Shown one piece after another: positions 1-64,000 of a DNA stretch of 64,000 nt (its first letter is position 1; each line of letters starts with the position of its first letter). The position numbers were made by a program, and so were the translations under genes. Source of the DNA: Candidatus Eiseniibacteriota bacterium (GTDB lineage: Bacteria > Eisenbacteria > RBG-16-71-46); contig JANMQY010000023.1 in assembly GCA_031370785.1 (NCBI GenBank), positions 32,001 through 96,000 on the forward strand, written 5' to 3'. The notes under the pieces were generated by a model, which searched no databases, was not told where the DNA came from, and worked only from the letters and a program-made list of their open reading frames with translations.

Positions 1-1674
1 CACGCCGCGCCGTTCACCGAGCCGCTCGAGCGCGCGCTGATCTGTCGCTGGCGGCTCGAAAAGAAAAGCCCCGAGGCCGCTGTGAGCGAGCCGCGCGAGC
101 CGATCGTCTTCTACCTCGATCGCGGCATGCCCGAGCCCGAGCGCACGACGGTGCGGGCCGCGGCCCTGTGGTGGAATCGCGCATTCGAGCAGGCCGGGTT
201 CCGCGACGCGATCGTGATCCGCGATCTGCCGCAGGGCGCCACGTTCCTCGACGCGCGCTACTCCGGCATCCAGTGGACCAGCCGCGCCGAGCGCGCATGG
301 TCCATCGGTCAGAGTCAGACCGACCCACGCACGGGAGAGATCCTGCACGCGGTGGTGATCCTGGATTCGCACCGCCGCCGCACCACCTCGCGCATCTGGC
401 AGGATCTGGTCCCGCCTTCGCCGCGGGGCGCGGGTCGCGCGCCGTGTCGTGCGCCCGATGCAGCCGACCCCGCGCTCGACGATCCCAATAGTCCCGAGTC
501 GACGCTGGTGCTGGCGCGCCTCTCCTACCTCTCGGCGCACGAGGTCGGGCACACGCTCGGGCTCGAGCACAACATGGCCGCCACCACGTTCGGCTGGGGG
601 TCGGTGATGGACTACCTCGCGCCTCACGTGATGCTGCGCGAGGGACGCTTCGATCTCTCGGACGCCTACCCCCGGGACATCGGGGAGTACGACCGGCTCG
701 CCATTCGCTGGGGATACACGCCGCACACCGACCCCGCGACCCTCGATCGCATGGTGCGCGAGGCGCAGGCTCGCGGCGTGGTCTACCCGCATCCGAGCGA
801 CGTGCGCTGGAACGAGTACGACTGGGGCCCGGATCCGGTTCTCTGGCTCCCGGCGACCATGGAGGTGCGCCGCGAGATGTTGCGCCGGTTCGGCATCGGG
901 CAGCTCAGGGAGGGCGAGCCGGTCTACGACCTGCAGCGCCGCTTCTCGCTCGCCTACCTCTACCACCGATACGCGATCCAGGCGGCGCAACGCGCGATCG
1001 GCGGCCGGTACGTGACCAACGCGCTTGCCGGGGATGGGCAGGTGCCGATCGCCGACGTGCCCGCCGCGAAGCAGCGCGAGGCGCTGGAGCATCTGCTCGA
1101 GGCGCTCGCGCCGTCCGCGCTCATCGTGCCCGCGAACGCCGCGAGCGTGCTGGTGCCCGCGCCCTCGACCATGGAGCCGACTCGCGAGCGCTTCGCCTCC
1201 GAGGCCGGAGACCTGTTCAGCCCGCTCACTGCGGCGCGGGTGCTGGCCGGACTCATCGTGCGTCCGCTTCTCGACCCCGAGCGCGCCGCGCGCCTCACGC
1301 TCGCGGAAGGCGCCGACGCACTCACCCTCGATCGCCTGCTGTCGCGACTGATCGCCGCGACCTGGGGCGTGGGGGGTGGCGCGGAGCGCCCCGAGCTGCG
1401 GACGCTCCGGCACATCGGGCAGCGTGTCACGCTGGATGCGATGCTCGGCCTGGCGGCCCGCACGGACGCGGCACCCGAGGTGCGCGGCGCGGTGCTGGCG
1501 CGGCTCGAAGCGCTGCGCGCCGATCTCGCGCGAAGGAATGCAACCGATCCGGCGACGCGTGCGCACGTGAGGCTTGCGGCGCGCGATCTGGCGGAGTTCC
1601 TCGACCGGCCCGAGACCCGCGCCGCTCGCCCGCCCACGCTACCGGTGCCGCCGGGGCGGCCGATCGGCCACTGA
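1..1674 (+). CDS. Zinc-dependent metalloprotease (metzincin, EcxA/DUF4953-like), 5'-truncated by window edge
   Basis: Frame open from base 1; HEVGHTLGLEHN zinc motif followed by SVMDY Met-turn; RWRLEKK..EPIVFYLD typical of the family. Confidence 0.88.
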   Translation, partial: HAAPFTEPLERALICRWRLEKKSPEAAVSEPREPIVFYLDRGMPEPERTTVRAAALWWNRAFEQAGFRDAIVIRDLPQGATFLDARYSGIQWTSRAERAWSIGQSQTDPRTGEILHAVVILDSHRRRTTSRIWQDLVPPSPRGAGRAPCRAPDAADPALDDPNSPESTLVLARLSYLSAHEVGHTLGLEHNMAATTFGWGSVMDYLAPHVMLREGRFDLSDAYPRDIGEYDRLAIRWGYTPHTDPATLDRMVREAQARGVVYPHPSDVRWNEYDWGPDPVLWLPATMEVRREMLRRFGIGQLREGEPVYDLQRRFSLAYLYHRYAIQAAQRAIGGRYVTNALAGDGQVPIADVPAAKQREALEHLLEALAPSALIVPANAASVLVPAPSTMEPTRERFASEAGDLFSPLTAARVLAGLIVRPLLDPERAARLTLAEGADALTLDRLLSRLIAATWGVGGGAERPELRTLRHIGQRVTLDAMLGLAARTDAAPEVRGAVLARLEALRADLARRNATDPATRAHVRLAARDLAEFLDRPETRAARPPTLPVPPGRPIGH

Positions 1675-1677
1675 AGC

Positions 1678-3033
1678 TCAGCTTGCCTTGCGCCGGCCTT
1701 CGATCACGCGCAGCCCACTTGCGCTCGTACGGGCGCGGCGGCGCAGGTCTTCGAACCCGGCGGCGGCGAGCAGCACCACCAGCGGTTCGATCGGCAAGCG
1801 CAGGCGCAACGAGCCCCAGAACACCACGCTGCCGAGCGTGAAGTAGAGGATGGTCAGCAGGGCCAGCGACTGGAACCAGCGTCGCGGGCCGCGCAGCGTG
1901 CGCACGCCGCCCCACAGCGCGAGCGGGAGGATCACCAGCGACCAGAGCAGCAGCGGATCGATCCGGCGGGCAATCGCGGCAAGCGGAGATCCGCTGCGCT
2001 GCCAGCCACCGTTGGCGCCGATCTCGGCGCCGAGCCGCCAGAACCGGCCGAGCTTGGCAAGCGCCATCGCTGGCCACTCGGCGGAGTGAGCGCGCAGGAA
2101 GTCCAGCGCGTGTGCGCGGGCGAGCGCATCGGCCTCGGGTTCGCTCCGGCCGCGGAACTCGCCGGACAGGGTCTCGAGCGCGTATCGGCTGTCCGCGCCG
2201 CCGCGCAGCGCGGGGTCGCCCCACACGATCGGATTGTTGCTGTCGAGCAGCGCACGCCCGCCGCCGGTCGTGACCGGGACGAAAGCGTGCATCACCGCGG
2301 CGTTGCGCAGCGTCCACGGTCCGACCACCAGCGCGACGCCGAGCAGAAGAAGCGCGCACTGCCGGATCCGGTCGCGGGTCGCGACCGTCAGGCCGAGCGG
2401 CGCCCACGCCCAGCCGAGCACCACCAGCGGCAGCAGCAGCGCGGGCGGCCGGGCCAGAGTGGCGAGCCCCCACAGGAGCCCGACGCCGAACGCTCGCCCC
2501 GGACGCGGCGTCTTGATCCACTCGACGCTCGCGAGCAGCGCGGTCACCAGCACCAGGCAGAACAGGGTCTCGGTCAGCAGGTAGCCGCAGAAGAAGATCA
2601 GCAGCGGATGCACCACCGCGAGCCATCCCGCGATGCGCCCGACGTTCCCGCCGAAGACCGCCGCCCCGAGCGAGGCGAGCATCACCGGAGCGAGCGCGCC
2701 GATAAAGCATTGGAAGAGGAGAGCCGCGAAGTACTGATGTCCCGCAACGCGATAGACGAGACTCACCAGCCAGGGGAGGAGCGGCGGCACAAAGGCGGTC
2801 GGATACGCCCCGCTGCCAATCCCGAGGGAGAATCCGGCGCCGCGCGCGAGATTCCACGCCACGGCGTCGTACTCGGCAGGGTCGGAGTACGGGGTGGCGC
2901 CCGGTCCCGAGGCAAGCCAGGCGTAGGCCGCGCGCAGCACGAATGCCACCGCGAACATGAGCAGCCACGGTCCGGCCGCTCCGCCCGAACCGGCGGCGGG
3001 TCTGCGCGGGGTGATGTCGGCACGCTGGATCAT
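1678..3033 (-). CDS. GT-C fold (ArnT/PMT, GT39-like) membrane glycosyltransferase
   Basis: Multi-TM; SDPAEYDAVAWNL, PPLLPW, LLTETLF, LARP, PWTLRN motifs. Confidence 0.8.
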   Translation of the reverse strand: MIQRADITPRRPAAGSGGAAGPWLLMFAVAFVLRAAYAWLASGPGATPYSDPAEYDAVAWNLARGAGFSLGIGSGAYPTAFVPPLLPWLVSLVYRVAGHQYFAALLFQCFIGALAPVMLASLGAAVFGGNVGRIAGWLAVVHPLLIFFCGYLLTETLFCLVLVTALLASVEWIKTPRPGRAFGVGLLWGLATLARPPALLLPLVVLGWAWAPLGLTVATRDRIRQCALLLLGVALVVGPWTLRNAAVMHAFVPVTTGGGRALLDSNNPIVWGDPALRGGADSRYALETLSGEFRGRSEPEADALARAHALDFLRAHSAEWPAMALAKLGRFWRLGAEIGANGGWQRSGSPLAAIARRIDPLLLWSLVILPLALWGGVRTLRGPRRWFQSLALLTILYFTLGSVVFWGSLRLRLPIEPLVVLLAAAGFEDLRRRARTSASGLRVIEGRRKAS

Positions 3034-3343
3034 GGTCGCGAAGTGTAGCAGAGGGTCCGCGCGTGTCCGGGCAAGGGCTTCGTGCGGAACCCTGCGCCGG
3101 CCAGGAATCGGCCGGGCTTTCTGCATTTTGCCCGCCCGCGCATCAGGCCTTGCCATGCAGGCGTCGCTGCAACTGCCGCGCCTTCAACAGCCGCACCTGC
3201 ACAGAGCCGCTTCGGATGGCGGCAGGACTGTTGCTAGTGGTGGGCTCCGTTTCGCGTGAGTCCTCACGGCATGCGGCAGAAATCCGGCGCGCTGAACGGG
3301 CCGGGAGCGTCGCAAACCTTTCCGAAAGAGGCACGAGCGCAGC

Positions 3344-3868
3344 ATGGACCACTACATTCCCAAGCGCCGGATTCCCGTCACCCTCTGGTCGCACGATCGT
3401 CAGGGATTTCCCTGCCAGATCTTCCTCGACCTCGACGCCGAGGGGCACCGGCATCAGACCGTGCTCGAGAAGCTCTCCGAGTCCAGCAGGTTCCTGCCGG
3501 TCGCGGTGGGCGAGGAGGGTCGCATCCACCTCTTCAACAAGAGCCGGATCCTGCGCGTCACCGCCGGCCGTCAGGTGATCCAGAGCGACGTCTTCGCTCG
3601 CGGCTTCGAGCCGTGGCGCGAGGAGGAATGCGAGTTCACGCAGCTCGACGGCACGACGCTGATGGGGCGGGTGTGGATGCCGCTTCAGCGCGAGACCCAG
3701 CGCCTGTCCGACTTCATGAACGGCACGGGCGGCGGATTCTTCGTGCTGCTGACCGGCTCCGCGGTGCACGTCGTGAACGCCGCGGGCGTGATGGAGATGA
3801 AGCTCTCCGAGAGCGCCGGCATGTCGGTCGCTGCGCAGGACCCGGAAGGCAATCTGCGCATCGCCTAG
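3344..3868 (+). CDS. Hypothetical protein with two tandem small beta domains (DUF6812-like, tentative)
   Basis: High-GC codon usage; internal duplication (..LEKLSESSRFLPV.. / ..RLSDFMNGTGGGFFVL..). Confidence 0.6.
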   Translation: MDHYIPKRRIPVTLWSHDRQGFPCQIFLDLDAEGHRHQTVLEKLSESSRFLPVAVGEEGRIHLFNKSRILRVTAGRQVIQSDVFARGFEPWREEECEFTQLDGTTLMGRVWMPLQRETQRLSDFMNGTGGGFFVLLTGSAVHVVNAAGVMEMKLSESAGMSVAAQDPEGNLRIA

Positions 3869-3914
3869 GTCACGCCGCTTGTCTCATCGGCCCTGAACCC
3901 GCTACGGTGCGCAC

Positions 3915-4811
3915 GTGGCGGGTTTTCGAGTGGCATTCGTGCAGGCAAGGCCGCGCTTCGGGCGCACGGCCGAGAATCTCGAGCGCGGGCTGGCGCTGGC
4001 CGATTCGGTCGAGGCCGACCTGGTCGTGCTTCCCGAGCTGTGGTCCTCGGGTTATGTGTTCTCATCGCACGCCGAGGTCGAGGCGCTGGCGGAGGACGCG
4101 ACGCGCGGACCGACCGCGCGCGCACTGAGCGCCGCCGCCCGCCGCCGTCGCCGGCACTACGTGGCCGGGTTCCCCGAGAGCCATCGAGGGCGGTTCTACA
4201 ACAGCGCCCTGCTGGTTGGCCCGACCGGAGTACGCGCGGTCTACCGCAAGCTCCACCTGTTCGAGCGCGAGCAGGTCTGGTTCGAGCCCGGCAACCTGCC
4301 GCTCGCAGTGCACCGCGTGGGGCCGGCGCGGGTCGGGCTGATGATCTGCTTCGACTGGCGTTTTCCGGAAGCGACGCGCGTGCTCGCGCTGCTCGGTGCC
4401 GACCTGATCGCGCATCCCTCGAATCTGGTGTTCCCTCAGGCCCAGCGCGCCATGATCACGCGCTCGATCGAGAACCGCGTGTTCACCGTGACTGCGAACC
4501 GGACCGGAGCGGATGTGCGCCCGGACGGTACGGTGCGCTTCACCGGACGCAGCCAGATCACCGATCCGGCGGGTCACGTGCTGGCCAGTGCCGGCGTGCG
4601 CGCCGAGATCGCGCGCGCCGCGTCCTGCGATCTGGCGGCTGCGCGCGATAAGTCGCTCACCGCCCTGACCGATCTGTGGGCCTCGCGCCGCCCCGAGTTC
4701 TATCGCGCGCTCACGGTTCGCACCGGCGCGAAAGCCGCGCGCCCGTCGCGACGCACAGGCGCACGCGCGACCCGGCGCACGCGCACGCGGAGCGAATCCC
4801 GGCGCACCTGA
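3915..4811 (+). CDS. Carbon-nitrogen hydrolase (nitrilase superfamily)
   Basis: Catalytic E-K-C motifs LPELW, YRKLHLF, ICFDWRFPE. Confidence 0.92.
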   Translation: MAGFRVAFVQARPRFGRTAENLERGLALADSVEADLVVLPELWSSGYVFSSHAEVEALAEDATRGPTARALSAAARRRRRHYVAGFPESHRGRFYNSALLVGPTGVRAVYRKLHLFEREQVWFEPGNLPLAVHRVGPARVGLMICFDWRFPEATRVLALLGADLIAHPSNLVFPQAQRAMITRSIENRVFTVTANRTGADVRPDGTVRFTGRSQITDPAGHVLASAGVRAEIARAASCDLAAARDKSLTALTDLWASRRPEFYRALTVRTGAKAARPSRRTGARATRRTRTRSESRRT

Positions 4812-4968
4812 AACCGGCTTGCCGGAAGCACGCACTCCGCGGTTGAGTCTCCCGGACTTTCTCCCGTATATTCCTGGGCGTGCCGGGCCGCACTCACCTT
4901 CCCGGCCTCTCCGATAGGCCGCCCCCACCGCGCCTCGCCATTCACGACCTGCCCCGCAAGGAGTGTGT

Positions 4969-6609
4969 GTGGAGAATGCCCGAGCGAATTCGGAGGAGCG
5001 CGCCCGTGCGCTATCGAAGTTCATCGACGAGCTCGTACAGGAGCTCGAACCCATGCAGCGCGAGTTCAACGAGCTGACCTGGCAGGCGAACATCACCGGA
5101 AGCCCCGAGCACGAGCAGGCCAGCGCCAGGCTCGATGCGCAGATCCGCGTGCTGTTCTCGAAGCGCGAACCCTACGAGTTCCTGCGAGGGATCGAGAAGT
5201 CCGGAGACCTCCACGACCCGGCGCTGGCGCGCCAGCTGAAGCTGCTGCTGAATACCTATCGCGCCCATCAGATCCCCCCGGCCACCATCGAGCGCATGGT
5301 GGCGATCGAGAAGTCGCTGGAGAGCCGCTTCAACAACTTCCGCGCGCTGCTCGGGGGCGAGCGCGTCAGCGACAATCACATCCGGCAGGTGCTGCATCGC
5401 TCGGAGGACGTGAGCGAGCGTCGCGCGGCGTGGGAAGCCTCCAAGCAGATTGGCGCCGAAGTGGCCGCCGATCTGATCGAGCTGGTGAAGATCCGCAACG
5501 CGGCGGCGCGGGGCCTGGGCTTCGCGAACTACTACTCGATGGCCCTCACCCTCGATGAGCTCGACGAGGACGAGCTGTTCGAGCTGCTCGACGAGCTGGA
5601 TCGCGGCACGCGCCCGCTGTTCGACCGCTACCGCGCGGACCTGGATGCACGGATCTCGAAGCGCTTCGGAATCTCGCCGCGCGAGGTTCGTCCATGGCAC
5701 ATGAGCGATCCGTTCTTCCAGGAGGCGCCGACTGCCGAGGTGGATCTCGATCCCTTCTTCAACGAGCGCCCGCTCGAGGAGCTGAGCGCAACGTACTTCC
5801 GCTCGATCGGGCTCGAGATCGAGGATCTCCTGAAGCGCGCCGACCTGTACGAGAAGCCGGGCAAGAGCCAGCATGCGTTCTGCCTGCAGGTGGACCGCAA
5901 TCGCGACATCCGCGTGCTATGCAACCTGCGCCCCAACGAGCAGTGGATGAGCACACTGCTCCACGAGCTCGGCCACGCCGTGTACGACCAGCACGTCGAC
6001 CTCGAGCTGCCCTACCTGCTGCGGACCGCTTCGCACACGCTCACCACCGAGGCGAGCGCCATGCTGTTCGGCCGGCTGAGCAAGAACGCCGAGTGGCTGC
6101 ACCGCTACGCTGGCCTCGACCGCGCCCAGGCGACCAGGGCCGGCGAGAAGTTCGCCCGTGCCATCCGCGAGCAGCTGCTGGTGCAGACCCGCTGGTGCCT
6201 GGTGATGTGCCACATGGAGCGCGCGCTGTACCGCGACCCGGATCAGGATCTCGACACGCTGTGGTGGGATCTGGTCGAGCGCTTCCAGAAGGTCTCGCGT
6301 CCCGACGGGCGTCGCGCGCCCGACTGGGCGAGCAAGATCCACTTCAGCGTGGCGCCGGTCTACTACCAGAACTACATGCTCGGCGAGATCATGGCCTCGC
6401 AGCTCCAGCGCCATATCCTGGCTCGTGTGCTCGGCGGCGGCGCCGACGCGTGGGAGCGCTACGTCTCGAGCCCCAAGGTGGGCCAGTTCCTGATCGTGAG
6501 CCTGTTCCGCAGCGGCAAGGCGCTCGACTGGCGCGGCACCATCCGGCAGGCGACCGGCGCGCCGCTTCACACCGATGCGTTCGTGAGCGAGCTGGCGGGG
6601 CTCCACTGA
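4969..6609 (+). CDS. M3/M2-type zinc oligopeptidase
   Basis: HELGH motif, downstream TEASA and IHF..PVYYQNY; AAGGAG RBS before GTG 4969. Confidence 0.88.
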   Translation: MENARANSEERARALSKFIDELVQELEPMQREFNELTWQANITGSPEHEQASARLDAQIRVLFSKREPYEFLRGIEKSGDLHDPALARQLKLLLNTYRAHQIPPATIERMVAIEKSLESRFNNFRALLGGERVSDNHIRQVLHRSEDVSERRAAWEASKQIGAEVAADLIELVKIRNAAARGLGFANYYSMALTLDELDEDELFELLDELDRGTRPLFDRYRADLDARISKRFGISPREVRPWHMSDPFFQEAPTAEVDLDPFFNERPLEELSATYFRSIGLEIEDLLKRADLYEKPGKSQHAFCLQVDRNRDIRVLCNLRPNEQWMSTLLHELGHAVYDQHVDLELPYLLRTASHTLTTEASAMLFGRLSKNAEWLHRYAGLDRAQATRAGEKFARAIREQLLVQTRWCLVMCHMERALYRDPDQDLDTLWWDLVERFQKVSRPDGRRAPDWASKIHFSVAPVYYQNYMLGEIMASQLQRHILARVLGGGADAWERYVSSPKVGQFLIVSLFRSGKALDWRGTIRQATGAPLHTDAFVSELAGLH

Positions 6610-7763
6610 GCGCAGATGCGGCGCAGCCGCTCGAGGGCCTGATGGTCCTCGACCTGTCGAGGGTGCTGGCCGGGCCGTACGCGACGCAGCTGCTCGGGGA
6701 CCTGGGCGCGGAGGTGTGGAAGATCGAGCGCCCCGGCACCGGCGATGAGACCCGCGCATGGGGTCCGCCGTTCGTGGCCGGCGAGTCGACCTACTTCCTG
6801 TCGGTCAACCGCAACAAGCGGAGCGCCGCGCTCGATTTCGAGGACGCCGGCCATTGCGCGGCGCTTCGCCGGGCCGCGGCCGCCGCCGACATTGTGGTCG
6901 AAAACTTCCTGCCCGGAGACCTCGCCCGATTCGAACTGGACGCGGCCTCCCTGCGGAGAGCCAAGAGCGATCTCGTCACCTGCTCGATCACCGGCTACGG
7001 GCAGGACGGCCCCTACGCGATGTTCCCGGGATACGACGCGGTGCTGCAGGGGTTCACCGGGCTGATGAGCATCACCGGTGAGGCCGGAGAAAAGCCGCTC
7101 AAGGTGGGAGTGGCGCTGGTCGATGTGCTCACCGGCGTGCACGCGGCGGCCGCGATGCTCTCAGGCCTGATCGGGCGCCTGCGCGGGCGTGGCGGCTCCT
7201 CGATCGACATCGCCCTTTTTGAAGTGGGTGTGGCCTCGCTGGTCAACGTCGCCCAGGCCGCGCTCGCGACCGGCGAGCCCGCGCGGCGCCACGGCAACGC
7301 GCATCCGCACATCGTGCCCTACCAGACCTTCGAGGCGGCGGACGGCGCCATGGTGATCGCGGTCGGCAACGACGCGCAGTGGCGCCGGCTGTGCGAGGCG
7401 CTCGAGCTTGGGGCCCTGGCAGCGAATGGGCGGCTCGCCGCGAACCCCGGGCGCGTCTCGGCGCGCGCCGAGGTGACCGGCGCGATCGCGGCGCGGCTCG
7501 TGTCGGGAACGCGCGCGCACTGGCTCGAGCGCCTGCGGAAGGCTCGCGTTCCGGCCGGGCCGGTGCGCGATCTGCACGAGGCGGTGCGGGACCCGGCGCT
7601 GCGCGAGCGCGGCATGGTGCACGGCGCGCCGCCGGCGGGCGGGGGAGTCTCCTCCGAGCTGTTCGCCCTGCCGTGGCTGGCCGACGGCGCGCGCGCGCCG
7701 CTGCGCCTGAAGCCACCCGCGCTCGGTGCACACACCTCGGAGTTCCTCGCGCGTTTCGGGTAA
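6606..7763 (+). CDS. CaiB/BaiF family III CoA-transferase (start uncertain: CTG 6606 or ATG 6642)
   Basis: PLEGLMVLDLSRVLAGP, LGAEVWKIE, NRNKRS, GYDAVLQ, PPALGAHT motifs. Confidence 0.93.
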   Translation: MSADAAQPLEGLMVLDLSRVLAGPYATQLLGDLGAEVWKIERPGTGDETRAWGPPFVAGESTYFLSVNRNKRSAALDFEDAGHCAALRRAAAAADIVVENFLPGDLARFELDAASLRRAKSDLVTCSITGYGQDGPYAMFPGYDAVLQGFTGLMSITGEAGEKPLKVGVALVDVLTGVHAAAAMLSGLIGRLRGRGGSSIDIALFEVGVASLVNVAQAALATGEPARRHGNAHPHIVPYQTFEAADGAMVIAVGNDAQWRRLCEALELGALAANGRLAANPGRVSARAEVTGAIAARLVSGTRAHWLERLRKARVPAGPVRDLHEAVRDPALRERGMVHGAPPAGGGVSSELFALPWLADGARAPLRLKPPALGAHTSEFLARFG

Positions 7764-7817
7764 GATGCCCGGTCGATGCGCACCCCGACACCCCATCCTC
7801 GAGAAACCGCGGGACCG

Positions 7818-9071
7818 ATGAACCGAACAGCGGCGAAAGCGCCCCGCGCCGGCGCTCGATCCCGGCTGGCGCCCACTGCGTTCGCTCTCGCGGCCGTGCT
7901 CGCCTTCACGGTTGCGACCTCCGCGCGAGCCGATGTCACGTTCGCCAACTCCGACAGCGTCTACCTGGTCGGCGAGTTCGTGGACCCGGTGTGCCTGTTC
8001 CAGCACAACATGCACGGCGCCTCGGCGAAGCAGTGCGCGATGGTGCGCGGCCGGGTCGAGCAGGGGATGGGCTTCCTCGACATTCGCCGCCGCCAGTTCT
8101 TCACCGTGGTGGGCCAGAACCACTGGCAGGATCCACGCGCCGGCTTCCTCGATGCGCTCGGGGAAACTCTGGTGATCAAGGCGCGGGTATGGAATCGCGA
8201 CGGTGCGGCCGCGATCATGGTGAACTCGGTCTACCCGCTCGAAAGCCAGCCGCTGGCCGCCTACGCGTGGTGGCCGTGGCGCTTCGAGTGGAGCGTGGTT
8301 GCCGGCTGCGCCATTCTCGCGCTGCTCTACCTGCTCGCGCTCACCCGCTGGCGCACCGCGCTCGGCGGCAGCGGACGGTTCGAGCGCGGCCGCGCGGCGC
8401 TGTTCCTCGCGGGTCTGGCGGTGGTCCTCGTGGCGCTGAACGGGCCGCTTCACGATCTGAGCGATGCCTACCTCTTCAGTACCCACATGATCCAGCACCT
8501 GCTGCTCTCGCAGGTCTTCCCGCCGCTTTTCCTGCTCGGACTCCCGCGCTGGCTGGCGCGCCGGGTGACCGCGTGGCCCCCGATTCGAAGGCCCTGGCGC
8601 TTCCTCTCCGGCATTCCGATCGGGTTTGCGATCTACACGCTGGTGTTCACCCTGTGGCACGTGCCGGCGCTGTATGACCTGATGATGCGCGTCCACGGCT
8701 TCCACATCGCGATGCACCTGATGGTCATGGCGAGCGCGATCCTGATGTGGTGGCCGGTCGCGGGAGGGGCCGCGGTCGAGAAGCCGCTCGGCGCGCCGGC
8801 GCAGATCCTCTATCTGGCGGTGATCGGAATTCCGATGATGCCGATCGCGGCGCTCATCACCTTCGCGGCACAACCGCTCTACGAGTGGTACGCGCTCGCT
8901 CCGCGCGCATTCGCTTCGCTGTCCGCGCTCGAAGACCAGCGCCTGGGCGGCCTGATCATGTGGGTGCCGGGGACACTGTTCTGGGTCCTTCCGATCACGG
9001 TGATCTACTTCCGGTACGCCGGCAGTGGGTCGCACTCCAACGACACGCTGGTGATCCCAACCGTCTCGTGA
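7818..9071 (+). CDS. ctaG: CtaG (caa3-type) cytochrome c oxidase assembly protein with extra N-terminal exported Cys/His domain
   Basis: YLFSTHMIQHLLL, WHVPALYD, DQRLGGLIMWVPG motifs; signal peptide and GEFVDPVC domain before the TM part. Confidence 0.8.
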   Translation: MNRTAAKAPRAGARSRLAPTAFALAAVLAFTVATSARADVTFANSDSVYLVGEFVDPVCLFQHNMHGASAKQCAMVRGRVEQGMGFLDIRRRQFFTVVGQNHWQDPRAGFLDALGETLVIKARVWNRDGAAAIMVNSVYPLESQPLAAYAWWPWRFEWSVVAGCAILALLYLLALTRWRTALGGSGRFERGRAALFLAGLAVVLVALNGPLHDLSDAYLFSTHMIQHLLLSQVFPPLFLLGLPRWLARRVTAWPPIRRPWRFLSGIPIGFAIYTLVFTLWHVPALYDLMMRVHGFHIAMHLMVMASAILMWWPVAGGAAVEKPLGAPAQILYLAVIGIPMMPIAALITFAAQPLYEWYALAPRAFASLSALEDQRLGGLIMWVPGTLFWVLPITVIYFRYAGSGSHSNDTLVIPTVS

Positions 9072-9206
9072 GCACGCGAGAGCGCGAGCCGCGGCCCCTC
9101 GCCGCATGCGCGGCCCCCCGGCGCACCCGGTTTGCGCGCCGCGCGCCGCCGGTGCGATAGTCGCGGAGAATTCCAAACCACCTCCGACTCCCGAAAGGAG
9201 CCCTGC

Positions 9207-10352
9207 ATGACCTCCGGAACCCCCGCGCCCGCACGCCGCGGTCTCGACGGCGTGGTCGCGGCCCAGACCCGCATGAGCCACGTGAACGGCACCGCGGGAG
9301 AGCTGATCATCGCCGGCTACGAGCTGAAGGAGCTGGCCGGACGCGTCAGCTTCGAGGAAGCGGCGTGGCTGCTGTGGCACGGTGCGCTGCCCAACCCGAG
9401 CGAGCTGGCGGGCATGCGCCGTGAGATCGCGGCCCAGCGCGCGATCGGCGTCACCACCCTCGACGTGATCCGCGCCGGATCCAAGGCTCCCCCGATCGAC
9501 GTGCTGCGCATGGCCTGTGCGACGCTGTCGCTCGACCTCGAGAGTCCGGACGACATCAGCCCCGCGGCCGACGCGAAGGATGCGATGCTGCTCACCGCGC
9601 GCTTTCCGACCATCGTCGCGGCCCACGCGCGAATCGCGGCGGGCAAGGACCCGATCCCGCCGCGTGCCGACCTCGGTCTGGCCGCGAACTTCCTGTACAT
9701 GGTGCACGGCAAGGAGCCGGATCCGATCGCCGCAAAGGCGCTCGACACCTACTGGGTGACGGTGATCGACCATGGCATGAACGCCTCGACCTTCGCCGCC
9801 CGCGTGATCGCCAGCACGCGGTCCGACATGGTGAGCGCGGTCACCGGCGCAATCGGCGCACTCAAGGGCCCGCTCCACGGCGGAGCGCCCGGCCCGGTGC
9901 TCGACATGCTGGTCGAGATCGGCACCGCGGAGAACGCCGAGAAGTGGATCCGCAAGGAGCTGGCCGAGGGGCGGCGGATCATGGGCTTCGGGCATCGCGT
10001 CTACAAGGTGCGCGACCCGCGCGCCGAGGTGCTGAGCAAGATGGCCGAGGAGATGGGCAAGGCGCACCTCGAGGATCGCCGCCTGTTCGACCTGGCGCGC
10101 ACCGTCGAACAGACCGCGCTCCGCGTGCTCGACGAGGTCAAGCCCGGGCGGAACCTGAAGACCAACGTCGAGTTCTACACCGCGCTCGTGCTGCAGTCGC
10201 TCGGACTCAAGCCGCGTGGCTTCGTCGCGATGTTCGCGTGCGGGCGCGTGGCCGGCTGGTGCGCGCACGTCATCGAGCAGCACGCGGAGGACCATCTGAT
10301 CCGCCCGCAGTCCGAGTACGTGGGGCCGCGCGGATTGAAGGTTGGGCGCTAG
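9207..10352 (+). CDS. Citrate/2-methylcitrate synthase
   Basis: GLDGVVAA, DHGMNASTF, GPLHGGA, MGFGHRVYKVRDPRA, NVEFY; AAAGGAG RBS. Confidence 0.95.
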   Translation: MTSGTPAPARRGLDGVVAAQTRMSHVNGTAGELIIAGYELKELAGRVSFEEAAWLLWHGALPNPSELAGMRREIAAQRAIGVTTLDVIRAGSKAPPIDVLRMACATLSLDLESPDDISPAADAKDAMLLTARFPTIVAAHARIAAGKDPIPPRADLGLAANFLYMVHGKEPDPIAAKALDTYWVTVIDHGMNASTFAARVIASTRSDMVSAVTGAIGALKGPLHGGAPGPVLDMLVEIGTAENAEKWIRKELAEGRRIMGFGHRVYKVRDPRAEVLSKMAEEMGKAHLEDRRLFDLARTVEQTALRVLDEVKPGRNLKTNVEFYTALVLQSLGLKPRGFVAMFACGRVAGWCAHVIEQHAEDHLIRPQSEYVGPRGLKVGR

Positions 10353-11292
10353 CCCAGAGACCAAGGACGACCGGCGCGAGAAGCGCCAGCGTCGTCGCCG
10401 CCCGGGGCAGGGCGGCCTGCGGCACGCGCTGGTGTTCTTCTCGACCGGACTGATGATCTTCGTCATCGGCTCGACGTGGCTCGGGCTCTATCCGCCGGTA
10501 CCCATCGATCTGGGCGGGCTGCCCAACCTGGACTCGCGCGCCGAGCGCGTGAGCATTCCGGTCGGCGAGGATGACCACCTCGATGCATGGCTGCTTCCCG
10601 GCCGCCGGCCCGCGCTGGTGATTCTGCTCCATGGGTACGGGCGCGACCACACCAGCATGTGGTGCTACGCGCATTTTCTCCACGACGCGGGATATACCGT
10701 GCTCGCCGCGGACTTCCGATCGTCGCGTATCCGCGACCGCAAGCCGACCACGCTCGGATTCTGGGAGCAGAACGACGCGCGCGCGATCCTGGCCTGGGTG
10801 GCCCGACAGCCCGGCCTGCGCGAGGACCGGATCGGAATGATGGGCGAGTCGCTGGGCGGGAGCGTCGCGCTCTCGATCGCGCCCTCGCATCCGGAGGTGC
10901 GAGCGCTGGTGGTGGACAGCCCGTTCGCCACCGGGCATCGTGCCCTGTCGGATGGAGCGGAGCGCTTCTTCCACGTGGCTCACGAGCCGTTTGCGGCGCT
11001 CGCCCGATTCGCGACCATCGCGATCACCCACCACGATCCCTATGCGCTCGACTGCATCGCCGCCTGCGAGAGCCTGACCACGCGCCCGGTGTTCTTCATC
11101 CACTCGCTGCGCGACGACCGGCTGTCGCCCGATCAGAGCCGCGACCTGTGGCGCGCGACCGGTTCGAACGGAACTCTGTGGGTGGTACCCGTGGCCGGAC
11201 ACACCCAGGCCTGGGTCCGCCACCGCGCCGAGTACGAGCGCCGCGTGCTCGCGTTCTTCGCCGGGCCGCTCGGTTCCGGAGCAAGGAGATGA
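10342..11292 (+). CDS. Membrane-anchored alpha/beta hydrolase
   Basis: N-terminal TM; LLHGYG, GESLGG nucleophile elbow, DDR, AGH. Confidence 0.88.
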   Translation: MGASPETKDDRREKRQRRRRPGQGGLRHALVFFSTGLMIFVIGSTWLGLYPPVPIDLGGLPNLDSRAERVSIPVGEDDHLDAWLLPGRRPALVILLHGYGRDHTSMWCYAHFLHDAGYTVLAADFRSSRIRDRKPTTLGFWEQNDARAILAWVARQPGLREDRIGMMGESLGGSVALSIAPSHPEVRALVVDSPFATGHRALSDGAERFFHVAHEPFAALARFATIAITHHDPYALDCIAACESLTTRPVFFIHSLRDDRLSPDQSRDLWRATGSNGTLWVVPVAGHTQAWVRHRAEYERRVLAFFAGPLGSGARR

Positions 11293-12086
11293 GTGCGGAG
11301 GTCCGGCTCGGCACCCAGGGCTGGGCGTACCCGGACTGGATCGGCGTGTTCTACCCGCCCGGCGCGAAGCAGGAGGACTATCTCCCGTTCTACTCCCAGA
11401 TCTTCGACACGGTCGAGCTGGACACCACGTTCTACCATCCGCCGAAGAAGGCGGTCGTGCGCTCGTGGGAGAAGCGCGTACCGGCGCACTTTCGCTTCGC
11501 CGCCAAGCTGCCGCGCGCGATCACGCACGACGCACTGCTGCGCGGTGTGGCCGAGGAGCTCGCCGAATTCGTGCGCTCGCTCGAGCCGCTCGGGGAGAAG
11601 CTGGGGCCATTGCTCGCCCAGATGCCGGCCGAATTCACACGCGAACCGGACAGCGTCGCGACCCTGCGCTCGTTCCTCGAAAGCGTGCCGGAGGGGGTCA
11701 GGCTCGCGGTCGAGTTCCGCCACGCTTCGTGGCACGTGGCGGAAACCTGGGACGTGCTCAGAGTCAGTCGCGCGGCGGTGGCGTGGACCTCGTGGCGCGA
11801 GCTGCCGCGCGTGACCGAGGTGACCGCCGATTTTCTCTACCTGCGCTGGCTGGGCGACCGCAGGGAGATCGAGAAGTACGATCGCGTGCAGGTCGACCGC
11901 TCGGATGAATTCGAAGCGTGGAAGCCGGATCTCGAGCGCGTGCTGCCCGAGGTGCGCGAGATCTACGGGTACTTCAACAACCACTGGGCCGGCCACTCGC
12001 CGGCCAGCGCCAACGAGATGAAGCGGCGCCTCGGACTGATCTCGGTGGAGGCGAAGGAACGCTGGCCGCAGCGCGAGATCTGGTAG
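11289..12086 (+). CDS. DUF72 family protein
   Basis: RLGTQGWAYPDW..FYP, VELDTTFY, EFRHASW, YFNNH; AAGGAG RBS; ATGA overlap. Confidence 0.92.
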   Translation: MSAEVRLGTQGWAYPDWIGVFYPPGAKQEDYLPFYSQIFDTVELDTTFYHPPKKAVVRSWEKRVPAHFRFAAKLPRAITHDALLRGVAEELAEFVRSLEPLGEKLGPLLAQMPAEFTREPDSVATLRSFLESVPEGVRLAVEFRHASWHVAETWDVLRVSRAAVAWTSWRELPRVTEVTADFLYLRWLGDRREIEKYDRVQVDRSDEFEAWKPDLERVLPEVREIYGYFNNHWAGHSPASANEMKRRLGLISVEAKERWPQREIW

Positions 12087-12089
12087 TCG

Positions 12090-12770
12090 CTAGCGGTTTC
12101 CCGCCTGGACCCGTCCGCCGCTCAGCGCCCTGACCGCATCCGGCGCCTGACACGACGCGTCACCGTAGTCGACCCGCACCCGGCCGAGGGCGGTCGCGAC
12201 CCCGAGGGCGGTACGCTTGAGCGCCGGGTTTCGCGAGCCGATTGCGATCAGAGCGTTGTTCATCGCTTCCTTCACCCAGTTCTCCTCGTGTTGCAGCCGG
12301 CGCTGGATGCCGGCGAGGTAGGGAATGAACCATGCGTTGGCGAGGGCCGTCTCGCTCTTCGCGAGCGATTCGAGCAGGGACCAGCCGGCACGGCGCACAT
12401 GATCGTCGGGGCTGCGGGTCCACGTCTCGAGCCTGGCCTGCGCGAAGGGCGTCTTCACGACCAGCTCCGAGACGAACTGGTCGGTGAGCAACCAGTAGGT
12501 GCAGTCGGTCACCCAGCGATCGATCAGCTCCTCGCTCATGAGGGAGGGATCGGCCACGAAGGTGGCCAGCAACCGGGCATCGAAGATGCCGCTGTCCCAC
12601 AGCGCGATCGCGAGCGCGTGATTCCTTCCCAGCTTCTTCGCGTACGCGTGAATCGGGGTGAGCCCGACGCCGTAGAAGCGCGAGGTGTCCATGCCGAGCT
12701 TCTTCCAGACCGCGATCGCGCGCGAATCGCCGAGCGCCTTGAGCTCTTCGAGAACCGCTTCAACCTTCAT
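12090..12770 (-). CDS. AlkD-like DNA alkylation repair protein
   Basis: YGV..IHAYAKK, NHALAIALWDSG..DARLLA, VKEAMNNALIAIG. Confidence 0.85.
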   Translation of the reverse strand: MKVEAVLEELKALGDSRAIAVWKKLGMDTSRFYGVGLTPIHAYAKKLGRNHALAIALWDSGIFDARLLATFVADPSLMSEELIDRWVTDCTYWLLTDQFVSELVVKTPFAQARLETWTRSPDDHVRRAGWSLLESLAKSETALANAWFIPYLAGIQRRLQHEENWVKEAMNNALIAIGSRNPALKRTALGVATALGRVRVDYGDASCQAPDAVRALSGGRVQAGNR

Positions 12771-12822
12771 GTCAGCACTCCCTGGCCAGGGAAAGGCAGG
12801 CCCCCGGGCGGCACACCGGGAA

Positions 12823-13461
12823 CTAGTTGCCTCCGCCCTTCGATTCGCGGCCGGTGACGGTCTGAATGGCACGCACGGCGGCGTCGCGCGCGGCGTCGAT
12901 CTGCGCCTCGGGACCGGACAGATAGAGCCGTCCGTAGGCGCCGAAAAGTGAAGCATCGATGAGCTTGACCCGCGCGGCCTTGAGTGCCTCGTTGGCGGCA
13001 AACGCGACGTAGCCGGCGGGCTCGGTCTCGAAGATGAAGAGAGACTCGCCGGCCAGGAGCATATCGCCGTAGCGGCTCTTGTTGATGACCTGCGCGTGAT
13101 AGGACTCGACTCCCCGGATGATCTGGTCCGAAACCACGCGCGGCTTGACCCGGTCGGATTCTCCGATGCCGAGATGAGCGAGCACCGACTGCCCCGCGAT
13201 CTGCACCTGGCCCTTGTCGCCGTGGTGAAATTCGAGCAGACCGAACGCGCGCTCGACTACCATGATCGCGGGCGTCACCTGGGTGGCCTTGAGCGCCACG
13301 TCGGTGATCCGGTTGATGATCAGGCCGGGCGCGGTCTCGATGAACATCGAGGCGTCGCCGGGCACGGGCAGGAAGCCGCGTGCGGTCGTGCCGATGAACG
13401 CGGCGAGCTGGGACTGCAGACTGTCGAGAAAAACGTAGGTGCGCAGGGTCACGTCTGCCAT
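12823..13461 (-). CDS. Bacterial microcompartment tandem-domain shell protein (BMC-T, CsoS1D/CcmP-like)
   Basis: [51 protein letters not shown]. Confidence 0.9.
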
Positions 13462-13470
13462 AGGCGGCCG

Positions 13471-13499
13471 ACCTTAGCGGCGGCGGTCGCAGGCGTCAA
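13471..13499 (-). promoter_or_regulatory. Sigma70-type promoter of BMC-T gene (near-leaderless)
   Basis: TTGACG-N17-TAAGGT, 9 nt upstream of the ATG. Confidence 0.6.
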
Positions 13500-13533
13500 T
13501 GGCGGCGGCCCCGGATGGGTGCCGAGTCCGGCC

Positions 13534-13562
13534 TTGACGCTCCGGGGGCGCCGGAGCATATT
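13534..13562 (+). promoter_or_regulatory. Sigma70-type promoter of satD operon
   Basis: TTGACG-N17-CATATT; the -10 overlaps the first palindrome. Confidence 0.6.
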
Positions 13563-13608
13563 CGCCCTCTGAAGGGCGAATCCCTGAATTCGCCCCCTGG
13601 AGGGTGAA
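13561..13608. promoter_or_regulatory. Tandem 20-bp palindromic operator pair upstream of satD
   Basis: TTCGCCCTCTGAAGGGCGAA (13561-13580) and TTCGCCCCCTGGAGGGTGAA (13589-13608), 28-bp period. Confidence 0.7.
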
Positions 13609-13611
13609 CGC

Positions 13612-14319
13612 GTGGAACCGCGAATCTGGCAGGTGCTGGTCGCCGATCTCCGATCCTCTCGCCGGATCCCGGACCGGCAGCGCCCGAGAATCGACAAGGC
13701 ACTGCAGCGCGCCGCGGCGCGAGTGGTCCACCGTTACGGAGACCACTTCCGTCTCAAGCCGCAGGTGCTGAAAGGCGACGAGCTGCAGGCGGTGCTGCGC
13801 GCGGATGCGCCGGCGCTCCATGTGGTGACCTATCTCCGGGCCCAGCTCGCGATCGCCGCCGGGATCCGGGTCGAGCTGCGCGCCGGGCTCGGGCGCGGCG
13901 AGATCCGGCGCCTGAGTACGAGCGGCCCGTTCGCCTCGGAGGGAGTCGCGTTTCACCGAGCGCGCACCGCGCTCGAGCAGGCGAAGCAGTCGGGAGGCGA
14001 TCGGCTCACCGCGTGGGTGTCGGGCGATCCGTTCTTCGACGAGCTCGCCGCGACGGTTCTCGCTCTGACCGACGCGTTTGCTTCGCGCTGGACGGTGCCG
14101 CAGTGGGAGGCAATCGCCGGGCGGATCGAAGAGAAGGCGCTGCAGGCGATCGCCCGCGACGCCGGCGTTGGCTTCCAGTCGGTCTCCAAGCGTCTGCGCG
14201 CGGCCTCGTGGAACGAAGTGGGCCAGGGCTATGCGCTGCTCGAGAAGATCGCGACGGTGGTCGGCAGCGGGCCCCGGGCCGGAGCCGCCCGCGCGACCAC
14301 TTCGCCGTCCAGAGGCTGA
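13612..14319 (+). CDS. satD: SatD family protein (cyclase-like N-domain plus C-terminal HTH)
   Basis: VLVADLRSSR, GDELQA, LRAGLGRG, GVAFHRAR; HTH LQAIARDAGVGFQSVSKRL. Confidence 0.8.
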   Translation: MEPRIWQVLVADLRSSRRIPDRQRPRIDKALQRAAARVVHRYGDHFRLKPQVLKGDELQAVLRADAPALHVVTYLRAQLAIAAGIRVELRAGLGRGEIRRLSTSGPFASEGVAFHRARTALEQAKQSGGDRLTAWVSGDPFFDELAATVLALTDAFASRWTVPQWEAIAGRIEEKALQAIARDAGVGFQSVSKRLRAASWNEVGQGYALLEKIATVVGSGPRAGAARATTSPSRG

Positions 14320-14348
14320 ATCCGGGATTTCGCCCTCAGGAGGGTGAA
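14301..14348. promoter_or_regulatory. Second tandem palindromic operator pair, upstream of DUF3307 gene
   Basis: TTCGCCGTCCAGAGGCTGAA (14301-14320) and TTCGCCCTCAGGAGGGTGAA (14329-14348), same 28-bp period, ending 3 nt before ATG. Confidence 0.7.
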
Positions 14349-14351
14349 GCG

Positions 14352-15101
14352 ATGAACCTGCCCGCGCCGCTGCTGCTCAAGCTGCTGACCGCCCACCTGG
14401 TCGGGGACTACCTGTTCCAGACCGATTGGGTCGCGGCACGCAAGCGCCGCTGGCCGGTGCTCGCGCTTCACGGGCTCGGGCACGCCGCACTCCTCGCCGG
14501 CGTGGTCCTCACCGAGCCCCGCGGTCCACGACTGATGCTGGCGCTGGCTCTCCTGCTGCTCGCGCACCTCGCGATCGACGCATGGACCAGCCGCAGCCGG
14601 AGCGAGGGCACGCTCACGCTTCTGCTCGATCAGAGCCTGCATGCGGCGACGATCCTCGCGGCGGTCGCCCTTGCACGTCCGTCGGAACTGGCCGGACTCG
14701 GCGACACGATCGGAGTCTGGCTCCAGGACGGCAGGACGTTCGCGGTGATCGCCGGCTTCGTCGCCGCGGTGTGGATGGGAGCGGTCGTGGTCGGACGCTG
14801 GGTGAAGCCGTTCGCGGATCGCATCACCGACGGGACCGTCGAGGGCAGGAGCGGGCTCAAGAACGCGGGGCGCGCGATCGGCATCCTCGAGCGTGGCCTG
14901 ATCTTCATCGCGATCCTCGTCGGTCTCGAGGCCCTGGTCGGATTCGTGGTCGCGGCGAAGGCGCTGCTCCGCCTGCCCGAAGCGCGTGAGCGCGCGAGCC
15001 GCGAGCTGTCCGAGTACTACCTGGTCGGCACGCTGGCCAGCGTGTTCTGGGCGGTGATGGTGAGCCTTCTCACGCGCTGGGCGGTGCGCGGCTCGCCATG
15101 A
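14352..15101 (+). CDS. DUF3307 domain membrane protein
   Basis: AHLVGDYLFQ, HLAIDAW, DQSLH, AGRAIGILER, EYYLVGTLAS. Confidence 0.85.
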   Translation: MNLPAPLLLKLLTAHLVGDYLFQTDWVAARKRRWPVLALHGLGHAALLAGVVLTEPRGPRLMLALALLLLAHLAIDAWTSRSRSEGTLTLLLDQSLHAATILAAVALARPSELAGLGDTIGVWLQDGRTFAVIAGFVAAVWMGAVVVGRWVKPFADRITDGTVEGRSGLKNAGRAIGILERGLIFIAILVGLEALVGFVVAAKALLRLPEARERASRELSEYYLVGTLASVFWAVMVSLLTRWAVRGSP

Positions 15102-16717
15102 CCGGTCCGGCGCAGGCGGGGGGGCCGACGCCCACGACGCGGCGGGCGCGGCCGGCGCCGACGCTCCCCGCGCTGCTGCTGCTCGGCGCGTTCACGCTGG
15201 TGGTGCGCCTCATGTGTCTGCCCGCGGTGCGCGAGGACAATCTCACTCCCGATGGCGCGCGCTTCCTCAACATCGCGCGCTGCATCACGCGCGGCGAAGG
15301 GTTCTCGACGCCCGAGGCGTGGCCGGCGTGGATGAATCCCGAGCGTCTGCCGGCCCCCGAAACCTTCAAGGAGCCGGGCTACCCGTTCGCGATCGCGGCG
15401 CTCACGCCGCTGGTGCAGGGCCCGTTCCGCGCCGGGCAATGGATTTCGCTGCTCGCCGGGCTGCTGCTGCCGTTCGCCGTGTACGCGCTCGGGCGAAGGC
15501 TCGACCCCGATCCGTGGGTGGGAATCGTCGCGGGCGCATTGAGCGCCGCGAGCCCGGTGCTGATCGCGCAATCAGTGTACGTCATGGCCGAGTCGGCGTT
15601 CGCGCTTGCTCTGACGGTGGCGTTCCTCGCCGCCGCTCCGGCGACCGATTTCGGCGGGAGGAAGGTGTCTCCCGAGGCGCCACCGGCGCTCGATCTGATC
15701 GCTGGCATGCTGTTCGGGCTCGCGTTCCTGGTACGCGCCCAGGCGCTGGTCGCATTTCCCGCGCTTGCGCTGCTGCTGATCGCCGGGCGCACGTGGCGCG
15801 TGCGCCTGGGTCGGGTGGCGCTGGCGGCTGCCGGCGCACTGATCGCCATCACCCCTCTGATCGTGCGCAACCTGCGCCTGTTCGGCGAGCCGCTGCACAG
15901 CGATGTCACGGCGTTCGGACTGTGGCCGTACGTCGATCAGTTCGCGTTCACCCATTTCCTCGAGCGGCCGCCCTCGGCGGCAGGCTATGCGCTCTCCCAC
16001 CTGCCCCAGGTGATGGCTCATGCGCGGAGCACGCTCGCGAGCTTCCTGCGCTTCACGCTGCCACACGACCTCCTCGGGCACGGCGTGCTGATCTTCCCGC
16101 TCGTGATCGGCGCGTGGATCGCGACGCAGCGCGCCCGGGTGTGGAGCTTTGCGCTCCTCTACCTTTCGTGCACCGCGATATTCATCCTGAGTCTCAACTG
16201 GGTGGCGCGCTATTTCGCGAGCGCGGCTCCATTGCTGTGCCTGCTCGCGGCGCTCGGGGCGGTCTGGATCGCGCGACGTGTGGAGCCGGTGCCGCGGCCG
16301 AGAGGATTCAGCCTCGCGCGCATGATGGCGCTCGTGCTCGTGCTGCTGATGGTGGCGATCGCCGTACGGACGGTGCGCAGCGTCGCCCCACCGACCATGC
16401 CCGATCTGGCCGCCGCCCGGGCCGAAGCGCCATTTCTGCGCGCACATCTTGCGCCGGGCGAGGCGGTGATGGCCGAGACCACTTCATACTGGGCGTGGTT
16501 CACCGATCGTCCCGCGGTCCATCCGGTGGTAGCCGACATCCCGACATTCGAATCCGTGATGCGCAGGCTGCGCGTGCACTACGCCGCGCTGCCGACCAGC
16601 CGTCTCGCGGAGTTCGCGGCCCGCTATCCGGGCGGCAAGCTGCCGGACGCGCTGGTTCGCGACCACGAGAACGCGGTCTGCGACATCACCGTGTTCGAAG
16701 TGCGCGTACCGCGCTAG
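15098..16717 (+). CDS. GT-C fold (ArnT/GT39-like) glycosyltransferase
   Basis: PDGARFLNIAR, EPGYP, MAESAF, LVRAQ, PLIVRN; multi-TM. Confidence 0.78.
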   Translation: MTGPAQAGGPTPTTRRARPAPTLPALLLLGAFTLVVRLMCLPAVREDNLTPDGARFLNIARCITRGEGFSTPEAWPAWMNPERLPAPETFKEPGYPFAIAALTPLVQGPFRAGQWISLLAGLLLPFAVYALGRRLDPDPWVGIVAGALSAASPVLIAQSVYVMAESAFALALTVAFLAAAPATDFGGRKVSPEAPPALDLIAGMLFGLAFLVRAQALVAFPALALLLIAGRTWRVRLGRVALAAAGALIAITPLIVRNLRLFGEPLHSDVTAFGLWPYVDQFAFTHFLERPPSAAGYALSHLPQVMAHARSTLASFLRFTLPHDLLGHGVLIFPLVIGAWIATQRARVWSFALLYLSCTAIFILSLNWVARYFASAAPLLCLLAALGAVWIARRVEPVPRPRGFSLARMMALVLVLLMVAIAVRTVRSVAPPTMPDLAAARAEAPFLRAHLAPGEAVMAETTSYWAWFTDRPAVHPVVADIPTFESVMRRLRVHYAALPTSRLAEFAARYPGGKLPDALVRDHENAVCDITVFEVRVPR

Positions 16718-16727
16718 GTACCAGGGG

Positions 16728-18074
16728 TCAACGCAGGACCGGGAAACGTGCGCTGCGTACCGCGTGGGCGGTGCGCAGCACCGCGAAGTAGACACCGGCG
16801 GGAACGTCGCGGCCCGCCTCATCGCGTCCGTCCCACTCGAGCCGCGTGATTCCCGCCGGCAGATCGCGGTCCGCGAGCGCGCGGACGCGCCGGCCGCCGG
16901 GATCGATCATCTCGATCCGCGCATGCGTGGCTGTCGGAGCGCTCACCTCGAGCCGCCAGCGCCGGGCTCCGGGAGAACCGGGCACGAAGCGCAGCTGCAG
17001 GGCGCCCGAGACGTCGTGCGGCGTCGGCCCAACCGCGACGAGGTTGGGCTCGGCGAACCGGAAATGGGGAGGATCGGTCCAGACGATCTCCCGGATCTGG
17101 ATGGTGCCGAGATCGCCTTCCGGGGCGCAGAAGTAGTCGTGCCCCGCGAACCGAAAGATCTCTGGCCCGAACCACTGGTCGGTGTTCTCGGTGGTGATCT
17201 CGCCGCTGAGATTTATCTGGCCGCTCCATGCGGTCGAGTCCGCAGTCGGATCGAGACTGGTTTCGAACTTGATCGCATGCCCCGAATTGGTCGTGTAGAA
17301 CAGGTACCAGAGGCCGTTGTGATCGATCATCGCGGGCGATTCGATCTTGGGATTGTAGTAACCCGTGTTCCACATCGGCTTGAGATCCGTCCAGACCCTG
17401 AAATCGCCGTCGGAGCGCGCGAGCTCGAGCACCATCTGATCCGGGTTCGCGGCCGGGCGCGTGGCGTTGTACATGAGCCAGCTGCCAGGGCTGGTGGGGT
17501 CGGGCATCAGGAACGGATCGCGGAAGTCGCCACCCATGGCGCTCGAAGAATCGCACAGCACCCACGGGACCTGATTGCAGCCGAAGATCGGATCCGCTTC
17601 GCGCGTCCACTCCATGAGATCCGGCGAAGTCGCGAGCCCGACGCGCTGGTACAGGGCGTAGGCCGGAGGTCCGCGGGTGACGCCGGTGTAGAACAGCGCC
17701 CAGTCATTGGCGCGCCGGATCACCTGCGGCGACCACACGTGGAAGTTGTCCCAGGACGACGGCCGGATCGGAAGGACCGGGTCGAGCTCGGTCCAGTTCT
17801 GAAGATCGTTCGAGACCGCATGCCCGAGGTCGCGCTCGGTGGAGTCGTCGAGCACGAAATATCGATGCTTGATATAGAACATGTGGAACAGCTCGCCGTC
17901 GTGGACGATCGTGCATTCCTTGGGGCGAAACGGGAACTGCGGGAGGAAGAAAGCGGCGTGCGCACGGAGCGGGGCGCCGAACAGAAGGGCGACGACAAGC
18001 GGGAGCGCCGCGGTCGCGCCATGGCAGACGCGGCACGCTCGGGGATGGGACGAGGAAGCGGCGGCCGGCGTCAT
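16728..18074 (-). CDS. Secreted five-bladed propeller glycoside hydrolase (GH32/43-like) with C-terminal FlgD-Ig sorting domain
   Basis: Signal peptide; LGHAVSNDL, VWSPQV, FRDPF, IESP; WDGRDEAGRDVPAGVYF. Confidence 0.8.
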   Translation of the reverse strand: MTPAAASSSHPRACRVCHGATAALPLVVALLFGAPLRAHAAFFLPQFPFRPKECTIVHDGELFHMFYIKHRYFVLDDSTERDLGHAVSNDLQNWTELDPVLPIRPSSWDNFHVWSPQVIRRANDWALFYTGVTRGPPAYALYQRVGLATSPDLMEWTREADPIFGCNQVPWVLCDSSSAMGGDFRDPFLMPDPTSPGSWLMYNATRPAANPDQMVLELARSDGDFRVWTDLKPMWNTGYYNPKIESPAMIDHNGLWYLFYTTNSGHAIKFETSLDPTADSTAWSGQINLSGEITTENTDQWFGPEIFRFAGHDYFCAPEGDLGTIQIREIVWTDPPHFRFAEPNLVAVGPTPHDVSGALQLRFVPGSPGARRWRLEVSAPTATHARIEMIDPGGRRVRALADRDLPAGITRLEWDGRDEAGRDVPAGVYFAVLRTAHAVRSARFPVLR

Positions 18075-18192
18075 CAGTCGAGAGCCTCCAGTCGATACGA
18101 ATGACCCTCACTGGGGCAATGAGCATGATCGATGCCCGCTCGAGCGTCAACGTCCGAGTCGCAGCGCCTTCATGCAACTCCTGTGACCCGCT

Positions 18193-19812
18193 CTAGCGGA
18201 CGAAGATGCGAAGCGGGGTAGGGTGCGGGATGCGCGAACTCACCTCCGCGGTGATCTCCCGCGTCGAAGACTCGAGCCGTCGCACCATCGCCGAGTCGGG
18301 CCAGCCGCCGTAGAGCGACTGCCCGGCATCCACGATGAAGACGTGGATCGAAGAGTCGGCCTCGAAGGCCGCGCCACGTTCCGGAGTCCACGCGAGTCCC
18401 GGAGTGCTCCAGTAGAGCCCGGTGCGGAACAGGTAGAAGCCGAGCACCGGCACCTCGGGACCGACGAAGCACACCCGGTTGGGCGGTGCGGCCGCCAGAT
18501 ACGGCGCGAGAGCACTGGTCATCGACCGATAGCCGATCTGGTGATATCGAAGCGGCAGTCGCTGCGCGTCGCGAACGATCGCGGCGCAGATCACGAGAGC
18601 GGCGAGTGTGGCCGCGGTGGCTCCGCTCCAGCGCGGCCTCCATGCGAGCACGAGCTGCGTCCCCGCGAACAGAAGCCATACGCCGAGCCAGAGCACGAAC
18701 GGGAGCGATGGTCCGCCTAGTCGCTGGATGATCCACGGAAACGTGAGGCCAGCGCCGAGTACGAATCCCCTCGGTCCGAGTCGACGGCCTTCGGCAAGAT
18801 CCGAGAAGCCGAGTGCCGCGACCGACACCCACGCGGGCAGCACCACGTAGGCGTATCCACCCGTCTTCACCCGAAAGCACGACAGGATCAGGATCCCGAG
18901 GGCCCAGATCAGGAGCGCCCGCGGCACCGGCTCATTCCGCCGTCGCCACGCCGCGGAAATTCCCTGCGCGACGAACGGGATCAGGAGCAGCAGCGCATGG
19001 CTGAGCACGCCCCAGTAGTAGATGGGAGGCTTGATCCAGTACGAGGCATAGCCCGCGCCCCCCATGCGCGCCGCGAACGCGCCTTGGAAGTAGATCGAGA
19101 GCCAGTGCGCGAGATCGGAGGGGGAGAAGAGCGCGACCGCGAGAAGGTGAAGCGGGGCGATGACGAGCGCGCCGAGGGCCAGCGCGAGCAGCCTTCGCAG
19201 GCGGTCTTCGCGGGCGGAAGCGACGAGGCTGGCCACCGGAATCGCGACCAGCACGACGAGCCAGAGCTTGCACAGAAAAGCCAGCCCGAGCAGGAGTCCC
19301 GCGAAGAACGCATGCCGGCGGCTCGGGCGCTCGCTTGAGACCAGCATCATCGCGCAGGCGCCGAGCGCGGTGAGCGGCAGCTCGGCTCCAACCACCCGTG
19401 ACCCGTCGGTGAACCACGGCAGCGTCATCAAAAGCGCGGCAGCGAGTACTCCGGCTGTAGCGCCCGCGGCCCGCTTCACGAGTATTGCGCAGCACGCCGC
19501 AATGATTGCCGCCGCCACGATGGAAATCCAGCGCAGCGCGATCTCGCTCGCACCCAGGATGCGGATCGAGAGCGCGAGCAGAGCGGGGTAGAGCGGAGGC
19601 TTGTCTCCCGGGACTCCCAGCGGCGAGAGCGAGGGCGAGATCAGATAGCGAGAGGAGGCGAGAATGTTCTTCGCCATGATCCCGTAATAGCCCTCGTCTC
19701 CGCCCACCAGGTCGTTTACGCCCAGCGGCGACCACCAGAGCCAGGCTGAGAGGCCGGCGAGCGTGACCGCGAGCACCATTGCCGGAAACGCGGAGCCAGG
19801 GAGGCGCCTCAT
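18193..19812 (-). CDS. ArnT/GT39 family glycosyltransferase
   Basis: DEGYY, DKPPLYPAL, LAFLCK; multi-TM. Confidence 0.85.
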   Translation of the reverse strand: MRRLPGSAFPAMVLAVTLAGLSAWLWWSPLGVNDLVGGDEGYYGIMAKNILASSRYLISPSLSPLGVPGDKPPLYPALLALSIRILGASEIALRWISIVAAAIIAACCAILVKRAAGATAGVLAAALLMTLPWFTDGSRVVGAELPLTALGACAMMLVSSERPSRRHAFFAGLLLGLAFLCKLWLVVLVAIPVASLVASAREDRLRRLLALALGALVIAPLHLLAVALFSPSDLAHWLSIYFQGAFAARMGGAGYASYWIKPPIYYWGVLSHALLLLIPFVAQGISAAWRRRNEPVPRALLIWALGILILSCFRVKTGGYAYVVLPAWVSVAALGFSDLAEGRRLGPRGFVLGAGLTFPWIIQRLGGPSLPFVLWLGVWLLFAGTQLVLAWRPRWSGATAATLAALVICAAIVRDAQRLPLRYHQIGYRSMTSALAPYLAAAPPNRVCFVGPEVPVLGFYLFRTGLYWSTPGLAWTPERGAAFEADSSIHVFIVDAGQSLYGGWPDSAMVRRLESSTREITAEVSSRIPHPTPLRIFVR

Positions 19813-19878
19813 CGTCGGATCAGGGGAAGTCGATCGACACGGTCAGGCGCGGCGCTTCGAGAACCGAGGGCATGGCGC

Positions 19879-21831
19879 TCAGCCCAGCTCGCCGATGCGC
19901 TGCCACAGAGATTCCAGCTCGGCGCGGGTACGTTCGTATTCGCCGACCAGTCCCTTCGCCTTCGCGCCGTCGTGGTAGACGTCGGGGTCGGCAAGCTGCG
20001 CCTCGAGCAACTTGACCCGCGCTTCGCGCGACTCGATCTCCTTTTCGAGCGTCGCGATCTGCTTCTCGCGCTTCCGATCGCTCAGGTCCTGCTTCGCGCC
20101 CGGGCTTCCCGCGCCCTTGGCCGCGCGCGGCTTGCCTGCATCGCCCCGGGTCTGCGGCGTGTTCGCCGCCGCGGCCGCGACCGGCACCCGGATCGGCTCG
20201 CCGCCGGGAGCATTGAGCCGTGCGATGCGCGTGCTCTCGTAGTCATCGTAGCCGCCGGGATAGAGCACGACCTTGCCGTCGTTCACCTCGATCACGCGCG
20301 AAGCGACGCGCGCCATGAGCGAACGATCGTGGGTGACCACCACGACCGAGCCGGGGTACTGCTCGAGCGCGTCCTCCAGCACCTCCTTGCCGGCGAGGTC
20401 CAGGTGATGGGTGGGCTCGTCGAGCAGGATCAGGTTGGTGGGCGACATGAGAAGCCGGGCCAGCGCCACGCGCTGGCGCTCTCCGCCCGAGAGCACGCGA
20501 CAGATCTTGAACACGTCGTCGCCCTGGAACAGGAAGTTGCCGAGCAGCGAGCGCAGCCGCGGACGCCACTCGGCCGGAGCGACCTCTTCCAGCGCCTGGA
20601 GCACGGTGAGCGAGGGCTCGAGCGTCTCGGCGGCATGCTGCGCGAAGTAGGCTAGCTTTGTATGAGGCCAGGTCTCGCGCTCGCCTTCGCGCGGCGCGAG
20701 CTGTCCGGCGAGCACGCGCAGCAGCGTGGTCTTGCCCGCGCCGTTGGCGCCGACGATCGCGACCTTGTCGCCACGCTCCAGCTCGACCCGCGCATGTCCG
20801 AAGATGTCGCGCGACCTGTCGTAGCCGAACGCCACGTCCTTGAGCCGCACCAGTGTGCGCCCGGCGTGAGGCGGGTTGGGGAAGTGGAAGCGAATGCGCT
20901 GCGCCTTGCGCGGGATCACCATCCGCTGATCCTTCAGACGGGCGATCTGCTTTCGCTTGCTCTGCGCCTGGGCCGCCTTGGTGTTCTTCGCGCCGAATCG
21001 CTCGACGAAGCGGGAAAGCTGCGCGATCTTGGCGTCGAGCTGCACGTTCTGCGATTCCATCTGCTCGCGACGCAGCTCCTTCTCCTCGAGATAGCGCGTG
21101 AACTTCATCGGATAGTCCGCGAGCTCGCCGCGGTCGAGCTCGCGGATCTCGGTGGCGACCCGGTCGAGGAACACGCGATCGTGTGAGACCACCACCAGCC
21201 CGCCGTGAAAGTCCTCGAGATAGTCCTCGAGCCACTCCATCGCGGGCAGATCCAGATGGTTGGTGGGCTCATCGAGAAACAGCAGGGTGGGATCGGTCAG
21301 CAGCAGCGCCGCCAGCGCGGCGCGCATGCGCCAGCCGCCCGAGAACTCGGCCAGCGGCCGGACCTGATCGACGGTCGAGAAACCGAGGCCCGAGAGCACG
21401 CGCCGCGCCTCCGGCTCGAGCGTGTGCTCGTCGTTCAGCTCGAGATGATGCTGCAGCTCTCCGACCCGCTCGAGCAGGGATTCGAGATGCGGATCATCCT
21501 GGGTGATGCCGCTCAGGCGCTGGTGGAGCGCGTCCAGCTCCTCGCGCATCCCGATCAGGTGCCGATGTGCCTCCATCGCCCGTTCGAGCACGGTGCCGTC
21601 GTAGCGCTCGGCCGCCTCCTGCGGCAGGTAGCCGAGACGCGTGCCGCGGGCGAGGACGCGGGCACCCACCTCGGGCGTGTACTCGCCGAGCATGACCCTG
21701 AGAAGGGTGGTCTTGCCCGCGCCATTGGGGCCGACCAGCGCGATCCGGTCGCCGGGGGACAGTACCCAGTTGAGGTCCGAGAAAAGGACCCGGTCGCCGA
21801 TCGAATACTTGAGGTTCTGAAGCTGGATCAA
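19879..21831 (-). CDS. ABC-F family ATP-binding protein
   Basis: Two ABC domains (GPNGAGKTT, FSGGWRMR, LDEPTNHLD; GANGAGKTT, LSGGERQR), no TM, C-terminal coiled coil; TTG start after GGAG. Confidence 0.95.
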   Translation of the reverse strand: MIQLQNLKYSIGDRVLFSDLNWVLSPGDRIALVGPNGAGKTTLLRVMLGEYTPEVGARVLARGTRLGYLPQEAAERYDGTVLERAMEAHRHLIGMREELDALHQRLSGITQDDPHLESLLERVGELQHHLELNDEHTLEPEARRVLSGLGFSTVDQVRPLAEFSGGWRMRAALAALLLTDPTLLFLDEPTNHLDLPAMEWLEDYLEDFHGGLVVVSHDRVFLDRVATEIRELDRGELADYPMKFTRYLEEKELRREQMESQNVQLDAKIAQLSRFVERFGAKNTKAAQAQSKRKQIARLKDQRMVIPRKAQRIRFHFPNPPHAGRTLVRLKDVAFGYDRSRDIFGHARVELERGDKVAIVGANGAGKTTLLRVLAGQLAPREGERETWPHTKLAYFAQHAAETLEPSLTVLQALEEVAPAEWRPRLRSLLGNFLFQGDDVFKICRVLSGGERQRVALARLLMSPTNLILLDEPTHHLDLAGKEVLEDALEQYPGSVVVVTHDRSLMARVASRVIEVNDGKVVLYPGGYDDYESTRIARLNAPGGEPIRVPVAAAAANTPQTRGDAGKPRAAKGAGSPGAKQDLSDRKREKQIATLEKEIESREARVKLLEAQLADPDVYHDGAKAKGLVGEYERTRAELESLWQRIGELG

Positions 21832-21894
21832 GGGTTCTCCTGTGTCCGTCGCGGGCCCTGCCGCATTCGAGCGCAAGCCCTGGCGCGGACAGCG

Positions 21895-21924
21895 TTGACA
21901 CTGCCGAGGGGCGGGCCGGATAAT
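21895..21924 (+). promoter_or_regulatory. Sigma70-type promoter
   Basis: TTGACA-N18-GATAAT upstream of 21948 gene. Confidence 0.55.
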
Positions 21925-21947
21925 CCCTCCGGCTCCGCGACCACCTC

Positions 21948-24662
21948 GTGCCTGTTCCTCATTGCCTTCGCAACCGCCGGGAAAGGACCCCACCCTTGCG
22001 CCGAAAGCTTCGCAATGGGTGGTCCATTCTGCTGACCCTGGCTGCGCTGCTGATCGCGCTGCCGGGTCCGGCCCTCGCGGCCTGGATGCAGGCCCCTGCG
22101 CCCTATCGGCCCAAGGACTTCACGATCATCAAGAAGGATGGTCTCTACCATCTCTTCTACATCCGGCGCAATGTGACCCTGCCCATGGCCCAGACCGAGA
22201 GGGACTTCGGGCACGCGGTTTCACCGGACCTGTACAACTGGCAGCAGCTGGCGCCGGTGCTCACGGTTCGCGACTCGGCGTGGGACAACCTGCACGTGTG
22301 GGCGCCCTCGGTGATCGAGAGGGACGGAGTCTACTACCTCTTCTATACCGGGGTCAGCGACGTTCCCGGGCTGTACAACTCCTATCAACGCATGGGCGTC
22401 GCGACCTCGACCGATCTCATGACCTGGAACCGGGTCGACCCGCCGATCTTCAGCTGCGATCAGGTGCCGTGGGCGTTCTGCGATTCGCTCGAGGCCCTCA
22501 ACGCGTTCCGCGATCCGTTCGTGATGCCGGATCCCGCTCAGCCCGGGCGCTTCCTCATGTACTACACGGGCAACCTCGCCCACGATTCGACACGGACCGT
22601 GGTCGGGGTGGCGGGATCGAACGGCGATCTCACCCAGTGGTCCGACATCAAGCCGCTGCTCGCCACGCACCAGAGCTACTCGGGCAACACGCTCACCGAA
22701 TCCCCGCATCTGTTCCAGCACGACGGCACCTGGTACATGCTGTTCACGACCGGCGCGACGCAGCCGCTCTCATACGCGACCAGCCCCGATCCCACCGGCG
22801 ATCCCGCGAGCTGGACCTATCGCGGCCGGCTCGGCACCATGCTCGGAGGGAACACGGGCGCGTGGTTCGCGTCCGAGTACCTGCGTGACGGACTGAACGA
22901 CCTGCTTGCGTTCGTGAACTCGGATCGCGTCCAGATCAACCGCATCGTCTGGCATCCCGATGGAACGTTTCACCTCGTCCAGCCCGATCTGTTCCACGTG
23001 GTGAAAATGAGCTGGGGACAGGACACTGTGCCGAGCGGGCACCCGGTGCAGCTGAAGTTCGTGGCTGCGAATGGCACCGGTCGGGTCGCCTTGCTCGAGG
23101 CCGCCGTGCTCGGCTCCAACGGAGTCGAGACTCCGGCGCCGCTCGATTCGCTCGGCCTGCCCGCATCCTTCACGCTGCCGCGGGACACCTGTTCGTTCAC
23201 GTGGTACGCGCGGCGCTGGCCGAGCACGGGGCTGGAGCCGAGTCGGGTGATCGTGCGCCTGGTCGATCACACCGCACGCACGGTCACGCCGATTGTCGTG
23301 CTGCCCGATACGACCACTCCGCCTCCTTTCCGGGTCACGAGTCTCGACTGGCAGTCGTCGCTGGTGATGCGGTACGAGGACGTCCCGATCATCATCAACG
23401 CGATCGCAGGCGTGGGGCATGTCGCGCCGATCGAGGCATTCACGCTGGATTCGACCGGGACCGAGACCCTCGCGCCGCTCGATTCGCTCGGGCTGCCCGC
23501 CAGCATCGCGCTCACGGCCGACACCACGGTGTTTCACTGGACGGCGCAGATCTATCCGTCGGGGACGCCGCCGCGCGAAATGCGGCTCCGGCTGCGCCTG
23601 GCCGGGGACACGCTCGCGACCGGCGTCATCCGGGTGGTGCCCGACACGATCCCGGTCTTCGACACCTTCCGGGTGGAAAGCATGCAGTGGAGCGCGGACC
23701 AGGCACTCATCGGAACGCAGGTGACGCTGAAGATCGTCTCGCACCTGAGCGGCGGACAGGTGATCACCCTGATCCCCTATGTGCTCGACTCGCTCGACAC
23801 TGAAGTCGAGGTTCGTTCCGATTCGGTCTCGCTGCCTTTCGAAATCTCGCTCGTATCCGACACGACCAGTATCGAGTGGACGGCGCGCATCTACCCGTTC
23901 GACCACCCGAAAATGCGGATGCGGGTCCGTCTCGACTCGGACACTCTGGGGGCGCAGCTGATCACGGTGCGGCGCGACACGACCGTCGCGCCGCCGCCCG
24001 AGACGCTCCAGATCACGCGCTTCGACTGGGCCGCGGACAGTGTCCGGCGCCGCCGGGTTCTGCCGCTCGAGATCGTTGCCCGCGACTGGGGAGGGCGCTT
24101 CGCGCGCCTCGCCGCGTTCACCGTGGACATGGAGGGTACGGCGTCGGCGGCGCCGCTCGAGCCGCTCGGGCTTCCCGACTCGGTCGCGCTGGTCGCGGAC
24201 ACGACGCGCTTCGAGTGGACCGCGGCCACCTGGCCGGACACGACTCAGCTCACACGCCTGCGCCTGCAGGTGGTCGGCGATACACTGATGACCCGAGTGC
24301 TGAGCGTGCTTCCGGACAGCGTCACCGCGGTCGAGCCGCCGCTGACCGGCCCCGAGGGCGGCGCCGATCCGACCGGACCGACCGAAGAGCGCGTGAAGCT
24401 TCGTAGCCAGCGGCACGGAATGTCCTGCTCGATCGGTTTTGTGATCGAGCTCGAGGCGCCGACGCCCGCGCGGCTCGAAGTGTTCGACATCGCGGGACGA
24501 CGCGTCCGCCTGATCGCGAACCGCACGCTCCCCAGGGGGGCGACCGTGCTGCCATGGGATGGCCGCGACGGCTCGGGGCTCGCCGCGGACGCAGGCGTCT
24601 ACTTCGTGCGCCTGACGACTCCGCGCGTGACGCGCCTGATGCGCACCGTGGTGCTGCGCTGA
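21948..24662 (+). CDS. Secreted GH32/43-like glycoside hydrolase with four tandem ~105-aa beta repeats and FlgD-Ig sorting domain; paralog of 16728-18074
   Basis: RPKDF, FGHAVSPDL, VWAPSV, FRDPF, TESP; WDGRDGSG..AGVYF; start codon uncertain. Confidence 0.8.
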   Translation: MPVPHCLRNRRERTPPLRRKLRNGWSILLTLAALLIALPGPALAAWMQAPAPYRPKDFTIIKKDGLYHLFYIRRNVTLPMAQTERDFGHAVSPDLYNWQQLAPVLTVRDSAWDNLHVWAPSVIERDGVYYLFYTGVSDVPGLYNSYQRMGVATSTDLMTWNRVDPPIFSCDQVPWAFCDSLEALNAFRDPFVMPDPAQPGRFLMYYTGNLAHDSTRTVVGVAGSNGDLTQWSDIKPLLATHQSYSGNTLTESPHLFQHDGTWYMLFTTGATQPLSYATSPDPTGDPASWTYRGRLGTMLGGNTGAWFASEYLRDGLNDLLAFVNSDRVQINRIVWHPDGTFHLVQPDLFHVVKMSWGQDTVPSGHPVQLKFVAANGTGRVALLEAAVLGSNGVETPAPLDSLGLPASFTLPRDTCSFTWYARRWPSTGLEPSRVIVRLVDHTARTVTPIVVLPDTTTPPPFRVTSLDWQSSLVMRYEDVPIIINAIAGVGHVAPIEAFTLDSTGTETLAPLDSLGLPASIALTADTTVFHWTAQIYPSGTPPREMRLRLRLAGDTLATGVIRVVPDTIPVFDTFRVESMQWSADQALIGTQVTLKIVSHLSGGQVITLIPYVLDSLDTEVEVRSDSVSLPFEISLVSDTTSIEWTARIYPFDHPKMRMRVRLDSDTLGAQLITVRRDTTVAPPPETLQITRFDWAADSVRRRRVLPLEIVARDWGGRFARLAAFTVDMEGTASAAPLEPLGLPDSVALVADTTRFEWTAATWPDTTQLTRLRLQVVGDTLMTRVLSVLPDSVTAVEPPLTGPEGGADPTGPTEERVKLRSQRHGMSCSIGFVIELEAPTPARLEVFDIAGRRVRLIANRTLPRGATVLPWDGRDGSGLAADAGVYFVRLTTPRVTRLMRTVVLR
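22992..24317 (+). repeat. Four diverged ~105-110-aa Ig-like repeats within the GH gene
   Basis: Recurring F.V..M.W ... APLDSLGLPAS..L..DTT.F.WTA ... VLPD. Confidence 0.8.
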
Positions 24663-24669
24663 GCCGCGA

Positions 24670-25788
24670 CTAGGAAGTCAGTCGCTCCGGGTTCAGCCCT
24701 TCCAGATCGGGGACCACGAAGCGGCCGTCCTTGCGCACCAGCTCGCCGTCGAACCGGATCTCTCCGCCGCCGTAGTCCGGCCGCTGAATGAGCACCAGGT
24801 CCCAGTGGATCTGCGAGCGGTTGCCGTTGTCGGCGATGGTATAGGCCTGGCCGGGCGTGAAGTGCAGCGATCCTGCGATCTTCTCGTCGAACAGCGTGTC
24901 CTTCATCGGCGTCGTGATGTACGGATTGAATCCCAGCGAGAACTCGCCGATGTAGCGCGCGCCCTCGTCGGTGTTCAGCAGATCGTCGAGCCGGCCCTGC
25001 GGGCTTCCGACCGCCTTCACGATGCGCCCCCCTTCGAAGGTGAAGGCCAGGTTCTCGAAGGTGGTGCCGAGGTAGAGCGACGGCGTGTTGTAGGCGATGG
25101 TTCCCTGGACCGAGTCGCGCACCGGTGCGGTGAAGCACTCGCCGTCGGGCAGGTTGCGGCGGCCCTCGCAGGGAACCACCCCGATTCCCTTGATGCTGAA
25201 CGAGAGGTCCGTGCCCGGGCCGTGGATCTGCACGCGGTCGGTGCGGGCCATGCGGGCCTCCAGCGGCTTCATCGCGTCGCTCATGCGCGCGTAGTCGAGC
25301 GTGCACACCCGGTAGTAGAGATCCTCGAACTGTTCGGTGCTCATGTTCGCCATCTGCGCCATCGAGGGCGTGGGATAGCGCAGCACGACCCAGCGCGTGT
25401 GATTGACTCGATAGTCGAGATGGACCGGCTGCGCGACCAGCCGGGTGTAGAGCCCCATGCGATCGACGGGCACGTCGGAGAGCTCGGAGCTGTTTTCGGC
25501 GCCGCGCAGACCGACGTAGGCCTGGACCTTCTGCATCTGGAACAGCTCGAGCTCGCTCTGAAGCTGGAACTGGGCTTCGTTGCCGCCGGCGATCAGGCTC
25601 CGATTCACCACGTTGCTGCGCAGGAACACGACTGGGATCGCGCCGGCGCGCTGCGCTTCCTCGACCAGATCGAGCACCAGCCCGTCCGCAACGTCGAAAG
25701 CTTCGATCAGCACGCGCTCGCCGGGCTCGAGCCGGGTGGAGTGGTGCACGACCACCTTGGCGAGGCGGGCATTACGTGGGTCGCGCAT
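24670..25788 (-). CDS. M29 (thermophilic) aminopeptidase
   Basis: NLPDGECFTAP, IGEFSLG, FDEKIAGSLHFTPG, SQIHWDLV; GGAGG RBS. Confidence 0.93.
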   Translation of the reverse strand: MRDPRNARLAKVVVHHSTRLEPGERVLIEAFDVADGLVLDLVEEAQRAGAIPVVFLRSNVVNRSLIAGGNEAQFQLQSELELFQMQKVQAYVGLRGAENSSELSDVPVDRMGLYTRLVAQPVHLDYRVNHTRWVVLRYPTPSMAQMANMSTEQFEDLYYRVCTLDYARMSDAMKPLEARMARTDRVQIHGPGTDLSFSIKGIGVVPCEGRRNLPDGECFTAPVRDSVQGTIAYNTPSLYLGTTFENLAFTFEGGRIVKAVGSPQGRLDDLLNTDEGARYIGEFSLGFNPYITTPMKDTLFDEKIAGSLHFTPGQAYTIADNGNRSQIHWDLVLIQRPDYGGGEIRFDGELVRKDGRFVVPDLEGLNPERLTS

Positions 25789-25951
25789 GAGACCTCCGGA
25801 GCGTCTGTGCGTCGGATCGAGATCGAAGTGGAGCGTCAGGCAGGGCGGGAAATCTATCACAGCCGGGCATCGGTTTGACGCAGCGCCGCACGGCGCGGCA
25901 CTCTCGCGATTCACTGCTCCCGCCCGGCCATCCCGCTTTCCCGGAGGCTTC

Positions 25952-27040
25952 ATGTCGCGCGTTCGCGTGGGCCTACTCGGTACTTCCTTCGGCCGTCTCG
26001 TGCAGGCGGCCGCCTTTCAGCGCCATCCGGGCTTCGAGCTGGTCGCGATCGCCGGATCGAACGAGGAGAAGACGCGGCGCATCGCCGGCGAGCTCGGCCT
26101 GGCGCAGGCGTTCGGAGACTGGCGGCGCCTGCTCGCCGAGGTGAAGCCGGATCTGGTGAGCATCGCGACGCCGGTCGACCTCCACCATCCCATGATGCTC
26201 GCGGCGCTCGAGGCGGGAGCGCACGTCCTGTGCGAGAAGCCGACCGCGCTCCACCGCTTCCAGGCCCTGGAGATGCGCGACGCCGCGAGCGCCCGCGGCC
26301 GGGTCGCCGCGATCAATCACGAGTTTCGGTTCTTCCCGGCGCGTCGGCTCGCGCTCGAGATCGTGCGAGCGGGCGGCATCGGCGTGCCGCGTCGGGGCGA
26401 GATTCTCGGGCGTTATCCGATCTGGGCGACGCCCGGCTCGCGCGGGATGAGCTGGCTCTCGGACCGCGCGCGCGGCGGCGGCATTCTCGGCGCGCTCGGC
26501 TCGCACCACACCGACTGCCTGCGCACGTTCTTCGGCGAGCCCCAGAGCGCGCTGGCCTCGGTGCGCGTGGACCAGCCCCGGCGCGGACCGACCCCTTCCG
26601 ATCCGTCGAGCGCTCTGGCGACCGCCGACGATTCGTGCACGGTGCAGTACGCCTTCGCCGGCGGCGCGACCGCGCTCATCGACCTGAGCGGGTGCACGCC
26701 CTACCGGTGGGAGCGTTTCGAGATTCACGGCAGTGAAGCGTCCCTGCGCTGGGATGAGACCGGCTACCATCTGTGGCGGCTCGCGGTGGGGAAGGAGCCC
26801 GAGGAGTTGCCGATCCCGGCCGCGCTCGCCCTCGCGCCGCGCGAGGGCGATCCGGCATTGGTCGCGCCGTTCGGCGCCCTGATCGAGCGGCTTCACCGCG
26901 CGATCACCGAACGCGTGCCGATGGAGCCCAGCTTCGACGATGCGGTCGCGGTCCAGTGTGCGCTCGATGCGGCGCGCGCCTCGAGCGACGCCGGGACGAG
27001 GATCTCGGTGGATCATCCGGTTCCGGCCGCGCGCGAGTGA
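25952..27040 (+). CDS. Gfo/Idh/MocA oxidoreductase
   Basis: VGLLGTSFG, HVLCEKP, GGGILGALGSHHTD. Confidence 0.92.
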   Translation: MSRVRVGLLGTSFGRLVQAAAFQRHPGFELVAIAGSNEEKTRRIAGELGLAQAFGDWRRLLAEVKPDLVSIATPVDLHHPMMLAALEAGAHVLCEKPTALHRFQALEMRDAASARGRVAAINHEFRFFPARRLALEIVRAGGIGVPRRGEILGRYPIWATPGSRGMSWLSDRARGGGILGALGSHHTDCLRTFFGEPQSALASVRVDQPRRGPTPSDPSSALATADDSCTVQYAFAGGATALIDLSGCTPYRWERFEIHGSEASLRWDETGYHLWRLAVGKEPEELPIPAALALAPREGDPALVAPFGALIERLHRAITERVPMEPSFDDAVAVQCALDAARASSDAGTRISVDHPVPAARE

Positions 27041-27185
27041 GTGAAAGCGCCGGCTCGGCGAACCGAGCGGCGAAAGCCTCGAGCGCGGCGTGGCGGGTTG
27101 GACCCTGCTTGCGCCGGCCTCTATACTGCTTGCGCAACTAAGGTTTCACAGCACGCCACAGCACCGGCCGAGGAGGGAGTCCGTC

Positions 27186-27914
27186 ATGGCTGACTGGGAT
27201 GTGATCGCCAAGCAGCGCCTGACCGAAGACTGGACCACGCTGCGTGCCGCGTATCTGCCGCTGAATCAGGCGATGCGCCGCACGGTGGAGTTCCTCGAGA
27301 AGGGCGACGGAAGCTTCTCCGACCTGCTGGTGCTCTCCCGCGAGCGCCTCGAAGGATCGCTCAAGAACCTGACCGCGCTGTGCAACCGTCGCTCGCCGTG
27401 GGTGCGGCTCGAGGCGATCCGGAACCTGCGCGTGCTCGGCACCGGGCTCAAGGGCGCCGCCAACGACGACCCGCGCGCGCTCCTGCGTTATCTGTTCGCG
27501 CTGAGCGAGCTGCTCACCAACGTGTGGAAGGACGCGCCGACCGAGGCGCGCGTCACCGAGCACCTGAAGGTGGTCGGCACGCCGGACTTCTGGTTCGGCT
27601 GCGACTGCTGCGCGGTCGGCATCCTCAAGCCGATCGCCCCCGACGACCCGCCCGATCTGGTGCGAGGCAAGGAAGTGCGGCTGGTGTGGGAAGTGGACGC
27701 GCTGTTCGCCTGGACGCTCGATGAGTTCGAGGACTACCTGGCGAGCGAACGCTACACGCTGCCGACCACCGCGAAGATCGCGGCCACCGATGACCTCGGC
27801 GTGCCGGTCGTGGACGTTCCTTCGGAGAGTCTGCGCCGCGGCGGCGAATGGTTCGAGGGTCAGGGTGGAGGGCTGTTCGGCCCGCTCGATCTCAAGTATC
27901 TCGACCTCGGCTGA
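27186..27914 (+). CDS. Hypothetical protein (CDCC motif)
   Basis: GGAGGGAG RBS; strong GC3 codon bias; no family recognised. Confidence 0.7.
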   Translation: MADWDVIAKQRLTEDWTTLRAAYLPLNQAMRRTVEFLEKGDGSFSDLLVLSRERLEGSLKNLTALCNRRSPWVRLEAIRNLRVLGTGLKGAANDDPRALLRYLFALSELLTNVWKDAPTEARVTEHLKVVGTPDFWFGCDCCAVGILKPIAPDDPPDLVRGKEVRLVWEVDALFAWTLDEFEDYLASERYTLPTTAKIAATDDLGVPVVDVPSESLRRGGEWFEGQGGGLFGPLDLKYLDLG

Positions 27915-27996
27915 GTTGGTCGTACCAGTCACAGCAACGCTCGGGCGGGTGAGGGCCGTGCCCCGCCGGACGCATTCACACAAGGAGGGTTACATC

Positions 27997-28401
27997 ATGA
28001 AGGGTTTCCTTACGGTCGCCATTCTCGGCGCGCTGACCCTTTTCGCGGTGTATGCGATCGCCGACGAGAAGATGAGCGACATGAAGATGAAAGCCACCTC
28101 GTCCAGGTCGTGGACGGGCGAGGTCGTGGACACCGGCTGCTATCTCGCGCAAGAAGCCAGGGGCGCGAAGCACAAGGAGTGCGGAACCAAGTGTGTCGCG
28201 AACGGCATGCCGATGGGCCTGCTGACCAATGACGGCAGGCTCTACCTGCTGACGATGGATCACGACAATGCCGATCCCTACAACCAGCTCAAGGAGTGGG
28301 TGGGTTCGATGGTCGTGGTCACGGGCACGCAGCTCGAGCGTTCCGGAATGAAAGCGATCGATGTGACCGGAGCCAAGCCGGTCGCGGTGAAAGCGAAGTA
28401 G
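27997..28401 (+). CDS. Exported small Cys/His protein (GEVVDxxCY..H..C...C)
   Basis: AAGGAGG RBS; signal peptide; Met-rich segment; predicted OB-like beta domain. Confidence 0.75.
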   Translation: MKGFLTVAILGALTLFAVYAIADEKMSDMKMKATSSRSWTGEVVDTGCYLAQEARGAKHKECGTKCVANGMPMGLLTNDGRLYLLTMDHDNADPYNQLKEWVGSMVVVTGTQLERSGMKAIDVTGAKPVAVKAK

Positions 28402-28417
28402 CACGCGGCGGAACGGA

Positions 28418-29203
28418 GTGAAGAGGCGGGACCGCCTCTCACTCCGTTTCCGTTTCCCGCACGTGCGCAGACTCATCGGGGTCGTCGTCGCGCTGATCGC
28501 GCTGTTCATGGCGTGGCGCACCGTGAAGCCGGATCTTCCCGCCGCCGAGCGCGGCCGCCGGCTCGCGGAGCGTCTCGGCTGTTTCGGCTGTCACGGCCCC
28601 GAGGGCACCCGCGGCGCGTTCAATCCCGGCCGCCTCGACAAGACCGTTCCCACCTTCGAAGGCGACGTCATGATGTACGCGAAGACGCCCGCCGAGATCC
28701 GCGAGTGGATCGAGAACGGTTCGACTGCGCGCAAGCGCGAGAGCCGGACCTGGCGCGAGCAGCGCGAGAGGGGCGTGCTGCGGATGCCCGCCTTCAAGGA
28801 CCGGCTCGGACGGCGCCAGATCGATGACCTGGTCGCATTCGTTTGGGCGATGGCCGGCGCCGAGATCGCCGACTCGCTGGCCAGGGCCGGACTCGAGCGC
28901 AGCGAGAAGCTGGGCTGCGCGGGATGCCACGGTCCGGGCGGAAGGCTGGCGCGCCGCAATCCGGGCTCGCTCAAAGGCTACGTGCCGTCGTGGGACCGGG
29001 ACGACTTCGCGGACCTGGTGCGCGACAGCTCGGAGTTCCGCCAGTGGGTCGAGCACGGGGTCAGCGACCGCTTCGATCGCAACCCGATCGCGAAGTCGTT
29101 CCTTCGCCGAGCGGTGCTCAAGATGCCGGCCTACGAGAAGCACCTCGAGCCCGGCGATGTTCCGGCCCTGTGGGCCTACGTGAAGTGGCTCCGAAAGAGC
29201 TAA
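28418..29203 (+). CDS. Membrane-anchored di-haem c-type cytochrome
   Basis: CFGCH and CAGCH motifs, each followed by MPA distal-Met motif; internal duplication. Confidence 0.88.
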   Translation: MKRRDRLSLRFRFPHVRRLIGVVVALIALFMAWRTVKPDLPAAERGRRLAERLGCFGCHGPEGTRGAFNPGRLDKTVPTFEGDVMMYAKTPAEIREWIENGSTARKRESRTWREQRERGVLRMPAFKDRLGRRQIDDLVAFVWAMAGAEIADSLARAGLERSEKLGCAGCHGPGGRLARRNPGSLKGYVPSWDRDDFADLVRDSSEFRQWVEHGVSDRFDRNPIAKSFLRRAVLKMPAYEKHLEPGDVPALWAYVKWLRKS

Positions 29204-29249
29204 GCCGGCCTTGGGGTTATGGCGGCCGGCAGATGCGTTCGCTGCCGGT

Positions 29250-29351
29250 CTAGCGGCGGCGGGTCTTCTTGAGCGCGCGGGCTTTGTCCTTCTTCTTGCG
29301 CTGCGAATCCTTGGCGCGCTTACGACGCTGGCGGTGCTTGAAGGAGGTCAT
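29250..29351 (-). CDS. 33-aa highly basic small protein MTSFKHRQRRKRAKDSQRKKKDKARALKKTRRR
   Basis: AGAGGA RBS, own promoter, hairpins downstream. Confidence 0.6.
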   Translation of the reverse strand: MTSFKHRQRRKRAKDSQRKKKDKARALKKTRRR

Positions 29352-29400
29352 GAACGTCCTCTTGTGAAGGGAACCGGGCGCCGGATGGGCGCGGCAGCGG

Positions 29401-29429
29401 ACCTTAGCCAAGATCGCTTCAAACCGCAA
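29401..29429 (-). promoter_or_regulatory. Sigma70-type promoter for basic sORF
   Basis: TTGCGG-N17-TAAGGT (same -10 as BMC-T promoter). Confidence 0.5.
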
Positions 29430-29527
29430 GAAGCGCGCGGGCATCTCGAATGCTGCGGACCGTTCCCGCCCGGTCCGAGCCATCGACACTCTCGCCACCG
29501 CGGTCCCCTTGCCGCGAGGAGAACGAC

Positions 29528-30409
29528 ATGAGTCCGAGCAAGAGCACAGCCGAAGTACTGGTCACGCCCGAATGGGCTGAACAGCATCTGGGCGATCCCG
29601 ACGTCCGCTTCATCGAAGTCGACGTCGACACGACCGCGTATGCGAAGGGCCATCTGCCCGGCGCGGTCTCGTTCAACTGGACCTCGCAGCTGCAGGACCC
29701 GCTTCGCCGCGACATTCTCGACAAGGCACAGTTCGAGGCGCTCGCCTCCGCCGCCGGGCTCGAGCCCGCAACCACGGTGGTCCTGTACGGCGACAACAAC
29801 AACTGGTTCGCGGCGTACGCATTCTGGCTGTTCAAGCTCTACGGTCACCGCGACGTGCGCATCATCGACGGCGGCCGCAAGAAGTGGGAGCTCGACAATC
29901 GCACGCTGACGCGCGACAAGCCGGCTCTCGAGCCGACCCAGTACAAGATCGGCTCGACCGACCCGTCGCTGCGCGCTCTGCGCGAGGAAGTGTTGAGCGG
30001 GCTCGAGAAGAAGGACCGCGTGCTGGTGGACGTGCGCTCGCCGCAGGAATTCAGCGGCGAGGTCATCGCGCCGCCCGGCATGACCGAGACCGCGCAGCGC
30101 GCCGGGCACATCCCCGGCGCGAAGAGCATCCCGTGGTCGCAGGCGGTGCGTGAGGACGGCACCTTCAAGCCGGCCGACGAACTGCGTGCGCTCTATGCGA
30201 AGAACGGCGTGACCGACGAGAAGGACGTGATCGCCTACTGCCGCATCGGCGAGAGGTCGTCACACACGTGGTTCGTGCTGCGCCACCTGCTCGGTTTCCC
30301 CAAGGTGCGCAACTACGACGGCTCCTGGACCGAGTGGGGCTCATCGATCGGGCTGCCGATCGAGAATCCGACGGCAAAGGTGCCGGATACGTCCGAGGTC
30401 TGCGCCTAG
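29528..30409 (+). CDS. Tandem-domain rhodanese / sulfurtransferase (CysA/SseA-like)
   Basis: GHLPGA, YGDNNNWFAA, CRIGERSS active-site loop, YDGSWTEW. Confidence 0.95.
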   Translation: MSPSKSTAEVLVTPEWAEQHLGDPDVRFIEVDVDTTAYAKGHLPGAVSFNWTSQLQDPLRRDILDKAQFEALASAAGLEPATTVVLYGDNNNWFAAYAFWLFKLYGHRDVRIIDGGRKKWELDNRTLTRDKPALEPTQYKIGSTDPSLRALREEVLSGLEKKDRVLVDVRSPQEFSGEVIAPPGMTETAQRAGHIPGAKSIPWSQAVREDGTFKPADELRALYAKNGVTDEKDVIAYCRIGERSSHTWFVLRHLLGFPKVRNYDGSWTEWGSSIGLPIENPTAKVPDTSEVCA

Positions 30410-30429
30410 GCTCGCCTGCCAAAGAACAG

Positions 30430-30457
30430 CGCCCGGCTCGAACGAGCCGGGCGTTTT
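30430..30457. terminator. Probable bidirectional intrinsic terminator
   Basis: CGCCCGGCTCG-AA-CGAGCCGGGCG then TTTT; A-rich on the other side; between convergent genes. Confidence 0.75.
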
Positions 30458-30477
30458 CGTTGCGGCAGAACTCGAGG

Positions 30478-30936
30478 TCAGGCGGCGCGGGTGCTGAGCA
30501 CCTTGAGCGCGAGCGATTCGGCATTCGAGCCGGACGCAACCTCTGCGGCCGCGGCGGTCTGCACGTAGATGCGCTCGTTGTTGCTGCCCGGGTCGGCCGG
30601 GAAGATGATGAAACCCTGACGATCGGGGGCGTAGGTCAGCGAGTAGCCGCAGATCAGCTCTCCATCGCGGAACCTTACCGCGAGCTTCTTACCCTGCTGG
30701 GTTTCCCCTGGAGCGGTGATGAAACCGCGCAGATCCTGTCGCTTGGAGTTGCCGGCGTAGTCCCTGACGAAGAAGAGTGCCTTGATCTCCTTGCAGCGCA
30801 CCTCGATCTCCGGACCATTCGGCTGATCGACCGCCTGAATGTGGAACAACGGACGCTGGGGGAAAAAGTCCCGCGTCGTTCCCTTGATGACCTTGCCGCT
30901 GATGAAGTGCGCAACGATTTTGTTATTGTCGGACAC
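30478..30936 (-). CDS. Hypothetical protein (DUF6982-like, tentative)
   Basis: GGGAGG RBS, GTG start; NKIVAHF..GKVIKG..DF.P, KALFFVRD, FRDGE..G, FPADPGSNNERIYV. Confidence 0.7.
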   Translation of the reverse strand: MSDNNKIVAHFISGKVIKGTTRDFFPQRPLFHIQAVDQPNGPEIEVRCKEIKALFFVRDYAGNSKRQDLRGFITAPGETQQGKKLAVRFRDGELICGYSLTYAPDRQGFIIFPADPGSNNERIYVQTAAAAEVASGSNAESLALKVLSTRAA

Positions 30937-31151
30937 CGAGTCCTCCCGATGCTTCGCGGCGGCGCTGAGTCGCGGTACGGAGCCACACGCACGGCGCGAC
31001 GCTTCGCGAGGGTTTTCGGCAGGTGGGAAGGCGGACTTGAGCGCTTCGAGGGCTTGTTTCCGCCCAATCCTGAGGCTAGTCTGCGTCCGCTTGGCCGAGG
31101 CGCGGAACCGCCGCGTCCTCATCGAGTGACTGCTGCCCCTGGGAGGGTGAG

Positions 31152-31559
31152 ATGCGGATATTTCCACGGACGCTGCGCTTCTGGACCGCCTTGATCGTGC
31201 TCGCGTGGTGGTGCGCCCTGCAGACCACACCGGCTGTGGCCGGGCTCGTCCACTCGAGGACGTCGGCCGCCACCACCTCGATCGCCTCCTCGCGCGACGC
31301 CGATCTCATCGTCGTGCAGCGTGCGCTCGAGAACCGGGTGGTCGCCCAGAAGCTGCGCGACTACGGAGTCTCGCAGGGGGACGTACAGCTCAAGCTGGCG
31401 AGCGCTTCCGATCACGACCTGCATACGCTGGCCACCGCGTCCCGCGGATTGCCGAGTGGCGGCGATGATGCCGTCGGACTTCTGATCGGCGTGCTGCTCA
31501 TCGTGATTCTCGTGATCGTGATCCTCAAGCTCATGAACAAGGAGATCGTGGTTCGCTGA
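31152..31559 (+). CDS. PA2779 family protein
   Basis: Signal peptide; VAQKLRDYGVS..V..KLAS.SD.DL..LA, PSGG, C-terminal hydrophobic helix. Confidence 0.8.
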   Translation: MRIFPRTLRFWTALIVLAWWCALQTTPAVAGLVHSRTSAATTSIASSRDADLIVVQRALENRVVAQKLRDYGVSQGDVQLKLASASDHDLHTLATASRGLPSGGDDAVGLLIGVLLIVILVIVILKLMNKEIVVR

Positions 31560-32074
31560 TGCCCGCTTTCATGGCGACGCTGACTCTGATTGCATTGCTG
31601 GCTTCGGCGCCGCCCAGGCTGGAGACCGGTGTCACGCTCGCGGTACCGGTCATCAAGCAGGCGCGCGAGCGTTGCGGTCCGACCGCGCTCGAGATGGTCT
31701 TTCGTTTCTATGGAGCAGACTCGAGCGCGGCGATCGCATCTTCGGCGTACGACCCGGTGCTGCGGGGTTCCCTCATCACCGATCTCGCCGCCGCCGCGCG
31801 GCGCGCCGGATTCCAGGCGACGGTGGACGCTCTCGACGACACGGCGCTGGTGGCGCTGCTGCGCGAGGGCGTCCCGCCGATCGTGCTCTACCAGAACGGC
31901 ACGGGCCCGGTCACACTTCCTCACTTCGCCGTGGTGGCGGGCTGGGATCCCAAGTCCCGCGCCTTCCTGCTCAACGACGGCACCACGCGCCAGCGCACCA
32001 TGAGCAGGAAGAAGCTGGTCGCACGCTGGACCACCGCCGGACGTCAGGCGCTGATCGTGAGGCGGGCGCCGTGA
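31559..32074 (+). CDS. C39-like cysteine peptidase (PA2778-like N-part)
   Basis: Q....CGPTALEM, HFAVVAGWD, NDG. Confidence 0.82.
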   Translation: MPAFMATLTLIALLASAPPRLETGVTLAVPVIKQARERCGPTALEMVFRFYGADSSAAIASSAYDPVLRGSLITDLAAAARRAGFQATVDALDDTALVALLREGVPPIVLYQNGTGPVTLPHFAVVAGWDPKSRAFLLNDGTTRQRTMSRKKLVARWTTAGRQALIVRRAP

Positions 32075-32535
32075 GCGTCGCGCGCCGGCGTGCAGGTCGT
32101 GGACTCGTGCTCGTGTTGGTCGCGTCGGTTCTTGCCGCGGGCGGCTGCTCGCATCTCGTGATGCTCCACGATCCGCTGAGCGCTTCCGAGCACAACGACC
32201 TGGGCGTCGCCTACGAACGCTCGGGCGAGGCGAAGCTCGCGGCGAACGAGTATCGGAAGGCGCTGAGCGTCAATCCGCACCTGGTCCGGCCGCGCGTCAA
32301 TCTCGGCAATCTGTCCGCCGGCGCAGGCAAGTGGGAGGAGGCGGCGCGCCAGTACCGGCGCGCGCTGCGCGATTCGAGTGACGCCGACGCCATGAACAAT
32401 CTCGCGGTCGCGTTGCTCCGGCTCAGGCATCCCGGGGAAGCGCGCACCTGGGCGGAGAAGGCGGTCGCCCTGGGCGGGCCCAGCGATTCGGTGTACCGGG
32501 CGACGCTCGACGAGGTGCGGGCGGCCGGCAAGTAG
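32071..32535 (+). CDS. TPR lipoprotein
   Basis: Lipobox-like AGGC; HNDLGVAY, NLGN, MNNLA TPR motifs; GTGA overlap. Confidence 0.8.
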   Translation: MSVARRRAGRGLVLVLVASVLAAGGCSHLVMLHDPLSASEHNDLGVAYERSGEAKLAANEYRKALSVNPHLVRPRVNLGNLSAGAGKWEEAARQYRRALRDSSDADAMNNLAVALLRLRHPGEARTWAEKAVALGGPSDSVYRATLDEVRAAGK

Positions 32536-32681
32536 GGGCCGGCGCCTCACCGCCCCGCCCGGACGTGCGCGGGCCGCGCTCGCCGGGTTCCGTCTTGAAG
32601 CGACCCGCGGGATATGCCACCGTTCGCCGCTCGTTTTCCCCCGCGCCGATCCCGGCGCAATGCTCGAAAGGAGTGCCAGTC

Positions 32682-33161
32682 ATGCTGAAACTCGATTCGA
32701 ATCGCTGGCTTGCCGCGGTCGCTCTGGTGGCGATCGTCGGTTGCCAGCAGGCGAACAAGAGCGGCTCAACGACCACCACGACCACAACGACCACCACCAC
32801 CGACACCAACGCTACAGCCGCGGAGGTCACCTTGGCTGACGGACTCAAGATCATCGACCTCAAGGTCGGCGACGGCGCAGAGGCGACCGAAGGCTCAACC
32901 GTGTCGGTGCATTACACGGGCTGGCTCACTGACGGCTCCAAGTTCGACAGCTCGGTCGACCGCGGTCAGCCGTTCTCGTTCCGCCTCGGCGCCCAGCAGG
33001 TGATCCGCGGATGGGATGAAGGCGTCAAGGGCATGAAGGTCGGCGGCAAGCGCAAGCTGACCATTCCGTCGGCGCTTGCTTACGGAGATGCGGGCCGCCC
33101 GCCGGTGATCCCTGAGAAGGCCACGCTGGTGTTCGACGTCGAGCTGCTCAGCGTCAACTAG
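32682..33161 (+). CDS. FKBP-type peptidyl-prolyl isomerase lipoprotein with poly-Thr linker
   Basis: IVGC lipobox; VHYTGWL..FDSS, VIRGWDEG, LAYG, LVFDVEL. Confidence 0.95.
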   Translation: MLKLDSNRWLAAVALVAIVGCQQANKSGSTTTTTTTTTTTDTNATAAEVTLADGLKIIDLKVGDGAEATEGSTVSVHYTGWLTDGSKFDSSVDRGQPFSFRLGAQQVIRGWDEGVKGMKVGGKRKLTIPSALAYGDAGRPPVIPEKATLVFDVELLSVN

Positions 33162-33267
33162 GGAGCTCAGTGCGCGGGGCGGGCCGCGGCACGCCCGCCC
33201 CGCGTTTCGTTCATGAAGAGGTCTCGCGTCCCGCCGCTTCGAGGGACGCGAACGGGAGGGTTGCGGA

Positions 33268-35943
33268 ATGTCGCGGTCGCGGGTCGCGGGGCTTGTGCTC
33301 GGTACGGTGCTACTCGCTTCGGTGGCGTCGGGGAAGGACGCACCGCGCCCTGCCTCAGGACCGCTCGAGCCCAAGCTCTTCAAGGAGCTGTCGTGGCGCT
33401 CGGTGGGCCCGGCCAACATGGGCGGACGCATCGCCGCGATCGCGACGGTCGAGAACAAGCCGACCACCATCTACCTCGGGTTCGGCACCGGCGGCGTGTT
33501 CAAGAGCGTGAACAACGGCACGACCTGGAGCGGCGTGTTCGACAAGCAGCCGGTGGCCTCGATCGGCGCGATCGGGATCTGGCAGAAGAATCCCGACGTG
33601 GTGTGGGTCGGGACCGGGGAAGCCAACAGCCGCAATTCGTCATCGTGGGGCAATGGGGTGTACCGCTCGGCCGACGGCGGCGGCACGTGGAAGCACGTCG
33701 GGCTCGAAGCCACTTCGACCATCTCGCGGCTGCTGACCCATCCGTCCGACAGCAACACCGTTTACGTCGCGGCGCTCGGCCGGCTGTGGGGCGAAAACCC
33801 GGAACGCGGCGTGTTCAAGACCACCGACGGCGGCAAGAGCTGGTCGCAGGTTCTGAAGGCCGACGCCAAGACCGGCGCGGTGGACCTGGTGATGGACCCG
33901 TCGGACCCCAATACGCTCTACGCGGCGCTCTATGCGCGCCGCCGCACGCCGTGGTCGTACACCGCCGGCGGCACGTCCGGCGGCCTCTTCCGCACGCGCG
34001 ATGGCGGGAAGTCGTGGACCCGGCTCACGAACGGCCTGCCCGCCGAGACCGGACGGATCGGGCTCGACATCTGGCGCAAGAATCCGAAGGTGGTGTTCGC
34101 GGTCGTCGAATCCGACGCCGGCGGGCATCTCGACGAGTTCGAGAACAAGAGCCGCTCGGGTGGAGTGTTCCGCACCGACGACGGCGGCGACCACTGGACT
34201 CGCCTCAGCCCCTACACGCCGCGCGCGTTCTACTTCAGCCAGATTCGCGTGCAGCCCGATGACGACCAGCGCGTGTACCTGCTCGGCACCGACCTGTGGA
34301 TCTCGGAAAACGGCGGCAAGGCGTTCCGCGCGGCGGGGGCGAAGGACCTGCACCCGGACTGCCACGCGATGTGGATCGATCCCAGCCATCCCGAGCACGT
34401 GATGATGGGCACCGACGGCGGCTTCTACATGTCGTGGGATCGGGCCGCGACCTGGGACTACGTGAACAACATGGCGGTGGGCGAGTTCTACAACATCGCC
34501 CTCGACAATCGCGATCCGTACCGCATCTATGGCGGACTTCAGGACAATCAGACCTGGGCCGGTCCGAGCCGCACCTGGAGCGAGCCCGAGCCGTTCCTCG
34601 GCGAGCCGCAGCACAACGGCATCTTGAACGACAACTGGATCTGCCTCGGCGGCGGTGACGGATTCCACGTCGCGGTCGATCCGATCGACCCCGACATCGT
34701 GTACTACGAATCGCAGCAGGGCTATCTCGTGCGCCTGAACCTCGCGACCCACAAGGAACGCAACCTGCGCCCCTCGAACAAGGAGGGCGAGGCGCGCTTC
34801 CGCTTCAACTGGAACACGCCGTTCCTGATCTCGCCGCACGATCCGACCGTGCTATGGATGGGCGGCAATCGCGTGTTCCGGCAGCTCGACCGCGGCGACC
34901 GCTGGGAACTCGCCAGCCCCGACCTGAGCACCGCCGACCCGAAGAAGATGGTGACCGGCGGCTCGGGCGCGGAATCGCACTGCACCATAGTCTCGCTCGC
35001 CGAATCGCCGAGGCAGGCGGGGGTGGTGTGGGCCGGCACCGATGACGGCAAGCTGTGGGTGACGCCCGATGGCGGCAGGAACTGGAACGACCTGACCGCG
35101 AACCTGCGCGGCGTGCCGGCCGGCCTCTACGTGAGCCGCATCGAGGCTTCGCATCACGACGCGAGAACCGCGTACGTTTCGATCGACGGCCATCGCTCGG
35201 ACGTCTTCGCCCCGTTCGTGCTGGTCACGCACGATCTGGGGAAGAGCTGGACCTCGATCGCGTCCAATCTGCCGAAGAAGGAACCGGTGATCGTGGTGCG
35301 CGAGGATCTCGAGAATCCGAAGCTGCTGTTCGCCGGCACCGAGTTCGGCCTCTACGCCTCGCTCGATGGCGGCGGCCAGTGGATGAAGCTGACCGAGGGG
35401 CTGCCCACGGTCGCGGTCGACGACATCGCGATCCACCCGCGCGAGCGCGATCTGGTGGCGGGCACGCACGGGCGCAGCGTCTATGTAATGGACGACATCA
35501 CCCCGCTCGAGCGCTGGACCGCGACCACCGCCGGCGATTCGATCGCATTCTTCGCGCCGCGCGCCGCGACCGCGTTCTACATGCACATGCTCGGCGGTAT
35601 CTACGGGCAGCGCATGTTCAGTGCAAAGAACCCGGCATTTGGGGCGTACTTCAACTACTGGTGCGGGAAAGATCTCGATGACGGCATCTCGATCACGGTC
35701 GCCGACAGCGCGGGGAAGACCGTGCGCAAGCTGAAGGGCCCGGCAACCAGGGGTCTGCACCGCGTGACGTGGGATCTGATCGCCGGCGAACCCAACGAGC
35801 GCATCGATCGTCCCGAATGGAACGGGCAGCCGCAGTACGTGCCGGCTGGGACCTACACCGTCAAACTGAGCGCGGGAGTGGCCGAGATCAAGCACACGCT
35901 CGAGGTGCGCGTGCCCGAAGGGGTGGCGGACACGACACCGTAG
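33268..35943 (+). CDS. Secreted VPS10/sortilin-like BNR-repeat beta-propeller protein
   Basis: WRSVGPANMGGRI; multiple S/T.DGG..W Asp-boxes; GTHGRS. Confidence 0.9.
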   Translation: MSRSRVAGLVLGTVLLASVASGKDAPRPASGPLEPKLFKELSWRSVGPANMGGRIAAIATVENKPTTIYLGFGTGGVFKSVNNGTTWSGVFDKQPVASIGAIGIWQKNPDVVWVGTGEANSRNSSSWGNGVYRSADGGGTWKHVGLEATSTISRLLTHPSDSNTVYVAALGRLWGENPERGVFKTTDGGKSWSQVLKADAKTGAVDLVMDPSDPNTLYAALYARRRTPWSYTAGGTSGGLFRTRDGGKSWTRLTNGLPAETGRIGLDIWRKNPKVVFAVVESDAGGHLDEFENKSRSGGVFRTDDGGDHWTRLSPYTPRAFYFSQIRVQPDDDQRVYLLGTDLWISENGGKAFRAAGAKDLHPDCHAMWIDPSHPEHVMMGTDGGFYMSWDRAATWDYVNNMAVGEFYNIALDNRDPYRIYGGLQDNQTWAGPSRTWSEPEPFLGEPQHNGILNDNWICLGGGDGFHVAVDPIDPDIVYYESQQGYLVRLNLATHKERNLRPSNKEGEARFRFNWNTPFLISPHDPTVLWMGGNRVFRQLDRGDRWELASPDLSTADPKKMVTGGSGAESHCTIVSLAESPRQAGVVWAGTDDGKLWVTPDGGRNWNDLTANLRGVPAGLYVSRIEASHHDARTAYVSIDGHRSDVFAPFVLVTHDLGKSWTSIASNLPKKEPVIVVREDLENPKLLFAGTEFGLYASLDGGGQWMKLTEGLPTVAVDDIAIHPRERDLVAGTHGRSVYVMDDITPLERWTATTAGDSIAFFAPRAATAFYMHMLGGIYGQRMFSAKNPAFGAYFNYWCGKDLDDGISITVADSAGKTVRKLKGPATRGLHRVTWDLIAGEPNERIDRPEWNGQPQYVPAGTYTVKLSAGVAEIKHTLEVRVPEGVADTTP

Positions 35944-36216
35944 AGGGCGTCGGGGATGACAGCGCGATGGCTGCAAACCCTACAAAACTCTTCTTGACCC
36001 CCTACGCCGGGCGCGCGAATAATTCCGCCCGTCGGAACCCCGCCTAAGCGGACTCCAGAGAGCCGTTTCCGCCGCGGATCAGTTTCCTCCGCGGCGGTTC
36101 GCCTTTTGGATCGTTGAGGATCGAAGTTCCGGCCGCGTTCCTCGCGGTCAGGGCCCCTCGGCCCGGCCCGGTTCTCTCTGAAGGGATCCTCGGATCCCTG
36201 AATCAAGGAGTTGGCA

Positions 36217-36420
36217 GTGGCTCTCGGTACGGTGAAGTGGTTCAACGAAGCAAAGGGTTTCGGATTCATCTCGCAGGAAGGCGGCGAGGATGTGTTCGTG
36301 CACTTCTCGGCCATCCAGGGAGAGGGTTTCAAGTCCCTGGCCGAAGGCGAGAAGGTGGAGTTCGACATCACGCGGGGCCCGAAGGGCCTGCAGGCGGCGA
36401 ACGTCCGCAAGACGGCCTAG
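36217..36420 (+). CDS. cspA: Cold-shock protein
   Basis: [44 protein letters not shown] start. Confidence 0.96.
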
Positions 36421-36436
36421 GCTCTGAGAAACATGG

Positions 36437-36479
36437 CGGGCGGCGGGTTCCTCACGGGACCGGCCGCCCGTTTGTTCTT
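36437..36479 (+). terminator. Intrinsic terminator after csp
   Basis: CGGGCGGC..CCTCACGG..GCCGCCCG then TTTGTTCTT. Confidence 0.75.
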
Positions 36480-36511
36480 CCGGCGTCGAAGGGTACCTGT
36501 GCTACTGCCGA

Positions 36512-37168
36512 TCACGTGAAATGTTCGCGGAGCAGACTCTCCACAAATCCAAGGCAACTCTCGACGGCCGGCCTCGTGATGTCGTTCCAGTCTGCGTGAA
36601 GGGCGTCGTTGCGGAATTTGAGGAAGCTGTTGGCTATGGTGAACGTCGCACCTTGAAGAATCCCGGAGGACTTGAGTGCTATGAGGACGTGTTGGAGCTT
36701 TTCACGCGTGTGAATGCCAGCGCGTGTGGCCGCCAGTCGACGGACCGTGTCCTCGAATAGAGCGGCAACAAGCACAGCGGCGATGTTCTTTCCGTTCTCG
36801 TTGTTCTGGGCGAGCGACTCCTTTGCGAGTACACCGAAGTCAGCCAATGCCTCGCCAGCTCCCCTTCGCTCGACGGACCCCAGTAGCCCTGCGACCACTT
36901 CTGCCTTGAGCGACCTCAACGTGCCCAGAATCACCGGCTGCAAGAGGTATTGGAGACTTGAACCGTCGCGGTGTTCGAGCGAATCGAATGCGCGAACCAA
37001 CACGGTTTCTTGGGGGGTCTGGCCTCCATGTGCGAGCCGCAATAGCTGAAGCGCGCCCTGATACATCTCCCCGATGTCGCCGCCTGCCGAGTGGGCCCCG
37101 CTGCGGGCTTCATGGACTTCGAGTTTGAGGAGTCTGTCGATCCGATTCAATATGGCATCAGCATCCAT
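36512..37168 (-). CDS. HEPN/DUF4145-like protein in lower-GC insert
   Basis: AAVLVAALFEDTVRRLA and RNDALH (R-x4-H); GGAG RBS. Confidence 0.65.
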   Translation of the reverse strand: MDADAILNRIDRLLKLEVHEARSGAHSAGGDIGEMYQGALQLLRLAHGGQTPQETVLVRAFDSLEHRDGSSLQYLLQPVILGTLRSLKAEVVAGLLGSVERRGAGEALADFGVLAKESLAQNNENGKNIAAVLVAALFEDTVRRLAATRAGIHTREKLQHVLIALKSSGILQGATFTIANSFLKFRNDALHADWNDITRPAVESCLGFVESLLREHFT

Positions 37169-37239
37169 GGTGTTCTCCAATGCAAGACTTCCTCTGAACG
37201 GCTCGATCGCGCTCTCGCTGCGCCCGTGTTTGCTCGCAT

Positions 37240-37998
37240 TCAGCGATCCTGATTCACATCCCAGAGGCCGAGAGTCCCACGCGCTGTGTCCAGGCAGGGC
37301 AAAATCATCCGAGGGATATCCATCCTCAACTCGTTCGCCTGTCGTTTTCGTTCTGAGTCGACCGGCAGCTCAGCATGTTTCCTCAGGAAGACACTGTCGG
37401 ACTCTGACAATTTCCGAATCGATCCGAGGATCCAAAGAGTTTTTCCGGACGGAAAGGAATGCATGCCGAGGCTTGTCGTGCCCGGAGCGTCTTTGCCTGG
37501 CCACTCGGCAGTTGGTAATGGCGTCGACGTCAAGACAACTGAGACAACGACCATCGATCCGATCGGCCCAGGGTCGATCCAGAGTACGTCGCTCACACGG
37601 ATTCGAGCAGTCGACATCTTCGTCAGACTATCCGCGGGTACTGCAACTTGAATTGGCGCATACAACCCCGGCGACGCTTCAACTAGGCTCCACGCTCGAT
37701 GGAACCTTCCACCCAGTTCCCGCCTCCCTGTCGCTAGATGCGGAGGCAATGACTGAAGCGCAATATTCCCACTCCAGGTTGCACTTGCGTCGTCGTGCTC
37801 AGCAGCAGAACCAAACGCGGCGTGGCACTTACCCGATTCGTGCAGGCTGAACTTGAAGCTCGAGGCGGAATCCGGCGTGGAAACATAGACATCTTCATGG
37901 CGTGAAGTGGCGAAGACGCGCCAAACGATTGATCGTGCGGCTGGCCGTCCGACGCAGAATGACAGATCAAACTGCAGCTTTCTCATTTTTGGCGTCAA
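37240..37998 (-). CDS. Hypothetical protein in lower-GC insert
   Basis: Long ORF with atypical codon usage; RS.VWRV..DVY..KFSLHESGKCHAAF; start uncertain. Confidence 0.6.
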   Translation of the reverse strand: MTPKMRKLQFDLSFCVGRPAARSIVWRVFATSRHEDVYVSTPDSASSFKFSLHESGKCHAAFGSAAEHDDASATWSGNIALQSLPPHLATGRRELGGRFHRAWSLVEASPGLYAPIQVAVPADSLTKMSTARIRVSDVLWIDPGPIGSMVVVSVVLTSTPLPTAEWPGKDAPGTTSLGMHSFPSGKTLWILGSIRKLSESDSVFLRKHAELPVDSERKRQANELRMDIPRMILPCLDTARGTLGLWDVNQDR

Positions 37999-38064
37999 TC
38001 CACGGCCTTTCGGTTCCGCTGCGTTGATCGGCTGGTACGCTGGCTCATCTCCCTGTCGCTCCCC

Positions 38065-40386
38065 TCACTTCTCCCGCATCTGCACCGGCGAGGCGAGCAG
38101 CGAGTCGAGCGAGATGATCTGCCCCGCGCGATTCACCTGGCCGAAGCTCAGCACGCCGGTCGGGCAGGTCTCGACGCACGCCGAGCAGCGCACGCACTCG
38201 GGGTCGCGCATCGGGGCGCCCTTGTTCGCGAAACTCATCACGTCGATGCCCTGATGGCACGCGGCCGTGCACTGGCTGCACGAGATGCACTTCTTCTTGT
38301 CGGCGATGATCGCGAACCGGCTGAAGCGCGCGTAGACGTGCATGAGGGCGGCGAGCGGGCAGAAGAACCGGCACCACACCCGGCCCGAATACCAGAAGTA
38401 GAGACCGTATCCCAGCACGCCGGCGAGGAACACATCGACGCCCCACTTGTAGCGCTCCTGGAACACTGAATAGAAGTTGCGCGCGATCCAGTTGTCGTGC
38501 GGTCCCGCCCAGCCGATGATGCGCAGCACTAGGAGCACGAGCGCGATCGCAAGCACGCCCTGTCCGGCGAGGTTGAGGCGATTCCACTTCGGGCCGTGCG
38601 GCATCTTGTGGCGGTGGGTGTCGCCGAGGGTCTCGGCCAGCGCTCCGCACGAGCAGATCCATCCGCAGTAGACGCCTTTGCCGAAGAACCAGATCCCGAG
38701 TGGAATCAGCACGCAGGTCTGCGCGAACCCGATCCCGATCCACCACCACAGCGGCTGGTCGGTGAAGATGTTGTAGACGTTCAGCGGCCACGCGAGGATC
38801 AGCCCGTAGGCGCGCCAGAACTCGCGGCCATGGCCGTAGCTCACCACCGGAAAGAGCGCATCGGCGATCCCGCGCGGCAGCAGCCCGTGATAATTGAGCT
38901 GCGGCAGAATGATCTCGGGGATCAGGAACAGCGGGAAGACCTGCACCGCCATCAGCGTCAGGGTCTGCGCGGTGACGTAGGGCGTGCGCCGCCGCCTCAT
39001 GCGCCGGATGCCGAAGATCACGACCAAGGTCGAGTACGCGAGCGTGTAGTAGAAAGATGGTCCCGCGGCGCTGATCGCAAGCGTGCCGAGCAGCGTGTGC
39101 GGATCTCTCGCGGCGGCGGCGACCGTGCCGCCAGCGGCGGCGAGCAGATCGGGAAGGTTGGCCGGGAACCAGTGGTGCCTTTCCCACAGCTTCCACATCG
39201 AGCCGCCCGACTTCCAGTTGTAGAGCCAGGCGCAGAACGTGAGGAATGCGACCAGCGCGGTCCAGCGCGCGGGCGTCATCTCGCCGGCGATCGGAAGCTT
39301 CGATCGGCGGAAGAACTCGAGCGGAGCTTCGCGCCCGATCATCACGAACACGACATCGTTGGGAATGAGCTCGAATGCCTTTCCCGGAAGTCCGACTACG
39401 ACCTCGCTCGGTGCAATCGAAAGCACCCTGGACTCCATGCGAACTGTCAGTTGTCCCGGCCGATGGTGACGGGGCCGCGCAGGGTCGGTCGTGCTGGTCA
39501 CCAGCTCCGAGCTGGGATGCTCGATCACGACGTCGGCCATCGGGTTCGCCATGAGCGCGAGCAGCATCTCGATATTCTCAGGTCTAGGCCGCGCAAACTC
39601 GGGTCCGCGATGGACGATCGTGACCTCGGCGCCCGCCTGAGTGAGGGCGATCGCAGTCTCGAGCGCCGTATCGCCGCCGCCCACGACCAGCGCGCACTTG
39701 CCCGCGAAGTCTTTCGGGTCGTGGAGGCGGTTGTAGACCTTGTCGAGATCCTCGCCCGGAACCTCGAGCCTGCGAAAGTGGCCGCTGCGCCCGATCGCGA
39801 CCAGCACGCGCCGCGCGATCAATGGCGCTCCGTCCGCGAGGTGCACGCGGAACAGGCCCTCGCCGCGCTCCACCCGTTCCGCGCGCCCGGGGCGGACTTC
39901 GATGCCGGCGGCGCGCACCTGCACGCGCAGCTCCTCGACCAGCGTTTCCTTGACCTCGGCCCTCACCTGAAGATCGCCGGCCGGGACCATTGCCCGCGGG
40001 TAGGTGTAGATGGGTTTGCCCTTGGGGAAATTGACGAGCGTGAAGAACGGCTCGGCGGCTTCGACGACGGCGAACGAAAGGCCATGCCGTCGCGCCTCGA
40101 CCGCTGCGGCCATGCCGGAGACTCCGGCGCCCACGATCGCCAGGTCGAGCGTTCCGGCCGGCGCATCTCCGGCGCGCAGCGCCTTGTCCGCGGCCACCGC
40201 GAGCGCGACTCGGGCGCCTGAGTCGAGCGAGAACTTGAGTAGCGGGATGCCGGTGAGATCGCCCGAGATGTAGACGCCGGGCATGCGCGTCGAGCCGCCT
40301 CGCCTCACCTCGGGCAGTTTCTCGACGGTTCCGGCGGGCCACCGGGTGTGCAGCCAGCGCGCGTAGCGGCTCAGCAATCCGGGCAT
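38065..40386 (-). CDS. Thioredoxin-reductase-like FAD/NAD(P) oxidoreductase fused to NapH-type membrane polyferredoxin
   Basis: IVGAGVSG, VVGGGDTA; CGWICSCG, CRFFCP, two CxxCxxCxxxC motifs. Confidence 0.85.
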   Translation of the reverse strand: MPGLLSRYARWLHTRWPAGTVEKLPEVRRGGSTRMPGVYISGDLTGIPLLKFSLDSGARVALAVAADKALRAGDAPAGTLDLAIVGAGVSGMAAAVEARRHGLSFAVVEAAEPFFTLVNFPKGKPIYTYPRAMVPAGDLQVRAEVKETLVEELRVQVRAAGIEVRPGRAERVERGEGLFRVHLADGAPLIARRVLVAIGRSGHFRRLEVPGEDLDKVYNRLHDPKDFAGKCALVVGGGDTALETAIALTQAGAEVTIVHRGPEFARPRPENIEMLLALMANPMADVVIEHPSSELVTSTTDPARPRHHRPGQLTVRMESRVLSIAPSEVVVGLPGKAFELIPNDVVFVMIGREAPLEFFRRSKLPIAGEMTPARWTALVAFLTFCAWLYNWKSGGSMWKLWERHHWFPANLPDLLAAAGGTVAAAARDPHTLLGTLAISAAGPSFYYTLAYSTLVVIFGIRRMRRRRTPYVTAQTLTLMAVQVFPLFLIPEIILPQLNYHGLLPRGIADALFPVVSYGHGREFWRAYGLILAWPLNVYNIFTDQPLWWWIGIGFAQTCVLIPLGIWFFGKGVYCGWICSCGALAETLGDTHRHKMPHGPKWNRLNLAGQGVLAIALVLLVLRIIGWAGPHDNWIARNFYSVFQERYKWGVDVFLAGVLGYGLYFWYSGRVWCRFFCPLAALMHVYARFSRFAIIADKKKCISCSQCTAACHQGIDVMSFANKGAPMRDPECVRCSACVETCPTGVLSFGQVNRAGQIISLDSLLASPVQMREK

Positions 40387-40531
40387 CGATGCCTCAGGGG
40401 AGAACGCACGTCGGACGCGTCAATCTGTCATGCGGCGCACCCAAGTGGCAACGTCCGAAACATGCGCCGGCGCTCATGCTATCTTTCGCGCGCCGCGCGC
40501 CCGCTCGAGGGAGTGCCGGCAAGGGGGGCCG

Positions 40532-41533
40532 GTGGGAGAGAGCCGCGGACGAAGGTGGATGGGGTGGTGCGCGATCGCGCTCGCGATAGCGCTCGGCGGA
40601 TGCGGCCGTGGCCCGGCCGGCGTCGGCGGCAGCGGCACGATCGAGATGGATCAGGTGGATGTCTCTTCCCTGGTCGGCGGGCGCATCTCGAGCATGCGCG
40701 TCAGCGAAGGCGACACGGTGCAGGTGGATGACACGCTCGCGACTCTGGACCGGGGCGAGGTGGTGGCTTCGCTCAGGGCGCAGGCGGCCGAGGCCGCCCG
40801 CATGCAATCGCTCTGGCGCGATCAGGAGAGTGGAACCCGCCTGAGCGAGCTTCGCGCCGCCGAGGCCGAGCTCGACGCCGCGAAATCCGCGCTCGAGTTT
40901 GCCGAGGCCGAGTTCAAGCGCACCGAAGTTCTGGCGCGCGACCACGTGGTCGCGGCCGCCGAGCTGGACCGGGCGCGCGCCACGCGCGATTCTGCGCGAG
41001 CCCGCCGCGACGCGGCTGCCGAGAAGGTGTCGATGCTGAGCACCGGATCGAGGCGGTATCAGATCGATGCCGCGCGCGAGGCCGCGCTCGCCGCTCAGGC
41101 CCGTTTCGCGGGCGCGAAGAGCAACTCGCGTGAGCTGGTGCTGACCGCGCCGATCTCTGGCGTGGTGCTGCTGCGAAACGCCGAGGCGGGAGAGGTCGTG
41201 GGCCCTGGCGTGCCTCTCGTGACGCTGGGGAATCCGGACCGGCTCTGGGTGCGGGTGTACGTCGCGGCGCCCCAGATCGGCAAGGTGCGCCTCGGCGCTC
41301 CGACCGAGGTGCGTGCCACCGGGTTTGGCTCGCGCAAGTTCACCGGGCACGTGGTCGAGATCGCGAGCCGCGCCGAGTTCACACCGCGCGCCGCACTCAC
41401 CGAGGACGAGCGCGCGAACCTCGTGTTCGGCGTCAAGATCGCGCTCGATCCGACCGGCGGCGCGCTCAAGCCCGGGCTCCCCGCCGACGCGCGCATCCTG
41501 GTTTCGGCGGATGGCGACCGAGCAAGCCGATGA
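40532..41533 (+). CDS. HlyD/YbhG-type membrane fusion protein
   Basis: SGTIE, lipoyl-like hairpin, LTAPISG, AEFTPR, LKPGLPAD; start uncertain. Confidence 0.9.
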   Translation: MGESRGRRWMGWCAIALAIALGGCGRGPAGVGGSGTIEMDQVDVSSLVGGRISSMRVSEGDTVQVDDTLATLDRGEVVASLRAQAAEAARMQSLWRDQESGTRLSELRAAEAELDAAKSALEFAEAEFKRTEVLARDHVVAAAELDRARATRDSARARRDAAAEKVSMLSTGSRRYQIDAAREAALAAQARFAGAKSNSRELVLTAPISGVVLLRNAEAGEVVGPGVPLVTLGNPDRLWVRVYVAAPQIGKVRLGAPTEVRATGFGSRKFTGHVVEIASRAEFTPRAALTEDERANLVFGVKIALDPTGGALKPGLPADARILVSADGDRASR

Positions 41534-42336
41534 TCCGGCCGGCGGACGAGTCCACGGGAGCCGGGCTCACCGGAGCCGGGCCCACGGCGTCCGCGCCTTC
41601 GCTGCCGGCTTCGCGGGTCGTGGTGGTGCGTGATCTGGCCAAGAACTTCGGCGCGGTCAAAGCCGTCGATGGCGTGAGCTTCGACATCCGCCCCGGCGAG
41701 ATCTTCGGCATCCTCGGTCCCAACGGCTCGGGCAAGACCACGCTGATCCGCATGCTGTGCGGCTTAATCACTCCCGCGGCGGGCGCGCTCGAGGTGGCGG
41801 GTGTCGACGTGGTTGCCGATCCCGATCGGGTCAAGACCCGGATCGGCTACATGTCGCAGGCGTTCGGGCTCTACACCGACTTGACCGTGCTCGAGAACCT
41901 TCGCTTCTACGCCGGAGTCTACGAGCTGGGCGATGGCTGGCGGGATCGGGCCGAGTGGGCGCTGGCGGCGATGCGCCTGACACCGCTGCGCGACCGGCTG
42001 GCCGGCGTGCTCTCGGGCGGCAACCAGCGCCGGCTCGCGCTCGGCTGCGCGCTGCTGCACGGGCCGCCCGTACTGTTTCTCGATGAGCCGACCGCGGGGG
42101 TCGATCCCGCGGCGCGCCGCCTGTTCTGGCAGATCATTCGCGAGCGCTCCGCCGAGGGCACGACCATCATCGTGACCACGCACTACATGGACGAAGCTGA
42201 GCGCTTCGACCGGCTCGCGTTCCTCTCGAACGGGCACCTGATGGCGGTGGGCACCCCGGCCGAGGTGAAGACCAGCTTCGGGACCGGGATGTCGCTCGAA
42301 GACATCTTCGTCGCGCTTCAGGAGAAGGGCGTGTGA
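41530..42336 (+). CDS. ABC transporter ATP-binding protein (YbhF-like)
   Basis: GPNGSGKTT, LSGG, FLDEPT, TTHYMDEAE. Confidence 0.94.
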   Translation: MIRPADESTGAGLTGAGPTASAPSLPASRVVVVRDLAKNFGAVKAVDGVSFDIRPGEIFGILGPNGSGKTTLIRMLCGLITPAAGALEVAGVDVVADPDRVKTRIGYMSQAFGLYTDLTVLENLRFYAGVYELGDGWRDRAEWALAAMRLTPLRDRLAGVLSGGNQRRLALGCALLHGPPVLFLDEPTAGVDPAARRLFWQIIRERSAEGTTIIVTTHYMDEAERFDRLAFLSNGHLMAVGTPAEVKTSFGTGMSLEDIFVALQEKGV

Positions 42337-43460
42337 AGGCGCACCGGCTGCGCGCCATCTTCTGGAAGGAGTTCATCCAGATGCGGCGCGACCGCGGCAC
42401 GCTCGGGCTGCTGCTGGTCATCCCGATGGTCCAGGTGCTGCTGTTCGGCTACGCGATCCGCATGGACGTTCGCAACCTGCGCACCGCCGTGCTCGACGGC
42501 AGCCGCACCGCCGAGAGCCGCGAGCTGGCGCAGAAGCTGGAGGCCACGAAGAACTTCCGCATCGTGAGCCACGTCGAGAGCTACGAGCAGGCAATCGAGT
42601 TGCTCGATCGCGGCTGGGTGCGCGCCGCCTTCGTGATCCCTCCCGAATACGCGCGGAACTTGAAGCGCGGGCGCCCGGTCGCGGTGCAGGTGCTGGTGGA
42701 CGCGACCGATCCGACCGCGAGCCAGAATGCGATCGCCGCGGCGCAGATGGTCGGCCAGCAGGTCAACCTGGGGCTGATCGCGGGGCGCCTCGGCATCGAC
42801 GCGACGCGGGGCACCCCGCCGCTCGAGGTGCGCGTGCTCCCGCTCTACAATCCCGCGCTGCGCAGCGCCATGTTCATCGTGCCGGGCATCATCGGCATGA
42901 TCCTGTCGCTGACGCTCATGATCGTCACCTCGATGGCGATCGTGCGCGAGCGCGAGCGCGGGACTCTGGAGCAGCTGATCGTGACCCCGCTCACGCGCGG
43001 CGAGATCATGCTCGGAAAGATCGCCCCCTACGTGCTGGTCGGTTACGTCCAGATGACCGCGGTGCTCCTGATCGGGCGTCTGGTGTTCAATGTCCCGATC
43101 CGCGGCAGCCTGTGGCTGATCTACGCCGAGAGCATGCTGTTCATCATCGGCAATCTCGGCCTGGGGCTCTTCATCTCGACACTGGCGCGCACCCAGGCCC
43201 AGGCGATGCAGGTCTCGTATTTCTTCGTCATGCCCAACATCCTGCTCTCGGGATTCATGTTCCCGCGCGAAGGCATGCCGATCATTCCCCGTGAGATCGG
43301 GCTGGTATTCCCGCTGACCTACTATCTGCAGGTGCTGCGTGGCATCGTGCTCAAGGGCGTCGGGTTGAGGGAGCTGTGGCCCCAGACCCTGGCGCTGGTC
43401 GGATTCGCACTGCTCTACTTCACGTTCAGCGTGAGCCGCTTCCGCAAGAGTCTCGAGTAG
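42333..43460 (+). CDS. ABC-2 type permease (YbhS/R-like)
   Basis: KEFIQMRRD, YNP, RERERGTLEQL, LSGFMFP. Confidence 0.93.
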   Translation: MKAHRLRAIFWKEFIQMRRDRGTLGLLLVIPMVQVLLFGYAIRMDVRNLRTAVLDGSRTAESRELAQKLEATKNFRIVSHVESYEQAIELLDRGWVRAAFVIPPEYARNLKRGRPVAVQVLVDATDPTASQNAIAAAQMVGQQVNLGLIAGRLGIDATRGTPPLEVRVLPLYNPALRSAMFIVPGIIGMILSLTLMIVTSMAIVRERERGTLEQLIVTPLTRGEIMLGKIAPYVLVGYVQMTAVLLIGRLVFNVPIRGSLWLIYAESMLFIIGNLGLGLFISTLARTQAQAMQVSYFFVMPNILLSGFMFPREGMPIIPREIGLVFPLTYYLQVLRGIVLKGVGLRELWPQTLALVGFALLYFTFSVSRFRKSLE

Positions 43461-43655
43461 CCAGTCCGAGTCGAATCGAGCAGGAAATCCTTGGATTTCC
43501 GGGCGATCAGAAAACCCGCTGGACTTGCCGACCGGTTTTGATAGGTTTTCCGCCGAATCCCCTCGGGTGTTCCTGAGGGAGGGGATCGCCTCCCGGCGGT
43601 TCGCCGTCGGCCGAGGCCGCAAAGGGATGCGCTACGAACCCAAGGAGGGATTCAA

Positions 43656-43790
43656 GTGAGCGAAGAAAAGAAGGACAACCAGGTCGAACTGTACAAGGCA
43701 TACTCGGTGAAAGAGATTCTCGAGCGCCGCGAGATGTTTGGCTTCTCGAACAGCTTCGACAGCCTGAGCGGCGGCTCGTCCAAGACCTAG
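43656..43790 (+). CDS. 44-aa putative RiPP precursor MSEEKKDNQVELYKAYSVKEILERREMFGFSNSFDSLSGGSSKT (not in ORF track)
   Basis: AAGGAGGG RBS 6 nt before GTG; charged leader plus Ser/Gly/Phe-rich tail; hairpins after stop; precedes modifying-enzyme-like gene. Confidence 0.7.
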   Translation: MSEEKKDNQVELYKAYSVKEILERREMFGFSNSFDSLSGGSSKT

Positions 43791-43836
43791 GCCGGGCTCC
43801 GGTGCTCCGCCGGAATGGCGGGGCAGTGGCTTCCAA

Positions 43837-43870
43837 TCGGCGGAAGGGATTGAGAACTCCCTTCCGCCGA
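43837..43870 (+). other. Perfect 13-bp intergenic hairpin (mRNA stabiliser/attenuator)
   Basis: TCGGCGGAAGGGA-TTGAGAAC-TCCCTTCCGCCGA; a weaker hairpin at 43803-43825. Confidence 0.75.
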
Positions 43871-43896
43871 GCCGTTTCAGGATCTCGCAAGACCCC

Positions 43897-45102
43897 ATGC
43901 GCCTCCTCGATCTCACGCTGAACGCGCGTAGTGCGCTGCTGACGACGTACGCCCGGTTCCGCCTGCGTAACGGCTTCGACCATGTTGCGCCGTGGCTGAA
44001 CCTCGTGCCCATCACACTGACTTCGGCCTATGGCGAGAGCCTGTCCTCGACCGATGCGCTGGCGCTGGCCAGGCGCTGCCTGATCTACCGAATGCTGATC
44101 AAGCTCGACCACGACGACCTCGAACGCGGAGGTCGCGTGCACGAGCTGGTCAACACCGGGCCCCTGCTCGAGACCTACGCGCGCGGCCGGGGCGTGGTGG
44201 TGTGCTCGATGCACCTCGGGCCCTACTACTACGTGGGGCTCGAGCTCGGCGGGCTCGGCCTCACCACCACCACCGTCGCCGCCGACGGAATCCGCGACGA
44301 GAAGGGGATTCGGTGGAGCCGCGCCCTCGCAAAAATGCCGGGTCCGGTCGAGACACTGCCCGCACGCGGGGCGCCGACGCTGATTCGCATGCTGCGCGCG
44401 CTCAAGCGCGGGAACGCAGTCGCCGTGTACATGGACGGCCAGACCGGCGTCGGCGGCCCGGCCGCGGGACAGCATCACAGCGTGGTGATCCCCATGCTCG
44501 GAATGGAAATGCGCCTGCGCGCGGGACCCGCATTCCTCGCTCAGAAGGCGCAGGCTCCGGTCGTGCTCGCGGTCGCCCATCGCACGCCGGCCGGACGCCG
44601 CGTGATCGAGTTCTCCGACGTGTTCGATCCGCCGGCCGGCGATGATCACGAGGCGCGCGCCGAGCTGATGCATCGCATGGCGCCGTGGTTCGAAGAGCGC
44701 GTCCGGCGCCACCCCGAGCAGTGGGGCGGCTGGTTCGTCCCCGTGCTCACCTGGGCCGAGACCGGGACCGCACCCGCGGTCTCGCGCGAGTCGTTCGATC
44801 GCGAGTTCGAGCGCGTGCGCGCGCTGGTCGCGGACACCGGCGGCCAAGCGCGGCTGACCGCGGACCGTGCGCGGGTCGCGGTCTACGAGCATCTCGGCGA
44901 ACAGGTGATCGTCGAGGCCACCAAGAAGCGCATCCTCGCCGCCACGCCGCTCGGCTGCGGGGTATTGCGCGCGGCGTTTCGCGGCGTGCGCATGAACCGG
45001 CTGCCGCGCCTGTTCCCGGATGGCGCGGACGCGCTGAGTCTCGAGGTCACGCGCATGGTGCTCGCCGGGCTCGCGCGTATCGAAGGTGACGCGCGCGCGT
45101 GA
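43897..45102 (+). CDS. LpxL/HtrB-like (LPLAT) acyltransferase with C-terminal RRE/PqqD-like extension
   Basis: CSMHLGPY, YMDGQTG, IPMLG..AGPAFLAQKAQAPVV, VRRHPEQW; ~85-aa beta3-alpha3 tail ending LEVTRMVLAGLA. Confidence 0.75.
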   Translation: MRLLDLTLNARSALLTTYARFRLRNGFDHVAPWLNLVPITLTSAYGESLSSTDALALARRCLIYRMLIKLDHDDLERGGRVHELVNTGPLLETYARGRGVVVCSMHLGPYYYVGLELGGLGLTTTTVAADGIRDEKGIRWSRALAKMPGPVETLPARGAPTLIRMLRALKRGNAVAVYMDGQTGVGGPAAGQHHSVVIPMLGMEMRLRAGPAFLAQKAQAPVVLAVAHRTPAGRRVIEFSDVFDPPAGDDHEARAELMHRMAPWFEERVRRHPEQWGGWFVPVLTWAETGTAPAVSRESFDREFERVRALVADTGGQARLTADRARVAVYEHLGEQVIVEATKKRILAATPLGCGVLRAAFRGVRMNRLPRLFPDGADALSLEVTRMVLAGLARIEGDARA

Positions 45103-45246
45103 GTGGCGCGACCCCGCGGCCAGCGCTGCGCCCGAGTCGCGGGCGACTCGGTAACCAGCGCATGGCCCGCGCTCGCGGTGTTGCTCCTGCTGGTGCTGCT
45201 CTACGCGCCCTTCGGCACCAACCCGTTCATCTGTTTCCAATTCTGA
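45103..45246 (+). CDS. 47-aa single-TM micro-ORF ending NPFICFQF (DltX / AlgI C-tail-like); may be a remnant
   Basis: GTG directly after acyltransferase TGA, same frame; WPALAVLLLLVLLYAPFGTNPFICFQF*. Confidence 0.45.
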   Translation: MARPRGQRCARVAGDSVTSAWPALAVLLLLVLLYAPFGTNPFICFQF

Positions 45247-45345
45247 TCGGACGGTTGCCATTCGGCAGGCGCCCGACCCCAGCGCACGGGCGGCTGCCCG
45301 ATCGCGGGCCTTTCATTGAGTGGCGCGATGAGTCATCGTGCTCCC

Positions 45346-45888
45346 ATGAATCCGAGCCTCACCGACAGGCTGTGCACGCAGTGCGGCCTGTGCTGCGACG
45401 GTTCGCTGTTCGCCGACGTCGAGCTGTCGAGCCAGGCGGAAGCAACCCGCGTCGAGCTCATGGGCTTGAGGATCGACGACGACGCGGACGCCAGGCTGAT
45501 GTTGCTGCCGTGCGCGGCGCTGAAAGGGACGCGGTGCAGCGTCTACGCGCACCGTCCCGAGTGTTGCCGAACCTTCGAGTGCCGATTGCTGCAGGACACG
45601 CGACGCGGCACGGTGAGCGTGGAGCAGGCCGAGGAGCATATCGCCGAAGCACTCGGGCGGATTCGGCGCGTGAAGGACCTGCTCGCGCTGCTCGGCCAGC
45701 GCGACGCGCGACTGCCGCTCAAAGAGCGGTGCGCCGAAGCGCTCGCGAGACCGGCTGCTGCGGGTCCCGAGGCGAAGCGGAATCGCGCAGCGCTCGAAGC
45801 GGAGATGTCCGAGGTGGAGGCGCTGCTCCAGAAACGATTCCTTCAGCCGGAAAGTGATGTTCGTGTCCCCGCAAGTCGCTGCCCATGA
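45346..45888 (+). CDS. YkgJ family CxxCxxCC cysteine-cluster protein
   Basis: LCTQCGLCCDG, PCAAL..RCSVYAHRPECCRTFEC. Confidence 0.85.
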   Translation: MNPSLTDRLCTQCGLCCDGSLFADVELSSQAEATRVELMGLRIDDDADARLMLLPCAALKGTRCSVYAHRPECCRTFECRLLQDTRRGTVSVEQAEEHIAEALGRIRRVKDLLALLGQRDARLPLKERCAEALARPAAAGPEAKRNRAALEAEMSEVEALLQKRFLQPESDVRVPASRCP

Positions 45889-45925
45889 AGCGAGACCCAT
45901 CGTCACTTCATGAACTGGCCGAGGT

Positions 45926-47041
45926 TCAGGAAGTTTCCTTCCGCCAGTAGCGCGCGCCGTCGCCGGTGCGATCGAGGTAGCCGAAGTCGCACAGCGCGCG
46001 GCGGAGCAAAGCCCAGTCGCCGAACGTGTGCGATCGGTTCAGCATCTCGTTGACCTCGCGCTCGGAATAGAACTGCCCGGGCGTGAAGTGCGCAGCCATA
46101 AGCTCCAGCGCCTCAGTCTGATCACGGCGTTTCGTCGGCCATTGGGTGAGGCGTCCCTCGGCATCCAGAAACCGGCCGGCGAGAGAAGCCCGCTTGCGAG
46201 CAGGCTGAAGGACGAGCGCCATTTCGCGCTGGCGATGAGCCACGCCGAAGCCAAGCGCCTCGAACGCACGCGCTGCCGGATCGTCCGGCGCAAGGTTGAC
46301 GAGGCCGGCCGCTGAAGTCGGATCGACGCGAAGGACTGCGCCGAGCACGGCGTCGATCGCGTCGACCGGCGCTCCTGCGGCACTCCCGATGTCGAAGATC
46401 TGCAGCTTTCCCGGATCGGCCCGATAGATCGCGCACGCCGTGATCGCGCCGCCCTGCATCACGGCCAGCGCGCGCAGTGGACCCGCAAGCCGCTCGAGCG
46501 AGCGCAGATCGCGCTGCCACGGCGACCGGACCGGATGAAGGCCCGCATGCGCCGCGAACGCCTCGCTCACCGGCAGGTCGTCCACGCGAAACGCGGAGGG
46601 AAGGGGAGCCGGTGCGGCCGCGCGGATCCACACGTCGAGTGGACGTGTGTCGCGGAACCCCAGCGCTTCATAGATGCGAAACGCCGGCGAGTTCTGGACC
46701 AGCACTTCAAGATCGACCTGGGTGACGCCCGCGCCGCGCGCTTCGGCAAGCACAGCCTCCATCACGGCCCGGCCGTGGCCGGCGCCACGCGCCTCGGGCA
46801 CGACGCCCATGCCGCCGATCCAGCCGCGCGTGCCCCGCACACCCAGCATCGCGATCGCGACCGGCCTGCCGTCCGCGACCACCACGCGAGAGCGCTCCAG
46901 ATCCAGGTTCCACGCGTTGATCATGCGCGCATAGGTCGCGGCGTCGAACGACACCGGCACGTAGTAGGCTTCGTAACAGCGCGTGACGAGTGCGCTCAGG
47001 TCTTCGATCGAGAGGCTCGCGGCGGGTTTCAGGGTAGGCAT
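45926..47041 (-). CDS. Tandem GNAT acetyltransferase fused to DUF2087
   Basis: IGGMGVVPEARGAGHG, LEVLVQN..A..IYEALGF; tail WPTKRR..YSEREVN..DWALLRRALCDFG..DGARYW. Confidence 0.85.
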   Translation of the reverse strand: MPTLKPAASLSIEDLSALVTRCYEAYYVPVSFDAATYARMINAWNLDLERSRVVVADGRPVAIAMLGVRGTRGWIGGMGVVPEARGAGHGRAVMEAVLAEARGAGVTQVDLEVLVQNSPAFRIYEALGFRDTRPLDVWIRAAAPAPLPSAFRVDDLPVSEAFAAHAGLHPVRSPWQRDLRSLERLAGPLRALAVMQGGAITACAIYRADPGKLQIFDIGSAAGAPVDAIDAVLGAVLRVDPTSAAGLVNLAPDDPAARAFEALGFGVAHRQREMALVLQPARKRASLAGRFLDAEGRLTQWPTKRRDQTEALELMAAHFTPGQFYSEREVNEMLNRSHTFGDWALLRRALCDFGYLDRTGDGARYWRKETS

Positions 47042-47940
47042 CAGCCGCCCGCCCGTTCTTCGAGCTCTTCGAGCGTACGCGGCCAGTCGCTGTGCAGCAG
47101 CCGCGACAGCGCACGGTCCGCGAGCAGCCGCCCGCCGGTCTGGCACTTCGCGCAGTAGTTGGTCTCGTTCTCGGCGTGAACGATCCGCTGCACCGGCGCG
47201 TCGCAATCCGGGCACGGCTTGCGATAGCGGCCGTGAACCGCCATGCCATCGCGAAACGCGGTGACGTGCTCGGGGAAGTCGTCGCCCGCATCCTGCCGCA
47301 GTCTTTCGATCCACCCGCGAAGCACATCGTGCGTCGCGGCGCGGAGGCGCTCGATCTCGGGATCATCGAGATTGCGCGTGGTCTGAAGCGGGGAGAGCCG
47401 CGCACGGTGCAGGATCTCGTCCGAGTAGGCGTTGCCGATGCCGCTCAGCAGGCGCGGGTCGGTGAGCGTGCGCTTGAGCGTGTGATTCTCGCGGAGAAGG
47501 GCGGCGCGGAACGCTTCGGGCGAGGCGTCCATCACCTCGAGCCCGCCGGCATCGAGCGCGCGCAGCGCGAGGTCGCCATCGAGCACGTGCAGCGCGGCGC
47601 GCTTCCTCGTGCTGGCCTCGGTCAGGGTCAGCGTGCCCGATGAAAACGTGAAGGCCGCGAGCCCGACGCGCCCCGGGACCTTCGCGCCGCGTGGGCGCCA
47701 GTGGAAGCGGCCCGAGATCATGAGGTGGAAGGCGAGCAGCAGGTCGCCCTCGAGCGCGATCGCGATGCGCTTGCCCTGGCGCCTGACGCCGCGCACCCTG
47801 CGGCCGAGCGCATCGGCAAGCGGCGGCGCCGCGGTGCGCAGAAGGTTGGGGCTCACGACGCGCGCCTCTTCCAGCGTCGCCCCGATGAGGCGACGCTCGA
47901 GATGCTCGACATAGATGGTGAGGTCGGGCAGCTCTGGCAT
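47041..47940 (-). CDS. Fpg/Nei family DNA glycosylase
   Basis: MPELPD, HLMISG, GIGNAYSDEIL, CxxC..CxxC zinc finger. Confidence 0.94.
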   Translation of the reverse strand: MPELPDLTIYVEHLERRLIGATLEEARVVSPNLLRTAAPPLADALGRRVRGVRRQGKRIAIALEGDLLLAFHLMISGRFHWRPRGAKVPGRVGLAAFTFSSGTLTLTEASTRKRAALHVLDGDLALRALDAGGLEVMDASPEAFRAALLRENHTLKRTLTDPRLLSGIGNAYSDEILHRARLSPLQTTRNLDDPEIERLRAATHDVLRGWIERLRQDAGDDFPEHVTAFRDGMAVHGRYRKPCPDCDAPVQRIVHAENETNYCAKCQTGGRLLADRALSRLLHSDWPRTLEELEERAGG

Positions 47941-48065
47941 CGCGCGAGATTAGCGCACCCGGGCGCCGCGGCCGAAGCGGCCGGGGCGGCGCCCGAGAGC
48001 TGGCCGGCCGGTCGTCGCGCGGCGCGCTTGACCCGCCACGCGCTCGCCGTGACCATGCGCGCACC

Positions 48066-49229
48066 ATGGACAAAGCCGCGGTGATCATCATCGGTGCGGG
48101 CGTGATGGGCGCAAGCGCCGCCTACCATCTGGCGCGGCGCGGCCAGCGGGACGTACTGGTGCTCGACCGCAGTAAGGGGCCGGGCGCGGGTAGCACCGGT
48201 GTCGCGACCGGCGGGTTCCGCGCCCAGTTCGCGACCGCGATCCATGTGCGGCTCTCGCTGCTCGCGCGCGAGAAGCTCCGCGCGTTCAAGGAAGAAGTCG
48301 GCGTCGATCCCGGTTACCAGCCGTCGGGCTACCTGTGGCTGGCGTTGACCGAGAATGAGCTGGCGACTTTGCGCGCCGCGCAGCGCGTGCAGCGCGCGGC
48401 CGGGCTGACTGAGGCGGTCGAGCTCGGGCCCAACGAAATCGCTCGGCTCAATCCCGCAGCAAACCTCGCTGGCGTGCTCGGCGGCGCGTTCTGCCCGAGC
48501 GACGGATTCCTGCGACCCATGAGCATCCTCGAAGGCTACATCGCCGGCGCGAGCCGACTGGGCGTGCGCTTCGAGTGGAGCGCCGAGGTGACCGGGCTCA
48601 CGCGCGACTCTTCAGGTGCGATCACGCGCGTATGCACTCCGCGCGGCGAGATCGCAGTCGGCGCGGTAGTGAACGCGGCGGGGGCGTGGGCAGGAGAGAT
48701 CGGCGCCCTCGCCGGCGTCGACGTCCCGGTGACGCCACTTCGCCGGCAGGTGGCTGCGACCATTCCAACCGAAGCGCTGCCCGCCGGTATGCCGATGACC
48801 ATCTGGCTCGGCAATGGTTTTCATCTGCGCGTGCGCGACGGCCGCGTGCTGCTGCTGATGCCCGTGCCCGGCGTCCCCGGACGACCCTGGGATACGCGCG
48901 TCGATCCCGACTGGATCGCTGTCGTGAGCGCCGAGGCTCACCGGCGCGTGCCGCTCCTGCGCGACGTGTTGATCGATCCCGGCGCGTGCCACGCCGGGCT
49001 CTACGAAATGACCGCCGATCGCCACGCGCTGCTAGGCTCGGCGCACGGTTGCCCCAACCTGTACCTGACCAACGGATCGTGCGGCCACGGGGTGATGCAC
49101 GCTCCGGCACTGGGCGCGCTGCTCGCCGAGATCATGTGCGACGGCGCCGCCTCATCGCTCGACGTCTCGTCGCTCGATCCGTCGCGATTCGCTGAGCAGC
49201 GCGCGAATGCGGTCACGGAGCTGCTCTAG
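48066..49229 (+). CDS. FAD-dependent oxidoreductase (sarcosine oxidase beta / DAO family)
   Basis: IIGAGVMGAS, VVNAAGAW, GHGVMHAPALG. Confidence 0.92.
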   Translation: MDKAAVIIIGAGVMGASAAYHLARRGQRDVLVLDRSKGPGAGSTGVATGGFRAQFATAIHVRLSLLAREKLRAFKEEVGVDPGYQPSGYLWLALTENELATLRAAQRVQRAAGLTEAVELGPNEIARLNPAANLAGVLGGAFCPSDGFLRPMSILEGYIAGASRLGVRFEWSAEVTGLTRDSSGAITRVCTPRGEIAVGAVVNAAGAWAGEIGALAGVDVPVTPLRRQVAATIPTEALPAGMPMTIWLGNGFHLRVRDGRVLLLMPVPGVPGRPWDTRVDPDWIAVVSAEAHRRVPLLRDVLIDPGACHAGLYEMTADRHALLGSAHGCPNLYLTNGSCGHGVMHAPALGALLAEIMCDGAASSLDVSSLDPSRFAEQRANAVTELL

Positions 49230-49330
49230 CATTTCGCGCTGTGACCTTGCCGAAGCGCGCGCTATGGTCGCGCCCTGCCGGCCGCACATATTCCGGCGAG
49301 TCTCGGGCGACGCTCCTCGAGGGGACACGC

Positions 49331-50917
49331 TTGACGAATTCTGTCGCGAAGCTTCCATTGACCCGTCTGGACGTGCTCGTGCTCGCGCTGGTCGCGTTGA
49401 TCGGCCTGCTCAACGTGCCCCTGCCGTTCACGTGGGATCAGGCGCTGTTCACGCTCGGCGCCAAGGCCTTGAGCCATGGGGCGGTGCTCTACCGCGACTA
49501 CTGGGACACCAAGCAGCCGGGCATCTTCCTGTTCTATCTCGCCGGTGGCCGACTGTTCGGGTTCAACGAGGTTGGCATCCATCTGTTCGAGCTGCTGTGG
49601 CAGCTCGCTTTTGCCGTGACCCTGATCGTCACGCTGCGGAAGTACTTCGACAACCGCGCGGTCGTGAGCCTCATGCCGCTGCTCGCGGTGGGCTTCTACT
49701 ACGCAGTCGCGGACGACGCCAAGATCACGCAGCTCGAGGCGGTGGTCGGCTTTCCGATATTCCTCACCCTGTGGGGTACGCTGCCGCGTGACGAACAGGC
49801 GCCGCCCGACCCCGGCCGATTCTTCTTCTCGGGGCTCATGGGCGGGATCGTGCTCGTGTTCAAGCTCATGTTCGCCCCGATCATCGCCGCGTTCTGGTTC
49901 GCGGCATTCATGGATGCGCTGACCAGGCGCCGCGCCACGTTCGGGCAGGCGGTGCTGCGCATGGCGCTTCCGGTCGCGCTCGGAGCGGCGATCCCACTCG
50001 GACTCCTCGTCCTTTACTTCCGCATGCACGGCGCGTGGGACCTGGCGTGGTGGACGTGGGTCCGCTTTCCGCTGCGCGCGGTGGCCGACACCAGTGCGTT
50101 TCGGCTGAGCGCTCTCGTCTCCGGGCTGGCGTGGTTCGTATTCCGCTTCGCGCCGCTGATGGCGGTTGCATTGGTCGGGACGGTCGCTTCGCTCGAGGGA
50201 CGGCGCGGCCTGATGACGGTTCAGATCGTCAACTGGTTCGTGCTCTCGTTCGTCGTGATCCTCTCTCAGCGGACGTCGTGGTGGCCGTACCAGTATCTGC
50301 TGCTGATCGCGCCACTCGGCATCCTCGCCTCGCGCGGGCTGGACTTCCTGTGGGGACTGGCTACGCCGCTCAAGGCGCAGCTCGGGGTGAACCGACTACG
50401 CGTGTACGGGCTGATCGCGCTTGCGCTGCTCGCCGGAAGCGCAATCGGCGCGCAGGGGCTCAAGACACTGATGCTCGCCCGCGACCGCTTCGCGCTTCAG
50501 CCGGCACAGCGGCTCCACTTTCAGTCGGCCATCGCGACTCAGATGCCGTACGAGCTGGTGCAGGCCGAAGACGCGTTCCTTCAGCAGCCCGATAGCAGGC
50601 CGGGTCCGATCTATTCGATCGCGAATCCGCTCTTCGATCTGTTCTCGGGTCGCGAGATGGCATCCGGCCACAACGCGGCGATTCTCATCCGAGTCATGAC
50701 GCGGGAGGAATGGCAGAAAATCGTCGATGATCTGCGCGCCCGCCCGCCGGCCTACATCTTCGTCGAGAAGCAGCTTTTGCCGATCCTTTACGAAAAGCCG
50801 GATCGGTCTGGGCCATTCCTCGAGCTGCTCGCTTCGAGCTACCCGTTGTGGCGCCACACCGATCGCGGATGGTGGTACGTGCGGGCGGATTCGACTCAAC
50901 AAGGAGGTGGCAGATGA
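49331..50917 (+). CDS. GT-C fold membrane glycosyltransferase (GT39/GT87-like)
   Basis: WDQALF, LYRDYWDTKQPG; multi-TM; TTG start after GAGGGG. Confidence 0.78.
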   Translation: MTNSVAKLPLTRLDVLVLALVALIGLLNVPLPFTWDQALFTLGAKALSHGAVLYRDYWDTKQPGIFLFYLAGGRLFGFNEVGIHLFELLWQLAFAVTLIVTLRKYFDNRAVVSLMPLLAVGFYYAVADDAKITQLEAVVGFPIFLTLWGTLPRDEQAPPDPGRFFFSGLMGGIVLVFKLMFAPIIAAFWFAAFMDALTRRRATFGQAVLRMALPVALGAAIPLGLLVLYFRMHGAWDLAWWTWVRFPLRAVADTSAFRLSALVSGLAWFVFRFAPLMAVALVGTVASLEGRRGLMTVQIVNWFVLSFVVILSQRTSWWPYQYLLLIAPLGILASRGLDFLWGLATPLKAQLGVNRLRVYGLIALALLAGSAIGAQGLKTLMLARDRFALQPAQRLHFQSAIATQMPYELVQAEDAFLQQPDSRPGPIYSIANPLFDLFSGREMASGHNAAILIRVMTREEWQKIVDDLRARPPAYIFVEKQLLPILYEKPDRSGPFLELLASSYPLWRHTDRGWWYVRADSTQQGGGR

Positions 50918-51030
50918 AGCGGCCGAAATCCAGGTCGTGCCCGACATCGTGGTGTTGACACTCAGGATCGAAACCTCCAACTCGGACCTGATGGCAGCCC
51001 GCGCCTGAGAATGACCGGCGCGTCCTGCTG
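50913..51030 (+). pseudogene. SIMPL (DUF541)-like gene fragment
   Basis: AEIQVVPDIVVLTLRIETSNSDLMAARA, then a 1-nt shift to (E)NDRRV; ATG after AAGGAGG is out of frame. Confidence 0.45.
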
Positions 51031-51294
51031 AGTGACCAGCCGAAGGGCCCGGAAGAACAGCGTCATCGCGACCAGCGCGTCGGTGGTGGCGAACGACACC
51101 GCGATCGCGATCAGGTGGATACGCTGCTGCAGCTCGTCGAGCCGGCGGATCGCTGCCACCGTGACGATGATGGCCCACGCGAGCGCGCCGGATCCGAGCC
51201 CCGCCATGAGGAGCTGTGGCGTCTGGGCGCGCGGAACCGACCACGCGATCGCGAGCGCGACGACGATCGCTGCGATGGCGGGAATCAGCTCCAT
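50962..51294 (-). pseudogene. Small membrane protein, probably truncated
   Basis: Three TMs with IRRLDELQQRIHLIAIAVSF motif; 3' end runs into SIMPL fragment. Confidence 0.45.
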
Positions 51295-51318
51295 CGCATA
51301 GCGCCGGTCGAAACAGCC

Positions 51319-52539
51319 TCACGGTCGATCCTGTCCCGTCCCCTCAACCTTCGCCCCCTGCGCGATCCACGCTCCAAGCGTCGCGCGTTCCTCGTCGGTC
51401 ATGCCGGTGAGGTTGCCGAGCGGCATGGTGCGGGTGGAGACGGCGCGCTCCAGGATCCGCGGTGCGAGCGCGTGGATGCGCTTCGGGTCCTCGAGGATGA
51501 TCCCGCTCGGCGCGGCGGGGAATGATGGGTTGGTGGGATGCGTCGAGTGGCAGGTGGTGCAGCGGCTCGCGAGGATCTCCTGCACTTCGACAAAGGTGAC
51601 CGTGGCGCCTCCTGCGGCGATCGCCACGCCGGCGGGCTGGCGGGAGGGATGCGCGGTGAGCGTGACCGCTCCGATCAGCGCCGTTGCGCCCGCGAGCATG
51701 AGCCAGCGATTGCTGCGCGTTCCGAAGTTCATCGCGTGCTTGATCGCCACCCCGACCAGCATGATCAGGGTCAGGATCAGCCAGTTGAGCGGATGGCCGA
51801 ACGTGCTCGGGTAGTGGTTGCTGAGCATGGTGAACAGCACGGGCAGCGTCATGTAGTGGTTGTGGGTGGAGCGCAGCTTGGCGCGCGCGCCGAGCGAGAC
51901 GTCGACCGGCGTGCCAGCTCGGGTCGCGGCCAGCATCTGGGTCTGCGCCGGGATGATGCGGCGCCACACGTTGGCCGCCATGATGGTGCCCAGAATCGCG
52001 CCGACCTGAATGAAGGCCGCGCGGCCGCTGTAGAGGCGGGTGAGTCCGTAAGTCGTGGCGATGACCAGCGCGCATGAGATGGTCGCGGCGAGCACGGGGC
52101 GGCGGGCGAGGGGCGAGCTCCACAGCGCATCGTAGATCAGCCAGCCGGCGACCAGCAGGCCGAGGCTGATCGCGACCGCGCCGCCGAAGCCGACGCCGTT
52201 CACGCGGTCCATCAGGTAGATTCCGCCGCCCATGTAGTAGGCGATGCCGAGCAGGAAGAAGCCGGTGATCCACGTGGTGTACGCCTGCCATTTGAACCAG
52301 TGGAGCACGCGCGGCATTTCGTGCGGCGCGAGGAATTTTCGCTTCACCACCTCGTAGAAGCCGCCGCTGTGCACCATCCACAGTTCGCCGGCCACGGCAC
52401 CTTCGCGCGGCTTCTCGGGGGCCTTGAGGCTGCTGTCCATCCACATGAAGAGGAACGAGTCGCCGATCCACATGATGGCGGCGATCACGTGGATCCAGCG
52501 GAACAGAAGATTCAGCCACTCGTTGAAAAAGGGCGGCAT
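51319..52539 (-). CDS. puuD: Urate hydroxylase PuuD (membrane domain plus cytochrome c)
   Basis: RWIHVIAAIMWIG, WMVHSGGFY, RSTHNHYMTLPVLF.MLSNHY, CTTCH, MPLGNLT. Confidence 0.92.
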   Translation of the reverse strand: MPPFFNEWLNLLFRWIHVIAAIMWIGDSFLFMWMDSSLKAPEKPREGAVAGELWMVHSGGFYEVVKRKFLAPHEMPRVLHWFKWQAYTTWITGFFLLGIAYYMGGGIYLMDRVNGVGFGGAVAISLGLLVAGWLIYDALWSSPLARRPVLAATISCALVIATTYGLTRLYSGRAAFIQVGAILGTIMAANVWRRIIPAQTQMLAATRAGTPVDVSLGARAKLRSTHNHYMTLPVLFTMLSNHYPSTFGHPLNWLILTLIMLVGVAIKHAMNFGTRSNRWLMLAGATALIGAVTLTAHPSRQPAGVAIAAGGATVTFVEVQEILASRCTTCHSTHPTNPSFPAAPSGIILEDPKRIHALAPRILERAVSTRTMPLGNLTGMTDEERATLGAWIAQGAKVEGTGQDRP

Positions 52540-52661
52540 GGGCGGCGCGATCTCCAGGGCCAAGGAGCTGCGGTCGGACGCGGGAGCATAAGGGAAGCTC
52601 GCGACGCGCGCACGCGGATGCGGACCTGCAGACGCGTTCCGCGCGGACGCCTCGCCTCACC

Positions 52662-52702
52662 AAAACGCAACGGCCCGCGGTCGAAACCGCGAGCCGTCGC
52701 GT
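52662..52702 (-). terminator. Intrinsic terminator after 52731-54008 gene
   Basis: Imperfect long GC stem with CGAA loop, then TTTT on minus strand. Confidence 0.55.
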
Positions 52703-52730
52703 GAGCGGGCCGTCGGGGGCGGCCCCTGAT

Positions 52731-54008
52731 TCAGGGCGAGACGACCAGGCTGTGCGTGAGCAGCCGTCCCTCAACGCTCAGGCGGGCAAAGTAGATGCCG
52801 CCCGGTACGCGCGTTCCCTCGCGGCTGCGCAGGTTCCAGGTGACCGCGTGGACGCCGGCCGGGAATCCGCCGTTCGCCAGGTCGACCATGCGCCGCCCGG
52901 TCACATCGAAGATCGCCAGCGAGACCTGGGCGTCGCGCGGAAGCGCGAAGCTCAGCAGCGAGCGCTCGATCGTGGGATTGGGGCGCGGCATCGCGAACGA
53001 AACTTCGCCCTGCGGCGAGTTTGCCGCGAACGCACGCCCCTCAGGCGGGGTGCGCTGCAGTGGCGCGGCCGCGGCTGGCGGCCTGTCGCAGCTACTGATG
53101 TGGATCTGCATGTTGCCGTCGGTGATGGTGACCGGATCCACCGTGGCCGGATTGCCGTCCACGTCCACCAGCAACAGGGTCGAGCCGTTCGGATTCGCCT
53201 GATTGGCGTAGACATGCAGGAAGTAGCGATCCTTCAGCGCGCCGTCGCGCTGGCCATTGCTGCCCGGCTCATTGCGGTCCTCGGCGCGCGCGAAGAAGTA
53301 CACGGTGCTGTAGTTCACCTTGTTGCCCTTGATCCCCTTGAGCGTGCCGGTGCCCTTGAACTCGATGAAGTTGAACGGCGTGGCCGGCGAGGTCGAACCC
53401 GGCGGGATCCCGTCGACGTTTCCGCACCGCACCACCTGGATGGCCTGGCCGTGGAAGTGCAGCTTCTCCCGGGCGGCGATGTGGTTCCATGAGCCGCCGT
53501 CACCGGCGGTCGGGCTGCACCCGGGGTTCACGTTGCCACCCCAGTTGTGATCTCTCGCGTAGTCGCCGACATTCGTCCCGGTGATCGGGCTGAACTTCGC
53601 GCCGCCGCCGGTCAGCCAGCAGAGGCCGCTGCTGCTGCCACTGGTGCAGGCCGGACTGTCGAGCACCCAGTCGCGGCTCAGCTCGAACTCGGTCGAGGTG
53701 GTGGCAAAGGCGTAGAAGCCGGAGCTCGGTGCGAAGACGGTCGTGCTGGCAGAGACTGCGGCTGTCGCCCGGTACTCGCGCGGTTCCTCGAGCAGGGTAA
53801 TGAAGTAATAGCCCGACTCGTCCGTGACGGCCGACGAGCTGAACGCCGAGCCGTTGTCGGTGGTGACCACGTCGATCTGAATGTTGGCGAACGGCAGCCC
53901 GGTGCCTTTGCAGATCACGTGGCCGGACAGATGCCATGCGAAGGCGGTGCTTACGCAACACAACATCAGCGCAGCCGCGAGCAGGCTGGCCTTCAACAGC
54001 GGGTTCAT
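52731..54008 (-). CDS. Secreted multidomain protein with C-terminal FlgD-Ig sorting domain
   Basis: GGAGG RBS; signal peptide; TDESGYY beta-sandwich; CWLTGGG domain; IFDVTGRR..WNLR..GIYF. Confidence 0.8.
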   Translation of the reverse strand: MNPLLKASLLAAALMLCCVSTAFAWHLSGHVICKGTGLPFANIQIDVVTTDNGSAFSSSAVTDESGYYFITLLEEPREYRATAAVSASTTVFAPSSGFYAFATTSTEFELSRDWVLDSPACTSGSSSGLCWLTGGGAKFSPITGTNVGDYARDHNWGGNVNPGCSPTAGDGGSWNHIAAREKLHFHGQAIQVVRCGNVDGIPPGSTSPATPFNFIEFKGTGTLKGIKGNKVNYSTVYFFARAEDRNEPGSNGQRDGALKDRYFLHVYANQANPNGSTLLLVDVDGNPATVDPVTITDGNMQIHISSCDRPPAAAAPLQRTPPEGRAFAANSPQGEVSFAMPRPNPTIERSLLSFALPRDAQVSLAIFDVTGRRMVDLANGGFPAGVHAVTWNLRSREGTRVPGGIYFARLSVEGRLLTHSLVVSP

Positions 54009-54529
54009 ACTTGCCTCCATTGGTGAGGCAGGGGGGCGATGAACGGTAGATGCGCGTGATTGCACGCTTAAACGCGATGCGTAGGTGACGGTTGGGGATC
54101 CGGAGCCGTAACCTCCTCTCTCTCTGGCCATGGGGATCGCGTGCGATCGCCTCAGGCGCCATGCCGCTTCGTCGGTGACGAAGTTCGGGGGAAACCATCG
54201 CACGGGGCATGGGGAGAGGGCGGCCCGCGACGACGTGAATATGATAGAACAGAATGAGGGAGCGAATCCATGGAGAGATGCATGAATTGAGATAGTCCGC
54301 TTCGCCGGGTCGCCGGGCGCCCGAGGTGGGGGCATCGGCTGGTCCGCGGGACGACGGCGGGGCGCTCGCAGAAGGCGGCGGTGCGCCGACGCGATCTTGT
54401 TGACGCGTGCCGGCGGGAATTCCGTAGCGCGGGTCTGCTACGATGCGTCGCGAACGGCCGCTGTTTGGTCACCCCAGGCATCCGAGTCATCCGGAGAGAG
54501 CGACCCCTGCCCCTCGTCATGTCGATTTC

Positions 54530-56065
54530 ATGACCCGCCCCGACTTTCGGACTGTCATTTCCGGTCTCCTTCTGGTGGCCGGTGCAACGGTGTTCGTTGT
54601 CCTGTTCGTGCGCCTCTGGCCGTTCATGACCGACGACACCTTCATCTCGGTGCGCTACGCGAAGAATCTCGTCGAGGGGCACGGGCTGGTCTACAACCCG
54701 GGGGAGAGGGTCGAGGGATACACGAACTTCCTGTGGACGCTGTGGCTTGCCATTCCACTGGCGCTGGGTCTTCCGCTCGCGCCTTTCATCAAGATCTCGA
54801 ACATGCTTCTGACGCTCGCGACCGCGGTCCTCCTGGCGCGCCTCGGAGCCCGGACGCTGCTCTCTCGGGATCCGAAGTCCGATGAGGCGCCGGACTCGGC
54901 GACGGGTATTTCGCTGCTCGCGATGCTGCCCGCCGCGCTGTTTCTGGCCACTCCGAACGTCGCGCTCGGAGCGGCCGATGGGCTGGAGACTGCGCTGTTC
55001 GGATTCCTGCTCATGCTCGCCACCTGGTGGTTCTTGAGCGAGTCCGTCGAGCGAAGGGTCCCGCGCTCCGGGCTGGCCCTGGCCGCGCTCGCGATGACAC
55101 GCCCGGACGGTGCGCTGTTCGCGGGGTGGTTCGTCATTGCGGCTCTCCTGCTGCGCAGGCCGATGGGGTACGTTGTCCGCCTCGCTGCGGTTTTCGGGAT
55201 CGTTTTCGGAACGTATTTCGCGGCGCGCGCCCTCTACTACGGGCACCTGCTCCCCAACACGTTCTATGCGAAAGGCGGCGGCGACACTCTGCTGCTCGAG
55301 CGCGGTTGGGCGGAGCTCAAGCGGTTCCTGGTCGAGAGCGGCGGGTGGGTGTGGCTGCTGATACCGGCCGCATGCATCCATCGCCGAACGCGCGGCGCAG
55401 CGATCGTGCTGTGCGGCGCCGTGGTGGTGCGCCTGCTCTTTCAGTTGTGGTCGGGCGGACCGTGGATGGGTCGCTACCGGTTCCTGATCCCGGCGCTCCC
55501 GATCGTGGACCTGCTGATCGTCGCGGGAATCGTCCAGCTGATCCGTGGGAGGGTCGCGCGAGTGATCGCGCTGACCGCGGTGTGCGCCGTGATCCTCGCG
55601 GCGGGCTGGGCGATCTATCCGCGCTGGGAAATGTTTTCACTCGGGTACGGCAGCGCGCTCCGTCGGGCCCATATGGCGCTCGGGCAGGCGATCTCCGCCC
55701 ATACCCGGAGCGATGCCGTCATGGCGATGGATGACGCCGGGATCGGACCGCTCGTCGCCGATCGTCGGAACATCGACATGCTCGGTCTCAATGATGAGCA
55801 CATCGCGCACCTTCCTGGACGCTACGCCGAGAAGTACGACGTTCCCTACGTGCTCGGGCGGCAGCCGGATCTGATCGTACTGCTCTCGCGCGTCGAGAGG
55901 CCCTCACGCGATGAGGACTTCAATCTGGTGGGGCACGCCGCGCTCTTTCGCGACGAGGAGTTCCAGTCGCGCTATCGCTTCGTTCGTTCGTACATGTTCG
56001 ATCTGGACTACTACCTGCTCGTCTATCGCCGGCTCGATTCGCTCGCCGTTCCCGCCGACTTCTGA
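54530..56065 (+). CDS. GT-C fold membrane glycosyltransferase (AftB/GT39-like)
   Basis: [55 protein letters not shown]. Confidence 0.82.
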
Positions 56066-56081
56066 TGCATTCGCCCTGCCA

Positions 56082-57089
56082 CTATTTCCGGAGCAGGCTC
56101 ATCTGCCACAGGTCGCGGTCGCTCGCGCCGAGCAGCGGCTGTACCGCCAGCCGCCCGGTCGGGCCGATGGCATGTTCGAGGTGGCGAAGCTCGTCCAGGT
56201 CGGCGCGAACGCGCGGATCGGGCGGTAACTCGACCCCCGCAGCCCGCGCGATCAGAACTCCCTTCGCGCGCAACGAGAGCTCGAGGTGGATGCGCAGCAG
56301 GCTCAGCATGTCCGCGAGCACGATACCCGGGAAGCGGGTGCGCAGCGATTCGAGGTAGTCGCCGATCGGGGTGCCGCGCAGCTCGCCGCCCAGGATCTGC
56401 TCGAGCCGCTCGGCGTCGCCGTCGAGCCCCACGCCCAGCCAGTCGTGAGTGGCCCGCTCGCTGCGTTCGAACACAATCACCACGAAGATCGGCATCATCA
56501 CGATCAGCAGCGCGGTCGCGAGCAGCGGGTTCAGCAGGAGATGGTTGTAGAGAGAGTGCACGACGAAGGCGAGCGCGAGGCCGGGAAGCAGGAAGCGCAG
56601 CGCCTTCGATCGATGTCGATCAGTCAGGTCCTTGGCGATGATCCCGACGACGGCGGTGGTCGAGCCATGAAGCATCGCGGTTCCGAGCCCGCGCACGATC
56701 CAGGTGCCGGGATCGAATTGGCCGAGCGCCCATGCGTAGTAGAGGTTCTCGACCAGTGCAAAGCCCGCGCCCACCGCGAATCCGTGGATGCCGGCGTCGA
56801 CCGCGAAGCCGACGCGGTTGGTCCACACCAGTGCGAGCACGATGCAGCCCTTGAGCGTCTCCTCGATCGCCGGGGCGAGATAGCGCCGCAGCAGGACCGG
56901 ATCGGCGTGGGCGACGTTCAGCGCGAACGCGTTCAGGACGTAGGAGAGCAGCGAGGCCACCGCGCCGGCTGCGATCGAGAGCAGCACCGCGCGGCGCGAG
57001 ACCAGCTTGAAGCTGTCGAGCAGGCGAAGGCCGGCGAGGAACAGCACCACCGGGACCAAGCCAAGCAACAGCTCGAGCGGCGTGATCAC
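56082..57089 (-). CDS. prsW: PrsW family intramembrane protease
   Basis: APAIEETLK, GFALVENL, HGSTT, HSLYN; GTGA overlap with upstream gene. Confidence 0.85.
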   Translation of the reverse strand: MITPLELLLGLVPVVLFLAGLRLLDSFKLVSRRAVLLSIAAGAVASLLSYVLNAFALNVAHADPVLLRRYLAPAIEETLKGCIVLALVWTNRVGFAVDAGIHGFAVGAGFALVENLYYAWALGQFDPGTWIVRGLGTAMLHGSTTAVVGIIAKDLTDRHRSKALRFLLPGLALAFVVHSLYNHLLLNPLLATALLIVMMPIFVVIVFERSERATHDWLGVGLDGDAERLEQILGGELRGTPIGDYLESLRTRFPGIVLADMLSLLRIHLELSLRAKGVLIARAAGVELPPDPRVRADLDELRHLEHAIGPTGRLAVQPLLGASDRDLWQMSLLRK

Positions 57090-60076
57090 AGGATCTTGAG
57101 CGAGACCATCAGCTCGTCCTCGGTCTTCTCGCGGCGCTCGAAGGCGCGCGCGTATCCGATCGAAAGCGTGAGCGGCTGCTGGGTGAGGAGCGAGACTCGC
57201 AGATCGCACTGCACGCCGGCGTTCGCGAGCGTGCGCCGGTCCGACCGGGAATTCACGTTGGTCGAGAGCACGCTGGTGAAGACCGAGGTGCGCAGCCAGC
57301 TCGCGTACAGGGCCGGCGTGCCGAACCGATCGAAGCGCAGCGGCGGAAGGTTCCAGTCGAGCATCGCTTTCCCGTAGGTCGTGCCGGCCACCGCGTCGAT
57401 CTGCTTGCCCGGGAAGCTCTGGCCCTCGCGGTAGCGCTGCACCTCCTGATGGTCGAGACGGTTGTTGCCGAATCCGCCGAAGAAGAAGTTGGCGAACGGC
57501 TCGTCGCGATCGCCGGGCGAGAATCCGGCGGCAGTGCGCAGCCAGAGCGAAGAATTGCGCAGCAGGAGCGGCGTGCCGGCATCGGCGCCGCCCTCGTACG
57601 AAGGGAAGGCGCGCCAGGTCGAGGTACCGGCGCGCTCGAAGCGAATGGCGTTGGTCGCGGTCCCGAGCCGCCACTGCCAGCCCTTCTCGCGATCCACCGC
57701 GCCGATCGACGAGCGCATGTTCTGATGGTGGAGCTCGACCCCGCCGTTGACCAGCTTTTCGAACCCGGGCCTGATCGACACGTTCTGCGCATCGGGCAGG
57801 CGCTCGAGCCCGGTCCACCCGTTGAGCGCGAGCGTGAGGTCCATCAGGCGCGGCGTGTCGCGGACCAGGGAGCGCTTCCAGTCGAAATGAAACCCGTCGC
57901 CTTTGCGACTGACCTTGGTTGGGCCGACCAGATCGTAGAACGATGCCGGATTGTGGCGCAGCACGAGGTTGATGCCGGAGTGCCGGTACGAGGCGCTGCC
58001 ATGCCAGCGCTCCGCCCCCGGCACACGCTGCTGCGGCGAGTACGAAGCGGACAGCGTGAAGTCGTGAAGCGACACCGGATCGGTAAGGCGCGCGGCGAGG
58101 CCGACCGCGGCATCGTCCTTGTAGCTTTCGACGATGGGGTAGAGAGACACCAGCCTCACGCTGCGCAGCGCGCGGTAGGGGCCCCGATACAGGATCAGCG
58201 AGTCGATCGGCACCGTGCTCGGCGGAGGCACCTTCCAGCTCTTGAGCACGGGATGGCGCTCGACCACCTGTTGCCCGTAGAAGGTGATCGTGCTCACCTC
58301 GGCAAGCGGCCTGGCCTCGAGCACGGCGGGAACGAAGCCTGCGCCTGTAAAACGGAACGCGATCAGCGAGTCGCCGCCGAGCGGGAGCGGGCGGAAGAAT
58401 CCAGTCTCCGCGTTGGTGACGATGTCCATCGAGTCGGCGGCGAGATCGTAGCGGAAGATGTTCGAGACGCCGGTGTAGTACGAGCTGCCATAGAGATAGC
58501 GACCGTCATCCGAGAACACGAAGCTGGTCGGGATCGAGCTGCCGAAGTCGAACAGGGTTCGCGAGGCGGTGTCCCCGACCGCGAGCGCGTCGAGCGGGAG
58601 CAGACGCAGCGACTGGCGCCCGCTGATCTCGGCCATCGAGAGCGCCATACGGCTGCCGTCGGGGGAAATGTCGAGGTCGTAGACGTCGCGACCGTAGGGG
58701 AACGAGAAGACCTGGCTCCAGTCGGTGTAAGGCGGCGGAAGGCGCACGATGGTCGAGATGCCGTTGAAGTGCCGCACGCCCCACAGCGAGCGATCGCGGC
58801 GGTCGAAGGCGAGATCGCCGATCCGAGCATCCCGGATCAGGGTGCGCGACGTTCCGGTCGCGGGGTCCAGCTCGCACAGGTCGCGCCATTCGTTGTTGTC
58901 GGCGGTGTAGAACAACCGGCGCGCGCCGGGGTCCCACGCCAGAGAGCTCACGAAGTAGAGCGCGGGGCCCTTCACTTCGTGCAGCACGCGCGTCGCGCCG
59001 CCATCGAGCGGGATCGCGGCGATGTGCGAGACGGCGCCGGGATAGTAGACGCCGGCGTAGACCGTGCCGGTCGCCGAGTCGAGCACCGCGCGCGATACCG
59101 AGCCGAGCGCCCGCGTCGAAAGATCGCGCGAGCGCGTGGTCGGGTGGCGCCGCACCGAATCGAGATTCGCCTGCTGGAAGACCTTCTCGGAAGCGACCCA
59201 CTGGCGCCACGCGTCGGTGATACTGAGGCCAAAGACCTGGTGAAACTGACTCGCAAAGTAAGGCCGGCTTCCCGGATGGCGCGCCACCCATTCCACGAAC
59301 CGGTCGGGTCCCCAGCGGTCTGCGACCCAGCTCGTGAAGCGCGTTCCGTAGAGGTAGGCGTTGACCCCGACCTGGAAGTCGACGCGCGTGCCCTCGGACT
59401 CGAGCCCGAGCGGATCGTAGAAGTGGCTCCCGTCGCGCACCATCGCGCGGAACACCATTTCGTCGTAGGGGCCCTGCGCGCGACCGAGTCCGCCCGCCAT
59501 CCAGGTCTCGAGGAAGACCGCGGTGCCCTCGCGATGCCAGCGCGGCGCCGCGCGGCGCGGCAGCGTGAGGAAGCCGTAGAGGATGGTCTCCGGGTGCTCG
59601 CTGGTCTCGCGCACCTTGCCGCGGAACAGCGCGCGGAACAGCCGGTCCGATCCCGCCGCCTGATCCAGGGTCACGACGTGCGCCAGCTCGTGGTTCATCA
59701 CGAAGTTGATGCGCTCGTTGGACGGGCCGGTCTCGTAGACGAAGTTGTTGGGCGCGATCTGGACGATCATGGTGTTGCGCGGGCTGCCGATCACCGCCGC
59801 GTTCCCGTAGTCGCTGTTGTCGACCAGCACCACCGTCACCTTCTCCGACGGCGTGTAGCCGAACAGCGCGCGGTGGAACCGCATCGAGTTCTCGAAGCAA
59901 CGCGCGGTGTAGGGCGCCATGAACTCGAGCGTGGTGCCGGGATAGACGAGGCGGAGGTCCGAGGTCTCGATCGTGCGCAGCAGCGCGGCGGCCGTCGCAG
60001 GGGGCGCGGCGGCGGCCGCCATGGCGATCGCCAGGAGGAATGAGCAAAGCCGGTTCGGCCTGCGTTCGGCACCCAT
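57086..60076 (-). CDS. Large outer-membrane protein: HExxH peptidase domain, TolB-like propeller, probable C-terminal beta-barrel
   Basis: Signal peptide; HELAH..REGTAV; ISPDG/FSDDG propeller repeats; amphipathic beta strands to ELMVSLKIL. Confidence 0.72.
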   Translation of the reverse strand: MGAERRPNRLCSFLLAIAMAAAAAPPATAAALLRTIETSDLRLVYPGTTLEFMAPYTARCFENSMRFHRALFGYTPSEKVTVVLVDNSDYGNAAVIGSPRNTMIVQIAPNNFVYETGPSNERINFVMNHELAHVVTLDQAAGSDRLFRALFRGKVRETSEHPETILYGFLTLPRRAAPRWHREGTAVFLETWMAGGLGRAQGPYDEMVFRAMVRDGSHFYDPLGLESEGTRVDFQVGVNAYLYGTRFTSWVADRWGPDRFVEWVARHPGSRPYFASQFHQVFGLSITDAWRQWVASEKVFQQANLDSVRRHPTTRSRDLSTRALGSVSRAVLDSATGTVYAGVYYPGAVSHIAAIPLDGGATRVLHEVKGPALYFVSSLAWDPGARRLFYTADNNEWRDLCELDPATGTSRTLIRDARIGDLAFDRRDRSLWGVRHFNGISTIVRLPPPYTDWSQVFSFPYGRDVYDLDISPDGSRMALSMAEISGRQSLRLLPLDALAVGDTASRTLFDFGSSIPTSFVFSDDGRYLYGSSYYTGVSNIFRYDLAADSMDIVTNAETGFFRPLPLGGDSLIAFRFTGAGFVPAVLEARPLAEVSTITFYGQQVVERHPVLKSWKVPPPSTVPIDSLILYRGPYRALRSVRLVSLYPIVESYKDDAAVGLAARLTDPVSLHDFTLSASYSPQQRVPGAERWHGSASYRHSGINLVLRHNPASFYDLVGPTKVSRKGDGFHFDWKRSLVRDTPRLMDLTLALNGWTGLERLPDAQNVSIRPGFEKLVNGGVELHHQNMRSSIGAVDREKGWQWRLGTATNAIRFERAGTSTWRAFPSYEGGADAGTPLLLRNSSLWLRTAAGFSPGDRDEPFANFFFGGFGNNRLDHQEVQRYREGQSFPGKQIDAVAGTTYGKAMLDWNLPPLRFDRFGTPALYASWLRTSVFTSVLSTNVNSRSDRRTLANAGVQCDLRVSLLTQQPLTLSIGYARAFERREKTEDELMVSLKIL

Positions 60077-60100
60077 GCGGCTCTCTTTCGAACGCGAACG

Positions 60101-60133
60101 ACGAGGAGACTCCGCGCTGCGGAGTCTCCTCGT
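60101..60133. other. Perfect 15-bp intergenic hairpin
   Basis: ACGAGGAGACTCCGC-GCT-GCGGAGTCTCCTCGT between repeat-protein gene and OMP gene. Confidence 0.8.
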
Positions 60134-60181
60134 TTGGTTGGATCCGGGCCGGGGCCCGTGCGCCGTTGTGGCGCCTCTGTG

Positions 60182-61093
60182 CTAGTCGACCGTGGTCATC
60201 GCCTTCGCAAGGTCGTTGCTCGCCGCGACCTTCTGGTACTCGGCGGCCTGCGTGATCTTCGCATAGTCGCTGTTCGCGAGAAGGCGTGCGAACTCGGCCT
60301 GATCGGCGATCTTCGCAAAGTCGCCATCGCCGACGATCCGTGCGAACTCGGCCTGCGGTGCGAGCCGGGCGTAGTCGGTGTTTGCGATCACCTTCGCGTA
60401 CTCGGTCTGCGCCGTGAGTTTTGCATGGTCCTCGCTCGCCATCATGCGCCGGGCGTCGCTCGAGGTGACGAGCTTCGCGTAGTCCGCGTTGCGCGCGATC
60501 TTCTGGTAGTCCGCGGATGCCGTCAGCTTCGCGTACTCCGGAGCGGCCGCGATCTTCGCGAAATCTGCAGCAGTCGTCACGCTCTTCGCGTCAGCCGCCG
60601 CCATCAGGCTCCGGTACTCGGCGCTCTGCGCGACCTTCGCCAGATCGCCACCCGTGATCAGCCGGCGGTACTCACCAGACGCCGTGACCTTCGCGTACTC
60701 GGGATTGCCGACGATCTTCGCGAACTCCGACTTCTCGACGATCTTGGCAAAGTCCTGGTCCGCGACCAGCCGGGCGAACTCGGTCTGCGTGGTCAGCTTC
60801 GCATAATCCGGGCTGGCTGAAATCTTCGCAAAGTCTCCGTTGGCAACCATCTTCGCGAAATCGGCGTTGGTCGACATCTTGTGGAACAGGTCGCTCTGAA
60901 GAAACGCCTGCACCTCGGGATCCTTGAGCGTGACGTCGTCATCGGTGATCTGATTCGACTGATATCGGTTCGCCGCACCGATCGCGCCTTCGACGTTGCT
61001 CCTGGGAGGGATGATGCCCTTGTACACACAGAACGCCACGATCGCGGCCACCGCGACCACGGCCACGGTTACGACAGTCTTCTGATTCTTCAT
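60182..61093 (-). CDS. Membrane-anchored nonapeptide-repeat protein
   Basis: AGGAGG RBS; N-terminal TM; 25 gapless 9-aa repeats xx[DE][FY]AK[ILV]xx. Confidence 0.85.
   Translation of the reverse strand: MKNQKTVVTVAVVAVAAIVAFCVYKGIIPPRSNVEGAIGAANRYQSNQITDDDVTLKDPEVQAFLQSDLFHKMSTNADFAKMVANGDFAKISASPDYAKLTTQTEFARLVADQDFAKIVEKSEFAKIVGNPEYAKVTASGEYRRLITGGDLAKVAQSAEYRSLMAAADAKSVTTAADFAKIAAAPEYAKLTASADYQKIARNADYAKLVTSSDARRMMASEDHAKLTAQTEYAKVIANTDYARLAPQAEFARIVGDGDFAKIADQAEFARLLANSDYAKITQAAEYQKVAASNDLAKAMTTVD
60194..60868 (-). repeat. 25 x 27-bp coding tandem repeat
   Basis: NADFAKMVA NGDFAKISA SPDYAKLTT QTEFARLVA ... SNDLAKAMT. Confidence 0.85.
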
Positions 61094-61149
61094 CTCGGCC
61101 TCCTGATTGAGGGAAGTGAGCCGGCACTCTAGCAGGCCGGGGACGTAAC

Positions 61150-61177
61150 AAGGACACGAACCGCGAGTCAGGGTTGG
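61150..61177 (-). promoter_or_regulatory. Putative ECF sigma promoter of repeat-protein/OMP/prsW genes
   Basis: CCAAC-N15-GTGTCCTT. Confidence 0.62.
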
Positions 61178-61195
61178 CGCAGATCTTTCGCGTCG

Positions 61196-62002
61196 CTACC
61201 TGCCGTGGGAAGAGGTGTTGGGCACGGGCAGGAGGCCCACGAGCGCGTCCGGCTCCGACTCCGAGCCACGCCGGCTTGAACGCATGGTCACTCGGATCGG
61301 CGCGTCCGGGGCCGCCGGCCGGAACTCGAGCAGGTAAGTCGCATTGCCGCGCGGTTTGAGCATGGCGCCGTCGAGGGCGAGGCTCGCTTCGCCGGACCCG
61401 GGGCCGGACTGGCTCAGCGCCACCGGGTGAACCAGGCTCGGGTCGAAGCTCAGCTCGAGGGTGAGCCCCTGCGGGTTCCTCACCTCGATCGAGGCGAATC
61501 GCGAGCCTCCGGCACTCCAGCTACGGGCCGAGATCTGCGAGCCGCCAAGAGTCCACGCGGCGCTCTCGGCGCCGGCATCCGGGGACATCGAGCCCGCGGT
61601 ATCGGTCCGGTCGCGCGCCGGCCCCGGGCCGAACGAGCCGGTCCACACGCCGAGCGCCAGCACTCCGATCGCGAGTCCGGCTGCGAACGGCATGGCGAGC
61701 GAGAGCGCGGGCCGGCGCATCATCTGCGCCCGCCACGACCCGAGAAATGGGTTCCCGGTTGCGCGCGATGAGCCGCGCTCACTGCTGGCAACGATGTCCG
61801 CGAGGGTGCTTCGCCCGAGGTCGAGCGGTGCCTCCGCGAGCGGTACGCGAGCCAGCGTGGCAAACAGCGACGTCAGCTCGCGCTGCCGCGCGCGACCCGC
61901 TTCGTTCGACTGCAGCCACCTGTCGAGCCTCGAGGCTTCCTCCGGCGTCGCTATGCCGTCCAGCACGTCCTGAATCAGCTGTTCGTATTCGGGCGCGATC
62001 AT
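61196..62002 (-). CDS. Membrane anti-sigma factor
   Basis: LIQDVLDG.ATPEE..LDRWL anti-sigma domain, single TM, periplasmic beta domain; ATGA overlap with sigma gene. Confidence 0.78.
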   Translation of the reverse strand: MIAPEYEQLIQDVLDGIATPEEASRLDRWLQSNEAGRARQRELTSLFATLARVPLAEAPLDLGRSTLADIVASSERGSSRATGNPFLGSWRAQMMRRPALSLAMPFAAGLAIGVLALGVWTGSFGPGPARDRTDTAGSMSPDAGAESAAWTLGGSQISARSWSAGGSRFASIEVRNPQGLTLELSFDPSLVHPVALSQSGPGSGEASLALDGAMLKPRGNATYLLEFRPAAPDAPIRVTMRSSRRGSESEPDALVGLLPVPNTSSHGR

Positions 62003-62544
62003 GGGGTCGAGAGCCCTTTCCGCCGCAACTGCACCTCGAGGCGCTGTCGGGCCGAGTAAAGGCGGGACTTCACGGTCTTTTCCGGGACGCCGAGAATGGC
62101 GCTCATTTCGTGGTGCGAGAGCTGGAGGAAATGCCGGAGGACCACGACCTCGCGATCGTTCTCCTTCAGCTCCATCAGCGCGGCCTGCACCATCTGGATC
62201 TCCTCTGTCGCCTCGAACCGCTGCTCCGGTCCTGGCTCGGCTGAACGCAGACCCTCGTCGAGCATCTCGTGCCTTCGGCGCCTGCTTCGGTGGTTCAACG
62301 ACTCGTTGAGCGCAATCCGGTAAAGCCAGCTGAAGAAGCGGTTTCTCCGATCGAACGTTGCCAGCTTCTCCCACGCCTTGATGAACACCGTCTGGGCGAG
62401 GTCGCGAGCGTCCTCGACGTCGTTGACCATGCGCAGCGCGAGGTTGTAGACCACGCACCCGTAGGCGTCGATGAGCGTCGCGAATGCCTGGTGGTCCCCT
62501 TTCAGGGCCCGCTCGACCAGTGATGCTTCGTCGATCTCGGCCAT
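61999..62544 (-). CDS. ECF RNA polymerase sigma factor
   Basis: EDARDLAQTVFIKAW, FFSWLYRIALN, LGVPEKTVKSRLYSAR. Confidence 0.95.
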   Translation of the reverse strand: MAEIDEASLVERALKGDHQAFATLIDAYGCVVYNLALRMVNDVEDARDLAQTVFIKAWEKLATFDRRNRFFSWLYRIALNESLNHRSRRRRHEMLDEGLRSAEPGPEQRFEATEEIQMVQAALMELKENDREVVVLRHFLQLSHHEMSAILGVPEKTVKSRLYSARQRLEVQLRRKGLSTP

Positions 62545-62572
62545 AAGGACACCAGCCCGTTCGAAAAGTTGG
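62545..62572 (-). promoter_or_regulatory. Putative ECF autoregulatory promoter
   Basis: CCAAC-N15-GTGTCCTT immediately before the sigma ATG. Confidence 0.58.
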
Positions 62573-62604
62573 TGTGGGGGCGCTCGGCTCGTTGCGGGCC
62601 GCGG

Positions 62605-62889
62605 CTATTCGATGGTGAGAATCCGATCGAGTCCCGCGTAGGCGAAGACGTTGCGCACGCGGGGGAGGAGGCGCACGAGTCGCAGAGCGTGCCCGGCGCC
62701 GTTCAGGCGCTTGTAGGTCTCGATGAGAATCCCGATGCCCGCGCTTGAGATGTAGTCCAGCTCCGAGCAGTCGATGGTGATCGGACCCTCGAGCGAGTCG
62801 AGCACACTTTTCGCCTTCTCGGCCTCGGCCGCATCGAGCCGGCCAGTGAGCCGCACCTGCCCGGTCTCGCCGACGTGGACAGAGAACAT
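62605..62889 (-). CDS. STAS anti-anti-sigma factor (RsbV-like)
   Basis: LTGRLD, LDYISSAGIG phospho-Ser motif. Confidence 0.9.
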   Translation of the reverse strand: MFSVHVGETGQVRLTGRLDAAEAEKAKSVLDSLEGPITIDCSELDYISSAGIGILIETYKRLNGAGHALRLVRLLPRVRNVFAYAGLDRILTIE

Positions 62890-63296
62890 CAGGACGCGAG
62901 CCTCTTGGTGACGGTGATCGTGCTCATTCCGTTGTCGTGGACGTAGGTGATGTCGTCCGCGATCTGACGCACGAGATGGATTCCGAGACCGCCCGCGTGA
63001 CGGTCGGTGATCGGGCGGTTCGTGTCCGGCGGCGGCGCGAGGGTCGGGTCGAAGTCCACGGCACTGGAGTCGCACAGGCGAAGCGTCAGCGTCGGGGGCT
63101 TCCAGTCGAGGGCGAGTGCAATCGGCTGCGCGTCGCTCCCGCCGTACTTTACCATGTTGGTGAACAGCTCCTCGACGATCAGGTCCACGTCCCAGGCATG
63201 CGCTTCGTCGATCCCGCGCTCGCCCAGAAACTCGCGAACGAAGGCATAGATCTGTTCGAGCGAGCTGAAGTCCCGGGGAAAGCGGCGCTCCACCAT
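62889..63296 (-). CDS. RsbW-like anti-sigma Ser kinase (HATPase_c_2)
   Basis: EELFTNMVKYG, FDPT, GGLGIHLV. Confidence 0.9.
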   Translation of the reverse strand: MVERRFPRDFSSLEQIYAFVREFLGERGIDEAHAWDVDLIVEELFTNMVKYGGSDAQPIALALDWKPPTLTLRLCDSSAVDFDPTLAPPPDTNRPITDRHAGGLGIHLVRQIADDITYVHDNGMSTITVTKRLAS

Positions 63297-63694
63297 GGCG
63301 CAACGATAAGGCGACGGGCGGACCGGGGGCAATGGAGGGCCGATGGCAGCGCGGCCTACTTCTTCCGCGGGGCCTGAGGAGACGTGACGATCCGGATTCT
63401 GTCACATAAGGACCGCGTGGGCCCAAGGATAGGCAGTTTGGCCCAATCCGTGGTCCCGGGGACGGTGCCTGAGATCGGCCTTGTATTTCAGTCCCGGGTC
63501 GGCGACAGTATGACCAGTCTTCGGTCGATCAGGATCCACGACGGGCATTCGATTCCGCCAGGGACAGTCTCGGGCGGTTTTTTTGTTGGTCGCACCGGGT
63601 CGAACGAAGCACCGGTCACAGAGACCGAACGCAGCCGCAGCGTGAATATGCGGCAAGTACACGGGTCCTCGGACCCGGAATCAAGGAGCAACCA

Positions 63695-63895
63695 GTGGCT
63701 CGTGGCACAGTGAAGTGGTTCAACGAGGCGAAGGGGTTCGGCTTCATCTCTCAGGAGGACGGCGAGGATGTGTTCGTGCACTTCTCGGCGATCCAGGGCG
63801 AAGGCTTCAAGACTCTCGCCGAGGGTGAGGCTCTCGAGTTCGATGTCACCAAGGGACCGAAGGGTCTTCAGGCGGCCAACGTCCGCAAGGCCTAG
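63695..63895 (+). CDS. cspA: Cold-shock protein (second paralog)
   Basis: [36 protein letters not shown] start. Confidence 0.96.
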
Positions 63896-63923
63896 CTCGC
63901 CCGACGTACCACCTCATGCGCCT

Positions 63924-63958
63924 GGGCGGCGTCCTCACGGACGTCGCCCTTCGCATTT
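63924..63958 (+). terminator. Hairpin/terminator after second csp
   Basis: GGGCGGCGTCC-TCAC-GGACGTCGCCC then TTCGCATTT. Confidence 0.6.
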
Positions 63959-64000
63959 CCCCCCGCATCTGGCGACTCGCAGTTTTCGGACGCGTGCCTC

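Follow-up and report, generated by a model that had tools for sequence, protein, structure and literature searches.

Can a bacterium attach a fatty acid to a ribosomally made peptide with an enzyme of the lipid A acyltransferase type? The question is raised by a locus in a 64,000-nucleotide stretch of DNA from a Candidatus Eiseniibacteriota bacterium (hereafter, the window, i.e., the whole stretch that was analyzed). From this stretch, an earlier note had proposed a new RiPP system built on an LpxL-type acyltransferase and made up of six parts: a peptide gene with a strong ribosome-binding site, hairpins, the acyltransferase with an extra C-terminal domain, a 47-aa transmembrane micro-ORF, a YkgJ Cys-cluster gene, and a HlyD/ABC-2 exporter. 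All of these features are found in the sequence where the note had placed them. The pairing of peptide and enzyme stands after our analysis, whereas three of the six parts have fallen away as components of a system. The remaining gene pair points to an undescribed bacterial route to lipid-tagged peptides.

The peptide gene, its relatives, and its surroundings

The elements of the pair are laid out as follows:

43582–43655, + strand: upstream region with the ribosome-binding site; aligns with the region 5′ of the peptide gene in the same-genus genome G001
43656–43790, + strand: precursor peptide gene from the ORF list (44 aa, GTG start, stop codon included)
43656–43742, + strand: inferred leader, residues 1–29, from alignment A4 of 31 peptides
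43743–43787, + strand: inferred core, residues 30–44, of which 7 of 15 are Ser or Thr
about 43837–43870, + strand: 13-bp hairpin; both arms are kept in G001, and the loop differs
43897–45102, + strand: acyltransferase gene with a C-terminal RRE-like domain (401 aa)
44173–44724, + strand: LPLAT (Lip_A_acyltrans) catalytic domain, Pfam residues 93–276
44212–44214 and 44434–44436, + strand: codons of His106 and Asp180, both invariant alignment columns
44782–45099, + strand: RRE-like winged-helix domain, residues 296–401, from the domain model and structural matches

The co-oriented 44-aa gene does have the strong ribosome-binding site ascribed to it, as a Shine-Dalgarno sequence, AAGGAGG, can be read at 43642–43648, 7 nt 5′ of the peptide start. 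When the peptide ORF of the window's own genome (G000) was compared with that of G001, the differences fell mostly at third codon positions. Together with the related peptides that lie 5′ of homologous enzymes, this pattern indicates that the ORF is more than a chance reading frame.

To look for conserved small ORFs upstream of enzyme homologs, as the earlier note had suggested, we compared 20 genome loci, which all come from one phylum (three families) and are therefore not independent. Of the 18 loci for which upstream sequence is available, 17 carry peptides that share the leader, in one to four tandem copies per locus, and the 18th contains a divergent candidate peptide. When 274,149 bases of locus sequence were searched with the leader profile, 33 matches reached E ≤ 1e-3. 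Of these, 32 lie on the enzyme's strand, 235–2000 nt upstream of the acyltransferase domain; the window's own peptide was matched at E 1.3e-13. As the peptides from which the profile was made come from these very loci, the counts are partly circular, and only a control on the complete 3.44-Mb genome to which the window belongs (64,155 frame segments) is independent. There, the sole match below E 1 was the window's peptide (1.8e-12), and the next best match had an E of 1.6. A wider profile search of genome contigs gave five loci, all already in the set. A metagenome scan gave 13 loci, seven with leader-profile matches (L079–L084 and L087) and at least two duplicating genome loci; in one metagenome relative, whose enzyme is 95% identical, the peptide occurs in three tandem copies.

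In the alignment of 31 peptides, the leaders share a VELF...ERREL-like sequence, with the conserved motif at residues 10–25, and the cores are variable and rich in Ser and Tyr; the boundary between leader and core was placed at the point where conservation stops. Ser makes up 23% of the cores compared with 5% of the leaders. Every core (31/31) contains Ser, Thr, or Tyr, while Lys is missing from 15 and Cys from 20 of the 31; apart from the hydroxyl-bearing residues, no single residue type is universal.

Two hairpins lie between the peptide stop and the enzyme gene, as had been reported. The predicted folding energy of the 116-nt intergenic stretch is -58.2 kcal/mol, with a z of -3.21 relative to 200 shuffles, one of which folds equally well. 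By comparison with G001, the first hairpin is not conserved and the second, the 13-bp hairpin listed above, has kept its arms. We infer for the latter a role in attenuation or transcript stability, and a hairpin at this place might serve to keep the peptide mRNA in excess. The DNA studied here is present in sediment habitats. Two metatranscriptome runs, which covered about 0.04 of the sampled words, gave no contig over 43500–45300 and are neutral on expression.

The genes around the pair are these:

40430–41533, + strand, upstream of the peptide gene: HlyD
41530–42336, + strand, upstream of the peptide gene: ABC ATPase
42333–43460, + strand, upstream of the peptide gene: ABC-2 permease
45103–45246: 47-aa ORF from the ORF list, a gene relic
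45316–45888: YkgJ-type gene (CxxCxxCC, PF03692, E 3.2e-8)
45926–47314, opposite strand: the only nearby GNAT gene, which recurs only in G001

The exporter, the YkgJ-type gene, and the 47-aa ORF had all been counted as parts of the system. None of the three was detected by tblastn at the 19 other genome loci, and we rejected them as conserved parts. The 47-aa ORF, formerly taken for a transmembrane micro-ORF, is what is left, at the 3′ end, of an MBOAT gene that has been deleted. The exporter lies upstream in one metagenome relative only, on a contig that is 90–94% identical; G009 and G002 have a homologue of its permease at an unlinked site, and in G001 and G122 none was found. A PLD-like gene was likewise rejected as a required part: it is adjacent in five loci, but in G001, G009, G021, and G086 it lies at an unlinked site, and G000 gave no match. 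The nine neighboring proteins that were scanned include no lipid A genes, which agrees with the initial description.

The enzyme's domains and the partner protease

That the enzyme is a homolog of lipid A-type acyltransferases was borne out by both sequence and structure searches. Residues 93–276 match Pfam PF03279 (Lip_A_acyltrans) at E 3.3e-9 and 36.8 bits, above the cut-off of 22.3. For the whole-enzyme model (pLDDT 86.6), the best PDB folds in Foldseek were LpxM (5knk, E 3.4e-13; 5kn7, 9.9e-13) and PatA (5f2z, 1.7e-11).

The extra C-terminal domain is also present. Its roughly 110 residues have no family match in Pfam or NCBIfam, PqqD models included; a PDB profile search returned only weak winged-helix regulators (E 0.33–0.49), and a search of the ESM Atlas gave no usable match. 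The model of the domain (pLDDT 89.5) consists of one helix, four strands, and three helices. When it was compared with 48,161 chains in a VIA structure search, which is independent of Foldseek, the top rows were RRE-bearing RiPP proteins, with Z values of 6–8.4, a range that the tool rates as middling: TigE 8.4 (rmsd 2.5, 81 aligned), MibB 8.3, MccB 8.0, CteB 7.4, and ThcOx 7.1, followed by lasso B1 6.9, the PbtF RRE 6.7, TbiB1 6.6, PqqD 6.5, and NisB 6.2. The same RRE set heads the Foldseek list for this domain, in which no match reaches E ≤ 1e-3. Together, the model and its structural matches suggest that the domain has an RRE-like fold.

Co-folding of peptide and enzyme, another check that the earlier note had put forward, predicted that the leader motif sits on this RRE-like domain, with a score of 0.77 compared with 0.00 for the best of three controls. 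The mark applied is attained by 116 of 157 solved complexes and by 2 of 215 mismatched pairs, a calibration that holds only roughly here because the alignments were self-made; moreover, leader–RRE complexes of other families have been solved, and the score may partly mirror likeness to those. Contacts agreed between runs by at least 72%, and the partner pLDDT was at least 55. In the predicted interface, peptide residues 7–18, 21–22, and 28 meet enzyme residues 286–300, 330–349, and 386–390. The leader is thereby placed along the last strand and the last helix of the domain, which form the usual RRE groove for a leader.

In 13 of the 20 loci, the enzyme has as its fusion partner or immediate upstream neighbor an intramembrane HExxH protease that bears an RRE; in many relatives, for example those of G002 and G024, the two are one polypeptide. 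Over nearly its whole length, this protease matches NF041824, the daptide intramembrane metalloprotease model (E 1e-27 to 4e-33), with 94–115 bits, under the equivalog cut-off of 300. It also matches the model of the YydH/LiaK family of epipeptide proteases, and its N-terminal domain has weak matches to PqqD (TIGR03859, E 2.5e-4; Pfam, E 0.041). In G000 and G001, the protease copy is unlinked to the enzyme. That of the window's own genome, on another contig (C68:5030–6229), is 40% identical (E 7.6e-48) and lies beside a gene for a CPBP/CAAX-type membrane protease, which is a frequent neighbor; the CPBP/CAAX family is often associated with bacteriocin immunity. The protease was not found in G122, a genome that is 65% complete, and a search with a single query gave no match in three genus g44 genomes in which the peptide–enzyme pair is present.

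What the enzyme may do to the peptide

The conserved leader and variable core, the RRE-like domain, the predicted binding, and the fusion to a protease all argue for the original proposal, in which the small ORF encodes a RiPP precursor and has the acyltransferase as its partner. On balance, we lean toward reading the 44-aa ORF as the precursor and the RRE-fused LPLAT protein as its modifying enzyme, which would probably O-acylate the core. Four steps can be envisaged. The C-terminal RRE-like domain would bind the leader motif, at about peptide residues 7–22 according to the predicted binding. The Ser/Thr/Tyr-rich core would then be held at the LpxM/PatA-type domain with its invariant His106 and Asp180, where an acyl chain from acyl-ACP or acyl-CoA would be passed to a core side chain, most likely to a hydroxyl, giving an O-acyl ester. 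The intramembrane HExxH protease, which is of the daptide MpaP type, would finally remove the leader. Fatty acylation of the core is inferred as a whole, from donor and acceptor to chain length. If this holds, the single polypeptide that many relatives form with the intramembrane leader protease would be a membrane-bound two-step machine. The fullest version of this reading is that the family is the first RiPP class to be defined by a lipid A-type (LPLAT) O-acyltransferase with a fused domain for leader recognition, and that in it fatty acids are ester-linked to Ser, Thr, or Tyr and an O-acyl lipopeptide is then released; for this we would claim a chance that falls a little short of even.

All 14 family members compared share His106, Gly108, Pro109, Asp180, and Gly181 without exception, and in the alignment His106 coincides with the His of the LpxM motif HX4(D/E). 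The acidic residue at +5 of this motif, E127 in LpxM (the 5knk entry being the E127A mutant), is absent from all 14, in which the position is variously Y, F, C, R, L, H, Q, or P and never D or E, so that catalysis would need another base; our guess is Asp180. The missing acid is one reason to consider that the RiPP pair is real and that the LPLAT domain has a role different from the transfer of long fatty acyl chains, i.e., that it transfers a short or unusual acyl group, closes an intramolecular ester or lactone, or serves as a noncatalytic scaffold beside the protease. The enzyme shares only 15–19% identity with the structures of LpxM and PatA, and the long chain length is our deduction. Against this, the invariant His106 and Asp180 and the Gly-Pro after the His argue that the active site works, the best fold matches are to long-chain acyltransferases, and PatA itself uses its His together with a Glu farther away and not with an acid at +5. 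We judge this alternative unlikely, at perhaps one case in a handful.

The site of acylation could also be another one. Once their leader has been removed, lipolanthines, goadvionins, and lipoavitides are acylated at the newly freed N-terminal amine of the core, an order that the available part of PMC13647313 gives for known N-terminally lipidated RiPPs, and the enzyme studied here might do the same. A protease and an acyltransferase in one polypeptide, as in many relatives, would permit such a hand-over, and besides the hydroxyl-bearing residues the cores have no universal residue type. However, the enzyme has a leader-binding domain of its own, on which the co-fold places the leader and which would be needless for a substrate that has lost its leader, and peptide–enzyme pairs exist where no protease was found. 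N-terminal acylation appears improbable to us.

Homology alone would suggest a conventional enzyme that acylates lipids or glycolipids (lipid A, PIM-like, or aminolipid), next to an unrelated small ORF or a regulatory uORF, as the Pfam and NCBIfam matches are to lipid A and PIM acyltransferases and relatives in public records are labeled "lauroyl/myristoyl acyltransferase" or "hypothetical". Yet no NCBIfam equivalog reaches its cut-off: the best, a PIM acyltransferase model, scores 35.1 bits against 209, and the LpxL-type models score 19–30 bits against 248–439. The family is also patchy, being present in 21 of the 206 genomes of the phylum, and the window's own genome has a separate LPLAT paralogue (an open frame of 327 aa), which suggests that the family is accessory rather than housekeeping. 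In wider sequence searches, the family has 60 representatives at E ≤ 1e-30, and the set grows to about 1,135 at E ≤ 1e-10. A regulatory uORF would have no need of tandem peptide copies whose C-terminal halves vary, of an enzyme that bears an RRE, or of fusion to a RiPP leader protease, and we regard an ordinary lipid enzyme as very improbable. Least probable of all, and hardly credible in our estimate, is the view that the peptide acts as a signal or in the manner of a bacteriocin and undergoes binding and cleavage but no modification, with the RRE used for docking or regulation: the frequent CPBP/CAAX neighbor would suit it and no peptide modification has been observed, but the pair persists where no protease was found and the catalytic residues are invariant.

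Novelty and comparison with known systems

Our literature search covered open full-text articles, with subscription journals outside its scope. In this literature, we found no LPLAT enzyme described as carrying a fused RRE, none of the matches listed links a RiPP to LpxL, LpxM, HtrB, LPLAT, or PlsC, and this RiPP family is not described, although a description elsewhere is possible. The introduction of a 2026 article names only GNAT acyltransferases and prenyltransferases as lipidation routes for ribosomal lipopeptides (PMC13647313). If O-acylation of the core by the LPLAT enzyme is correct, an RRE-guided LPLAT would be a third lipidation enzyme family, possibly of the ester type (O-acyl), and an enzyme fold of the lipid A/PIM type would have been recruited for peptides. 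Ribosomal lipopeptides are wanted as engineerable alternatives to nonribosomal lipopeptide drugs, and the 32 natural precursor variants in genomes, with more in metagenomes, offer material for working out substrate rules. Proteins now recorded as lauroyl/myristoyl acyltransferases or as hypothetical could then flag peptide natural-product clusters in an uncultured and poorly known phylum.

LpxL, LpxM, and PatA O-acylate hydroxyl groups, with acyl-ACP or acyl-CoA as donors. The enzyme studied here has the same fold and an aligned, invariant motif His. It differs from them in its extra RRE-like domain, in having no +5 acid (0/14), in its patchy distribution, and in having a peptide gene upstream and no lipid A genes among the adjacent neighbors scanned. 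The extra domain resembles PqqD-type RREs in its order of strands followed by three helices and in its best structural matches, which are RRE domains, and differs from them in lacking a match to PqqD models at the sequence level.

In daptides, according to the part available of 10.1101/2023.03.08.531785, an RRE-dependent intramembrane peptidase removes the leader, the C-terminal Thr is invariant, and oxidoreductase, aminotransferase, and methyltransferase genes provide the tailoring. The partner protease here has the architecture of the daptide MpaP, in which an intramembrane site-2-type protease carries a fused RRE. In contrast to daptides, only 1 of the 31 peptides ends in Thr, no daptide-type tailoring enzymes occur among the neighbors scanned, and in many relatives the protease is fused to an acyltransferase, an arrangement that the same part of that report does not describe for daptides (10.1101/2023.03.08.531785).

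The closest functional parallels would be the known ribosomal lipopeptides. In selidamides (kamptornamide, phaeornamide, and nostolysamides), Lys or Orn side chains are fatty-acylated by GNAT enzymes, as stated in the available part of PMC13647313, and under the proposed reading the two systems would share leader-dependent fatty acylation of a side chain in a ribosomal peptide. They differ in the enzyme, a conserved PF03279 LPLAT here and a GNAT acting on Lys or Orn there, in the type of leader, and in the cores, 15 of 31 of which have no Lys here. Lipolanthines, goadvionins, lipoavitides, and aphotorhaptins are N-terminally acylated by GNAT enzymes after leader removal, again from the part of PMC13647313 that was available. 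They and the products proposed here would all be ribosomal lipopeptides, and the acyltransferase described here is set apart by carrying a predicted leader-binding domain of its own.

The peptide gene and its acyltransferase

Every feature from which the earlier note had built a lipopeptide RiPP system, namely the peptide gene, hairpins, LpxL-type acyltransferase, 47-aa ORF, CxxCxxCC (YkgJ-type) gene and upstream HlyD/ABC/ABC-2 exporter, was present in the region, as judged from sequence and Pfam. What our analysis established is a gene pair with its domain folds, invariant residues and conservation pattern, which comprises the following features.

43656-43790, plus strand: peptide ORF, 44 aa, GTG start
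106 nt between peptide ORF and enzyme gene: spacer, folding into two hairpins
about 43837-43870: second spacer hairpin, 13 bp
43897-45102: acyltransferase gene, 401 aa, with Pfam Lip_A_acyltrans at residues 93-276

The peptide ORF carries an AAGGAGG ribosome-binding site seven bases 5' of its start, and its differences from the same-genus genome G001 lie mostly at third codon positions. The spacer fold (-58.2 kcal/mol, z -3.21) was equalled by only one of 200 shuffles, and G001 keeps both arms of the second hairpin with a different loop.

The Pfam match of the enzyme exceeded its cut-off (36.8 bits, threshold 22.3; E 3.3e-9), while the roughly 110 residues past this domain matched no family. 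In an AlphaFold model built from 14 family members (mean pLDDT 86.6), the first 290 residues resembled LpxM (5knk, E 3.4e-13; 5kn7, 9.9e-13) and PatA (about 1e-11). His106, which aligns with the LpxM motif His, is invariant in the 14-member alignment together with Gly108, Pro109, Asp180 and Gly181. None of the 14 members has the acidic residue at +5 from the His (E127 in LpxM), so another base, perhaps Asp180, must assist His106; PatA uses a distant Glu. Against NCBIfam lipid A/PIM acyltransferase models the enzyme reached 19-35 bits, far under every cut-off (209-439 bits).

Modelled alone (pLDDT 89.5), the C-terminal domain comprises one helix, four strands and three helices. A Foldseek-independent structural search of 48,161 chains returned RRE domains of RiPP enzymes as its best matches: TigE (Z 8.4), MibB (8.3), MccB (8.0), CteB (7.4), ThcOx (7.1), lasso B1 (6.9), the PbtF RRE (6.7), TbiB1 (6.6), PqqD (6.5) and NisB (6.2). 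Since these values are middling on the tool's scale, the fold call relies on RRE domains being enriched among the matches and on no single score; Foldseek ranked the same RRE proteins first, none at E <= 1e-3. The co-fold of peptide and enzyme that the earlier note had proposed passed its controls, scoring 0.77 against 0.00 for the best of three, a mark that solved complexes reached in 116 of 157 cases and mismatched pairs in 2 of 215. Contact agreement between runs was at least 72% and partner pLDDT at least 55. Confident contacts run between peptide residues 7-18, 21-22 and 28, which hold the conserved motif, and enzyme residues 286-300, 330-349 and 386-390, a set that takes in the final strand and final helix of the C-terminal domain. 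Leader binding by the enzyme is thus predicted, from alignments built in this analysis, and likeness to the already solved leader–RRE complexes of other families may supply part of the score.

Precursor peptides across the enzyme family

Full-length relatives of the enzyme are scarce: a search of 1.84 billion proteins gave 60 representatives at E <= 1e-30. The family is spread patchily, with members at E <= 1e-25 in 21 of the 206 phylum genomes. In public records the relatives are called lauroyl/myristoyl acyltransferase or hypothetical protein, and one member's record gives the phylum as Candidatus Eisenbacteria. The L074-L078 group, one family in the genome collection, bears conflicting organism names in its public record titles (Saccharimonadaceae, Udaeobacter, Acidiferrales, Eisenbacteria), so that for this group the record names are unreliable.

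A composition filter on small ORFs gave the first hint of a conserved peptide, at five loci. A profile built from leaders picked by regular expression was then searched against 274,149 bases in 21 stretches (the window, 19 other enzyme loci and a protease locus on C68, another contig of the window's genome), giving 33 matches at E <= 1e-3, 32 of them on the enzyme's strand, at 235-2000 nt before the acyltransferase domain. The upstream scan of enzyme homologues suggested by the earlier note thus bore out a conserved small ORF, in one to four tandem copies, at 17 of the 18 loci having upstream DNA, although these loci all belong to a single phylum and cannot count as independent. Two more enzyme loci end at a contig edge, and the eighteenth locus (in G050) has a divergent peptide candidate that the profile did not pick up. 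As a control, the profile was run over the complete 3.44-Mb genome to which the window belongs and matched once, at the window peptide (E 1.8e-12; next best E 1.6).

In the alignment, all 31 peptides have an N-terminal leader in common, 24-41 residues long (mostly 27-29), which combines a VELF-type motif with an acidic, helix-like stretch; variable C-terminal cores of 7-25 residues follow. Candidate starts are mostly ATG after a GGAGG-like site. Copy number varies between very close strains: the metagenome contig L080, with a 95% identical enzyme, has three copies in tandem against one in the window, owing to a 432-nt insertion with two extra precursor copies (L080 1708-2139, opposite window 43459-43465; 90-94% nucleotide identity). 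Peptides of genus g44 (L059, L061, L060) have a leader about 12 residues longer, in which another small conserved motif lies ahead of the main one.

Two relatives, P0037 (854 aa) and P0042 (829 aa), each contain two Lip_A_acyltrans stretches and may be tandem double acyltransferases, in which case double acylation could be meant. Further out, LPLATs of 370-430 aa at about ranks 55-150 (e.g., P0065, P0069, P0072, P0111 and P0155) also align into the C-terminal domain; with 1,135 representatives at E <= 1e-10, RRE-bearing LPLATs may therefore make up a wider group in which other leader families occur.

Partner protease and neighbouring genes

At 13 of 20 loci the enzyme is fused to, or directly follows, a module in which a PqqD-like N-terminal domain is joined to a membrane HExxH protease. 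Almost the full length of this module matches the NCBIfam model of the daptide intramembrane metalloprotease (E 1e-27 to 4e-33), and the module also matches the YydH/LiaK model. The window's genome lacks such a gene beside the peptide; a protease gene lies on C68.

C68:2714-3427: CPBP/CAAX-type gene, about 1.6 kb from the protease gene
C68:3813-5000: 395-aa membrane protein gene, between the other two
C68:5030-6229: RRE-fused HExxH protease gene, 40% identical to that of G009 (E 7.6e-48)

Homologues of the CPBP/CAAX-type gene adjoin the cluster in six other genomes (G009, G108, G002, G123, G109 and G024), and C68:2714-6229 has the look of the cluster's other half, now detached. The leader profile has a single match in this genome, which makes action in trans on the window peptide the most plausible role of the C68 protease. 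G001 also has a protease homologue; none was found in G122 (65% complete) or, with one query, in three g44 genomes having the peptide–enzyme pair, which counts against a strict protease requirement.

Three neighbours that the earlier note had counted as components did not hold up as conserved parts of the system. The 47-aa ORF (45103-45246) is a gene relic. Directly 3' of its enzyme, G001 carries an SGNH-like gene and a complete MBOAT gene (L021 4840-7290, minus strand), and window 45179-45246 aligns with about the last 70 bases of that MBOAT gene, stop codon included. Neither this ORF nor the YkgJ or exporter genes occur at any of the 19 other genome loci. Two further genes flank the region.

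38065-40386, minus strand: 773-aa flavin oxidoreductase gene with NapH-like Fe-S membrane domains
45926-47314, minus strand: GNAT-DUF2087 fusion gene, about 40 bp past the YkgJ end

The oxidoreductase is the peptide gene's divergent neighbour in G001 (L021 8988-11495) and G122 (L048 5403-8285), whereas three exporter genes separate the two in the window, which implies either insertion of the exporter here or its loss there. The GNAT has a homologue (49% identity) at the corresponding place in G001 and at none of the other loci. A PLD-like gene was rejected as a required part: it adjoins the cluster in five genomes (L048 of G122, 1956-5425; L023, L025, L053 and L054), is unlinked in four others and was not found in the window's genome. 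In G122 its start overlaps the acyltransferase stop and a PAP2 phosphatase gene follows; a lipid-head-group tie to the Ser-rich cores is conceivable.

Proposed acylation and comparison with known systems

The enzyme would transfer an acyl group to the peptide core. Ser, Thr or Tyr is present in all 31 cores, and Ser (23% in cores vs. 5% in leaders) and Tyr (12% vs. 2%) are more frequent there, while 15 cores lack Lys and 20 lack Cys. LpxL, LpxM and PatA acylate hydroxyl groups; given this and the hydroxyl residues in every core, O-acylation would be the simplest reading.

Among known systems, daptide MpaP is an RRE-dependent leader peptidase with exactly the architecture of the protease module (10.1101/2023.03.08.531785), whose scores here nevertheless fall under the equivalog cut-off. 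In the full-text literature searched, with subscription journals mostly outside it, no RiPP link to the enzyme's family or to M50 proteases was found. The introduction of a 2026 paper names GNATs and prenyltransferases as RiPP-lipidating enzymes, lists selidamides, lipolanthines, goadvionins, lipoavitides and aphotorhaptins as GNAT-lipidated, and there mentions no lipid A- or lysophospholipid-type enzymes (PMC13647313). Given that introduction, the literature searched and the names in public records, we rate the system as RiPP logic joined to a new class-defining enzyme family, with acylation as its putative chemistry.
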